Assembly: GCA_018061225.1 (NCBI GenBank)
Contig: JAGOUK010000001.1
Coordinates: 1-31,800, forward strand
Reading direction: 5' to 3'
DNA from: Candidatus Omnitrophota bacterium
Lineage (GTDB): Bacteria; Omnitrophota; Gorgyraeia; 2-02-FULL-51-18; JAGOUK01
Length of the DNA stretch: 31,800 bases
The translations under genes were made by a program, and so were the position numbers. Of the stretch, positions 1 to 31,800 are shown piece by piece (positions within the stretch are counted from its first letter, which is position 1; every line of letters begins with the position of its first letter). The notes under the pieces are model-generated. The model did no database searches. It saw only the letters and a list, made by a program, of their open reading frames with translations, and had not been told where the DNA came from.

Positions 1-396
1 GTATTTGGCGATGACCGGCTTTTCGATCTCCTTGGGGAGCTTGTTCTTGACCTTGGCGAACTTCTCCCGCACTTCAAGCGCGGCAAAGTCCATGTCCGTT
101 CCGGGCTCAAAGCTGAGCACCACCGTCGACTCGCCTTCCTTGGTCGTCGACAACATTTGTTTCAAATGACTGACGGTCGCCACCGCTTCTTCGACGGGCT
201 TGGTGACCTGGGCTTCGACTTCCAGAGGGGGAAGCTCTCCTCTTACGTAGATGACGATGCTGATCTCGCCAAAAGACGTATTGGGATAAAGTTCTACGGG
301 GAGTTTAAAAAGTGAAACAAGCCCGATAATGATCATCGCCGCTGTAACCATGATCACCGTGGTGGGACGTTTAACGCTAAATTGCGGGAGATTCAC
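1..396 (-). CDS. RND efflux permease (AcrB/AcrD/AcrF family), N-terminal part only; runs off the window start
   Basis: Not in the ORF track. Hand translation from GTG at 396 gives MNLPQFSVKRPTTVIMVTAAMIIIGLVSLFKLPVELYPNTSFGEISIVIYVRGELPPLEVEAQVTKPVEEAV...DMDFAALEVREK. This is a typical RND N-terminus, paralogous to the 400..3600 protein. Confidence 0.92.
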   Translation of the reverse strand, partial: MNLPQFSVKRPTTVIMVTAAMIIIGLVSLFKLPVELYPNTSFGEISIVIYVRGELPPLEVEAQVTKPVEEAVATVSHLKQMLSTTKEGESTVVLSFEPGTDMDFAALEVREKFAKVKNKLPKEIEKPVIAKY

Positions 397-399
397 TTT

Positions 400-3300
400 T
401 TACCGGTCTGATGAAACGCGGGTTTTGTTTGATCTGACCATCCAGCCTTTCGCTTCGTAACTCAGCAGATACATTGCCGGAATGACCACGAGCGTTAAAA
501 AGGTGGCGACCGTGAGGCCGCCGACGATGGTGATCGCCATGGGGGCCTGAAGTTTCGATCCCTCGTCACGGGCCAGCGCCAGAGGCAGGGAGCCCAATAC
601 GGAAGTCATCGCCGTCATCATGATGGGCCTGAACCTGATCGTCCCTGCCCGGATCACGGCTTCCTTTCTGGACAAACCCTGGGTCAATCCGACGTTGACA
701 AAGTCAATCAGCATGATGCCGTTGTTCACCACGATGCCGCCGAGCATGATCACCCCGAGCAGCACCACGACGCTGATCGGCGTTTGCGAGATCCACAGTC
801 CCGCGGCCGCTCCGATCAGCGACAGGGGTATGGTGAACATGATAATGAAGGGTTCGAAGTAGGACTCAAATTGCGCCGCCATCACCATGTAAATAAGAAT
901 CACCGAGAGGATCAGGGCAAGGCGAAGACTTTCGAAGGATTCACGAACCTCGGCATTTTCGCCGCCGAGTGAGGCGAAGTAGCCCGTCGGAAGCTGTTCA
1001 GATGCCAGTATCGCTTCGATCTCCGCATTGACCTCGGACAACGGCCGTTTGAATATTTTGGCAAAGATCTGAAAGGTTCTCTCCTGTCCGACGCGCTTGA
1101 TCTCGCTGGGCCCCTCTCCCGACTTGAATGTCACCAATTCGCTCAACGGAACATTGATCCCGAGGGGCGAATGCATCTGAATAAAAGGTAGCTCGTACAA
1201 TCCGCCGCGGTCGCTTTCTCTCAGGACGACGCGAATGTCGATCTCTTTTCCTTCTTCCTTAAATTTGCTGGCAACCGTTCCTTTGATCGAAATATGCGAT
1301 GCCGTAGCCAGATCCGTCACGGACAATCGATAAAACGCCGCCTTGTCCTTATCGACCGTGATCTTGGTCTCGGGCGCGCTCTCGGGGATCGAATTAGAAA
1401 CGTCATACACTCCGCTTATTTGCTCCAGCTTCTTCTGTATTCGTTGGGTGATCTCTTCCATCGCCTCAAGGTTGTTGCCTTTGATGTCCACGGTGATGGG
1501 AGCGGTGCTTTCTCCGCCGGCCTTAAAGGATGATTCGTATAGCACGTAGGTGATCTTGGCTCCTTTGGTCGCTTTTTTCATAAAAGGGGTCTGCAGATCG
1601 CTTCGGATTTTTTGGATCAGCTCGTCCGTGGTGGTCGTCCGATCCGGCTGAAGCGTGACGATGAGCTGAACCTGATGCGTTCCGATGCTCTGAATATCGT
1701 CTTTCGCGGATCCGGTCTTAGACGCTCCGACGATCGTCGAAACGCTCTCGATCTCCGGAAATCTACGGAGATACTTTTCAATGTTGAGAGAAACGGCATT
1801 CGTCCGTTCCACTTTGGCTCCGACCGGCAGATCCGCCTCGATCATGAACTGCCCCTGGTCGACTTTGGGCATGACGACCCTGTCCAAACCGCCTAGGACA
1901 AATATTGAAAATACAAACAGTCCTAGAACGATCAGCAAAAATCGCCCTTTTTTATCCACGGCCCTGGGCAGCGTCCAGTTGTACCAGCTCTCTCCCCACA
2001 CGACCGGCTTCCCGCACCATTGAATGACCCGGTTAAACCTGATGACCCAGGGATGGTCGCCGGCACCTTCCTTTTTTTCTTTGTAGGTAAATTGCCGGAT
2101 CATGACCGGCAGCAGCGTCACCGCGACCGCCAACGAAAAAAGCTGGGTCACAACAACGACCCACGCGAGCTCCTTGAAGATCTGTCCTGCAAGACCGGTC
2201 ACGAATATCATGGGTAAAAAAACCATGACCGTCGTGAGGGTCGAGGAGATCAGCGGGGCGATGACTTCCTCGGTGGCTTGCGCAATGGTGTTTCCGATAT
2301 CCGACCGCCCCCGCTCTTTGACGCACCGGTCAATGTTCTCGATCACAACGATCGCGCAGTCCACCAGCATTCCGACACCCAGCGCGATCCCGCCCAAAGA
2401 GATCACATTGAGGGAGATCCCGACAAAATACATCAGCGTGAGCGTTGCCAGGATCGTGATGGGAATGATCGTGATGACAAGGATCGAAGCCCCGATATTC
2501 TGGAGAATGATCAGCAGCACCAGGAAGGCCAACAGTCCTCCCTGAACAGCCGCGTCGCGGACTCCGTTGACGGCCTGCCGAATAAACTTGGACTGATCAT
2601 AGATAATGTCGATCTTGATATCGCCGGGGGCATGCTCCTTAAGCTTTTCGATCTTCTTCTTGACCGCATCAGCGACCAGGATGGTGTTGGCCTGCGCCTG
2701 TTTTTGGATCGAAACGGTGAGATTTTCTCGTCCGTTGAACCTCGAATAAGAGGTCCTCTCTTTGGTCTGCCGGATCACCGACGCGACATCCTTCAAAATA
2801 ACCAGTTCGTTGGTGGGCTGGTCTTCGTCCTGACGCCCCTGGCGCTCGTCGGGTTCCTCCCTCCCCACGGCGATCTTCCCGATCTCACCGATCTGCTTAA
2901 ATTCGCCGATGGTCCGGACCAGATATTCATAAAAGTTTTCTTTGATCGTCCCGCCGGGATAATTCAAATTGGCGTCCGTGATGGCCTTCGAAACGTCGTT
3001 GATACTGAGTGCGGAGGCTTTGAGGCGGCCTTGATCGACCTCAACCAGGATCTCTTCGTCCGCGCCGCCGGATATGGACGCGGAAGCCACACCGTTGATC
3101 TTTTCCATCTCGGTCTTGATGTACTTGTCGGCAAAACGCTTGAGCTGGACAGGGTTTCTGCGGTCGCTTGAGACGGATAGCGTGACCGCAGGCATCTCGA
3201 AGGGATTAAATTTGATCACAGTGGGCTCTTCCGCGTCGCGCGGCAGACGCGCTTTGACGAGGTCGATCTTTTCGCGGACCGAAAGAGCCGCAAAGTCCAT

Positions 3301-3600
3301 GTTTTGTTCCCAGCCAAATTCCGCGACCACCAGCGACATGCCCTCACGGGACATAGAGGTTGCGCTTCGCAATCCGGGCGTGGACCCCACGGCCTCTTCG
3401 ATCGGCTTGGTGATCAGCTGTTCAATTTCTTCCGGGGCGGCGTTCGCGTAATGCGTTACGACCGACAGCTTGGGATAGGTGACGGGGGGGAACAGCTCCT
3501 GCCGGAGAAGCTGAACGGAAATAAATCCGAACAGCAGCACGGCGGCAAAGAACATGTACACCGTGACCGGACGTTGGATGGAAAATTTGGGCAGTGACAT
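400..3600 (-). CDS. RND efflux permease (AcrB/AcrD/AcrF family), 1066 aa
   Basis: N-terminus FSIQRPVTV; TM4 GMLVDCAIVVIENI; TM10 GIVVNNGIMLID; RFRPIMMT; two large periplasmic loops. Confidence 0.95.
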   Translation of the reverse strand: MSLPKFSIQRPVTVYMFFAAVLLFGFISVQLLRQELFPPVTYPKLSVVTHYANAAPEEIEQLITKPIEEAVGSTPGLRSATSMSREGMSLVVAEFGWEQNMDFAALSVREKIDLVKARLPRDAEEPTVIKFNPFEMPAVTLSVSSDRRNPVQLKRFADKYIKTEMEKINGVASASISGGADEEILVEVDQGRLKASALSINDVSKAITDANLNYPGGTIKENFYEYLVRTIGEFKQIGEIGKIAVGREEPDERQGRQDEDQPTNELVILKDVASVIRQTKERTSYSRFNGRENLTVSIQKQAQANTILVADAVKKKIEKLKEHAPGDIKIDIIYDQSKFIRQAVNGVRDAAVQGGLLAFLVLLIILQNIGASILVITIIPITILATLTLMYFVGISLNVISLGGIALGVGMLVDCAIVVIENIDRCVKERGRSDIGNTIAQATEEVIAPLISSTLTTVMVFLPMIFVTGLAGQIFKELAWVVVVTQLFSLAVAVTLLPVMIRQFTYKEKKEGAGDHPWVIRFNRVIQWCGKPVVWGESWYNWTLPRAVDKKGRFLLIVLGLFVFSIFVLGGLDRVVMPKVDQGQFMIEADLPVGAKVERTNAVSLNIEKYLRRFPEIESVSTIVGASKTGSAKDDIQSIGTHQVQLIVTLQPDRTTTTDELIQKIRSDLQTPFMKKATKGAKITYVLYESSFKAGGESTAPITVDIKGNNLEAMEEITQRIQKKLEQISGVYDVSNSIPESAPETKITVDKDKAAFYRLSVTDLATASHISIKGTVASKFKEEGKEIDIRVVLRESDRGGLYELPFIQMHSPLGINVPLSELVTFKSGEGPSEIKRVGQERTFQIFAKIFKRPLSEVNAEIEAILASEQLPTGYFASLGGENAEVRESFESLRLALILSVILIYMVMAAQFESYFEPFIIMFTIPLSLIGAAAGLWISQTPISVVVLLGVIMLGGIVVNNGIMLIDFVNVGLTQGLSRKEAVIRAGTIRFRPIMMTAMTSVLGSLPLALARDEGSKLQAPMAITIVGGLTVATFLTLVVIPAMYLLSYEAKGWMVRSNKTRVSSDR

Positions 3601-3619
3601 GAATTATTTTATCGATGCG

Positions 3620-4786
3620 TCAGAAGGTGTACTCCTGGATTTCGGTCACCTCGACCTTGGCTTTTTCTTCCATTTCCTGCTGAATATCGGCGATGATCAG
3701 CTCCTCGTCTTCGAGACCGGCCTTGATCTCAACGGCGTCAGGCGTGGCATAGGCGACCTGGATCGGCCGGATCTCAACGGTACCGATGATGATGTCCGAT
3801 CCTTTGGGGGCCGGAGGCATGCCGTCCTTCCCGTCTTTTTCGGCGGGCGCCGTTTCGGCCGGAGCCTCTTCCGGATGGATCACATAAACAAAATACTCCT
3901 GCTCCTTCTTTCGGAATGCGGCGCTCGGGATCACGAGCGTGTGCTCTTTCTGGTAGATTTGAACCCCCACCCGTCCGAACATCCCTGCCTTGAGTTTTTC
4001 GCCCTCGTTTACAACCCGAGCTTTGACCTTGAAGGTTCGCGTTTTGCCTTCGACGATGGGCGAAATGGACTCGATCTCGCCGCTAAAGGTGTCCTGCGGG
4101 AAGGAGTCCACCGTCATGGTGACCGGAAGGCCGATCTTGATCTTGCTGATGTCCTTTTCGATCGCGCCGAATTCCGCGTATGCGTCCGTCAGGTTGACGA
4201 ATGAGCCGAACCTGTCATTCGGGGTTACAAAGTCGCCTTTTTGCTTCTCAACGCTGCCCAGGTATCCGTCAAAAGGCGCGACGAGATTGGTCTTTTCGTA
4301 TTCCAGACGGGCGGACTGATACTCCAGCTTCGTCTGCTGCAGCTTTGCGTCGGCAATCGCGCCCAGATCAAAGAGCTTCTGTGTCCGTTCCATTTCATTT
4401 TTGGCGTATTCGAGCTTCAATAACTTCTCGCGCTGATCCAGGCTGGCAATGATGTCGCCTTCGACCGCCTTTTCTCCGTCCCTGAAGTTGATGTATTCGA
4501 TATATCCGGTCTCCGCAAACTTAAGCTCCACCTCGCGGTATCCCTTGACCGTGCCAAGAGCGGGCAGCGTGTCCGAGAAGTCCACCCGAGTCACCTTGTA
4601 TCCCTTGACCGGGATCGCGATATCATCGACGGTCTTTTTTTGAACCACCGTTTTTTTCTTGAAGGTCGGAAGCCCCTTCACGAATGTGATGTGTTTGGAG
4701 AGAACCGAAAAGGCAACCAGGATCACCGCCAAGAGCAGCAGCGCCTTGAAGATGGCTGATTTATTTTTGTGCAGATTGAACTTCAT
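3620..4786 (-). CDS. RND periplasmic adaptor (membrane fusion protein)
   Basis: N-terminal TM anchor, lipoyl-like halves (GYIEYINFRDGEKAVEGDIIASLD; LVAPFDG), short helical hairpin, beta-barrel (GEIESISPIVEGKTRTFKVKA, LKAGMF); sits between TolC and RND genes. Confidence 0.92.
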   Translation of the reverse strand: MKFNLHKNKSAIFKALLLLAVILVAFSVLSKHITFVKGLPTFKKKTVVQKKTVDDIAIPVKGYKVTRVDFSDTLPALGTVKGYREVELKFAETGYIEYINFRDGEKAVEGDIIASLDQREKLLKLEYAKNEMERTQKLFDLGAIADAKLQQTKLEYQSARLEYEKTNLVAPFDGYLGSVEKQKGDFVTPNDRFGSFVNLTDAYAEFGAIEKDISKIKIGLPVTMTVDSFPQDTFSGEIESISPIVEGKTRTFKVKARVVNEGEKLKAGMFGRVGVQIYQKEHTLVIPSAAFRKKEQEYFVYVIHPEEAPAETAPAEKDGKDGMPPAPKGSDIIIGTVEIRPIQVAYATPDAVEIKAGLEDEELIIADIQQEMEEKAKVEVTEIQEYTF

Positions 4787-6842
4787 AGGAGTTGTTGATT
4801 CCTTCGGTTCCGGCCAAATAGTCCATCTTGGCCAGTGCGTTATTGGCGCTGGAGATCGCCGTGATCCTCGAGTATCGGTCTTCCGCGAGACTGACCAGCT
4901 CGTTGAGAAGCTCCGTGAGCTTCGCCTCTTCCATCATGGTCGTCTGTTCAAGAATTTTGACCTGACGCTCTTTAAATATGATCTTTGCTTCGGATGTTTC
5001 AAGCTGCAGCAAGGCGCCCTCGTAATCGTAATAGGCTTGGCGCGCGTTGATCTCCTGGTCCGTCTTTTCTTTTTGGAGCTCGGCCATGGCCTTTAGATAG
5101 TCCGCTTTGGCGATTTCCTCATCGGTCCGATGCGAGAGACGATCGAGCACTCCCAGGGTCACGGACTGCTTGTTGTCATTGGATCCGCCTTCGAAGGATG
5201 ATACGGTCGGGGCAAAGAACCTCCGCTGGTTGGTGTATCCGACGGTGTGCGGTCCGAAGGGCACCTTAACCTCGGCGATGATGGAGTATTCCTTCTCCAG
5301 GTCGGACCGCCCGTCCCTCTTCCAATTAACACTATCTCCCGAAGACAAGTCGGCTCTCGTTCCGGTGTTAAAGTCAAAATGTTCAAAGGGTTTTTCACCG
5401 GCCATGCCGACATTTCCTCTGACATCGATCCTCATCTTTCTTTGCGCGTCATACACTCTCGCCCCGTAGTAGGCGCTTTCGAGCGTCGCCTGCCTGATCC
5501 GGATATCGAAGTTACCCAACCCCACTCGGTTGATGTAGTCTTCAAAATCCACGCTGCCGAGGTCGTTAAGCTCAACCGTCATATCGATCGGAATGGTTCG
5601 GCTGGCCGGTCCGCCGATCGCCTGACACAAGGTGAGATTCGCCGATTTTTGCGCAGTGACGGCCGATTCCCTTTGGAACGAAACTTGATTAAATATGGAT
5701 GACACTTCCAGTTGGTCGATCTCGGCGATCAAACGGGATTCAAAGGCCTTGTCCTCGCGGATCTTGAACCCGTTGATCTGCTCATACAACTCACTCTGAT
5801 ACTTGATGTTGTGGGCGGCGCTCACGGCATTGCGATAAGCTTCTCCGAGTTGCAGGATAATGTCTGTTCTTTCCTTCTGATACTTGAGCTCATCCGACCG
5901 GAGACTGGCCTGCGCCTGCTTCAGCGTGAAGATCAGCTCGCCTCCGTAGTAAACCGGCTGCGAAAAGTTCGCCATGTACCTTTCTGAGCCGTATGGCTGG
6001 GAATCGTTTCCGACCGCGCCTCCCCCCAGGGAGATGTCGAGGTTCAGCGTCGGTAAGAAGGCCCGTATCGCTTCATTGACCTTGTGCCGCGCTCCCAACA
6101 AACGGTGCCGTAAAGATTCCAGCATCATGTTATTTTTGATCGCGATCTCTTCGGCCTCGCGCAGCGTCACAACGCCGTCCGACAGGGCGACGGCGAGGGC
6201 AATTTTTCCGTCCGGCGGTGAGATCGTCCGATCGATTCCGGCGATGTCCATCGGCCTCTCCCGAATATCTCGCTCGATCCTTTTTTGGACGTCCTTCGCC
6301 ACGCGATTCTTGGGGTCGATTTCGAGCGCCTGCCGCGAGAGATCAAATGCCTCTTCGTAATTTTCGCGCTGAGCGTAGGATCCGCTCGCCTTCCACGCCA
6401 AAGAATTCGCCTGCTTCCGGATCTCTGCGGTCTTAAATTTAAGATCGGGCGGGTTGTTGGTCTGAACTGCGAAGTCTTGATCCGGAGCAGCATTCTTTGA
6501 AACGTTTCCGCCCCCCATCCTCACCTGTGATGCGGTGGTGGCCGCAGATGAGCCGAAGGCCGTGTTCCCGGCGACCAAATTGGTCCGAATATCTCTCCGC
6601 ACCTCCTCCACCACGGGGTTTGCGCCAAGTTTTTTCTCAGCTTCTTCAATGGCTTTATTAATCCGATCGACGGTCTGATCGGCCGTCGGCACGGCGGCCG
6701 CCTGCTTGGGCGTTGATTTGGCAAAGGCCGCCTCATGTCCTAAAAGCAAAACGCCCGCCATAAACCAAGCGAACACAAAAATAATCTTTTGCACGCCTAT
6801 AAAGCGGCTCTTGAAGGTAGTTCTAGCCATCTTATCTTTCAT
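4761..6842 (-). CDS. TolC-family outer membrane factor with long N-terminal extension (start 6842 or 6830)
   Basis: Signal-peptide-like N-terminus; OEP-like repeats (TLREAEEIAIKNN...EAIRAFLPTLNL; VRQAYY-like NARQAYYDYEGA); operonic with MFP and RND genes. Confidence 0.8.
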   Translation of the reverse strand: MKDKMARTTFKSRFIGVQKIIFVFAWFMAGVLLLGHEAAFAKSTPKQAAAVPTADQTVDRINKAIEEAEKKLGANPVVEEVRRDIRTNLVAGNTAFGSSAATTASQVRMGGGNVSKNAAPDQDFAVQTNNPPDLKFKTAEIRKQANSLAWKASGSYAQRENYEEAFDLSRQALEIDPKNRVAKDVQKRIERDIRERPMDIAGIDRTISPPDGKIALAVALSDGVVTLREAEEIAIKNNMMLESLRHRLLGARHKVNEAIRAFLPTLNLDISLGGGAVGNDSQPYGSERYMANFSQPVYYGGELIFTLKQAQASLRSDELKYQKERTDIILQLGEAYRNAVSAAHNIKYQSELYEQINGFKIREDKAFESRLIAEIDQLEVSSIFNQVSFQRESAVTAQKSANLTLCQAIGGPASRTIPIDMTVELNDLGSVDFEDYINRVGLGNFDIRIRQATLESAYYGARVYDAQRKMRIDVRGNVGMAGEKPFEHFDFNTGTRADLSSGDSVNWKRDGRSDLEKEYSIIAEVKVPFGPHTVGYTNQRRFFAPTVSSFEGGSNDNKQSVTLGVLDRLSHRTDEEIAKADYLKAMAELQKEKTDQEINARQAYYDYEGALLQLETSEAKIIFKERQVKILEQTTMMEEAKLTELLNELVSLAEDRYSRITAISSANNALAKMDYLAGTEGINNSYEVQSAQK

Positions 6843-6854
6843 ATAATTGTTAAT

Positions 6855-6883
6855 ATTTTATGATTATGTGTAAGTATTGTCAA
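6855..6883 (-). promoter_or_regulatory. Sigma70-type promoter for the TolC-MFP-RND operon
   Basis: Minus strand TTGACA (6883-6878), 17 nt, TAAAAT (6860-6855) in an AT-rich gap. Confidence 0.8.
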
Positions 6884-6951
6884 TCAGGGTATTAAAAATA
6901 CGAACATACAGTAAAAAAACAAAGTGCTCGCGCATAATTGAATCGACGCAA

Positions 6952-6979
6952 CGGTGGTCAGCCACCTTCGGCTGAACCG
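6952..6979 (-). terminator. Hairpin downstream of dxs, possible terminator
   Basis: TCAGCC/GGCTGA stem extended by CGGT/ACCG, 12 nt after the dxs stop; no clear U-tract. Confidence 0.35.
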
Positions 6980-6991
6980 ATTTAAAGGAAT

Positions 6992-8917
6992 TTAGCGAGT
7001 TGTGGGGGACGGGAGGACGGAGGAACCGAGACCCTTGAGGGTCTCTAAGGCAGAAGAGGTGATTTTTTGGGGGGAAAGGCCGCAAAAATCAAGAAGGACA
7101 TTGCGAGGGCCGTGCTCGATGAACTGATCGGGGATACCAAGGCAACGGACGGGAGTGGTGATTTGACGCGCGCTCAAAGCTTCAAGTACGGCCGAGCCGA
7201 AGCCTCCGGCAACGCAGCCTTCCTCGATCGTTATCACCGACCGGACACGCTGAGCCCAGGAAACAATGAGCTCCTCATCCAGCGGCTTGGCAAACCGGGC
7301 ATTAATGACCCCGGCGCTCACACCCTCTTTTTCGAGCAGTACCGCAGCGTCCAGGGCCGGGCCGGTCATCGCGCCATAAGCGACCAGCATGACATCACTA
7401 CCCTCTTTGAGGAGCTCAGATTTGCCGTATTCGATCGGCGTGGCGGGGTGTTGGGACAGCAATGGATAGGCCAACTCGGTCACCGAACCCCTCGGATACC
7501 TCAGGGCGATCGGGCCCGAGGTATGATCAACCGCGAAGCGGATCATTTGAACGAATTCTTTGCCGTCTCTCGGCGCCAGGACAGTCATCCCGGGGATTTT
7601 CCGCATAAAAGAGATGTCGAGAACACCATGATGGGTCGGGCCATCCTCTCCCACCAAACCGCCGCGATCCATTGCGAAGATCACAGGGAGATTCTGAAGG
7701 GCAATGTCGTGTACGATCTGGTCAAAGGCCCTCTGCATAAAGGTGGAATAAATCGCCGCGAAGGGCCGCATTTTGCCATAGGCGAGCCCGGCGCAAAACG
7801 TGACCCCATGCTCCTCAGAGATCCCGACGTCAAACAGTCTTTCCGGAAATTTTTGGCCAAACTTCACAAGCCCCGTTCCCTCGGGCATACCCCCTGTGAG
7901 TGCCGCAATGCGGGTGTCTTTCTCGGCCAACTCGCAAAGCGTCTGGCCAAACACCTCGGTGTAGCTGAGTTCCGTGGATTTTTTCTTAAGCTCGCCCGTC
8001 TTCATGTCAAAAGGGGCTGACGCGTGCCAGCGAATCGGGTCCGCCTCGGCCATCGGCATACCTTTGCCCTTTTTGGTCAGAACATGCACCAAGACCGGGC
8101 CTTGAATGGAGAAAATTTTGGGAAAAAGATCGAGCATCGTATCAAAATTGTGTCCATCCAGCGGCCCAAAGTACCTAAAACCAAAATTTTCGAAAAGCTG
8201 ACCCGGAACCAGGAGATGCTTGACGCCCTCTTCGATGTACTTGATCTTACCAAGCACGCGGCCGCCGACTTTCGGCATACGGCCAATCAGCCCCTCAACC
8301 TCCTCGCGCAGATGGTTATAGGTTGGGTTTGTGATGACTTGGTTTAGGTAGCGGGACATGGCTCCGACCGACTTCGAGATACTCATTTCGTTGTCATTGA
8401 GAATGACGACCAAATTCTCACGAATATGCCCGGCATGATTCATTGCCTCAAGCGCCATGCCGTTTGCAATTGACGTATCCCCAATAACTGCAACGACTTT
8501 GGTGTTATGACCCATGCGTCGTCTAGCAGCCGCGACTCCGAGAGCAGCCGAAATAGACGGCCCGCCATGACCCGTCGTGAAGACATCGTAAGGGCTTTCG
8601 CCGGCATTGACGAGACCCGAAACACCTTTGTGCTGGCGGAATGACTGGCGGAAGGCATCTCGTCGGCCGGTTAAAATTTTGTGAGCCTGGACCTGATGCC
8701 CAACATCCCATACCAAGAAGTCATTAGGAGTATCTAAAAGGTAGTGGAGCGCAACAGTTAGATCAGTAACACCGAGACCCGCCCCAAGATGACCGCCTTT
8801 TTCGGAGACAGTCTCGATGATGCAGTCACGCACCTCACGAGCCACTCGCGGGAGCTCCTCTTTGGGGAGCTTACGAAGGTCGATGGGCGAATTGATATGT
8901 GGGAGAAGCGGTTCCAT
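6992..8917 (-). CDS. dxs: 1-deoxy-D-xylulose-5-phosphate synthase
   Basis: GGHLGAGLG, WDVGHQ, HKILTGR, NDNEMSIS, DVGISEEH, YSTFMQRAFDQ, GEDGPTHHG motifs; start moved to ATG 8917 (MEPLL). Confidence 0.97.
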   Translation of the reverse strand: MEPLLPHINSPIDLRKLPKEELPRVAREVRDCIIETVSEKGGHLGAGLGVTDLTVALHYLLDTPNDFLVWDVGHQVQAHKILTGRRDAFRQSFRQHKGVSGLVNAGESPYDVFTTGHGGPSISAALGVAAARRRMGHNTKVVAVIGDTSIANGMALEAMNHAGHIRENLVVILNDNEMSISKSVGAMSRYLNQVITNPTYNHLREEVEGLIGRMPKVGGRVLGKIKYIEEGVKHLLVPGQLFENFGFRYFGPLDGHNFDTMLDLFPKIFSIQGPVLVHVLTKKGKGMPMAEADPIRWHASAPFDMKTGELKKKSTELSYTEVFGQTLCELAEKDTRIAALTGGMPEGTGLVKFGQKFPERLFDVGISEEHGVTFCAGLAYGKMRPFAAIYSTFMQRAFDQIVHDIALQNLPVIFAMDRGGLVGEDGPTHHGVLDISFMRKIPGMTVLAPRDGKEFVQMIRFAVDHTSGPIALRYPRGSVTELAYPLLSQHPATPIEYGKSELLKEGSDVMLVAYGAMTGPALDAAVLLEKEGVSAGVINARFAKPLDEELIVSWAQRVRSVITIEEGCVAGGFGSAVLEALSARQITTPVRCLGIPDQFIEHGPRNVLLDFCGLSPQKITSSALETLKGLGSSVLPSPTTR

Positions 8918-8924
8918 AAAACTT

Positions 8925-9761
8925 CTAGGCTTTGCGTTCAAATAAAAAATCCGCAAACGCCTGCAATTCCCCGCTTAAGGGGCCCAAAGGGCGCACGGCT
9001 GACTTGGCTCGATCACGGACTTTGGCAGCCAAATCATAGGTTTTGGTCGCGCCGATCAGCGGCACGTACCCGTCGCCGTCTATGATATCATCCACCAGCT
9101 GAAATAAGAAACCCACTTCCTGTCCATACTGACGGAGGCGGCGGACTGCTCCGCTGGCCGCTCCAGCCCAAAGAGCCCCCGCCTCACAAGAAGCCGTGAT
9201 AAGACAGCCCGTCTTAAGGGCATTGATGCGTGAGAGTTCGGCCAATTTGACCCGCTTCTTCTGATGCTTCAAATCAGCCGCCTGGCCTCCAACCATTCCA
9301 AAGGCCCCAGCCGCTCGGCTCACCACACTGATCACCTGACGCCTCCGGGGTTCTGAGACCTCTCGCGCCTCGGCCAACACCGTGAACGCGTGCGTCAGCA
9401 GTGCATCGCCCGCCAGGATCGCGGTCGCTTCATCAAATTGCTTATGGCAGGTCTTCCGCCCCCGTCTAAAGTCATCATCATCCATGGCCGGCAGATCATC
9501 ATGGACCAGTGAATAGGCATGGATCATCTCGACCGCGGCCGCCAACGGCATAACCTTGGCCGCGCTCCCGCCGCAAAGCCGGGCGGATTCGAGCACGAGA
9601 TACGGCCTCACGCGCTTACCGCCGGAAAAAATAGAGTACCGCATGGCTTCCGCCAAATGCGCCGGATAAAATTTGCCGCGGGGCAAAAGCCGTTCCAGCG
9701 CGCGGTCAACGGACCGGGCGCTCTGCTTCAACCGCCCGGGGATTTTGGCTGAGGAACTCAA
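8925..9761 (-). CDS. ispA: Polyprenyl (farnesyl/geranylgeranyl) diphosphate synthase
   Basis: GGKRVRP, FARM HDDLPAMDDDDFRRG, GGQ, KTG, SARM FQLVDDIID; xseB-ispA-dxs context. The start (TTG 9761) is approximate. Confidence 0.9.
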   Translation of the reverse strand: MSSSAKIPGRLKQSARSVDRALERLLPRGKFYPAHLAEAMRYSIFSGGKRVRPYLVLESARLCGGSAAKVMPLAAAVEMIHAYSLVHDDLPAMDDDDFRRGRKTCHKQFDEATAILAGDALLTHAFTVLAEAREVSEPRRRQVISVVSRAAGAFGMVGGQAADLKHQKKRVKLAELSRINALKTGCLITASCEAGALWAGAASGAVRRLRQYGQEVGFLFQLVDDIIDGDGYVPLIGATKTYDLAAKVRDRAKSAVRPLGPLSGELQAFADFLFERKA

Positions 9762-9765
9762 ATGG

Positions 9766-10023
9766 CTACTTCTTGTTCTTCTTGGGCTTAAGCTCTTCGT
9801 CGGCAGGAACCGCCGCGAGGTCACCCGAACTCGTGCGCAGCAGAACATCGATGCGCTTCTGCGCTTCGTCCAGCCGCTTCGAACAGCTCTGCGAAAGTTT
9901 CACGCCTTCCTCGTACAGCTTCAGCGATTCATCGAGGGTGAGATCACCGCTTTCCATCCGGCCGACGATATCTTCCAGCCGCTTGAGCTGATCTTCAAAC
10001 TTCACTTCTTTACCCTGCGTCAT
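9766..10023 (-). CDS. xseB: Exodeoxyribonuclease VII small subunit
   Basis: FEDQLKRLEDIVGRMESGDLTLDESLKLYEEGVKL; AAGGAG SD before ATG 10023. Confidence 0.95.
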   Translation of the reverse strand: MTQGKEVKFEDQLKRLEDIVGRMESGDLTLDESLKLYEEGVKLSQSCSKRLDEAQKRIDVLLRTSSGDLAAVPADEELKPKKNKK

Positions 10024-11263
10024 GTTGATCTCCTTGTAAAAAAATCCTTTCGCCGTCAGCGACACGGATCCGAACCTGTTTCGCGCGGTCGAGCTGGCGC
10101 GTGGATTTTATAATGCTCCCTGCCGCTCCGTCAAACACGATGCTGTAGCCGCGCTCCAGGCATTTTTGCGGACTGAGCGCCTCGAGTTTGCCCAGGGCAA
10201 ATCGCGCCTCCTTCTGCAGGTCGGCAACACGCCTCCGCGCGGCGACTCCGAGCCTCTCGGTCAGCGAATCCGTCTCCTGCGCCAAATCCTCGGTGATCGT
10301 CTGCGGCTTCAAAAAAAACCGGGACGCTTGCAATGATCGGAGCCGTTCACGGACAGACTCGACATCGCGCCGAAGTATCCCAGCCAAACGCGCGCCGGTG
10401 TCGCGCAGCGTTTCTTCCAGGTCTTCCAGCTGAGGCAGAAGAATCTCAGCCGCGGCTGAAGGCGTCGGCGCCCGCCGGTCCGCGACAAAATCTGCGATCG
10501 TGTAATCGACCTCGTGTCCGACAGCCGACACCACAGGAATCACCGAACCCGCGATGGCCCTGGCCACTGCCTCGTCGTTAAAAGCCCAGAGGTCTTCAAG
10601 ACTCCCGCCGCCGCGCGCCACCACCAGAACATCCGCTTCGCCAAATTCGTTCATGTCCGCGATCGCGCGGACGATCTCTCCCGGAGCCTGCGGACCCTGC
10701 ACCTGAACCGGCGCCAGTAAGATGCGGACCTTGGAGAACCGCCGCTCCCACACATGCATCATGTCCCGGATGACCGCGCCCGTGGGCGAAGTGATCACGC
10801 CGATGGTCAGGGGCAAAAACGGCAGCGGCCGCTTCCTCCCCTCATCAAACAGCCCCTCCTTGAGGAGCTTGGCTTTCAATTGTTCAAACGCCAGCTGCAG
10901 CGCGCCCAAACCCTTGGGCTCCATCGCGTCCACGACCAGCTGATACGTTCCGCGGGGAACATAAATACTCACGCGGCCATGCAGCAGGACTTTGACGCCC
11001 GGCTCCGGCTTGAACCGCAGCTTCATGTTCTCGCGCTTGAACATCACGCAAGAAAGATTGCCGTCGGCGTCTTTCAAACTAAAGTACATGTGCCCCGAGG
11101 AGTGGTGCGTGTAGTCCGAGATTTCGCCTTCGACCCACACCGAACTAAACAGATCTTCGAGCGTAAAACGCACCAACCGCGTGAGCTGCGAAACGGTGTA
11201 GACTTTGCGGCCGCCCGCTTCCGTTCCTTCAGAGACTCCTTCGATCTGAATCTCTTCGTTCAC
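10010..11263 (-). CDS. xseA: Exodeoxyribonuclease VII large subunit
   Basis: VWVEGEIS, SGHMYFSLKD, IGVITSPTGAVIRD, RGGGSLEDLWAFNDE, SAVGHEVD, APTPSAAAE. Confidence 0.97.
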   Translation of the reverse strand: MNEEIQIEGVSEGTEAGGRKVYTVSQLTRLVRFTLEDLFSSVWVEGEISDYTHHSSGHMYFSLKDADGNLSCVMFKRENMKLRFKPEPGVKVLLHGRVSIYVPRGTYQLVVDAMEPKGLGALQLAFEQLKAKLLKEGLFDEGRKRPLPFLPLTIGVITSPTGAVIRDMMHVWERRFSKVRILLAPVQVQGPQAPGEIVRAIADMNEFGEADVLVVARGGGSLEDLWAFNDEAVARAIAGSVIPVVSAVGHEVDYTIADFVADRRAPTPSAAAEILLPQLEDLEETLRDTGARLAGILRRDVESVRERLRSLQASRFFLKPQTITEDLAQETDSLTERLGVAARRRVADLQKEARFALGKLEALSPQKCLERGYSIVFDGAAGSIIKSTRQLDRAKQVRIRVADGERIFLQGDQHDAG

Positions 11264-12850
11264 TTACCGTTCCCTCGCCGCCCGCGCAAATTCGATCGCC
11301 CGTGTTTCGCGCACCACCGTCACGCGGATCTGACCCGGAAAATTCCCCTGATCCCTCACGGCCTTGGTGATCTCGCGGGCCAATGCCGGCATCGCCGCGT
11401 CGGCGACCTCATTCGGATTCACCAGCACACGCAGCTCGCGGCCGGCCTGGATCGCGAAGACACTTTCGACGCCGGGAATGGAGCGGGCGATTTTTTCCAA
11501 CTTTTCCATGCGGTGCAAATGCTGTTCGATGGTCTCGCGCCGAGCTCCCGGCCGTGATGCCGAAATAGAGTCTGCCGCTTGCAGCAAAATCGGCCAGACG
11601 GATTTGGGCGAAATATCTTCATGATGAGCTTCGATCGCGTGGATCACGTCTTCGGGCTCACCGTACTTGCGGGCGAGCTCGCCGCCGATCAGCGCGTGCG
11701 GTCCTTCCACGTCATGCGACACGGTCTTGCCGATATCATGCAACAGTCCCGCGCGCCGGGCGGTGAGCGCGTCCAGCCCCAGCTGACCCGCAAAAACATT
11801 CATGATGTCCGCGACTTCCTTCGCGTGGGACAGGGAGTTCTGTCCATAGCTCGTGCGGTACTTGAGCTTTCCGACCATCATCACCAGATCCGGGTGCATG
11901 TCGCTCACGCCAATCTCAAGCGCGGCCGCGGCGCCTTCGGCTTGAATGGTCTTATCAAGTTCCTGACGGGTTTTGCCGACCGTCTCTTCTATACTTGAGG
12001 GGTGAATGCGCCCATCTTCAATAAGGCGCTCCAAAGCGAGCCTGGCCACCTCACGGCGCACGGGATCAAAGGAAGAAAGCACCACCGCGCCGGGCGTCTC
12101 GTCGATCACGACATCAACGCCGGTCGCCTGTTCAAAGGTTCTAATATTGCGGCCTTCTTTGCCGATGATGCGCCCCTTCATCTCCTCGCCCGGCAGATGC
12201 ACCACGCTGACCGTCTGCTCGATCGACAGTTCCGCCGCGCAGCGCTGAATCGCCTGCGCGACGATATTCTTGGCCTTCTTGTCGGCCATTTCGCGCGCTT
12301 CTTCTTCAACGGTCTTGATCATGCGGCTGGCTTCAACGCGCACTTCTGTTTCCATGCGGCGCAGGAGCTGCCGCTTGGCATCCTCGCTCCCAAGGCCGGA
12401 GAGATCCTGCAGCCGCGCCTGTTCTTCCTGAATCATCTGCTCAAGCTCGTTTTTGCGCTTTTCCATTTGCGCTTCCAGGGTCTTCGCGCGCTCTTGAGTC
12501 TTTTCGGCCTCCCGCTCTTTCGCTCTGGCCTCGTCCATTTCCTTCTGCGCGGCACGCTCGCGTTCGCCTGACCGCACAATGGCCTCTTCCATCTCACGCC
12601 GGCGTGTTTCCTGCGTCTCGTCAAACTCGTGCTTGAGCCTCAGGAGATAGCGCTCGCCTTCCTTTTGAAGCTCGGCCCTGCGGCGGTCCGCGTCACGCTC
12701 GGACGCGGTGCGGATCTCCTCGGCGCGCGTCTCCGCCGCCCGGATTTTTTGCTCGCCGATATGCAGTCGGACCCAATATCCGAGCGCCGCGAACACGCTG
12801 CCGAACACGAGGCTCAGGAGAACAAAAGAAACCAGGCTTGCGGTGCTCAT
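11264..12850 (-). CDS. rny: Ribonuclease Y
   Basis: N-terminal TM, coiled coil, KH domain (MKGRIIGKEGRNIR), HD domain (GLLHDIGK; ADSISASRPGAR). Confidence 0.97.
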   Translation of the reverse strand: MSTASLVSFVLLSLVFGSVFAALGYWVRLHIGEQKIRAAETRAEEIRTASERDADRRRAELQKEGERYLLRLKHEFDETQETRRREMEEAIVRSGERERAAQKEMDEARAKEREAEKTQERAKTLEAQMEKRKNELEQMIQEEQARLQDLSGLGSEDAKRQLLRRMETEVRVEASRMIKTVEEEAREMADKKAKNIVAQAIQRCAAELSIEQTVSVVHLPGEEMKGRIIGKEGRNIRTFEQATGVDVVIDETPGAVVLSSFDPVRREVARLALERLIEDGRIHPSSIEETVGKTRQELDKTIQAEGAAAALEIGVSDMHPDLVMMVGKLKYRTSYGQNSLSHAKEVADIMNVFAGQLGLDALTARRAGLLHDIGKTVSHDVEGPHALIGGELARKYGEPEDVIHAIEAHHEDISPKSVWPILLQAADSISASRPGARRETIEQHLHRMEKLEKIARSIPGVESVFAIQAGRELRVLVNPNEVADAAMPALAREITKAVRDQGNFPGQIRVTVVRETRAIEFARAARER

Positions 12851-12934
12851 TTTTTAAGATACTCCATTCATGGGACCCCCTTCCAAACTGCCGGAGATCC
12901 CGATTTAATTAACAGGCTGCCAACCCCTCTTCCC

Positions 12935-13041
12935 GCAGTCTGCTCAAAAAGCCGCAGATGCAAGACGCGAAGGTGCGCCGCGTGGTACTGCCACGTTAGC
13001 GCCTGAGCAACGCAGCAGATGCGGCTTTTTCAGCAGACTGC
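12935..13041 (+). repeat. Palindromic intergenic element, copy A (107 nt)
   Basis: Terminal inverted repeat GCAGTCTGCTCAAAAAGCCGCA (12935-12956) / TGCGGCTTTTTCAGCAGACTGC (13020-13041), 21/22 complementary; internal hairpin CGTGG-TACTG-CCACG; core motifs shared with 29428..29535. Confidence 0.85.
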
Positions 13042-13610
13042 TACGCGGAAAGAACTCGTGTCACTTTTTGATCATGCGCTTCGCGGGGCACTCGGTCCAC
13101 GCACTGAAAAGCAAATGCCAAGGCAATCCGCGATGCCCGCGGATTCAACGCGGCTATAAACCGGTCGTAATATCCTTTGCCGCGGCCGAGCCTAAAGCCC
13201 TCGTGGTCAAATGCCAGGCCCGGCACAATCACGCAGTCCACCTCAGCCGGCCGCACCAAATTCGTTACGGCCGGATCCGGCTCCAGGATGCCGAACGAGC
13301 CCGCCGCAAAGGATCCGTCCCAACGCTTTAGCTCACGCGCCTCGATCACGCCCGCCCCCGGCACAACCCGCGGTACGCAAACACGGCGGCCTGTTTCCAG
13401 GCAACGGTGGATCATTGTCCGCGTATCCGGCTCTTCCGGCATCGAGACATAACAAAAAATCGTCTTCGCCTCCAAAAAATCCGCGTCCTTCCACAAGAGC
13501 TCCCGCATCCTCGCCGATGCCGCTTCCCGGTCCATCGAAGTCATCTCCGCCAGCTGCCGCGTCATCTGAGCGCGAAGGGCTGCTTTTTTCTCTATCAAGG
13601 TGGTCTTCAT
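13041..13610 (-). CDS. ygfA: 5-formyltetrahydrofolate cyclo-ligase
   Basis: EKKAALRAQM N-terminus, EPDT, IVPGLAFDHEGFRLGRGKGYYDR, VPREAHD; start moved to ATG 13610. Confidence 0.95.
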   Translation of the reverse strand: MKTTLIEKKAALRAQMTRQLAEMTSMDREAASARMRELLWKDADFLEAKTIFCYVSMPEEPDTRTMIHRCLETGRRVCVPRVVPGAGVIEARELKRWDGSFAAGSFGILEPDPAVTNLVRPAEVDCVIVPGLAFDHEGFRLGRGKGYYDRFIAALNPRASRIALAFAFQCVDRVPREAHDQKVTRVLSA

Positions 13611-13641
13611 AAGTTCACGCGGATCCGGCGCGGACCGCGCC

Positions 13642-14106
13642 TTAAATATTAAAGTGAATGGGCAGCGATCCGGCGGCGGCTGGCTCGGCGCGGGCAGCCA
13701 GAATGATTTCTTCGAGCGACACGCGGTCCAGCGCCGCCTCAAAAGCATCTGATAATTTTCGCCAAAATAACTCGGCCGCGGCCTGCGGAACCAACCGCGA
13801 CCGCTTGAGCGCGGCCGCCTTAGTCTCGGGCGCCTGCCGGATCAACGTATCCTCGCCCAGGGCTTTGAGCAGCGACCCGACCTTGATTTCGGAGGGCTTT
13901 GACGTGAGCACATACCCTCCGCGCGGGCCTCGGACACTTTTGACCCAACCTTCGCGTTTGATCCGAGAGAGGATCTGCTCAAGATACGCGGCGGATATTT
14001 TTTCTTCGCTGGAGATCTGCGAGACGGACACGGCGCCTTCACCGTAGCGTTCGGCCAGATACAGCATGGCTTTAAGCCCGTAAGTCGCGCGCGTGCTAAA
14101 TTTCAT
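13642..14106 (-). CDS. Rrf2-family transcriptional regulator, cysteine-free (CymR-like)
   Basis: MKFSTRATYGLKAMLYLA, YLEQILSRIKREGWVKSVRGPRGGY; no Cys in the protein; C-terminus HFNI. Confidence 0.92.
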   Translation of the reverse strand: MKFSTRATYGLKAMLYLAERYGEGAVSVSQISSEEKISAAYLEQILSRIKREGWVKSVRGPRGGYVLTSKPSEIKVGSLLKALGEDTLIRQAPETKAAALKRSRLVPQAAAELFWRKLSDAFEAALDRVSLEEIILAARAEPAAAGSLPIHFNI

Positions 14107-14123
14107 CGGGGGTCATTTTCATG

Positions 14124-14561
14124 CTAAGAGCATCTCCTGCAAAGACCGAAGAGCTTATGGGAATGACTGATGATTATAAAGCCCTGCTTGCGGGCTTCCG
14201 CTTCTTGTATCTTTTCGATCTCAGCGTTTTCGAACTCTAAGATCGTTTTGCATTTTACGCAGACCAGATGATCGTGATGCTGCTTGCCGAGCATCGGCTC
14301 ATACGACATATGCCCGTCGCCAAAGTCCTGTTCTTCCAAAATTTTTGATTGCGTCAAAAGGGACAAGGTTCGGTACAACGTCGCCTTAGAAATCGTCCGA
14401 TCGCGCTTTTTGACCAGCGCGAGCAATTCCTCCGCTCCAAAGTGGCGCTTGGCCCCGAAGGCTTCCAGCAGTATGGTCCGCCGCTGTGAGGTGTATTTAA
14501 GGTCGTTCTCTGATAGGAAAGTTTCGAATTTTTTTTCGGCGGCCGTGAGATATTGGCTCAT
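14124..14561 (-). CDS. fur: Fur-family transcriptional regulator
   Basis: TSQRRTIL, ISKATLYRTL, HHDHLVCVKC, C-terminal CRRC. The metal specificity (Fur/Zur/PerR) cannot be assigned. Confidence 0.9.
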   Translation of the reverse strand: MSQYLTAAEKKFETFLSENDLKYTSQRRTILLEAFGAKRHFGAEELLALVKKRDRTISKATLYRTLSLLTQSKILEEQDFGDGHMSYEPMLGKQHHDHLVCVKCKTILEFENAEIEKIQEAEARKQGFIIISHSHKLFGLCRRCS

Positions 14562-14567
14562 CGTGCT

Positions 14568-14771
14568 CTACCGGCTGGAGCGGATTTTAATGATGTAGAG
14601 CTCATCTTTAATGCTCTTAAGCTCCGCGAGAATGGTCTGCTGACCCTGGATAAGTTTTGCGATTTCTTTTTTAAGCGATGAGAGGTCCGTTTCTTGGGAG
14701 AAGGCGTTGGTCGTCAGGCCCGCAGCCGCAATGAACAGACCCGCGAGCAAAACCCATGCCGCGCGCTTCAA
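14568..14771 (-). CDS. Small secreted coiled-coil protein, unknown function
   Basis: Signal peptide MKRAAWVLLAGLFIAAAGLTTNAFS, then a heptad-like helix; TTG start overlaps the upstream stop by 4 nt. Confidence 0.7.
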   Translation of the reverse strand: MKRAAWVLLAGLFIAAAGLTTNAFSQETDLSSLKKEIAKLIQGQQTILAELKSIKDELYIIKIRSSR

Positions 14772-15001
14772 GCGATCCCCCCGGATCCCGGAGTCTGTTT
14801 AGAAACGGAAAGATTCCGGATCAGTCCGCGGACCAGCAGCAAAAGGGTCTTCACGAAAAAAAATGTAAAAAGCGCCAGCGCGATGCCGTACGGCCAGGAG
14901 GGCAGCGGGATCAGGTTGGCCGCGAAATACCGCTCCACCGCTCCCGGAATCCATATCGCCGAGGCAGCCGCGGCCGCCGCTTCGAATGCCGCCGCTCTCA
15001 T
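14768..15001 (-). CDS. Small membrane protein, unknown function
   Basis: Fills the gap exactly: ATG abuts the NIL stop and the stop overlaps the next start; hydrophobic segment WPYGIALALFTFFFVKTLLLLV. Confidence 0.5.
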   Translation of the reverse strand: MRAAAFEAAAAAASAIWIPGAVERYFAANLIPLPSWPYGIALALFTFFFVKTLLLLVRGLIRNLSVSKQTPGSGGIA

Positions 15002-15241
15002 TTAGATCACCGTCCGCCCGTCAGCGGGTTCCACCTTCACGCCGCGGGATTCCAAAAATTTAATCCCCGCGGCAAGGTCGGCTTGAGCGCCCTCGAGCTC
15101 GAGCGTCATTTCGCCGACGGTCTCAGTGACACGTGCGCGTCGGATATTGGGCATGATATTAAACTGCTTGGCCATCGTAAATACGACCGGCTCTTGCACT
15201 TTGTCGGAAGGAAACGTCAGTGTCACACGTTGCGTTGCCAT
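15002..15241 (-). CDS. Stand-alone NIL-domain protein
   Basis: VTLTFPSDKVQEPVVFTMAKQFNIMPNIRRARV...GEMTLELEG...GVKVE fits the NIL (MetN C-terminal, ACT-like) pattern; GGAGG 7 nt before ATG 15241. Confidence 0.85.
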   Translation of the reverse strand: MATQRVTLTFPSDKVQEPVVFTMAKQFNIMPNIRRARVTETVGEMTLELEGAQADLAAGIKFLESRGVKVEPADGRTVI

Positions 15242-15260
15242 GTTCATTCCTCCGTTAAAG

Positions 15261-15542
15261 TTACCGGGCTCCGCCCGCGATTGCGGGAATAATAGACACT
15301 TCGTCGCCGTCCTTGAGCGCCGTCTCGGCGCCGCTCAGGAAGCGGATATCTTCTTCATTCACATAAACGTTCACAAAGCGCCGCAGCTTGCCGTCCGCGT
15401 CGCAAAGTCTGTCCTTGATCCCCGGAAACTTCGATTCCAGGTCCTTCAAGATGTCGTTGACGTTCGCGCCGTCGGCGGCGACCTCCGCCTGATTGGCGGT
15501 TAATTTTTGAAGCGGGGTCGGGATACGGACTTTGACTGCCAT
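15261..15542 (-). CDS. MoaD/ThiS/CysO-family ubiquitin-like sulfur carrier with masked C-terminus (GG-AR)
   Basis: [13 protein letters not shown]...[16 protein letters not shown]...[14 protein letters not shown], followed by AR and stop. Confidence 0.93.
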
Positions 15543-15544
15543 GA

Positions 15545-16798
15545 TTACCTCTGAGCGTTTGCTTTGGGTTGATGTTTTTCGTAAGCTTCGACGAACGAAT
15601 CAAAATTAGGTTTCACCAGCCAGGGCTTTTCGAGATGGTCCGTGATCGCTTCCTGGGTCTTGAGCCCGTTTCCGGTGATACAGATCACGATCGGTTCATT
15701 TTTCGGGATCACGCCGTTTTCGATCAGCTTCTTGGCGCAGGCCAGCGTAACGCCGCCCGCCGTCTCGGTGAAGATACCTTCCGTGCTGGCAAGCAGCTTG
15801 ATCGCGTCGACGATCTCCTGATCCGTCGCGTGCTCAGCCGCGCCGCCCGAGGACTTCACCGCGTCAAAGGCGTACACACCGTCGGCGGGATTGCCGATCG
15901 CAAGCGACTTGGCGATGGTGTTGGGCTTCACGGGCTTGATGATATCAACATTGCTCTTGATCGCCGTCGCGATCGGACCGCAGCCTTCGGCTTGCGCGCA
16001 ATAGATCCTGGAATCCACCTTGTCGATAATGCCGAGCTTGGCCAATTCGTGGAAAGCCTTCCAAATCTTCGTGAGCAGCGAGCCTGACGCGGCCGGGACG
16101 ACAACATGCTTCGGCGTCTTCCACCCGAGCTGCTCGACGATCTCATAGCCCATGGTCTTCGAACCTTCGGCATAGTAAGGCCGGATGTTGATATTCACGA
16201 AGGCCCACTTGTATTTGTTGGCCACTTCGGAGCAAAGGCGGTTCACTTCGTCGTAATTGCCCTCGACGGCGACAAGATTAGGGTTGAACGCGAGCGCGCC
16301 AACCACTTTGCCGATCTCGAGATTTGAGGGAATAAAAATATAGCGCTTAAGACCCGCGAACGCCGCGTTGGCCGCGACCGATCCGGCGAGATTGCCGGTG
16401 GACGCGCAGGCCACGGTGTCAAAGCCCAGTTCTTTGGCGCGCGTGAGAGCTACTGAAACGACACGGTCCTTAAAGGAGAGGGTTGGATGACAAACGGAGT
16501 CGTCCTTGATGTACAACTCGCTGACGCCCAGCGCCTTGGCCAGGTTCGAGCAGCGAAACAGCGGTGTGAAGCCCGCATGAAAACCCACGGTCGGCTCGCC
16601 GTCGATGGGCAGCAGCTCCCGATACCGCCACAGCGATTCGGGGCGGCTTTGGATTTTTTCGCGCGAAATATCCTTCTTGATGCGGTCGTAGTCGTAATCG
16701 ACTTCGAGCGATCCAAAGCAATATTCGCAGACATAAATCGCCTCAGCCGGATACAGCCGATGACACTCGCGACACTTAAGACCTTTGATATAACTCAT
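15545..16798 (-). CDS. Threonine-synthase-like fold-type-II PLP enzyme (sulfur-carrier-associated; true activity uncertain)
   Basis: N-terminal CxxC...Cxx[12 protein letters not shown] lysine, CASTGN, ITGNGLK; start at ATG 16798. Confidence 0.88.
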
Positions 16799-16809
16799 GA
16801 TTTGCCCCA

Positions 16810-16838
16810 ACTATAACAGACGTGTAAAAGGGTGTCAG
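16810..16838 (-). promoter_or_regulatory. Internal sigma70-type promoter upstream of the ThrC-like gene
   Basis: CTGACA (16838-16833, overlapping the cysK stop), 17 nt, TATAGT (16815-16810) with a TG extension. Confidence 0.55.
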
Positions 16839-17761
16839 CCCTCAAAGTATTGAACCATGCTCAAATAACGCTCCCCCGAATCCGGGAACAGGACGGCGAC
16901 CGTTTTGCCGGGCCCCAGGATTTGCGCGACTTTGAGCGCGCCCCAGCAGGCCGCTCCGCAGGAGATCCCCGCGAAGATACCTTCCTGCTTGCACAGCTGT
17001 GACGCTGTCTGATAAGCGTCCTCATCGCTGCACCTAAAAATTTCATCCACCACCGACTGATTGAGCGTTTGCGGCACAAAGCCCGCGCCGATGCCCTGTA
17101 TCATATGAGCTCCCGGCTTGCCGCCGGACAAAACCGCAGATGTCGCGGGCTCGACGCCATAGACCTTCACCGCCGGATTGTGCTTCTTCAGCACTTCTCC
17201 GATGCCGCTGATGGTCCCGCCGGTACCGATGCCGGCCACGAACGCGTCGATGCGGCCGTCCAGGTCAGCCAAAATTTCTTTGCCGGTCGTCTTCCGATGC
17301 GCGGCCGGGTTATCCGGATTGGTGAATTGGCTCGGCATGAAGGCGCCTTTCCCTTCCCGCACCAGCTGTCTGGCTTTTTCCACCGCGCCGGCCATGCCGG
17401 CATCCACGGGGGTGAGCACCACTTCCGCGCCAAAAGACTTAAGGATCTGCAAACGTTCGAAGCTCATGTTATCCGGCATCACCAACGTCACGTGATACCC
17501 GCGCGCCGCGCCGACCATCGCCAACCCGATCCCGGTGTTGCCGCTCGTGGCTTCCACGATGCGCGACCCCGCCTGCACCAGCCCGTTCTTCTCCGCCTGA
17601 TCGATCATGTTGAGCGCGATGCGGTCCTTGACGCTGCCGCCGGGGTTGAAGACTTCCAACTTCGCAAAAATATCCGCCGACCCCTTTTGCACAATTCGGT
17701 TCAGCTTCACCATCGGCGTGTTGCCGATAAGCTCGGTGATGGACTGCGCGGGCCGCGTCAT
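16835..17761 (-). CDS. cysK: Cysteine synthase A (O-acetylserine sulfhydrylase)
   Basis: IGNTPMV, NPGGSVKDR, EATSGNTGIGLA, GIGTGGTISG, HMIQGIGAGFVP, DSGERYLS. Confidence 0.96.
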   Translation of the reverse strand: MTRPAQSITELIGNTPMVKLNRIVQKGSADIFAKLEVFNPGGSVKDRIALNMIDQAEKNGLVQAGSRIVEATSGNTGIGLAMVGAARGYHVTLVMPDNMSFERLQILKSFGAEVVLTPVDAGMAGAVEKARQLVREGKGAFMPSQFTNPDNPAAHRKTTGKEILADLDGRIDAFVAGIGTGGTISGIGEVLKKHNPAVKVYGVEPATSAVLSGGKPGAHMIQGIGAGFVPQTLNQSVVDEIFRCSDEDAYQTASQLCKQEGIFAGISCGAACWGALKVAQILGPGKTVAVLFPDSGERYLSMVQYFEG

Positions 17762-18156
17762 AGGATCACGATCTCTTCCGCGGTCACGGCATCCCCTTGA
17801 ATCCTAAAGGACTTGAGGTCCGGATGATTCATATCGGCCAGCGACACGATGAGATAACTCACGTCCGGATAAAACGCCATCTGCCGGTCCGTCTGCGATG
17901 GCTCGGCCGCCGAAGCAACATGCGAGTGAAAAATTCCCAACAACTCCAATCCGTCACCCGAGATCCGCTTAAAGGCCTTAAGCTGCTGTTTAGGATCCAT
18001 GGTGTAGGTCACCGTGGAATGGTCCATGTTCTCGATCGGCAGATAATATTTGGCTTCGCCGTCCTTGCCGGCCAAAAAACCGCAGGCCTCCTGCGGATAC
18101 ACGCCCTTGGCATGATCCACCATCTCGGCATGAATGGCCTTGGCGATCTTCAGCAC
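17758..18156 (-). CDS. JAB/Mov34 (M67) metallopeptidase, Mec+/HcyD-like
   Basis: EACG plus JAMM motif HSH-x7-S-xx-D (IFHSHVASAAEPSQTD). Confidence 0.92.
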   Translation of the reverse strand: MLKIAKAIHAEMVDHAKGVYPQEACGFLAGKDGEAKYYLPIENMDHSTVTYTMDPKQQLKAFKRISGDGLELLGIFHSHVASAAEPSQTDRQMAFYPDVSYLIVSLADMNHPDLKSFRIQGDAVTAEEIVIL

Positions 18157-18162
18157 GACGGC

Positions 18163-18888
18163 CTACCTCGCCCCCGGGCGGTTGTGCAGGCCGCATTCTT
18201 TGTGCTCGGGATTCTCCCACCACCAGCGGCCGGCGCGCTCATCCTCGCCTTCCTTAACCGCGCGCGTGCAGGGATCACAGCCAACGGAACGGTAGCCTTG
18301 ATCAAAAAGAACGCTATACGGCACCTTGTTCTTGCGGATGTAGTCCCAGACCCTGGCTTCGTCCCAGTCGGCGAGCGGATTCACCTTGAGGATATTCCCG
18401 TGGGCCTCATCAATCTCAATTTTCTTGATCTCCGCCCGCGTCACTGACTGCGCGCGGCGCTGTCCCGTGATCCAGGCGTCGAGTCCGCCCAGCGCGCGCT
18501 TGAGCGGCTCCACTTTGCGGATGCGGCAGCATTCTTGCCGGTTCTCGACCGATTCTTTGAATGAAAAAAATCCTTTGGCCCGCGTCAGCTTCTCAACGGC
18601 GACAGGGTCCGGAAAAAATACTTCGATCACGCAGTTGTACTTAAACTTCACCGCGTCCATGACCGCGTAAGTTGCCTCCGGCAGCCGTCCCGTATCCAGC
18701 GTGACGATCCTCGCCTTGGGGTCAAATTTGAGCGCCATGTCGATCAACACCATGTCCTCCGGGCCAAACGAGGAGGAGATGGCGATTCGGCTTCCGTATT
18801 TTTCGAGCATCCAGGCGATGACCGACTCCGGGCCGTGCAATTCAAACTCAGAGTTCAGTTTTTCCGCTTCCGCTTTGGCTCTAAGCAT
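18163..18888 (-). CDS. cysH: Thioredoxin-dependent APS reductase (CysH family, Fe-S type)
   Basis: SSSFGPED, LDTG, ECCRIRKVEPL, WITGQRR, SVGCDPCT, C-terminal ECGLH; start moved to ATG 18888. Confidence 0.94.
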   Translation of the reverse strand: MLRAKAEAEKLNSEFELHGPESVIAWMLEKYGSRIAISSSFGPEDMVLIDMALKFDPKARIVTLDTGRLPEATYAVMDAVKFKYNCVIEVFFPDPVAVEKLTRAKGFFSFKESVENRQECCRIRKVEPLKRALGGLDAWITGQRRAQSVTRAEIKKIEIDEAHGNILKVNPLADWDEARVWDYIRKNKVPYSVLFDQGYRSVGCDPCTRAVKEGEDERAGRWWWENPEHKECGLHNRPGAR

Positions 18889-20149
18889 GGAGGATGATCC
18901 CCCCGCCCGAAACAAGATTCCGGTCCACCAGCACGAAGCGGCCGGTTTCCTGAATCTCGTGGAACGGATCATAAACAATGTCTTTTTTGAACTCGAGCTC
19001 AAGTTCGGCGACCTCGTTCTTGGCAACTTCATGATGGTCTTTGGAGACTTCATCCAGCGTCGAAGAATTGATCACGCGGACAACGTTCTTCACCTTGCAC
19101 TCCAATTCCTGAGTCGTGAGTTTGATGACGTAGGACTTGCCCTTGGCCAAATGCTCTTCACCCATCCAAAAGATATTGGCGCGGAAGTGTTTGCCGACCA
19201 GCGGCTTGGCCGACGCGTGCACGGCGATCTCGCCGCGCTCGACAAAGAGCTGATCTTCAACGGTGATTCCGATGGATTCGCCCGCTTCGGCTTCCGGCGG
19301 TTCCGGCGCGTTCCAGCGCTCGATCGCGCTGACCACCGCCGTTTTCTTCGACGGCAAAAAGAGGATCTCATCACCCTTCTTCAGTCGGCCGGACTCGATG
19401 CGACCGGAGAAGTAGCGTTTTTCGGAATCAAACCGATACACGTCCTGCAGCGGGAATCTCAGCGCGCGCGTCGAGGCCGTGCGGTGCGAATCCACCGAAT
19501 CCAGGATCTCGACGAGCGTCGACCCTTTGTACCAGGGCATCTGCGACGTGCGCATCACGACATTGTCGCCCACGTACGCGGACACCGGGATGAAGGCCTT
19601 CGGCGTGACCTTGAGCGTCTTCAGATAATTCGTGTAGTCCGTGACGAGTTTGTTGAACGTCTCTTCACTGTAGCCCACGAGGTCCATCTTATTCACGATC
19701 ACAATGATGTTCTTGATTCCGAGAAGTGACAAGATCGTCGCGTGACGCTTGGACTGTTCGCGCAGCCCCTCTTTGGCGTCGATGAGCAGGAGCGCCGCGT
19801 CGGCGCTGGACGCGCCCGAAATCATGTTCTTGAGGAATTCTTTGTGGCCTGGCGCGTCGATGACGCGGTAGGTGCGCTTCTTTGTTTTAAAAAGCACCTG
19901 AGACACGTCGATCGTGATGCCCTGATCCTGCTCTTCCTCGAGCGCGTCGAGTAAGAAGGCATATTCAAACTTCACGCCCTTATCGACGCAGATCTGCTTC
20001 ACGTATTCCAGTTTTTGCGGCAGGATGGAGTCGGTCTCGTGCAGCAGGCGGCCCACGAGCGTGGACTTGCCGTGATCGACATGTCCGACAAAAACGATGC
20101 GCAGTTCGCCGGATTGATTGTTTTGTGGGTTGCCGTTCACGTCAGACAT
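18881..20149 (-). CDS. cysN: Sulfate adenylyltransferase subunit 1 (GTPase), no APS-kinase domain
   Basis: GHVDHGKSTL, EQDQGITID, DAPGHKEFLKNM, VNKMD, TGRFVLVD; ends at 422 aa. Confidence 0.94.
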   Translation of the reverse strand: MSDVNGNPQNNQSGELRIVFVGHVDHGKSTLVGRLLHETDSILPQKLEYVKQICVDKGVKFEYAFLLDALEEEQDQGITIDVSQVLFKTKKRTYRVIDAPGHKEFLKNMISGASSADAALLLIDAKEGLREQSKRHATILSLLGIKNIIVIVNKMDLVGYSEETFNKLVTDYTNYLKTLKVTPKAFIPVSAYVGDNVVMRTSQMPWYKGSTLVEILDSVDSHRTASTRALRFPLQDVYRFDSEKRYFSGRIESGRLKKGDEILFLPSKKTAVVSAIERWNAPEPPEAEAGESIGITVEDQLFVERGEIAVHASAKPLVGKHFRANIFWMGEEHLAKGKSYVIKLTTQELECKVKNVVRVINSSTLDEVSKDHHEVAKNEVAELELEFKKDIVYDPFHEIQETGRFVLVDRNLVSGGGIILHA

Positions 20150-20952
20150 TACATGTATCCTTTCGCGCGAAGCTTCTGCATCGCGTATCGCTGAGAGTGG
20201 TCCTGATCGCGGCCGACGCGCTCAGATATTTTGGTGTTCTTCAATTCTTCAATGACTTTGTCCACGGTGTCAGCGTCCGAATCCACGGGCTTCGTGATCG
20301 GCCGGCACCCGAGCGTGCGGTAGCGCTTGCCGTTCTTGGCAAAGTAGAGATCGACGAGCGGAATGTTCTCGCGTTTCACGTAATTCCACACGTCCACCTC
20401 GGTCCACTCGAGCAGCGGATGAATGCGCACATGCGTGCCGGGATCGTAGTCCGACTGAAACTGATTCCACAGCTCCGGCGGCTGGTCCTTGTAATTCCAC
20501 TCAAAGTCGATGTTGCGCGGAGAAAAATATTTTTCCTTCGCGCGCGTGCCGTCTTCGTCGCGGCGGATGCCGACGAACAGGCCGTCCCATTTTTCTTTTT
20601 CGATCATCTGCTGAAGAGCGACGGTTTTCATCTCATGGCAGACGGTGACCGGGTCATTGTTGTCATAGTTGACCCCGCGCGCCTTGGCGGCTTCATTGAC
20701 GCCGACGATGAGCTTCAGGCCCCATTCTTTGGCGTAGTGCTCACGGTAAGCGTACATTTCCGGAAACTTAAAGGTCGTGTCGATGTGAACAACCGGAAAA
20801 GGCACGCGGCCGAAGAAAGCCTTGCGCGCCAGCCAGACGTTGACGCAGGAGTCCTTGCCCATGGACCACAGCATGGCCGGCTTCTTGAACTTTTTATAGG
20901 CCTCACGGATGATAAAAATGGATTGATTTTCGAGCGCGCTCAGGTGGTCCAC
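20149..20952 (-). CDS. cysD: Sulfate adenylyltransferase subunit 2
   Basis: LENQSIFIIREA, WSMGKDS, HIDT, RRDEDGTRAKE, RIHPLLEWTE, YRTLGC; GTG start with AAGGAG SD. Confidence 0.96.
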   Translation of the reverse strand: MDHLSALENQSIFIIREAYKKFKKPAMLWSMGKDSCVNVWLARKAFFGRVPFPVVHIDTTFKFPEMYAYREHYAKEWGLKLIVGVNEAAKARGVNYDNNDPVTVCHEMKTVALQQMIEKEKWDGLFVGIRRDEDGTRAKEKYFSPRNIDFEWNYKDQPPELWNQFQSDYDPGTHVRIHPLLEWTEVDVWNYVKRENIPLVDLYFAKNGKRYRTLGCRPITKPVDSDADTVDKVIEELKNTKISERVGRDQDHSQRYAMQKLRAKGYM

Positions 20953-20980
20953 AGTGAAAAACTCCTTTATCCGATAACTT

Positions 20981-20999
20981 TACTAGGGATTAATTAGTA
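20981..20999. promoter_or_regulatory. Candidate repressor operator (TACTA-N9-TAGTA) just downstream of the cysD promoter
   Basis: Inverted repeat TACTA (20981-85) / TAGTA (20995-99) overlapping the predicted transcription start. Confidence 0.4.
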
Positions 21000-21002
21000 T
21001 AA

Positions 21003-21031
21003 ATTTTATTGAATCCAAGTTAAAATGTCAA
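21003..21031 (-). promoter_or_regulatory. Sigma70-type promoter of the sulfur operon
   Basis: TTGACA (21031-21026), 17 nt, TAAAAT (21008-21003). Confidence 0.82.
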
Positions 21032-21048
21032 GATTCTGCCTTGTGCAT

Positions 21049-21086
21049 AAAAAACCCGGCGCGATTACGTCGCGCCGGGTTTTTTT
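21049..21086. terminator. Rho-independent terminator (bidirectional form)
   Basis: AAAAAACCCGGCGCGA-TTACG-TCGCGCCGGGTTTTTTT: perfect GC stem with A/T tracts on both sides, downstream of 21107..21331. Confidence 0.9.
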
Positions 21087-21106
21087 AGATGCTTTTGGAC
21101 TGATGT

Positions 21107-21331
21107 CTAGTGCGAGTGCCCTTCGTGTCCGGCGTGGTCATGCGCGTGCGAGGCCTCTTCGGCCGCGGCGGCTTCCGGATTGCAGCAGGGCTTCTGACAC
21201 CCCACAGGGCATGCTTTTTTATCCGACGCGGCTTTGGCCGCTCCGTCCACAGGGCACGAACCGCATCCGGCAAACGCCAGACCCGCGGGCAGCAACAAAA
21301 ACACCGCCAATACTGTCAAAATCTTTTTCAT
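21107..21331 (-). CDS. Small secreted Cys/His-rich putative metal-binding protein
   Basis: GGGAG SD, signal peptide ending LAFA, 6 Cys (CGSC, CPVGCQKPCC), C-terminal HAHDHAGHEGHSH, own terminator. Confidence 0.8.
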   Translation of the reverse strand: MKKILTVLAVFLLLPAGLAFAGCGSCPVDGAAKAASDKKACPVGCQKPCCNPEAAAAEEASHAHDHAGHEGHSH

Positions 21332-21366
21332 AAATCTCCCTTTTTAATCGTTAAACTACCCGGTGT

Positions 21367-21392
21367 ATTATAGACCATTTCGCCTCAAATGG
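21367..21392 (-). promoter_or_regulatory. -10 element (TATAAT) with adjacent inverted repeat CCATTT-N6-AAATGG
   Basis: Perfect TATAAT at 21372-21367; palindrome at 21375-21392 in the spacer; no recognisable -35. Confidence 0.4.
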
Positions 21393-21409
21393 CGCCCCAC
21401 AGGCGGACG

Positions 21410-22741
21410 CTAAGCTGATTTGCGGGGGTCAGATTTGGATTTGAGCCTGTCCAAGTAGGCCTTAAAATTTTTTTCACACCCTTGCTCAGTGGGCTCGTAG
21501 TACCGCCTGGTCTCGGTCAGGTACTTCTGGGCAACGTGATGATCCGGGTGGTCGTGCGCGTACTCGTAGCCGACACCCCGGCCCAGGGTCACGGCCCCTT
21601 TGTAGTGGGAATCTCTCAGGTGGGCCGGCACTTCAAGGGACCGGCCTTCCTCGACATCCTTCATGGCTTTATCAATGGCGAGGTAGGAGGCGTTGGACTT
21701 AGGGGCGCAAGCGATGTAAGTGGTCGCTTGGGCCAACGGGATGCGGGCTTCGGGCATGCCGATGAATTCCGAGGCCTGTAAGGCGGCGTTTGCGATAACG
21801 AGCGCCTGAGGATCAGCATTGCCGACGTCTTCGGAGGCGCAAATCACCAGCCGCCGGGCCACAAAGCGAGGATCTTCACCCGCGTACAGCATCTTGGCCA
21901 GGTAGTAGATGGCCGCGTCAGGATCAGACCCCCGCATCGACTTTATGAACGCGGAGGCATGATCATAATGCTCGTCGCCGTCCTGATCATAGCGAACGGC
22001 TTTTTTCTGTACTGATTCCTGAGCCACTTCGAGAGTAAAGTTCACCGTGCCGTCCGCTCCCGCTGGCGTCGAAAGCACTCCGACTTCCAGTGCGTTGAGC
22101 GCCCGTCGCGCGTCCCCTTCCGATACTGATGCCAAAAATTTGAGCGCCTCCCCATCCATCCGGACCGGCGTTTTGCTAAGTCCCCGCTCAGGCTCGCTGA
22201 GCGCTCGCGTGATCACATCCATCACATCCGCTTCGTCGAGGGCTTTGAGCTCAAACACAAGTGACCGCGAAAGAAGCGGCGCATTGATCGAAAAGAAGGG
22301 GTTCTGCGTTGTCGCTCCCACGAGCAGCGGATTGCCCCGCTCGACATCCGGCATCAGGACGTCTTGCTGCGAACGGCTAAAGCGGTGGATCTCATCGACG
22401 AAGAGAATCGTGCGCTTGTTGTAAGCCTTGAGGTTGACCTTGGCTTTGTCGAGGATTTTACGCAGCTCGGCGACACTGGACGCGACGGCGTTCACGGATT
22501 CAAAGAAACATTTGGTCTCACGCGAGATGATGAGCGCCAGCGTCGTCTTGCCGCAGCCGGGAGGGCCGTAGAGAATGATGGAAGAAAGCTTGTCCGTTTC
22601 GATAACGCGTCTGAGCAGCGTTCCCTCTTTAAGGATATGCCGCTGCCCGCAAAACTCCGCCAACGACCGCGGCCGCATCCTACTGGCCAAAGGCTCATGC
22701 TTCGCGCTATCAGAAGTATTATTAGTCTGAAAAAGGTCCAT
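21410..22741 (-). CDS. rarA: Replication-associated recombination protein A (MgsA/RarA AAA+ ATPase)
   Basis: PLASRMRP, GPPGCGKTT, FVDEIHRF, ATTQNP, GDARRALN, SAFIKSMRGSDPDAA, SEDVGNADP; start 22741 or 22747. Confidence 0.96.
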   Translation of the reverse strand: MDLFQTNNTSDSAKHEPLASRMRPRSLAEFCGQRHILKEGTLLRRVIETDKLSSIILYGPPGCGKTTLALIISRETKCFFESVNAVASSVAELRKILDKAKVNLKAYNKRTILFVDEIHRFSRSQQDVLMPDVERGNPLLVGATTQNPFFSINAPLLSRSLVFELKALDEADVMDVITRALSEPERGLSKTPVRMDGEALKFLASVSEGDARRALNALEVGVLSTPAGADGTVNFTLEVAQESVQKKAVRYDQDGDEHYDHASAFIKSMRGSDPDAAIYYLAKMLYAGEDPRFVARRLVICASEDVGNADPQALVIANAALQASEFIGMPEARIPLAQATTYIACAPKSNASYLAIDKAMKDVEEGRSLEVPAHLRDSHYKGAVTLGRGVGYEYAHDHPDHHVAQKYLTETRRYYEPTEQGCEKNFKAYLDRLKSKSDPRKSA

Positions 22742-22807
22742 AGCCAACTTTCATTTGGGGTTGATATAGACCCGGGAATAATCAGACGCCGCCTTATCGA
22801 CGGACAA

Positions 22808-22995
22808 ATTGGTCCCACAGCGCCGTGTGTCGTGTCCTGGCTGAATCCCTGTTTTTACAGGGCGGGTGCCTACTACCGACATTTCTTATCCGACAGATCG
22901 CCGGATCTATCCACGCCGGGGTTCGACACCCACATGAGTTATATCGGATTCGCGCGTATGGACACAACGAAGCTCGAACGCCGCAGGAAACTCTT
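22808..22995 (-). ncRNA. ssrS: 6S RNA
   Basis: ~185-nt rod: closing stem UCCUGCGGCG/CGCUGUGGGA, GUUGUGUCC/GGACACGAC, GAAUCC/GGAUUC, central bubble with 3' hairpin CCCUG-UAAAAA-CAGGG, GUGGGUGUC/GGCACCCGC, apical GAUAGAUC/GAUCUGUC. A TATAAT lies ~7 nt upstream. The ends are approximate. Confidence 0.82.
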
Positions 22996-23001
22996 GCGAA
23001 T

Positions 23002-23032
23002 ATTATACACCCGCCTCAAGCGGCGGCATCAA
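23002..23032 (-). promoter_or_regulatory. Promoter of the 6S RNA
   Basis: TATAAT at 23007-23002; weak -35 TTGATG (23032-23027) at 19-nt spacing. Confidence 0.55.
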
Positions 23033-23065
23033 ATCAATGGGGAAAAATGGGCGGGGGGCCGGGAT

Positions 23066-25108
23066 CTACTGACGCAGTTCGATCGAATGGGACGTTTTAA
23101 GCGCTTCCATGACGCGCGTTTGAATCGTCAAGATTTCTTCGTCCGTAAAAGTTCCATCAGATTTTTGGTACTGCAGCGTAAAGGCCAGGCTGCGTTTATC
23201 CTTGGGGATATTCTTGCCTTGATAGAGATCAAATAGCTCGACGCGCTTAAGACTCTCGCCCGCGGCGTCCAGCAACGTCTTTTCGATCTGAGAGACGGTG
23301 ACTTCGGTCGGCACCAAGAGAGCGATATCGCGCTGCACGGAAGGAAATTTGGGCAGCTCCACAAAGCGCGGCTCAATCCGGCGCAGCTTGAGAAGATCCT
23401 CTAGCACAACCTCAGCGGCAAAGACGGGCTGCTGAATATCCCATTCTTTAAGAACCTCATCGGAGACTTTGCCGATATGGGCCATGCGGAATCCGGTCGC
23501 CGCTTCGATGGCCAACGACTCGCTGAACATCCCCGGCCACACGGCAAACTCTTTCCAGTCGGGCATTTTTCTGCCGACGGCCTTAAAAATATTTTGGACC
23601 AACCCCTTCACGTAATAAAGATCAGCTTCCTGACGGGAGGACCACGACTTAAGCCATTGTCCGGTCACGGCGATCGTGAGCGCTTCTTCTTCTTTGGCTT
23701 GGTAGAAACGCTTGGACACTTCAAAGAACGCCACGTCCTTTTCTTTGCGGTTCAGGTTGTGGCGGATCGCGCCCAATAGTCCGACGAGCGCCGTGGGTCT
23801 TAGAATTTCTTGTTCCTGACTTAACGGATTGCTGATCTTCAGCACGGCCTTGTCTTTAGGAAAATGCGTTTTGGCAAGGTCCGCGGCCGAGACCATGCTA
23901 AAGGTCACGGTCTCCCACAAACCCTGCGACACCAAGTGCCGCTTGAGGTCGCGGATTTCGTGATAAGGAGATTCGCGCCTGTCCGATGACGGATAACGCG
24001 TGGCAGGCAGCGTGGTCGGAATTTTTTCGAATCCGTCCACGCGCACGATCTCCTCGATGAGATCGCATTCCTGGCGGATGTCGGTGCGGCGGGATGTGTA
24101 AGCCACCTTAATGTACTCGCTCGAAACTTTCCGAACTTTAAGCCCGAGGCTCTTGAGAATTTTGGCGGCGGCCGACATGGGATAGTCGCGCCCCATCACG
24201 CGGTCCAGCGTCTTCTTGAACACCTTCACCGATGGGTAAATCTTGGGCTCAAGCGTTCCGACCTTGACGAGGGGCGACGCGGTGAATGCCTTGGCGTGCT
24301 GCAGGATCAGCGAAGCAGCCCGGTCCGACGCCCACGATACCCATCCGGGTTCGATCGCGCGCTCAAAGCGGTAACCGGAGTCAGTGGAGATCTTCAAAAA
24401 TCTCGCGGCGCGGCGCACCAGCACCGGATCAAAGCGCGCGGATTCCAACACCACACGCTGAGTCTGCGGCGTCACTTCGGTTGCCTTGCCGCCCATGACA
24501 CCGGCGATGGCGATGGGCTTCTTGGCGTCCGCGATGACCACGATGCGTTCGTCCAGCGCGTATTCAACGTTGTTGAGACAAAGAATTTTTTCTCCGCGGC
24601 GGGCGCGGCGGACGATGATTTGCCCGCCTTCGATTTTGTCGAAGTCAAACGCGTGCAGCGGCTGGCCCGTTTCGAACATCACGTAGTTGGTGATGTCGAC
24701 GATATTGTTGATGCCCTTCTGCCCCATCCATTCCAGCGGCTTGAGAATGCTCGCCGGAGACGGCGCGATGCGGATGCCGTCCAAGATGCGGTAGGTGTAC
24801 GCGGCGCAGGCCTTGGTGTCCTGGATCTTCGCCTCAAGCGCAAGACGTGAAGCGGCGCGATAAGGAATGCGCGGGATCCGGGGCTTGCGGACTTTTTTTT
24901 GAGTCAGCGCGGCCAGTTCCGATGCCAACCCCAGCATAGAGAGGCAGTCGGGACGATTGGTCGTAATCTCCGCGTTCAACACTTCGGAACCTTCGAGTTT
25001 TTCGTGTCCCTCGATCATCGTCCCGGTCATTGTAAAAAGTTCCGCCAAACGGTCCGCCTTGAGCGCGACATCGACGTAATCTCTCAGCCACTTGATGGGA
25101 AGTTTCAT
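23066..25108 (-). CDS. pheT: Phenylalanine--tRNA ligase beta subunit (short form, no B2 OB-fold)
   Basis: ITTNRPDCLS, NNIVDITNYV, GQPLHAFD, DLIEEIVR, NPLSQE, C-terminal FDX-ACB (KFPSVQRDIA, FDLYQG, KRSLAF). Confidence 0.96.
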   Translation of the reverse strand: MKLPIKWLRDYVDVALKADRLAELFTMTGTMIEGHEKLEGSEVLNAEITTNRPDCLSMLGLASELAALTQKKVRKPRIPRIPYRAASRLALEAKIQDTKACAAYTYRILDGIRIAPSPASILKPLEWMGQKGINNIVDITNYVMFETGQPLHAFDFDKIEGGQIIVRRARRGEKILCLNNVEYALDERIVVIADAKKPIAIAGVMGGKATEVTPQTQRVVLESARFDPVLVRRAARFLKISTDSGYRFERAIEPGWVSWASDRAASLILQHAKAFTASPLVKVGTLEPKIYPSVKVFKKTLDRVMGRDYPMSAAAKILKSLGLKVRKVSSEYIKVAYTSRRTDIRQECDLIEEIVRVDGFEKIPTTLPATRYPSSDRRESPYHEIRDLKRHLVSQGLWETVTFSMVSAADLAKTHFPKDKAVLKISNPLSQEQEILRPTALVGLLGAIRHNLNRKEKDVAFFEVSKRFYQAKEEEALTIAVTGQWLKSWSSRQEADLYYVKGLVQNIFKAVGRKMPDWKEFAVWPGMFSESLAIEAATGFRMAHIGKVSDEVLKEWDIQQPVFAAEVVLEDLLKLRRIEPRFVELPKFPSVQRDIALLVPTEVTVSQIEKTLLDAAGESLKRVELFDLYQGKNIPKDKRSLAFTLQYQKSDGTFTDEEILTIQTRVMEALKTSHSIELRQ

Positions 25109-26139
25109 GCGGAGAACTGCCTTAGGAATCTCATGTCGTTTTCATAAAAAAGCCTGATGTCATTGACGCCCCAGCGCCGCATCGCGATGCGTTCGACGCC
25201 GAATCCAAAGGCGAACCCGGAATATTTTTCTGGATTCACTTTGACGGCGCGTAAAACGTTGGGATGCACCATGCCGGCGCCGAGGATCTCAAGCCAGCCC
25301 TTATGACCGCAGGAACGGCAGCCGCTTCCTTTGCAGAGTCCGCAAGAGACATCCACTTCTGCCGACGGCTCCGTGAACGGAAAAAAATGTGGGCGGAAAC
25401 GGAGTTTGATATCGTTCCCAAAAAATTGTTTGGCGAAGGCGAGCAGAACACCTTTGAGATCCGCGAAGCTCACCTTTTCATCGACGCAAAGTCCTTCGAT
25501 CTGATGGAACATAAAGGAGTGTGTCGCGTCCGTCGCGTCCGGTCGGTACACGCGGCCGGGGGCGAGCACTTTGACCGGCGGCCGTTCATTTTCCATGATG
25601 CGCGTCTGCACCGTGGAGGTTTGGCTGCGGAGCAGCTTGCCGTTCTCCAGATAAAAAGTTGCGAGATCGTCACGGGAGGAATGGTCGGCCGGAATATTGA
25701 GCGCTTCAAAGTTGTAATAATCGGTTTCCATTTCGGGCCCGGTCACGATCTGAAACCCAAGCCGGTAAAAAATATCGCAGATCTCATCGACAACTTGGGT
25801 GATGGGGTGCAATCCGCCGATGAGCGGCGCGGTCCCGGGAAGGGTGAGGTCGGTTTTGGACTTTGCAGCGGCTGAATTCGCCCCCCCGCTGCCGGCAACT
25901 GCCGCCGTGCGCTGATCCAACAATGCGGCAATTTCGTTCTTGGCGCGGTTGGCTTCTTTCCCCGCTTCGGGTTTTTCAGAAGGGTCGATCTGACCAAAAA
26001 GACCGGTAAGCTCAGCAAGCGACCCTTTGCGGCCCAAGAACTGGACGCGCAGCGCTTCAACCGCTTCGGCCGTCTCAGCCGCCGGAATCTTCTCCTGCGC
26101 CTCCGCGATCACTTGTCTAATCTTATCCGCCAGGGTCAT
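25105..26139 (-). CDS. pheS: Phenylalanine--tRNA ligase alpha subunit
   Basis: GGLHPIT, NFEALNIP, FHQIEGL, RPHFFPFTEPS, EILGAGMVHP, GFAFGFGVER. Confidence 0.97.
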   Translation of the reverse strand: MTLADKIRQVIAEAQEKIPAAETAEAVEALRVQFLGRKGSLAELTGLFGQIDPSEKPEAGKEANRAKNEIAALLDQRTAAVAGSGGANSAAAKSKTDLTLPGTAPLIGGLHPITQVVDEICDIFYRLGFQIVTGPEMETDYYNFEALNIPADHSSRDDLATFYLENGKLLRSQTSTVQTRIMENERPPVKVLAPGRVYRPDATDATHSFMFHQIEGLCVDEKVSFADLKGVLLAFAKQFFGNDIKLRFRPHFFPFTEPSAEVDVSCGLCKGSGCRSCGHKGWLEILGAGMVHPNVLRAVKVNPEKYSGFAFGFGVERIAMRRWGVNDIRLFYENDMRFLRQFSA

Positions 26140-26174
26140 TTTAAATCTCTTCTCCGGGAGAACTGATTTGGGCC

Positions 26175-26308
26175 TAAGACAGGAACACCTGTCTTCGTAG
26201 GACTTTTTGCGGCGCGAGGCGTCCCCGCCGAGCGTCGCAAAGGAGCGAGCGCGCTAACCTTAGGCGCGCGAGCGGCTCCGTCCGTAGAAGACAGGTGTTC
26301 CTGTCTAA
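26175..26308. mobile_element. MITE-like non-autonomous element with 3-bp TAA duplication
   Basis: Perfect 20-bp inverted repeat AGACAGGAACACCTGTCTTC (26177-26196) / GAAGACAGGTGTTCCTGTCT (26287-26306); TAA at 26175-77 and 26306-08; no coding capacity. Confidence 0.65.
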
Positions 26309-26319
26309 GAGCCTGAAGT

Positions 26320-26670
26320 CTAGTTAGACTTCGCTACCTTCACTATTTCTTGAAAGGCTGCCGGGTCGATCTGGGCGATTTCCGAGAGCGACTTGCGGTC
26401 CAGCAGCACATTGGCGGTCAACAGACGGCCGATGAGCTGGCTGTACGTGATTCCGTTTTCTTCGGCGGCCGCTGTGATGCGGGAGATCCAAAGGGTGCGG
26501 AAGTTGCGCTTCTTAAGCCTGCGATGAACCGTGGAGTATTGCCAGGCGCGATGAACGGTCTCGCGCGCCATGCGGTAGAGCTTGCTCCGGCCGCCGACGG
26601 CACCCTTGGCTGCCTTCAGGTACTTCTTATGTCTTTTCTTGGTCGCCGTAACGTTTCTAACTCTAGCCAT
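26320..26670 (-). CDS. rplT: 50S ribosomal protein L20
   Basis: MARVRN...HKKYLKAAKG, RRLKKRNFRTLWISRI, LDRKSLSEIA; GGAGG SD before ATG 26670. Confidence 0.97.
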   Translation of the reverse strand: MARVRNVTATKKRHKKYLKAAKGAVGGRSKLYRMARETVHRAWQYSTVHRRLKKRNFRTLWISRITAAAEENGITYSQLIGRLLTANVLLDRKSLSEIAQIDPAAFQEIVKVAKSN

Positions 26671-26854
26671 TTGGCAGTAACCTCCTGATTCTCTTGTCAT
26701 CCACGGCAGAGATCGCTCCCTGACGACGCAGCTGACGCTTGCGCTTGCGGGTCTTCGATGCGTTCAGGTGGCCTTTGCCGGCCCGTCCGCGCTTCAAGCT
26801 GCCGGACTTTCTGAGCCGGATCCGCTTGGCAGTACCTTTTCGTGTTTTGAGCAT
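26663..26854 (-). CDS. rpmI: 50S ribosomal protein L35
   Basis: LKTRKGTAKRI...GHL...KRKRQLR...LLP; position between infC and rplT. Confidence 0.93.
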   Translation of the reverse strand: MLKTRKGTAKRIRLRKSGSLKRGRAGKGHLNASKTRKRKRQLRRQGAISAVDDKRIRRLLPNG

Positions 26855-26872
26855 AACTACTATGCGCTCCTT

Positions 26873-27490
26873 TTAGTGTTTGGGCTGAAGGATCATGATC
26901 AGCTGATTCCGGTCCTTCGCAGGAGCCGATTCAACCAATCCCAGGGGCGACACTTCTTCCGCCAATTTCATCAGCAGCTGTCTGCCGTTTTCGGTGTTCG
27001 CCTTTTCCCGTCCGCGGTAGACCATGGTCACTTTGACCTTGTCGCCGCGCTTCAAGAAATTTTCTATATGCTTCTTCTTAAAATCGTAATCATGCTCATC
27101 GATGTTCGGATGGAACTTAATCTCTTTGAGCTGAATCGTCTTCTGCTTCTTACGCGCTTCTTTATCTTTCTTCTCCTGCTCGTACTTGAACTTCGAAAAG
27201 TCCATGATACGGCAAACCGGAGGAGTCGCTGTCGGGGCGATTTCCACAAGGTCAAGTTCTGCCTTGGCCGCGTGGACCATGGCTTCCTGTGGAGTCATCA
27301 CGCCGAGCTGGGCGCCATCGTCACCGATGAGGCGGATGCTTACGGCGCGAATATACTGGTTAATCCGAATGCGCTGTTTGGAGGCTGAGCTCGGAGGAGG
27401 CGTTCCCATGGGAGGCCTTCCGAACGGAGTCGCTTGCGGTGATCCCGGTGTCTGTGGACTTGGACTGCTGCTAAAGGGTAACCGGGCCAC
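26873..27490 (-). CDS. infC: Translation initiation factor IF-3 (start GTG 27490 or ATG 27409)
   Basis: RINQYIR, LDLVEIAP, PPVCRIMDFSKFKYE, LKEIKFHPNIDEHD, GDKVKVT, FRGRE-like YRGRE. Confidence 0.96.
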   Translation of the reverse strand: MARLPFSSSPSPQTPGSPQATPFGRPPMGTPPPSSASKQRIRINQYIRAVSIRLIGDDGAQLGVMTPQEAMVHAAKAELDLVEIAPTATPPVCRIMDFSKFKYEQEKKDKEARKKQKTIQLKEIKFHPNIDEHDYDFKKKHIENFLKRGDKVKVTMVYRGREKANTENGRQLLMKLAEEVSPLGLVESAPAKDRNQLIMILQPKH

Positions 27491-27535
27491 TACTGACTAA
27501 CGCGTTGGATCTGCAAGTATCTGACGCCCTCCGTG

Positions 27536-27590
27536 AGTTTGCTAAAAAATCCCATCTGCATCTTTGCGGACCGCGTTTCCGCGGTTGCAT
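27536..27590 (-). repeat. Palindromic intergenic element, truncated copy B
   Basis: Minus strand ATGCAACCGCG-GAAA-CGCGGTCC-GCAAAGATGCAGATG-GGATTTTTTAGCAAACT. The right arm matches the copy A right arm at 21/25 positions with one gap. Confidence 0.6.
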
Positions 27591-27594
27591 GAAA

Positions 27595-29346
27595 CTAGAA
27601 AGTGCAATCTTTCAGCTTAATTTCCGAACTAACCTTCGTAACAAAATCTTCGAGCGGCATCGCGATCTGCTCGCGTGAGCCGCGCCGGCGGACGGTGACC
27701 GTGCCGGCTTCTTCTTCCTTATCGCCAACGACCAGCGTGTAAGGGATTTTTTCCTCGTTGGCCTGCCGCACGCGCTTGCCGAGCGTATCGCCGGGGCTCA
27801 AGTAGCTGACGCGAAAGCCCGCTTCTTCCAGCCGCTTCTGCGTCGCTTTGGCAAACGGCTCGTGCTTTTCGGTCACGGGGACCATCGCTGCCTGAACGGG
27901 AGCGATCCATAAAGGAAACGCCCCGGCATAATGCTCCACCAAAGTGCCGAGAAAGCGTTCGACGCTTCCCAAAATGGCCCGGTGCAGCATCACAGGACGC
28001 TTTCTGTCTCCCTCCGTGGAGGCATACTCTAATTCGAACTTCTCCGGGAGGGCAAAATCGCACTGTATTGTACTACACTGCCAAGCCCTTCCCAAAGCAT
28101 CTTTAATCCTAAGGTCAATCTTGGGGCCATAGAAGGCGCCGCCTTCAGGGGCGACTTCGTACTTAAGACCCTTCTTTTCGAGAGCTCCCCGCAGGGCTTC
28201 GGTGGCCTTGGCCCAAATTTCGTCGGTCCCGATCGACTCCTTGGGGCGGGTACTTAGCTCAATCTCATATTCCGTAAATCCAAACGCCCCAAGGATATAG
28301 AACACAAAGTCCATCACGCGGCCTATCTCGTCTTCGAGCTGATCGGGCAGGCAAAAGATGTGGGCGTCGTCCTGGGTGAAGTTCCGGACCCGAAGCAGGC
28401 CGTGCAGGGCCCCGGACTTTTCGTTGCGGCAGACATTGCCCAATTCGAAGAAACGAAGCGGAAAATTCCGGTAACTGCGGGTCTGAGTCTTATAAATCAG
28501 CATATGGCCCGGGCAATTCATCGGCTTGATGCCGTATTCCTTACCGTCCTCGGCCTCATGGATGAACATGTTCTCTTTGTAATAGTCGTAGTGGCCGGAG
28601 GTCTTCCAGACATCACTTTTGAGGATCTGAGGGCCGCCGACGAAGAAGTAGTCGCGCTTGAGATGCTCTTCCCGCACGAACTGCTCAACCAGATACCGGA
28701 GCATCGCGCCTTTGGGATGATAAAAAACGAGTCCCGGACCCGCTTCTTCCTGAATTGAATAAAGGTCCAGCTCGCGTCCCAGCTTGCGGTGGTCACGCTT
28801 CTTGGCCTCTTCGATCCGCTTCAGATGCTCATCTAAATCTTTTTGGGAGAAAAAAGCCGTTCCGTACACGCGCTGCATCATCGGGTTGGTCTCGATGCCG
28901 CGCCAGTAAGCGCCCGAGACGTTGAGAAGCTTCAGAGCTTTGATCTCGCCGGTTGAGTGTACATGGGGGTTCTTACAAAGGTCGGTGAAGTCTCCGTCGA
29001 CGACCAGCGTCACTTTTTCGTCCGCCGGGAGGCGCTCGATGATGTCGAGCTTATACGGCTCATTCGCCCGCGTAAAGAAGTCCACCGCTTCCGGTCTGGG
29101 CACTTCCTTCTTTATATAAGGGTAGTTGGCCTTCACGATCTCGCGCATCTTCTCCTCGATCTTCACGAGGTCCTCATCGGTCAGCCGATGATCCAAATCA
29201 ATATCATAGAAGAACCCCTGATCCACCGGAGGCCCCACCCCCAGCTTCGCCTGAGGCCAAAAAGCCTTCACCGCCTGCGCCAACACATGCGCACACGAGT
29301 GCCTCAGCTTATCCAGATCCGTATATTGTTCCGCGCCCTTCGCCAT
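27595..29346 (-). CDS. thrS: Threonine--tRNA ligase (no N-terminal TGS domain)
   Basis: RHSCAH, DLCKNPH, KRDHRKLG, KPMNCPGH, GLLRVRNFTQDDAHIF, YGPKID, HRAILGSVERF; start at ATG 29346. Confidence 0.97.
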   Translation of the reverse strand: MAKGAEQYTDLDKLRHSCAHVLAQAVKAFWPQAKLGVGPPVDQGFFYDIDLDHRLTDEDLVKIEEKMREIVKANYPYIKKEVPRPEAVDFFTRANEPYKLDIIERLPADEKVTLVVDGDFTDLCKNPHVHSTGEIKALKLLNVSGAYWRGIETNPMMQRVYGTAFFSQKDLDEHLKRIEEAKKRDHRKLGRELDLYSIQEEAGPGLVFYHPKGAMLRYLVEQFVREEHLKRDYFFVGGPQILKSDVWKTSGHYDYYKENMFIHEAEDGKEYGIKPMNCPGHMLIYKTQTRSYRNFPLRFFELGNVCRNEKSGALHGLLRVRNFTQDDAHIFCLPDQLEDEIGRVMDFVFYILGAFGFTEYEIELSTRPKESIGTDEIWAKATEALRGALEKKGLKYEVAPEGGAFYGPKIDLRIKDALGRAWQCSTIQCDFALPEKFELEYASTEGDRKRPVMLHRAILGSVERFLGTLVEHYAGAFPLWIAPVQAAMVPVTEKHEPFAKATQKRLEEAGFRVSYLSPGDTLGKRVRQANEEKIPYTLVVGDKEEEAGTVTVRRRGSREQIAMPLEDFVTKVSSEIKLKDCTF

Positions 29347-29427
29347 AAAAAATTTTTCCCAAGCGGTCATTAATCCACACGAGCGCTGCGAAGCAGCGTA
29401 CGCCCCAAACACGACTCCCAATCAACC

Positions 29428-29535
29428 GTTTCTGCGACAAAAGGCGCCATATGCTAGGCGCGGCGGTGTGAAGCATACAATGCAGTATGCGAATACCGCC
29501 GCAACGACGCAGATGGCGCCTTTTCTCGCAGAAAC
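29428..29535 (+). repeat. Palindromic intergenic element, copy C (108 nt), abutting the tRNA-Val CCA end
   Basis: GTTTCTGCGACAAAAGGCGCCAT (29428-50) / ATGGCGCCTTTTCTCGCAGAAAC (29513-35), 22/23 complementary; inner stems GCGGCGGT/ACCGCCGC and GCATAC/GTATGC. Confidence 0.85.
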
Positions 29536-29612
29536 TGGTGGGCAATACAGGATTCGAACCTGTGACCTTTTCCATGTCAAGGAAACGCTCTAACCAACTG
29601 AGCTAATTGCCC
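29536..29612 (-). tRNA. tRNA-Val(GAC)
   Basis: GGGCAAT/ATTGCCC acceptor stem, anticodon arm TTTCC-TTGACAT-GGAAA, TTCGAAT T-loop, encoded CCA. Confidence 0.97.
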
Positions 29613-29642
29613 AAAAAAAAGAATCCGAACTCAACGAATACA

Positions 29643-29726
29643 TGCCGAGAGCCGGACTTGAACCGGCATGGACCGAAGCCCGACAGATTTTAAGTCTGTT
29701 GTGTCTGCCAATTCCACCATCCCGGC
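29643..29726 (-). tRNA. tRNA-Leu(TAA)
   Basis: GCCGGGA acceptor stem, TGGCAGAC D-loop, ACAGA-CTTAAAA-TCTGT, long variable arm with TTCG loop; CCA not encoded. Confidence 0.96.
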
Positions 29727-29730
29727 AATC

Positions 29731-29804
29731 TGGAGGCGACGGCCGGAATTGAACCGGCGTAAACGGTTTTGCAGACCGCTGCCTAACCACTTGGCTACGT
29801 CGCC
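29731..29804 (-). tRNA. tRNA-Cys(GCA)
   Basis: GGCGACG/CGTCGCC acceptor stem, anticodon loop CTGCAAA, discriminator T, encoded CCA. Confidence 0.97.
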
Positions 29805-29837
29805 GTAAAGGCAAAATCGGGCATCCTAAAGAGGGAC

Positions 29838-29866
29838 AATGTAACAGATGGGCCGTTCAGGGTCAA
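29838..29866 (-). promoter_or_regulatory. Promoter of the tRNA-Cys/Leu/Val cluster
   Basis: TTGACC (29866-61), 17 nt, TACATT (29843-38) with a TG extension. Confidence 0.65.
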
Positions 29867-29914
29867 TTATACCGTGCCGTCCATCCGGGGCAGGTCCGTC
29901 CCGACGCTTTTTCC

Positions 29915-29923
29915 TGTTATAAT
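29915..29923 (+). promoter_or_regulatory. Extended -10 promoter of metH
   Basis: TGTTATAAT, 8 nt before the metH ATG. Confidence 0.7.
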
Positions 29924-29931
29924 TCCCAACA

Positions 29932-31800
29932 ATGGTCAAACCCAACGAACATCCTATTTATTCGCTTCTCGCCAAACGCGTTGTTTTCCTCGATGGCGCC
30001 ATGGGCACGATGATACAGCGTCATAAGCTGACCGAAGCCGACTATCGGGGCGAACGGTTCAAAGACTACGCGCAGGACCTTAAAGGCAATAACGACCTCC
30101 TATCCCTCACCCGACCGGATGTGATCCGTCTCATCCACCGCCAATATCTCGAAGCCGGCAGCGACATCATCGAGACCAACACCTTCAGCGCCAACGCCAT
30201 CAGCATGGCTGACTATAAGATGGAAGGGCTGGTCTATGAGCTCAACGTCGCCTCGGCCAAACTGGCGCGCGAAGCCATAGATGAGGTCCGCAAGCAAGAT
30301 CCGTCCCGCGTCTGCTTCGTGGCTGGCGCCATCGGGCCCACCAACCGCACCGCGTCCATGTCCCAGAACGTCAATGACCCCGGCAACCGTGCCGTGACCT
30401 TCACGCAGCTAGTCGAGATTTACACCGAACAGATTCGCGGCCTCGTTGACGGCGGGGCCGACCTTCTGATGGTCGAAACAATCTTCGACACCCTGAATGC
30501 CAAGGCCGCGCTTTATGCGATTGATCTTTATGCCGAGCAAACCGGCAAGAAACTGCCCATCATTATTTCGGGCACCATCACCGACGCGTCGGGGCGTACG
30601 CTCTCAGGTCAAACGGTCGAGGCCTTCTGGACTTCGCTCAAGCACGCCAAGCCTCTCGCGATCGGGCTCAATTGCGCGCTCGGAGCGGCCGAGATGCGTC
30701 CTTACATCGCGGAACTCTCGCGGCTGGCCGATTGCTACATCAGCTGTTATCCCAACGCGGGTCTTCCCAACGAATTTGCCGAATACGACCAGGCGCCTGA
30801 TCAGATGGCGCCTTTGGTGAAGGACTTTGTTCAAAGCGGTTACATCAATATTCTCGGCGGCTGCTGCGGCACAACCCCCGACCACATCGCGGCAATGGTG
30901 AAAGCCGCGCGCGACATGGCGCCGCGTAAAGTCCCGGTGATCGCGCCGCGCTCGTCTTACAGCGGACTCGAAGTGCTCAATCTTGATCCGGGCGCCCGCT
31001 TCCTCAATGTCGGCGAACGCACCAACGTCACCGGCTCGCCCAAATTTGCCAAGCTCATCAAAGAAGAAAAATACGACGAGGCGCTCACCGTCGCGCGCCA
31101 GCAGGTCGAAGCCGGCGCCCAGATGATCGACATCAACATGGACGAAGCGATGCTCGATTCCAAAGCCGCGATGGTGAAATTCCTGAACCTTATCGCGTCC
31201 GAGCCCGACATCGCGCGCGTGCCCGTCATGATCGACTCCTCCAAGTGGGATGTCATCGAAGCGGGTCTCCAGTGCTGCCAAGGCAAATGCGTCGTGAACT
31301 CTATCAGTCTCAAGGAGGGTGAAGCGCCGTTCAAGGAACAAGCGCGCAAGCTCAAGCGCTACGGCGCGGCCGCGGTCGTGATGGCATTCGATGAGCAGGG
31401 CCAGGCCGATACGCTCGAGCGCCGCAAGACCATTTGCCAACGCGCGTACAAAATCCTCACCGAAGAGATTGGTCTGCCTGGCGAGGACATCATCTTCGAT
31501 CCCAATATTTTCGCGATCGCGACCGGTATCGAGGAGCACAGCAATTACGCGGTCGACTTCATCGAAGCCTGCAAATACATCAAGGCCGAACTCCCACACG
31601 CCAAGATCTCCGGCGGTGTGAGCAATGTTTCGTTTTCATTCCGTGGTAATAATCCCGTGCGCGAGGCGATGCACTCGGTTTTTCTCTACTACGCGGTGAA
31701 GGCGGGGCTGGACATGGGCAACGTCAACGCGGGCATGATCGAAGTCTATGACGAGATCCCCAAGGACTTGCTCGCCAAAGTCGAGGACGTCGTGCTCAAC
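29932..31800 (+). CDS. metH: Cobalamin-dependent methionine synthase, N-terminal part; runs off the window end
   Basis: Not in the ORF track (no stop in window). Hand translation: [45 protein letters not shown] (Zn site), [28 protein letters not shown]. Confidence 0.97.

What the first reader, a model, noticed from the sequence alone, without database searches (positions are those of the whole stretch)
12935..13041. Family of ~107-nt structured intergenic elements: conserved core, co-varying stems
Seen: copy A (12935-13041) and copy C (29428-29535) share one architecture. Each has a ~10-bp outer stem, a single C/C mismatch at position 11, an A-tract/T-tract stem, the core ATGC(A/T)AG(A/G)CGCG, a variable internal hairpin, and the core GCAACG(CA/AC)GCAGATG. 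Stem sequences differ (GCAGTCTGCT vs GTTTCTGCGA; AAAAAGCCGC vs AAAAGGCGCC), yet each copy pairs almost perfectly. A truncated copy B lies in the opposite orientation at 27536-27590. The G-T pairs I found form on the core-bearing strand in all three copies, whatever the direction of neighbouring genes. Inference: structure is selected on one single strand (ssDNA or RNA), as in REP or HUH/Y1-transposase substrates. A simple MITE would instead conserve its end sequences. I cannot assign it to a named family. Copy A starts within the ygfA TAG stop.
Basis: partly seen in the sequence, partly recalled or inferred. Interest (0 to 1): 0.8.

Follow-up and report, generated by a model that had tools for sequence, protein, structure and literature searches.

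The report
Hairpin repeat family at gene ends
The ~107-base hairpin is one copy of an apparently undescribed family of small non-coding mobile repeats that land on stop codons and tRNA gene ends throughout an order of small-genome wastewater bacteria; some copies have been kept in shape for a long time, probably as gene-end signals.

Summary

- **Size of the family.** The window's 1.33-Mb MAG holds 30 copies. A covariance model finds the family in 34 of 41 related genomes (23 of 30 genera). It matches no Rfam family.
- **Structure.** On 86 copies, 97.8% of stem positions pair, against 74% in shuffles. 31 of 34 pairs show compensatory changes.
- **Strand.** The fold is better on the core-bearing strand: G·T versus A·C is 84:16, and the energy is lower in 79 of 86 copies.
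- **HUH/REP reading not supported.** Y1 transposase genes in these genomes carry other inverted repeats.
- **The ends are conserved.** The family consensus is RCAGTCTGCT-C-AAAAAGCC. One filled/empty site pair shows a TTAA duplication, so this is a MITE-like element.
- **Stop codons.** The element's first base completes TAA or TAG. An internal TGA serves a second reading frame.
- **Placement.** Most copies abut a stop codon or a tRNA end, with the core strand opposite the upstream gene. 13 of 30 tRNA genes are flanked.
- **Age.** Copy A is a lineage-specific insertion. Copy C is conserved across two genera with compensatory changes.

The likely role is a gene-end hairpin (terminator or processing site), but this is untested. 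Why the non-coding strand folds better is unexplained. The scan has noted similar repeat families in other small-genome lineages.

The parts
12935..13041 (+). Copy A, full element. P1 is 12935-12944 paired with 13032-13041. The C/C mismatch is at 12945 and 13031. P2 (A-tract/T-tract) is 12946-12956 paired with 13020-13030. Core 5' is 12958-12969, the inner hairpin 12970-13005 and core 3' 13007-13021.
   Evidence: Sequence; fold -67.8 kcal/mol, z -8.5; nhmmer E 1e-25; covariance model 119 bits. Absent at the orthologous site in G001, G002 and G003.
13041..13043 (-). TAG stop codon of the 5-formyltetrahydrofolate cyclo-ligase gene (13041-13748, minus strand). Its third base is the last base of P1.
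   Evidence: ORF list; Pfam PF01812, E 4e-43. Congeners without the element have TAA here.
29428..29535 (+). Copy C, full element. P1 is 29428-29437 paired with 29526-29535, and P2 is 29439-29450 paired with 29513-29524. It begins at the base after the CCA end of tRNA-Val.
   Evidence: Sequence; fold -75.3 kcal/mol, z -11.3; covariance model 108.5 bits. An orthologous copy is present in G003 and, diverged, in genus g2 (G004). It is absent in G001.
29536..29612 (-). tRNA-Val(GAC), last gene of a tRNA-Cys/Leu/Val cluster. Its 3' CCA abuts copy C with no spacer.
   Evidence: ARAGORN and Rfam.
27536..27590 (-). Copy B, a possible truncated remnant. It keeps ATGCAA, a short hairpin, GCAAAGATGCAGATG, GGATTTTTT and AGCA, but lacks the 5' arm. 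It lies in the thrS-infC spacer, sense to thrS.
   Evidence: Weak: nhmmer E 0.35, no covariance-model hit at E <= 1, fold no better than shuffles. It is a ~55-nt insertion absent from G001 and G003 at this spacer.

Best explanation
The feature is one copy of a previously undescribed family of non-coding, hairpin-forming mobile repeats. They are MITE-like, about 105 nt long, with a 138-nt long form, and they are spread through one order of small-genome (1-2.7 Mb) uncultivated bacteria, probably PVC/Omnitrophota-like. Shown: each copy is an imperfect palindrome. Its arms, consensus RCAGTCTGCT-(C)-AAAAAGCCNC, act as terminal inverted repeats. The arms enclose two highly conserved, non-palindromic internal loops (GATGCNAGGCGCGA and GAGCAACGNNGCAGATG) and a variable inner hairpin. 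Copies are gained and lost between congeneric species. At one clean filled/empty pair the target TTAA is duplicated. Because the target contains TA and the element starts with a purine, landing on a TAA or TAG stop codon regenerates the stop. An internal TGA (GCTGAAAAAG) closes a second reading frame. This explains why copies abut or overlap stop codons and tRNA ends in these tightly packed genomes. Also shown: resident copies are kept under constraint for the fold and for the core loops, even at an orthologous locus conserved across genera. About 85-90% of copies lie with the core-bearing strand opposite the gene that ends there. Inferred, not shown: retained copies serve the host as gene-end modules. 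P2 followed by a T-run reads as an intrinsic-terminator-like hairpin in both directions. P1 plus P2 make about 22 bp of duplex, the size an RNase III-type enzyme would cut, so the element may end, process or stabilise the upstream tRNA or mRNA. The transposase that moves it is unknown. The reason the fold is best on the strand that read-through from the adjacent gene would not transcribe is unexplained.
For: - Family size and spread: 30 copies in the 1.33-Mb MAG. 34 of 41 relatives and 23 of 30 genera have matches, and neither of the 2 same-class outgroups does.
- Structure: 97.8% of cells pair vs 74.4% in shuffles and 27-41% with slid partners. 31 of 34 pairs have double changes.
- Conserved ends.
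- Mobility: copy A is absent at the orthologous site in three congeners. Several G002 copies are absent at the matching G000 sites. A G020 copy is absent in four congeners.
- Target duplication: G034 has ...CTC-TTAA-CCTCC... where G028 has ...GTC-TTAA-[element]-TTAA-CGGC.... TA sits at the expected flank position in 29 of 39 copies on the 3' side and 13 of 39 on the 5' side; I estimate about 5% by chance from base composition.
- Placement: in G000 13 of 30 tRNA genes have a copy within 7 nt, and 8 protein genes have one at the stop. In relatives about 40 of 60 copies have an opposite-strand gene ending within -13..+4 nt of the core strand's 3' end.
- Long-term retention: the copy at tRNA-Val/thrS is present in G000, G003 and genus g2 (G004), with T-A to C-G double changes between G000 and G003.
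- No coding capacity and no Rfam match.
Against: - No autonomous element with these ends was found. IS630-type (3 of 41 genomes) and IS4/IS5-type (6 of 41) transposase genes have unrelated ends, and no solo arms occur in G000.
- The duplication is clean at only one site. Most 5' flanks lack TA. One G002 site looks like a ~15-nt duplication of the gene end instead.
- A terminator or processing role is not shown. The simple terminator scan does not call the element, because its 'loop' is ~65 nt. The only RNA runs were too shallow to cover it.
- Some copies lie sense in tRNA leaders, and one lies in a 5' UTR between the -10 box and the ribosome-binding site. That argues against strong termination in that orientation.
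- The fold is best on the strand opposite the upstream gene. A transcript-level role in read-through RNA does not predict this.
Confidence: 0.6

Rival explanations
1. Purely selfish MITE with no host role. Under this reading the hairpin and its 'compensatory' changes are maintained by templated correction of quasi-palindromes, or by selection for transposability. Placement at gene ends simply reflects where insertions are harmless.
For: Presence/absence differences between congeners; conserved terminal repeats and the TTAA duplication; stop-codon regeneration makes such sites neutral landing places.
Against: The copy at tRNA-Val/thrS persists across two genera with the cores intact and stems changed in compensatory fashion. 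The most conserved columns are the non-palindromic internal loops, which palindrome correction would erase. The ~85-90% orientation bias relative to the adjacent gene is not expected from insertion of an element with inverted-repeat ends.
Confidence: 0.2
2. A family of small RNA genes, or an antisense or single-stranded-DNA signal, that works on the core-bearing strand. The conserved purine-rich internal loops, with two tandem G.A motifs, would be a protein-binding or catalytic platform.
For: G.T vs A.C is 84:16 on the core strand, with 18 columns vs 5 favouring G.T. The core strand is more stable in 79 of 86 copies, mean -66.2 vs -59.8 kcal/mol. P1 often extends to pair with the complement of the tRNA CCA end through T.G wobbles. 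In tRNA leaders the core strand would be transcribed and released by RNase P.
Against: No conserved promoter lies upstream of the core strand, and the 5' flank can be as short as 5-16 nt before the next gene. No RNA evidence is available. The TTAA duplication and copy-number swings of 1 to about 57 matches per genome look like a transposon.
Confidence: 0.13
3. One reading: substrates of an HUH/Y1 (RAYT or IS200/IS605-type) transposase that moves them as folded single-stranded DNA.
For: Strand-specific fold. Y1_Tnp genes are common in this order, in 32 of 41 genomes.
Against: No Y1_Tnp is found in the window's genome, though it is only 81% complete. G020, G025 and G031 have 7-23 copies and no Y1_Tnp, whereas G004, G021 and G039 have Y1_Tnp but no or nearly no element. 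14 Y1 loci carry other inverted repeats and no copy of this element as a flank. Two copies flank one tRNA-Gly in opposite orientations at two loci, which excludes a strict replication-strand rule. The TTAA duplication is not an HUH signature.
Confidence: 0.05
4. Integron-type attC or another recombinase site marking gene cassettes.
For: Imperfect palindrome of attC-like size, with a strand-specific fold and unpaired bases.
Against: No RYYYAAC/GTTRRRY boxes are present. Copies are scattered behind housekeeping genes such as groEL, thrS-linked tRNAs and ygfA rather than in cassette arrays.
Confidence: 0.02

Closest known systems
[quoted passage not shown]
   Same: A non-coding, multi-copy intergenic repeat of roughly 100-150 nt whose transcript would form a stable hairpin with terminator-like features. 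No transposase of its own.
   Different: No sequence relation and a different phylum. Here the conserved part is an asymmetric internal core. Copies overlap stop codons and tRNA ends with a strong orientation bias, and the fold is better on the non-coding strand.
Correia elements (Neisseria) and other IS630/IS5-type bacterial MITEs (PMC10969869, PMC3184786)
   Same: Terminal inverted repeats, a TA-containing target that is duplicated, and a size of 100-160 nt. The long duplex formed by the arms in RNA is an RNase III substrate in Neisseria. Insertions are polymorphic between strains or species.
   Different: Correia ends are unrelated. No parent IS was found here. The duplication is demonstrated at only one site. 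Old copies let their outer stem drift with compensatory changes while the interior stays fixed, which is the reverse of the usual MITE pattern.
ERIC / enterobacterial intergenic repeat units (PMC2759123, PMC3184786, PMC10969869)
   Same: An imperfect palindrome of ~127 nt in transcribed intergenic regions, conserved over a whole bacterial family. Insertion at gene 3' ends can affect mRNA levels.
   Different: No sequence similarity. The element here is tied to stop codons and tRNA ends and supplies stop codons.
REP/BIME sequences with RAYT (Y1) transposases (PMC2817692)
   Same: Extragenic palindromic repeats at gene 3' ends in high copy number, with the idea of single-strand recognition.
   Different: REPs are 20-40 nt and flank their RAYT gene. 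This element is ~105 nt, is not found next to any Y1 gene sampled, and shows a target duplication.

Membership tests
Any Rfam family (release 15) | Covariance-model match at the gathering score, or at least a specific sub-threshold hit | tested here: not met
   Window scan: only 3 tRNAs and 6S RNA. Local scans at E <= 10: nothing for copy A, and only generic miRNA-hairpin models for copy C.
MITE (non-autonomous cut-and-paste element) | Terminal inverted repeats conserved among copies | tested here: met
   Arms RCAGTCTGCT[C/G]AAAAAG occur in inverted pairs about 107-110 nt apart in five genomes of five genera and in G002/G000 copies. tRNA-linked copies have diverged outer stems.
MITE (non-autonomous cut-and-paste element) | Target-site duplication, shown by filled versus empty sites | tested here: inconclusive
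   One clean case: TTAA is single in G034 and on both sides of the element in G028. TA is enriched at both flanks, 29/39 and 13/39, but this is partly confounded by stop codons. Other filled/empty pairs are unclear on the 5' side.
MITE (non-autonomous cut-and-paste element) | Small size, no coding capacity, presence/absence polymorphism | tested here: met
   105-140 nt. Absent at orthologous sites in congeners for copy A and several other copies.
MITE (non-autonomous cut-and-paste element) | A parent IS with the same ends encoding the transposase | tested here: not met
   DDE_3 in 3 of 41 genomes and DDE_Tnp_1 in 6 of 41, with unrelated ends. No solo arms in G000 and no kb-spaced arm pairs in five genomes. 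These are draft MAGs, so absence is not proven.
REP / RAYT system | Short (20-40 nt) palindromes that flank a Y1 (RAYT) transposase gene | tested here: not met
   The element is ~105 nt. No PF01797 in G000. Y1 genes in relatives are flanked by other inverted repeats.
IS200/IS605-type (HUH) single-strand elements | No terminal inverted repeats and no target duplication; sub-terminal hairpins; orientation tied to the replication strand | tested here: not met
   Inverted-repeat ends. TTAA duplication. Oppositely oriented copies on the two sides of a single tRNA-Gly at two loci.
Integron attC site | R''/R' boxes RYYYAAC...GTTRRRY, and cassette arrays next to an integrase | tested here: not met
   The consensus has no such boxes. 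Copies are dispersed behind housekeeping genes.
Intrinsic (Rho-independent) terminator | G+C-rich stem directly followed by a run of U in the transcript | tested here: inconclusive
   P2 (for example GCCGC/GCGGC) is followed by T5 in both orientations. The enclosed 'loop' is ~65 structured nt, so the simple scan does not call it. Sense copies lie in tRNA leaders and in a 5' UTR. No 3'-end data.
Retron or reverse-transcriptase-made single-stranded DNA | A reverse transcriptase gene in the genomes that carry the element | tested here: not met
   RVT_1 is found in only 4 of 41 genomes and in none of the element-rich ones.

The most novel reading that the evidence does not exclude
The family is a domesticated mobile element that has become this lineage's standard gene-end module and works on the strand opposite the upstream gene. 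It might act as a one-way terminator or insulator against antisense or read-in transcription, or as a folded single-stranded-DNA or antisense-RNA signal read by a protein that binds the two conserved purine-rich loops. That would explain the order-wide conservation of the asymmetric core, the roughly 5:1 excess of G.T over A.C on the non-coding strand, the stem extension onto the complement of tRNA CCA ends, and the fixed orientation.
Probability: 0.18. Interest if true: 0.7.

Novelty: new member of a known kind. Interest (0 to 1): 0.48.

Why it matters
These MAGs are compact (1-2.7 Mb) and their gene-expression signals are unknown. One repeat family sits behind 13 of the 30 tRNA genes detected in this MAG and behind housekeeping genes such as groEL. 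Anyone annotating transcription units, terminators or small RNAs in this lineage needs a model of it.

It is also a clear natural example of a mobile element that can hit stop codons harmlessly because it rebuilds them. It rewrites C-termini by a few residues when it lands just inside a gene.

The better fold on the non-coding strand was also noted by this scan for a hairpin repeat in Patescibacteria. If it reflects function rather than history, it points to an unrecognised strand-specific process at gene ends.

In practice, the family breaks short-read assemblies: unitigs end inside copy A.

Tried and rejected
- **Rfam.** A gathering-score scan of the window and permissive scans of both copies gave nothing specific.
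- **HUH/RAYT link.** PF01797 is absent from G000. It is present in 32 of 41 relatives, but without correlation to the element and with other flanking repeats.
- **Reverse-transcriptase (retron-like cDNA) idea**, which could explain a fold on the template strand. RVT_1 is in only 4 of 41 genomes, so I rejected it.
- **Parent IS.** IS630-type and IS4/IS5-type transposase loci have unrelated ends. There are no solo arms in G000 and no kb-spaced arm pairs in five genomes.
- **Replication-strand rule.** GC skew in this fragmented MAG is too weak to use; a rough third-position comparison suggests the minus-strand genes of the window are co-directional with replication. The two inverted copies around single tRNA-Gly genes already exclude a strict rule.
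- **Expression.** Only two shallow metatranscriptome runs, kept as contigs without strand, hold parts of the window, and neither covers a copy. This gives no evidence either way.
- **Promoter for the core strand.** Consensus scans around A and C found none, and I saw no conserved motif in the 5' flanks apart from loose C/A-richness in genus g1.
- **Taxonomy.** ThrRS relatives in named records reach only 54-55% identity (Planctomycetales, PVC and Omnitrophota MAGs), and none of those loci has the element. The exact-protein look-up returned only an unnamed metagenome record. 'Omnitrophota-like' is therefore a guess.
- **Literature.** Two full-text searches found no description of this family.
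- **More filled/empty pairs between G028 and G034.** Two gave no ortholog, and two had rearranged spacers that do not resolve the 5' junction.

Full report
**1. What is at the coordinates**

The layout is:
- a 10-bp outer stem (P1);
- a C/C mismatch;
- an A-tract/T-tract stem (P2);
- a core ATGC(A/T)AG(A/G)CGCG;
- an inner hairpin;
- a core GCAACG(CA/AC)GCAGATG;
- then the complementary arms.

As single strands they fold at -67.8 and -75.3 kcal/mol. That is 8.5 and 11.3 standard deviations below dinucleotide shuffles.

Copy A's right end overlaps the TAG stop (13041-13043) of a minus-strand 5-formyltetrahydrofolate cyclo-ligase gene. The next gene downstream on that strand encodes RNase Y. Copy C starts at the base after the CCA end of tRNA-Val(GAC), the last gene of a Cys-Leu-Val cluster, and lies upstream of thrS.

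Copy B (27536-27590) does not fold better than shuffles. It scores E = 0.35 with a family HMM, and the covariance model misses it. The same thrS-infC spacer in two congeners lacks these ~55 nt. I therefore treat B as a plausible truncated remnant, not an established member.

**2. It is a large family**

The window's genome is a 1.33-Mb, 201-contig MAG estimated 81% complete. An HMM built from motif-anchored copies finds 30 copies at E < 1e-8.

A covariance model built on 24 copies matches 34 of 41 related genomes. These include 23 of 30 genera and three families of one order. Neither of the two same-class outgroups has a match. Counts run from 1 to about 57 matches per genome, and some loci hit on both strands. 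More distant genera carry a 138-nt long form with an extended interior.

Rfam has no counterpart, and two literature searches found no description.

The organism comes from wastewater or activated sludge. Its ThrRS is closest, at only 54-55% identity, to PVC, Planctomycetales and Omnitrophota MAGs, so the taxon is not settled.

**3. Structure and strand**

On 86 copies from 20 genomes, 97.8% of stem cells form standard pairs. Shuffled partners give 74.4%, and partners slid by 1-3 columns give 27-41%. 31 of 34 pairs show changes on both sides.

The most conserved columns are the non-palindromic loops GATGCNAGGCGCGA and GAGCAACGNNGCAGATG. On the core-bearing strand these place two tandem G.A/A.G motifs and other purine-purine oppositions. 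This is my reading of the alignment.

Wobble pairs are lopsided. G.T occurs 84 times and A.C 16 times on the core strand, and G.T leads in 18 columns against 5. The core strand is the more stable one in 79 of 86 copies, with a mean of -66.2 vs -59.8 kcal/mol. Copies are related, so these numbers overstate independence, but the direction is consistent.

From established knowledge, cytosine deamination on the non-transcribed strand and on the leading strand would push the other way. I therefore read this as selection, not mutation bias.

**4. Where copies sit**

In G000 the 3' end of the core strand abuts a gene end at almost every locus:
- ten loci lie directly after a tRNA 3' end, with the element antisense to the tRNA;
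- five lie 1-7 nt before a tRNA 5' end, in sense orientation;
- eight lie on the stop codon of a protein gene, antisense.

13 of the 30 tRNA genes detected have a copy within 7 nt.

In 60 copies from relatives, about 40 have an opposite-strand gene or tRNA ending within -13..+4 nt of that end. About six are in the sense orientation behind a gene. One of the upstream genes is recognisably groEL, from its GGM tail.

Two tRNA-Gly genes are bracketed by two copies that both point at the tRNA. Orientation therefore follows the neighbouring gene, not the replication fork.

**5. Stop codons**

In stop-codon contexts the flank reads ...CTG(C/T)|TA. The stop is therefore TA plus the element's terminal purine, as seen from the gene's strand. 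Congeners lacking copy A have TAA where G000 has TAG.

Genes in another frame run 10-13 nt into the element and stop at the TGA of GCTGAAAAAG. At the G028/G034 pair the insertion replaced the last seven codons with three. Genome-wide stop usage in G000 is TAA 42%, TGA 42% and TAG 16%.

**6. Mobility and mechanism**

Copy A is absent at the orthologous site of all three congeners. At least four G002 copies are absent at the matching G000 sites. A G020 copy is absent from four congeners.

RCAGTCTGCT[C/G]AAAAAG occurs as inverted pairs about 107-110 nt apart in five genomes of five genera, with some pairs 70-230 nt apart.

The decisive junction is G028 versus G034. The empty site reads ...GTATTTCTC-TTAA-CCTCC.... 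The filled site reads ...GTATTTGTC-TTAA-[CAGTCC...GGACTG]-TTAA-CGGC.... This is a duplication of TTAA, or of its central TA.

Flanks of the form YTAR are frequent. TA is at the expected position in 29 of 39 copies on the 3' side and 13 of 39 on the 5' side; I estimate about 5% by chance from base composition. Stop codons on either side inflate this.

Other junctions are not clean on the 5' side. One G002 site looks like a ~15-nt duplication of the gene's end.

No driver was found:
- Y1 transposase genes are common but carry other repeats;
- reverse transcriptases are rare;
- IS630-type and IS5-type transposase loci have unrelated ends.

**7. Retention**

The copy behind tRNA-Val is present in G000 and G003. 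Their interiors are ~90% alike with T-A to C-G double changes, while P1 has diverged beyond recognition yet still pairs. A diverged copy sits at the same place in genus g2 (G004) and still shows GAGGCGC...GCAACGAAG. G001 lacks it, so that genome probably lost it.

A resident copy kept in shape over that distance argues for constraint in place, not only at the moment of transposition. tRNA-linked copies often extend P1 to pair with the complement of the CCA end, several times through T.G on the core strand.

**8. Most likely working**

I conclude that this is a MITE-like element whose TA-containing target and purine end let it land on stop codons without damage. In these dense genomes that leaves gene ends as the tolerated sites.

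Retained copies probably act as gene-end hairpins. P2 plus a T-run resembles an intrinsic terminator in both directions. P1 plus P2 give about 22 bp of duplex, the size RNase III-type enzymes cut in Correia-element transcripts (PMC10969869). This role is inferred and untested.

Three things argue for caution:
- sense copies sit in tRNA leaders and in one 5' UTR between a TATAAT box and the ribosome-binding site;
- the simple terminator scan does not call the element;
- the fold is best on the strand that read-through from the adjacent gene would not make.

That last point remains unexplained. That note is a lead, not evidence.

**9. Verdict**

This is a real and well-supported new family of a known kind: structured intergenic mobile repeats like SPRITE, Correia and ERIC. 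The HUH/REP reading is not supported. Copy B is doubtful. Interest is moderate. The strand-specific constraint and the order-wide use at tRNA and gene ends are the parts worth an experiment.

Noticed in passing
window 22808-22992 (-): 6S/SsrS RNA gene, 53 bits against Rfam's gathering score of 46.4. It is not next to the ygfA-like gene as it is in E. coli.
   Followed up: no
G000 contigs C134:5373-5579, C142:5198-5404, C151:1850-2032: Three different tRNA-Arg genes are each followed by two copies of the element in tandem. In C134 the pair is a ~102-nt direct duplication in which the first copy lacks its own 3' arm.
   Followed up: partly
L140-L157 (G028 loci), about 26-30 nt 5' of P1: A G028 subfamily carries an extra solo arm (TAACAGTCTGCTGAAAAACC) about 10 nt before the full hairpin. 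It could pair with the 3' arm without the C/C mismatch. In several convergent gene pairs it supplies the stop codon of the gene arriving from that side.
   Followed up: partly
L166-L179 (Y1_Tnp loci in G003, G008, G011, G028): RAYT-like Y1 transposase genes of 200-350 aa, up to 8 per genome, are widespread in this order. Each is flanked by its own 24-37-nt inverted repeats (for example GGGGTCAGTCCTTAAATATTGACA). Many sit at contig starts, which suggests further repeat families that break assemblies.
   Followed up: partly
window 29373-29427; L186 (G003) equivalent: Between thrS and copy C lies a hairpin (GAGCGCTGCGAAGCAGCGTA) followed by CCCCAAACAC. Both are conserved in G003, which also has three tandem 15-nt units (AATCAACCGATCCTG). 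This may be a thrS leader element. G001 has only 22 nt between tRNA-Val and thrS.
   Followed up: no
L033:1501-1638 (G020:C5): One copy lies sense-oriented inside a 5' UTR, between a conserved TATAAT box and the ribosome-binding site of a gene. The site is empty in four congeners. This is a natural test case for whether the core-strand orientation lets transcription through.
   Followed up: partly
L213 (G002:C40) vs G000:C122:3729-3866: At this filled site the last ~15 nt of the upstream gene (CTGATCGGAATTTAG) recur in decayed form (CGTGATAGGCTTTCAG) on the other side of the element. This looks like a much longer duplication than TTAA, or a secondary repair of the gene end.
   Followed up: partly
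window 12941-12968: Logan unitigs of the likely source metagenome end and restart inside copy A. This shows that the repeat fragments short-read assemblies of this organism.
   Followed up: no
window 12872-12901; G003 and G001 equivalents: A small hairpin with loop CTCCAAACTGCC lies just upstream of the RNase Y start codon on the minus strand. It is conserved in congeners that lack copy A, so it may be an RNase Y leader or the original ygfA terminator.
   Followed up: no

Follow-up and report, generated by a model that had tools for sequence, protein, structure and literature searches.

A sulfate-assimilation operon of an Omnitrophota bacterium with a probable MetM/MetO-type route to homocysteine

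Overview

By annotating a 31,800-nucleotide stretch of a Candidatus Omnitrophota genome (the window) and comparing it with related loci and genomes, we identified a sulfur-assimilation operon that likely includes MetM/MetO-type synthesis of homocysteine from O-phosphohomoserine and carrier-bound sulfur, a reading to which we give a probability of about 0.8. The operon comprises eight genes, all on the minus strand (positions 15002–20952), in the order cysD-cysN-cysH-JAB-cysK-ThrC-like-ThiS/MoaD carrier-NIL. The mechanism of homocysteine synthesis by a ThrC-like enzyme is not new, having been published for MetM/MetO/Mec/MoeZ. The route of Streptomyces albulus leads from O-phosphohomoserine to homocysteine and uses MetM, which is homologous to ThrC, with MetO, Mec and MoeZ (Hasebe 2024, Appl Environ Microbiol 90:e0124724, as summarised in GapMind 2026, PMC13759103), and the pathway is now included in GapMind 2026.

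In the pathway we propose, CysDN would activate sulfate and CysH would reduce APS; a sulfite reductase encoded elsewhere would yield sulfide, with which CysK would convert O-acetylserine to cysteine. The JAB peptidase would trim the carrier to its C-terminal GG, and a ThiF-rhodanese E1, whose gene adjoins one for a cysteine desulfurase, would adenylate and thiocarboxylate it. The ThrC-like PLP enzyme would eliminate phosphate from O-phosphohomoserine, itself made by Hom and a HomK-like phosphotransferase, and then add the carrier thiocarboxylate at C-gamma. The carrier-homocysteine adduct is predicted to be hydrolysed, probably by the same JAB protein, releasing homocysteine for methylation by MetH.

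Layout of the operon

The gene order is that given by the first-pass annotation, with all eight genes in place, and the junctions it described as overlapping or near-abutting measure −8 to 25 nt. A σ70-like promoter candidate upstream of cysD (21003–21031, minus strand; TTGACA-17-TAAAAT) agrees with the consensus at 11 of 12 positions and is a candidate by consensus match alone. The cysD product (20149–20952), the small subunit of sulfate adenylyltransferase, has a PAPS_reduct domain and scores 363 bits against PRK05253, above cut-off. The GTPase subunit encoded by cysN (18881–20149; 422 aa) is likewise above cut-off for TIGR02034 (384 bits), and its profile matches include no APS-kinase domain. 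The cysH product (18163–18888) is of the thioredoxin-dependent APS reductase type (TIGR02055, 261 bits; cut-off 235). We read its start as ATG 18888, overlapping the cysN stop by 8 nt; the start of the longest ORF, at 19053, was rejected in favour of this one.

The cysK gene (16835–17761), which shares a 4-nt overlap with the JAB gene, encodes an O-acetylserine sulfhydrylase, that is, a free-sulfide cysteine synthase. Its product lies above the CysK equivalog TIGR01139 (433 bits; cut-off 351) and below the CysM equivalog (312 versus 394 bits). CysK enzymes head its list of solved matches (2egu, 373 bits), and none of the 60 best is a chain labelled CysM. A sulfite reductase gene is present elsewhere in the genome, and cysE was found in all 19 relatives that are at least 90% complete. 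The earlier suggestion that this synthase probably uses free sulfide is supported by profile, structural matches and cysE.

Beyond the operon, at 13642–14106 on the minus strand, lies the gene of an Rrf2-family regulator (E 3.5e-31), a candidate repressor of these genes; most of the closest loci (L001–L019) also have an Rrf2 gene after NIL. The N-terminal part of metH (29932–31800, plus strand; S-methyl_trans 332 bits, Pterin_bind 207 bits) runs off the window. It is on the strand opposite to cysD, and the two starts are 8980 nt apart, in line with the roughly 9 kb first noted. No riboswitch in the window reached the gathering threshold, the only matches being sub-threshold Leu-leaders (E ≤ 1).

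The ThrC-like enzyme falls in the MetM clade

The ThrC-like PLP enzyme (15545–16810, likely start ATG 16798; PALP 227 bits) has an N-terminal CxxC...CxxC zinc ribbon and, when aligned to solved ThrC structures, the fold-type II PLP lysine in an SFKDR motif. In our tree, a split with 100/99 support sets 32 ThrC-like rows, including that of the window, apart from canonical ThrC; the canonical side includes the same genome's own copy on contig C173, which is 36% identical to the window's enzyme. Solved ThrC enzymes share the motifs STGNT, NS-x-NP-x-R-x-EGQKT and the GNAGN loop; here these are replaced by a 19-letter sequence, one residue longer and with the Arg shifted, and by ASGSL. These replaced active-site motifs are near-invariant among 78 relatives. 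The enzyme nevertheless passes the cut-off of the thrC HMM TIGR00260 (284 bits), and may for this reason have some threonine synthase activity. We also considered a cysteate synthase identity, which was ruled out by a TIGR03844 score of 71 bits against a cut-off of 325.

The tie to S. albulus MetM (UniProt A0A059WBP2) runs via ten large actinomycete genomes (7–10 Mb, 68–71% GC) that fit the published description and whose orthologues are 49–52% identical to the window's enzyme. On sequence criteria, the latter belongs to the MetM clade and not to canonical ThrC, its orthology to the characterised MetM being indirect. According to PMC12172450, MetM shares 51.6% identity with a cyanobacterial homologue whose gene adjoins a MetO-like one, and the Microcystis homologue formed threonine in vitro.

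The ThrC-like gene is found in 27 of the 31 genomes of this order and in 131 of 301 sampled Actinomycetota. Public records label its named near relatives 'threonine synthase', and with the clade so labelled these lineages look methionine-auxotrophic to automated tools. Once the MetM/MetO route is recognised, this annotation gap disappears for Omnitrophota and for several further uncultured phyla. As to the spread of the clade, one search based on P0187 gave a single Acidimicrobiia locus, an alignment scan gave mostly Solirubrobacterales among the matches listed, and the clade representative P0130 is from Gemmatimonadota; the high-GC representatives P0191 and P0226 sit on short contigs whose neighbouring genes are uninformative.

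The carrier gene is a conserved neighbour of the ThrC-like gene

The gene for the sulfur carrier (15261–15542), a ThiS/MoaD-fold protein of CysO/MetO type ending in ...AIAGG-AR, begins 2 nt downstream of the ThrC-like gene. Among solved structures it is closest to M. tuberculosis CysO (3dwg_C, E 4e-24), and it is 55–60% identical to the partner encoded beside the riboswitch-controlled ThrC-like gene of the large actinomycete genomes. That the carrier's adjacent gene is the ThrC-like one had been pointed out from the window alone, and we find this adjacency widely kept. In the set of the 80 nearest homologous loci, the carrier gene comes after the ThrC-like gene in 69 of the 72 whose flank is long enough, and the NIL gene comes next in 50 of 56; the arrangement is therefore not due to chance. 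The JAB gene is upstream in 26 of the 48 loci with enough flank. Five phyla have clade members with a carrier gene alongside. Almost all loci of Actinomycetota and Gemmatimonadota place the carrier beside the ThrC-like gene, often with ThiF and thrB (one locus being ordered ThrC-like-ThiS-hom-thrB), and the carriers there mostly terminate at GG.

The JAB/JAMM metallopeptidase (17758–18156; Prok-JAB E 2.5e-23) is Mec/HcyD-like and has an intact JAMM motif, E...HSH-x7-S-xx-D. In about 18 related loci the carrier is fused in frame, after GG, to NIL, and in three it is fused after GG to the E1 (ThiF). With the carrier so joined, cleavage by JAB would be obligatory in the fusion loci, and these sequences back the earlier proposal that JAB is needed to unmask the carrier GG.

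A predicted complex of enzyme and carrier scored 0.54 (best of three controls, 0.00). This is a weak pass, at a mark that 55 of 80 solved complexes and 3 of 110 mismatched pairs attain; passing scores of 0.60 or less were given to just 7 of those 80 complexes and to all 5 mismatches that passed. In the model, the carrier tail (residues 85–91) reaches active-site residues and the body of the carrier rests against the zinc ribbon; the prediction may echo the solved CysM-CysO complex.

This weak pass leaves some room for a reading in which the ThrC-like enzyme uses free sulfide on O-phosphohomoserine, the carrier, JAB and E1 serving molybdopterin, thiamin, tRNA thiolation or protein tagging instead. 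This reading has in its favour a supply of sulfide from the same operon, an E1 found only elsewhere in the genome, and Thi4 and ThiI-like genes near some related loci. We consider it improbable nonetheless, given the adjacency of enzyme and carrier in the near loci and across five phyla, a carrier of CysO/MetO rather than MoaD/ThiS type, and the use of the MetO thiocarboxylate by the published MetM, as the GapMind paper summarises it (PMC13759103).

Substrate supply and the link to methionine

Transfer of carrier sulfur by the ThrC-like enzyme would call on genes outside the window, and we inspected the rest of this 81%-complete genome together with 30 relatives of the order (31 genomes in all). 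The E1 sought since the first annotation is encoded on contig C126; it is MoeZ-like (ThiF 290 bits, Rhodanese 75 bits), its presumed catalytic-cysteine loop reads CHHGGRS, and its gene is next to a class-V aminotransferase gene (cysteine desulfurase). A second, canonical thrC, another of the checks first proposed, is on contig C173 in a hom-thrC-HomK operon. The HomK-like gene (207 bits, below the family cut-off of 446) adjoins thrC in the closest relatives, and in this assembly it comes after the thrC 3′ end on contig C139. A search for a GHMP-type ThrB found none, giving weak matches only; the one in this genome, on contig C68, reads instead as IspE-like.

MetA, MetX and the Cys_Met_Meta_PP enzymes (MetY/B/C/Z) were not found in this genome or in the 30 relatives, of which 19 are at least 90% complete, the best PF01053 match in the 31 genomes being a 39-bit partial one. 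These absences support the original idea of a route to homocysteine that dispenses with MetA, MetX and MetY.

Regulation of the orthologues points in the same direction. A SAM-I riboswitch is located just upstream of the ThrC-like orthologue in all ten large actinomycete genomes, nine of which have an adjacent carrier, and at 17 of 20 other Actinomycetota-type loci, while a SAM-II riboswitch is found at 12 of 16 Gemmatimonadota loci. A SAM riboswitch also lies upstream of S. albulus metM (PMC12172450). The presence of two unrelated SAM riboswitch classes on orthologous operons in two phyla gives independent support to the 2024 discovery.

These observations also bear on whether the carrier, JAB and E1 might feed CysK in a CysO/CysM/Mec-like synthesis of cysteine, leaving the ThrC-like gene as a second threonine synthase. 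Such an arrangement would fit the JAB-cysK overlap, the carrier's resemblance to M. tuberculosis CysO and the TIGR00260 score, but we hold it to be even less probable than direct use of sulfide. The synthase is equivalog-level CysK, nearest to O-acetylserine sulfhydrylases, in a lineage whose relatives have cysE; the carrier-ThrC-like pair of Actinomycetota and Gemmatimonadota occurs without cysK; and the orthologues are under SAM riboswitches rather than Thr or Cys signals. Moreover, a canonical thrC already resides in the hom-thrC-HomK operon, and the canonical ThrC motifs are those replaced in the ThrC-like enzyme.

The preferred reading, transfer of carrier sulfur by the ThrC-like enzyme, had at first been worded with O-phosphohomoserine or O-phosphoserine as acceptor. 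The transfer itself is supported by the clade split, the conserved carrier and the SAM riboswitches, and O-phosphohomoserine is favoured because of these riboswitches and the linkage of hom and thrB in orthologous operons. That the enzyme instead acts in the manner of CysM, making cysteine from O-phosphoserine and the carrier thiocarboxylate, would suit a CysO-like carrier in what is otherwise a cysteine operon, but is the least probable of the alternatives, since hom and thrB accompany the orthologues, the riboswitches point to methionine, and the lineage has CysE and CysK for cysteine, with no other homocysteine route found in its 31 genomes.

Comparison with known carrier-dependent systems

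Wolinella succinogenes reportedly makes homocysteine from a carrier thiocarboxylate with HcyS, HcyD, HcyF and MetY (Krishnamoorthy and Begley 2011, cited in PMC5764234). The carrier there has an extra C-terminal residue for a JAB protease to remove, much as is predicted here, and in both cases the genes lie with those of sulfate assimilation; the sulfhydrylase there, however, is MetY (Cys_Met_Meta_PP), acting on O-acetylhomoserine, whereas PF01053 and homoserine acyltransferase were not found in the present lineage. In the CysO/CysM/Mec system of M. tuberculosis, the acceptor enzyme is an O-phosphoserine-specific CysM and the product cysteine. Its carrier is the closest solved relative of the one in the window, and the two systems share a JAB gene in the cluster and a MoeZ-type E1, but the window has a cysteine synthase of CysK type, and the gene that stays beside the carrier's is the ThrC-like one.

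The closest parallel is with S. albulus, in the ThrC-homologous PLP enzyme beside a CysO/MetO-type carrier, the JAB hydrolase, the ThiF-rhodanese E1 and the implied substrate O-phosphohomoserine. Unlike in S. albulus, the window is without a SAM riboswitch, its genes sit within a cysDNH-cysK sulfate operon with JAB in cis, and the carrier GG is masked (GG-AR), with polyprotein fusions in relatives. O-phosphohomoserine would here probably come from the HomK-like enzyme rather than ThrB, and there is a conserved extra protein, NIL.

A possible third partner, NIL

The last gene of the operon (15002–15247) encodes a stand-alone NIL domain protein without cysteines (PF09383, E 7e-18, profile positions 1–72 of 73). 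By its sequence and neighbours NIL is a putative clade-specific third partner, beyond the published MetM/MetO system. In methanogens and Desulfovibrio, too, a NIL domain has a genetic link to the synthesis of homocysteine, which DUF39 (MA1821) and a NIL-ferredoxin (MA1822) make from aspartate semialdehyde (PMC5764234). In contrast to that ferredoxin fusion, the cysteine-free NIL of the window is tied to a ubiquitin-like carrier, and the DUF39 enzyme was not found in the 31 genomes of the order.

The first-pass annotation proposed that NIL would give Met feedback. We tentatively extend this to Omnitrophota, Margulisbacteria/Saganbacteria and Nitrospirota, where NIL could be a third MetM/MetO component and JAB cleavage of the carrier-GG-linker-NIL or carrier-GG-E1 polyprotein an obligatory, possibly regulated step. 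NIL might have methionine, homocysteine or a similar compound as its ligand and control either the synthase or the maturation of the carrier, in place of the SAM riboswitch of other phyla; we think this possible, with the odds somewhat against it. By analogy with ubiquitin precursors, the carrier polyproteins would place a precursor-processing step within bacterial primary metabolism, and together with the NIL partner they offer a lead on NIL domain function in homocysteine synthesis. The best solved match of NIL is the C2 domain of MetN, and this methionine-binding domain accounts for its only solved relatives.

Organization of the operon

From the listed ORFs and their matches in Pfam and NCBIfam scans we called a minus-strand operon whose gene order and tight junctions, all between −8 and +25 nt, bear out those that the first-pass annotation had read from the sequence. 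It comprises cysD (20952..20149), a cysN without an APS-kinase domain (20149..18881), a cysH of the APS-reductase type, a Prok-JAB gene with an intact JAMM motif (18156..17758), cysK (17761..16835), the ThrC-like gene (16810..15545), a ThiS/MoaD carrier with the C-terminus ...AIAGG-AR (15542..15261) and a NIL protein of 81 aa (15247..15002). The cysH start, ATG 18888, falls within the last cysN codons; the longest cysH ORF, which would overlap cysN by 173 nt, was rejected as the true gene. For the ThrC-like gene the start is probably ATG 16798, since the alignments of relatives begin at ORF residue 5. Upstream of cysD there is a σ70-like site matching the consensus at 11/12 positions. Another promoter-like site (CTGACA-17-TATAGT and an upstream TG; 16810-16838, minus strand) lies in the final stretch of cysK, immediately ahead of the ThrC-like gene, and from its sequence might serve as an internal promoter for enzyme, carrier and NIL. 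Fur and Rrf2 genes are found downstream of the cluster. A 77-aa ORF (14768-15001, minus strand), hydrophobic in appearance and without a Pfam match, begins right at the NIL stop codon (TAAATG); next come a 67-aa ORF and Fur. The source assembly totals 1.33 Mb over 201 contigs, with 81% completeness and 1.25% contamination.

Relation to the published MetM/MetO pathway

The first-pass annotation had proposed that the ThrC-like enzyme and the carrier, together with JAB, NIL and MetH, provide a route to homocysteine. The core of this proposal is supported, and we put the probability that the system is a MetM/MetO-type homocysteine pathway at roughly 80%, but the mechanism is already published, so the finding is not categorically new. 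GapMind 2026 (PMC13759103 and its preprint) sets out a thiocarboxylate route that Hasebe et al. 2024 described in Streptomyces albulus and that turns O-phosphohomoserine into homocysteine, with MetO as the sulfur carrier, Mec as a JAB hydrolase required for MetO maturation and MoeZ as the carrier-sulfur ligase. PMC12172450 places a SAM riboswitch upstream of S. albulus metM and gives 51.6% identity to MetM for a Microcystis 'ThrC' adjoining a MetO-like gene.

The system is a new form of this pathway in uncultured phyla. Unlike Streptomyces metM/metO, the window's genes are built into a cysDNH-JAB-cysK sulfate operon, the carrier of their clade is masked or part of a polyprotein, a NIL partner is conserved in that clade, and the substrate supply is probably of the HomK type. 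Rrf2 probably regulates the cluster in place of a SAM riboswitch.

The ThrC-like enzyme as a probable MetM

Membership of the MetM group was tested indirectly, along six lines: paralogues, motifs, tree, riboswitches, Streptomyces-like genomes and substrate linkage. Within the order, the ThrC-like gene is present in 27/31 genomes at 74-100% identity, and 30/31 carry a second paralogue that is only 34-39% identical and that in the closest relatives (e.g. G003, G006, G007, G016) adjoins a TIGR02535 (HomK) homologue. The window's own genome likewise holds a second, canonical thrC, in a hom-thrC operon.

Alignment of the window's enzyme to solved ThrC structures starts only at residue 57 (around 200 bits), and an N-terminal CxxC...CxxC zinc ribbon is extra to these structures. 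The ThrC motif STGNT is replaced by STGNL, GNAGN by ASGSL, IGNPAS by IGNPADG, and NS-x-NP-x-R-x-EGQKT by the one residue longer [14 protein letters not shown]. These replacements are near-invariant across 78 relatives and mark one subfamily among the representatives from a search of 1.84 billion proteins. In a maximum-likelihood tree of 47 sequences, canonical ThrC, together with an STGNA group, is split from the ThrC-like clade with support of 100/99. The window's enzyme groups, again at 100/99, with sequences of Omnitrophota, Margulisbacteria/Saganbacteria and Nitrospirota, and the same large ThrC-like clade also takes in Gemmatimonadota, Actinomycetota and one cyanobacterium.

SAM-I riboswitches lie directly upstream in two high-GC metagenomic members and likewise in 17/20 Actinomycetota-type loci, the isolate Conexibacter sp. 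CPCC 206217 among them. In 12/16 Gemmatimonadota loci a SAM-II riboswitch precedes the gene by 0.1-2.5 kb on its own strand, in seven of them within 500 nt. We note that the SAM-II matches upstream of these Gemmatimonadota operons (L108-L169) score 36-54 bits to RF00521, described as an alpha-proteobacterial SAM aptamer.

Homologues at E<=1e-70 were found in 131/301 sampled Actinomycetota genomes, a tally that counts three unpublished genomes (G033, G152 and G080) bearing on no other claim. Ten Streptomyces-like genomes (7-10 Mb, 68-71% GC) were fetched from this sample. Each of the ten encodes an enzyme with 49-52% identity to the window's, and in every case a SAM-I riboswitch precedes its gene by about 90 nt; in nine, an adjoining carrier shares 55-60% identity with the window's. 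This set fits the published description of metM/metO. One orthologous locus has the order ThrC-like-ThiS-hom-thrB, and many Gemmatimonadota loci the order ThrC-like-thrB-carrier-ThiF; this presence of hom and thrB ties the ThrC-like enzyme to O-phosphohomoserine.

We also predicted the complex of the enzyme with carrier residues 1-91, which scored 0.54 (best of 3 controls, 0.00) and was graded 'weak support'; the mark is reached by 55/80 solved complexes and 3/110 mismatched pairs, and scores of 0.60 or under comprise only 7/80 solved complexes and all 5 mismatches that passed. In the model, carrier residues 85-91 lie at active-site residues 136, 206-210, 242 and 305-312, and the carrier body sits on the zinc ribbon (26-34). 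The modelled interface is suggestive; some of it may reflect the solved CysM-CysO complex.

Carrier processing and the NIL protein

The best solved relative of the carrier is M. tuberculosis CysO (E 4e-24). Linkage was counted in the 80 nearest loci, scored where the flank sufficed: the carrier follows the enzyme in 69/72 and NIL follows in 50/56, with JAB upstream in 26/48 and cysK in 37/48. Carrier and NIL share one reading frame in about 18 of the closest loci, joined after GG by a Lys/Ser/Ala-rich linker, and in three loci (L063, L071 and L075) the in-frame partner after GG is a complete ThiF E1, which makes a carrier-E1 polyprotein; other near-locus carriers terminate in GG, GGR, GGS or GGAR. 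Among Actinomycetota and Gemmatimonadota, 138/150 carriers end exactly at GG, and neither JAB nor NIL was found within 3-4 kb of the loci. Since GG is masked or fused in the window's clade, its processing must come before adenylation, a step for which the JAB encoded in the operon is the obvious predicted enzyme of the processing.

The NIL protein has no cysteines, and its only solved relatives are MetN C2 domains (E 9e-4). A NIL-ferredoxin is required in the unrelated DUF39 homocysteine route (PMC5764234). Our best guess, a tentative one, is that NIL might sense a ligand (methionine or homocysteine) and so gate carrier maturation or the synthase.

Gene content of the cluster varies among relatives. 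In L001, with an enzyme of 96% identity, cysK and the ThrC-like gene are separated by an ORF of 1216 aa without a Pfam match (4217-7867, plus strand), against only 25 nt in the window. In L003 (3752-4591 and 6149-7929) and many other close relatives, ABC-transporter genes (ATPase, permease and NMT1-type binding protein), presumably of the sulfonate/nitrate/taurine kind, are interleaved in the cluster; the window is without them.

Sulfur and substrate supply

The sole ThiF-family E1 detected in the window's genome is MoeZ-like, with a C-terminal rhodanese domain whose CHHGGRS motif we read as the putative catalytic-cysteine loop. It is encoded between a class-V aminotransferase and DUF2203, all in one direction (contig C126:778-4028, minus strand). 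The aminotransferase, just upstream, is likely a cysteine desulfurase, and this proximity suggests that cysteine is the source of carrier sulfur through a persulfide relay. Other Omnitrophota loci have a short ThiF without rhodanese between carrier and NIL, accompanied by a small sulfite reductase and by siroheme genes; the window's genome has a 594-aa sulfite reductase on contig C136.

CysK had been taken as canonical and as probably using free sulfide, which agrees with its passing the CysK equivalog and with its closest solved matches, O-acetylserine sulfhydrylases. We did not find cysE in this 81%-complete MAG; it is present in 19/19 high-quality relatives.

O-phosphohomoserine is probably supplied by a HomK-like gene (TIGR02535, 207 bits, below the family cut-off). 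The hom-thrC operon (C173:3-2461) is cut at the contig end, and the 3' end of thrC followed by the HomK-like gene continues on C139:4211-5586, which makes it probable that these contigs adjoin in the genome. A GHMP match considered as ThrB reads as IspE.

Searches for MetA, MetX and DUF39 in 31 genomes of the order, of which 19 have a completeness of 90% or more, gave none, and the best Cys_Met_Meta_PP match was a 39-bit partial one, typical of other aminotransferases. This leaves the ThrC-like enzyme as the only candidate homocysteine route in these genomes for MetH, whose gene starts at 29932 (plus strand) in the window. Between thrS and metH there is a cluster of three tRNA genes (29539-29804, minus strand), and a 6S RNA (22808-22992, minus strand; Rfam RF00013, 53.1 bits, above gathering) lies between a rarA-like (MgsA) gene and pheT.

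Follow-up and report, generated by a model that had tools for sequence, protein, structure and literature searches.

A carrier-linked threonine synthase paralogue of Omnitrophota is probably a MetM-type homocysteine synthase

Threonine synthase (ThrC) carries out a PLP-dependent gamma-elimination of phosphate, and the released phosphate is retained and helps the addition of water at C-beta. We analyzed a stretch of 31,800 nucleotides from an Omnitrophota genome (hereafter, the window) that encodes a ThrC-like protein with an altered phosphate-binding motif, and asked which reaction this protein is likely to catalyze. The gene is a frame of 417 amino acids on the minus strand, with its ATG at 16798 and its stop at 15545. 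The gene and the motifs that matter for the question are as follows.

15545..16798, minus strand: metM-like gene, 417 aa, ThrC-fold PLP enzyme, predicted to be a homocysteine synthase that depends on the thiocarboxylate of MetO
16718..16774, minus strand: N-terminal CxxC-x11-CxxC, zinc-ribbon-like (C9, C12, C24, C27)
16463..16477, minus strand: SFKDR with the PLP-binding lysine K110, invariant in the MetM and ThrC clades alike
16154..16204, minus strand: remodelled loop and helix start, a 17-residue peptide (residues 199-215) with N202, an inserted residue, R206 and Y209

The preliminary description of this DNA had held that the PLP lysine (SFKDR) and the N-terminal CxxC/CxxC were intact, and both were found in the translation of the gene. 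In a 26-sequence alignment of the clade described below, C9 and C24 were invariant and C12 and C27 were at least 90% conserved. The CxxC...CxxC motif is not specific to MetM, because other ThrC-like clades have it too, some of them together with the canonical loop. PALP (227 bits) was the one Pfam domain seen in the protein. Against TIGR00260, the broad thrC model of NCBIfam, the protein scored 284 bits, over the cut-off of 167, whereas none of the ThrC equivalog PRK models gave a score over its cut-off; NF006050 came closest (294 vs. 303), and PRK08197 was among those missed. TIGR00260 is a broad model and evidently covers MetM as well. Membership in other families was also considered: the protein is not a cysteate synthase (TIGR03844, 70.9 bits vs. 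a cut-off of 324.9), and it lies far below the model cut-offs for threonine dehydratase and diaminopropionate ammonia-lyase. The cysteate synthase of Methanosarcinales shares with it the ThrC fold and an N-terminal extension, and is a precedent for neofunctionalised ThrC paralogues.

We then compared the loop with that of five distinct solved threonine synthases, from A. aeolicus (2zsj), B. subtilis (6cgq), T. thermophilus (1uim), M. tuberculosis (2d1f) and A. thaliana (1e5x), using HMMER alignments; T. thermophilus numbers given here are residues counted along the alignment with the window protein. The motif N-S-x-N-[PS]-x-R-x-EGQKT was present in all five, and the window protein has a one-residue insertion relative to it. 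K61 of T. thermophilus aligned with the SFKDR lysine, and N154 corresponded to N202 and was kept. S155 was replaced by Ile/Asn plus one inserted residue, N157 by R206 and R160 by Y209, so that a new invariant Arg lies three residues before the position of the canonical one. T88, which follows S-T-G-N, was replaced by L137, and the Gln of the canonical EGQKT by Ser. Omi et al. in 2003 and Murakawa et al. in 2011 are said to have assigned to N154, S155, R160 and probably T88 the holding of the substrate phosphate in ThrC. The claim that Ser and Arg are displaced and one residue is inserted relative to the canonical phosphate motif thus proved correct in every detail in the five alignments, and the NINIRPYY loop, named beforehand as something that proven threonine synthases should not share, occurred in none of the five solved ones.

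An AlphaFold2 model of the window protein, built from a 26-row alignment, had the ThrC fold with a pLDDT of 92.9 and a pTM of 0.92. The best Foldseek matches were threonine synthases, with TM-scores (normalised to the target) of up to 0.86; there was no MetM structure among the PDB entries searched. Residues 206-211 (RPYYAE) formed a helix in the model that starts at R206. Because the segment from R206 to E211 is helical, roughly one turn separates R206 from Y209, with both on about the same face, suggesting that the phosphate-binding Arg may have shifted along the helix by a turn and not been lost.

The source genome is a MAG of 1.33 Mb that is 81% complete. It encodes a second ThrC homologue, on contig C173, which lies directly after hom (homoserine dehydrogenase) and carries LVNSVNPDRIEGQKT. 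The ThrC of A. aeolicus (2zsj) matched this homologue with 421 bits and the window protein with 205 bits. When the hom/thrB context of a housekeeping threonine synthase was looked for, the window gene did not show it; that role is taken by the gene after hom, which is the housekeeping, canonical ThrC of the genome.

To see how widely the altered loop occurs, the window protein was compared with 1.84 billion cluster representatives in a full HMMER scan, which gave 1846 matches below 1e-30. Most full-length representatives, including the top-scoring ones (about 38-59% identical), carried the pattern N-x-[NGT]-[LIVF]-R-[PSAGT]-[YFW]-Y-x-EG-[SA]-KT; in zinc-ribbon ThrC-like groups farther away, the loop was either canonical or of the form N-P-[YF]-x-x-EGKKT. 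The named members of the loop-bearing clade came from Omnitrophota, Actinomycetota, Acidobacteriota (the cluster representative P0125 is from Granulicella) and one euryarchaeal MAG, and all were annotated "threonine synthase". Among 26 clade members N202, R206, Y209, E211 and G212 were invariant, at a mean column identity of 47%. In a scan of species-representative genomes, whose first sequence was a Micromonosporaceae member of the clade, R[PSA][YFW]YxEG[SA]KT was found in at least 600 stretches, and all 600 of those listed encode relatives. The invariance of N202, R206 and Y209 at this mean column identity, together with these confirmed matches, shows that the loop is conserved more than expected by chance.

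A phylogeny with ThrC, cysteate synthase and CysM-like enzymes had been proposed beforehand as a check. We built a maximum-likelihood tree of 85 rows (LG+C20+F+G4, SH-aLRT supports), from which fragments under 370 aa and most near-duplicates were left out. The loop-bearing proteins split off at 99% SH-aLRT, with 44 rows on their side and 41 rows, of canonical ThrC and other ThrC-like groups, on the other. Thirty-six of the 44 carried the loop pattern and the remaining 8 close variants of it. The window protein fell inside an Omnitrophota group (99%), which joined an actinobacterial group containing Streptomyces (100%) with 85% support.

Positions specific to the clade were defined, in window numbering, as those at least 90% conserved in the MetM set and at least 85% in the ThrC set, and differing between the two. 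They were V114/M, L137/T, Y182/F, R206/N, Y209/R, G239/A, S298-L299/A-I, G307/W and G348-G349/S-A (MetM/ThrC). To judge from these alignments, the remodelled loop is a signature of the clade and a hallmark of the MetM family, and not a private change of the window protein. The contrast between R[PSA][YFW]YxEG[SA]KT and N-S-x-N-P-x-R-x-EGQKT also provides a simple rule, which told the two clades apart in every sequence examined; thousands of database entries in the MetM-type clade are named "threonine synthase". Compared with canonical ThrC (EC 4.2.3.1), the window enzyme shares the fold, the SFKDR motif with the PLP lysine, the S-T-G-N loop, the Asn equivalent to N154, E-G-x-K-T and, presumably, O-phosphohomoserine as substrate. 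The two are 33-36% identical. The window enzyme has one inserted residue and an extra N-terminal zinc ribbon; it has Tyr where ThrC has Arg, Arg for Asn, Leu for the Thr behind GN, Gly for Trp and GG for SA, and it differs in genomic context and in distribution.

A characterised enzyme suggests what this clade does. MetM of Streptomyces albulus, a threonine synthase homologue, uses the thiocarboxylate of the carrier protein MetO to convert O-phospho-L-homoserine to homocysteine, and is assisted by Mec and MoeZ (Hasebe et al. 2024, Appl Environ Microbiol 90:e0124724, as described in PMC13759103). A SAM riboswitch lies upstream of S. albulus metM (PMC12172450), and MetM is "often misannotated" as threonine synthase (GapMind 2026, PMC13759103 preprint). 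Our anchor to this enzyme was a set of congeneric Streptomyces orthologues with the published gene layout, and not the S. albulus protein itself. The actinobacterial sample consisted of the best 80 of at least 600 loci from the genome scan, including 11 of Streptomyces and 2 of Kitasatospora. In these two genera the loop read GFVNVNLRPYY[AG]EGSKT, and a MetO homologue, which is a homologue of the window carrier described below, lay directly downstream in all of their loci among the best 80. A SAM riboswitch (RF00162, 63-82 bits) ended within about 100 nt upstream of the loop-bearing gene in all 22 actinobacterial loci scanned, which span Streptomycetaceae, Micromonosporaceae, Geodermatophilaceae, Streptosporangiaceae, Thermomonosporaceae, Nocardioidaceae and Kribbellaceae. 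A riboswitch search of the 31,800-nt window returned no SAM riboswitch and no other riboswitch.

The window enzyme was 51% identical to the riboswitch-controlled orthologue of S. griseoincarnatus and 33% identical to the ThrC of its own genome. These values match the literature figures against MetM for a MetM homologue, the 'ThrC' of Microcystis aeruginosa, which is 51.6% identical to MetM and has a metO-like gene adjacent (PMC12172450), and for true ThrC, which is 33% identical (bioRxiv 10.64898/2026.09.15.751699). The window carrier shared 58% identity with the carrier encoded behind a riboswitch-controlled gene in Streptomyces. The clade of riboswitch-controlled, carrier-linked ThrC paralogues corresponds to the published MetM homocysteine synthase. 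Taken together, these data make it likely that the window gene encodes a MetM-type homocysteine synthase that uses O-phospho-L-homoserine and the thiocarboxylate of the adjacent carrier; its chemistry would be that of the published Streptomyces system, from which we take it over. The window enzyme is a phylum-level addition to the MetM family described in 2024, and neither a new kind of enzyme nor new biology.

These results bear on the plainest alternative, namely an additional isozyme of threonine synthase whose phosphate loop is a variant. Its score against TIGR00260 and the name "threonine synthase", given to the family in every database, speak for it. Yet the protein falls below all ThrC equivalog cut-offs, lacks the canonical Arg and Ser, belongs to a separate clade and bears a loop seen in none of the five solved threonine synthases, and its clade shows SAM-riboswitch control, carrier linkage and a distribution complementary to that of MetB/Y-type enzymes (see below). 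We regard this alternative as extremely improbable.

The genes around metM form a tightly spaced string on the minus strand, in the order cysD, cysN, APS/PAPS reductase, JAB protease, CysK-type synthase, MetM-like gene, ThiS-family carrier and stand-alone NIL protein; part of metH lies elsewhere in the window.

18163..20952, minus strand: cysD, cysN and APS/PAPS reductase, for sulfate activation and reduction, at the head of the string
17758..18156, minus strand: JAB/JAMM protease (Mec-like), Prok-JAB 82.6 bits; the desampylase model gave 89.8 bits, under its cut-off
16835..17761, minus strand: CysK/CysM-type cysteine synthase, TIGR01139 433 bits, over its cut-off
15261..15542, minus strand: metO-like sulfur carrier of the ThiS/MoaD family, 93 aa, ending in GG-AR, ThiS 69.9 bits, 2 nt after the metM-like gene
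15002..15247, minus strand: stand-alone NIL-domain protein, 81 aa, NIL 64.7 bits, after a 13-nt gap behind the carrier
29932..31800, plus strand: 5' part of metH, with homocysteine S-methyltransferase and pterin-binding domains, a consumer of the predicted product

The JAB/JAMM protease is predicted to trim the C-terminus of the carrier, to free an amino acid from a carrier adduct, or both. In the 30 loci of the phylum that we fetched, the carrier lay directly after the MetM-type gene in every case; most of these loci also had a NIL domain in the short flank, and about half had a CysK-type gene upstream. With S. albulus MetM/MetO the window pair shares a ThrC-fold enzyme with the N-x-N-x-R-P-Y-Y loop (read in the congeneric orthologues), and a ThiS-family carrier directly after it; in both cases the genome also encodes a JAB protease, a ThiF-rhodanese E1 and, separately, a true ThrC. 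The window pair differs in coming from another phylum, Omnitrophota, in having no SAM riboswitch and in being embedded in a cysD-cysN-cysH-mec-cysK string. Two residues also cap its carrier (GG-AR), and the NIL domain comes next or, in close relatives, forms part of the same protein.

This neighbourhood also resembles CysM-CysO-Mec of M. tuberculosis, in which a carrier-thiocarboxylate-dependent cysteine synthase uses O-phosphoserine (PMC12910592). Both combine a fold-type II PLP enzyme, a phosphorylated amino acid, a ThiS-like thiocarboxylate and a JAB protease that acts on the carrier, and in the window the CysK/M-type and JAB genes lie directly upstream. CysM, however, belongs to the cysteine-synthase branch and not to the ThrC branch, and performs a beta-replacement and not a gamma-replacement. 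The window enzyme could be an O-phosphohomoserine sulfhydrylase that acts on free sulfide without the carrier, which would then serve the CysK/CysM-like enzyme or be dispensable. The genome encodes a sulfite reductase, the CysK-type gene stands in the same string, and CysE was not found in the 81%-complete genome, so that it might be the cysteine enzyme that depends on the carrier, as CysM of M. tuberculosis does. We nevertheless consider this reading unlikely, given that 2 nt separate the enzyme gene from that of the carrier and that the pairing held in 30 of 30 phylum loci, including ones in which no CysK was found within the flanks of about 1.5 kb. Moreover, the Streptomyces pair stands alone behind the SAM riboswitch, and MetO is required by the published Streptomyces system (PMC13759103).

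If the window enzyme is a MetM-type homocysteine synthase, its distribution should relate to that of the classical homocysteine enzymes. Across 151 genomes sampled from the phylum, the matches that the window protein gave were bimodal: ThrC-level matches (34-40% identity) occurred in nearly all genomes and MetM-type matches (63-78%) in 52. PF01053 (MetB/Y-type) enzymes were present in 58 of the 151. Fifty genomes had MetM only, 56 had PF01053 only, 2 had both and 43 had neither, and in each of the two overlapping genomes the MetM match was merely partial (297 and 177 residues). Within one family, 20 genomes had a MetM-type enzyme and 26 a PF01053 enzyme, with no overlap. The Fisher p-value for this complementarity is overstated and was given no weight, because related genomes are not independent. 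The split recurs, however, both within and between families, as predicted if MetM replaces the classical homocysteine enzymes. Applied to this phylum, the loop rule predicts methionine prototrophy in small-genome Omnitrophota without any classical homocysteine route.

The same table bears on whether phosphohomoserine undergoes a different gamma-replacement, such as one by cysteine that yields cystathionine, as in plants, or one by another thiol. The chemistry that follows gamma-elimination is permissive, and a cysteine-synthase gene lies immediately upstream. The cystathionine route, however, needs a PF01053 beta-lyase, which was found neither in this genome nor in 50 of the 52 MetM-type genomes, and any such replacement leaves the tight linkage to the carrier unexplained; we judge it highly improbable.

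All four parts of the pathway of a MetM-type enzyme were present: the carrier ending in GG-AR, the JAB protease, metH, and a ThiF+rhodanese (MoeZ-type) protein of 387 aa, encoded on contig C126 beside a NifS-type gene. MetX, MetA/HTS, DUF39 and Cys_Met_Meta_PP (PF01053, MetB/Y-type) enzymes were not found in the 81%-complete genome, and, because of this degree of completeness, the absences are weak on their own. In the same 81%-complete genome there was no clear homoserine kinase; the candidates were a weak GHMP-kinase match and a HomK-like gene that scored 207 bits against a cut-off of 446 and lies on contig C139 beside the apparent 3' end of the housekeeping thrC. The supply of O-phosphohomoserine is the soft spot of the pathway assignment.

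The preliminary description had offered a changed reaction specificity as one meaning of the altered motif. This suggestion is supported by the placement in the MetM clade, the separate canonical ThrC and the distribution complementary to MetB/MetY-type enzymes. A loss of phosphate binding, which the description also implied, has to be corrected: the published substrate of MetM is still O-phospho-L-homoserine, and R206 and N202 are invariant, so the phosphate site has most likely been re-registered and not lost. It is plausible, from the sequence comparison, that the loop opens a surface for docking of the carrier, as had also been put forward, and the altered loop goes together with switches from Trp to Gly and from Ser-Ala to Gly-Gly.

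We propose the following mechanism. MetM would bind O-phospho-L-homoserine, with the invariant N202 and R206 still docking the substrate phosphate, and would eliminate the gamma-phosphate as ThrC does. Loss of the equivalents of R160, S155 and T88 would end the retention of the released phosphate, and the Trp-to-Gly and SA-to-GG switches would make space for the flexible Gly-Gly tail of the carrier. After elimination, MetM would take the Gly-Gly thiocarboxylate of the ThiS-family carrier MetO at C-gamma, whereas ThrC takes water at C-beta. Maturation of the carrier would involve the JAB protease, which would remove the residues after GG, and the MoeZ-type ThiF-rhodanese enzyme from elsewhere in the genome. 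Homocysteine would be released and then methylated by MetH. The part of the loop in this scheme may be to keep the initial binding of phosphate, to stop the retention of released phosphate and to free the pocket for the carrier tail. With few clade-specific switches and a shared substrate, the two clades also define a set of mutations with which to study how an enzyme of the ThrC fold comes to add water at C-beta or, instead, to accept a sulfur nucleophile at C-gamma.

A different activity has been claimed for the Microcystis aeruginosa 'ThrC', namely that of a bifunctional threonine synthase/threonine deaminase, and the window enzyme might have the same. This MetM homologue acted as a deaminase in vitro and, with substrate at 30 mM, formed threonine weakly, in experiments to which no thiocarboxylated carrier was supplied (PMC12172450). 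We infer that alpha-ketobutyrate is what a gamma-eliminating PLP enzyme should produce when it has no nucleophile, and the alpha-ketobutyrate of the carrier-less Microcystis homologue would then be an uncoupled side reaction. In addition, the window genome already has a canonical ThrC, and the gene tracks methionine and not threonine biology, making a synthase/deaminase very unlikely here. Each of the four alternatives explains less than a MetM-type homocysteine synthase does: carrier linkage, SAM-riboswitch control and complementarity with PF01053 are not accounted for together by any of them.

The carrier and the NIL protein showed a further relationship. In 6 of 6 relatives from the same order, the two form a single ORF of about 172 aa, in which Ala or Ser comes directly behind the ...AIAGG of the carrier and a short linker of basic character leads on to NIL; Pfam placed ThiS at 5-91 and NIL at 97-164. 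Since the two are fused and residues follow GG, the carrier can function only once it has been cleaved behind GG, presumably by the JAB protease encoded nearby. A comparable step is found in HcyS-HcyD-HcyF-MetY of Wolinella succinogenes, which makes homocysteine from a protein thiocarboxylate (Krishnamoorthy and Begley 2011, cited in PMC5764234). There, a capped carrier C-terminus is likewise trimmed by a JAB protease, but MetY is a fold-type I O-acetylhomoserine sulfhydrylase (PF01053), of which none was found in the window genome.

NIL is the methionine-binding domain of MetN. In the carrier it could be a leaving group or, possibly, a methionine-responsive cap; no NIL homologue was present in the best 80 actinobacterial loci. 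One may extend the proposal to a compact switch from ThrC to a carrier-dependent homocysteine synthase, in which the Arg shift, the Tyr swap and the insertion, with Thr to Leu, Trp to Gly and SA to GG, would abolish phosphate retention and open the pocket to the thiocarboxylate tail, and to which would be added, in this lineage, a carrier made as a NIL-capped pro-protein whose maturation by JAB is possibly tuned by methionine. We put this extended version forward tentatively and hold it, as a whole, to be rather doubtful. In the window itself, the carrier is separated from the NIL protein by a stop codon (GG-AR-stop) and the 13-nt spacer, which contains a GGAGG ribosome-binding site. In all 120 best database clusters for the fusion, ThiS and NIL occurred together, under the name of a MoaD-family or molybdopterin-synthase carrier.

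In all six relatives from the same order as the window genome (L090-L095), a single open reading frame of about 172 amino acids was found to encode a ThiS-family carrier joined to a NIL domain. Within this fused frame the GG is followed by Ala or Ser, then by a basic linker and then by NIL, and the ThiS-NIL architecture is common to at least 120 database clusters, which are named as MoaD-family or hypothetical proteins. In the window (15002-15542), carrier and NIL are two genes: the carrier frame closes at a stop codon, and a 13-nt spacer that contains a ribosome-binding site precedes NIL. The fusion implies that cleavage after GG would be obligatory, and it suggests that NIL could be a methionine-sensing cap.

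Out to 6 kb from the MetM-type gene, no carrier gene was found in L009-L041, the actinobacterial loci of Micromonosporaceae, Geodermatophilaceae and relatives, and in these families the carrier must either come from a gene at another site or be a shared one. The SAM riboswitch upstream of the MetM-type gene was kept in all carrier-less loci scanned (5 of 5; L009, L010, L013, L030 and L033).

In the window, one further synthase gene lies between the JAB and MetM-like genes:

16835-17761, CysK-type synthase

CysM of M. tuberculosis uses O-phosphoserine and a carrier, and the CysK-type enzyme may, by analogy, use O-phosphoserine together with the carrier adjoining the MetM-like gene, so that a single carrier might supply both cysteine and homocysteine synthesis. 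We found no cysE (serine acetyltransferase) in the whole genome, which is 81% complete.

We also considered the supply of O-phosphohomoserine in this genome. The housekeeping thrC lies directly 3' of hom on contig C173 and appears to continue on contig C139, where it is followed by a cofactor-independent phosphoglycerate mutase/HomK-type gene (TIGR02535, 207 bits, below cut-off). This gene is a candidate non-classical homoserine kinase and, as such, a candidate source of O-phosphohomoserine for both ThrC and MetM. Across the phylum sample, 43 of 151 genomes lacked MetM-type genes and PF01053 (MetB/MetY-type) enzymes alike, pointing either to methionine import or to a further route.

Zinc-ribbon ThrC-like proteins (representatives P0174, P0203, P0223, P0226, P0229, P0238, P0240, P0248, P0252 and P0270) formed a separate, well-supported clade with a third loop type, N-R-N-x-x-x-N-P-Y-x-x-EGKKT, from which the canonical Arg is absent.

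The window also carries RNA genes:

22808-22992, minus strand, 6S RNA (Rfam score 53.1 bits, gathering score 46.4)
29539-29804, minus strand, three tRNA genes

The 6S RNA is flanked by pheT and a rarA/mgsA-like gene.
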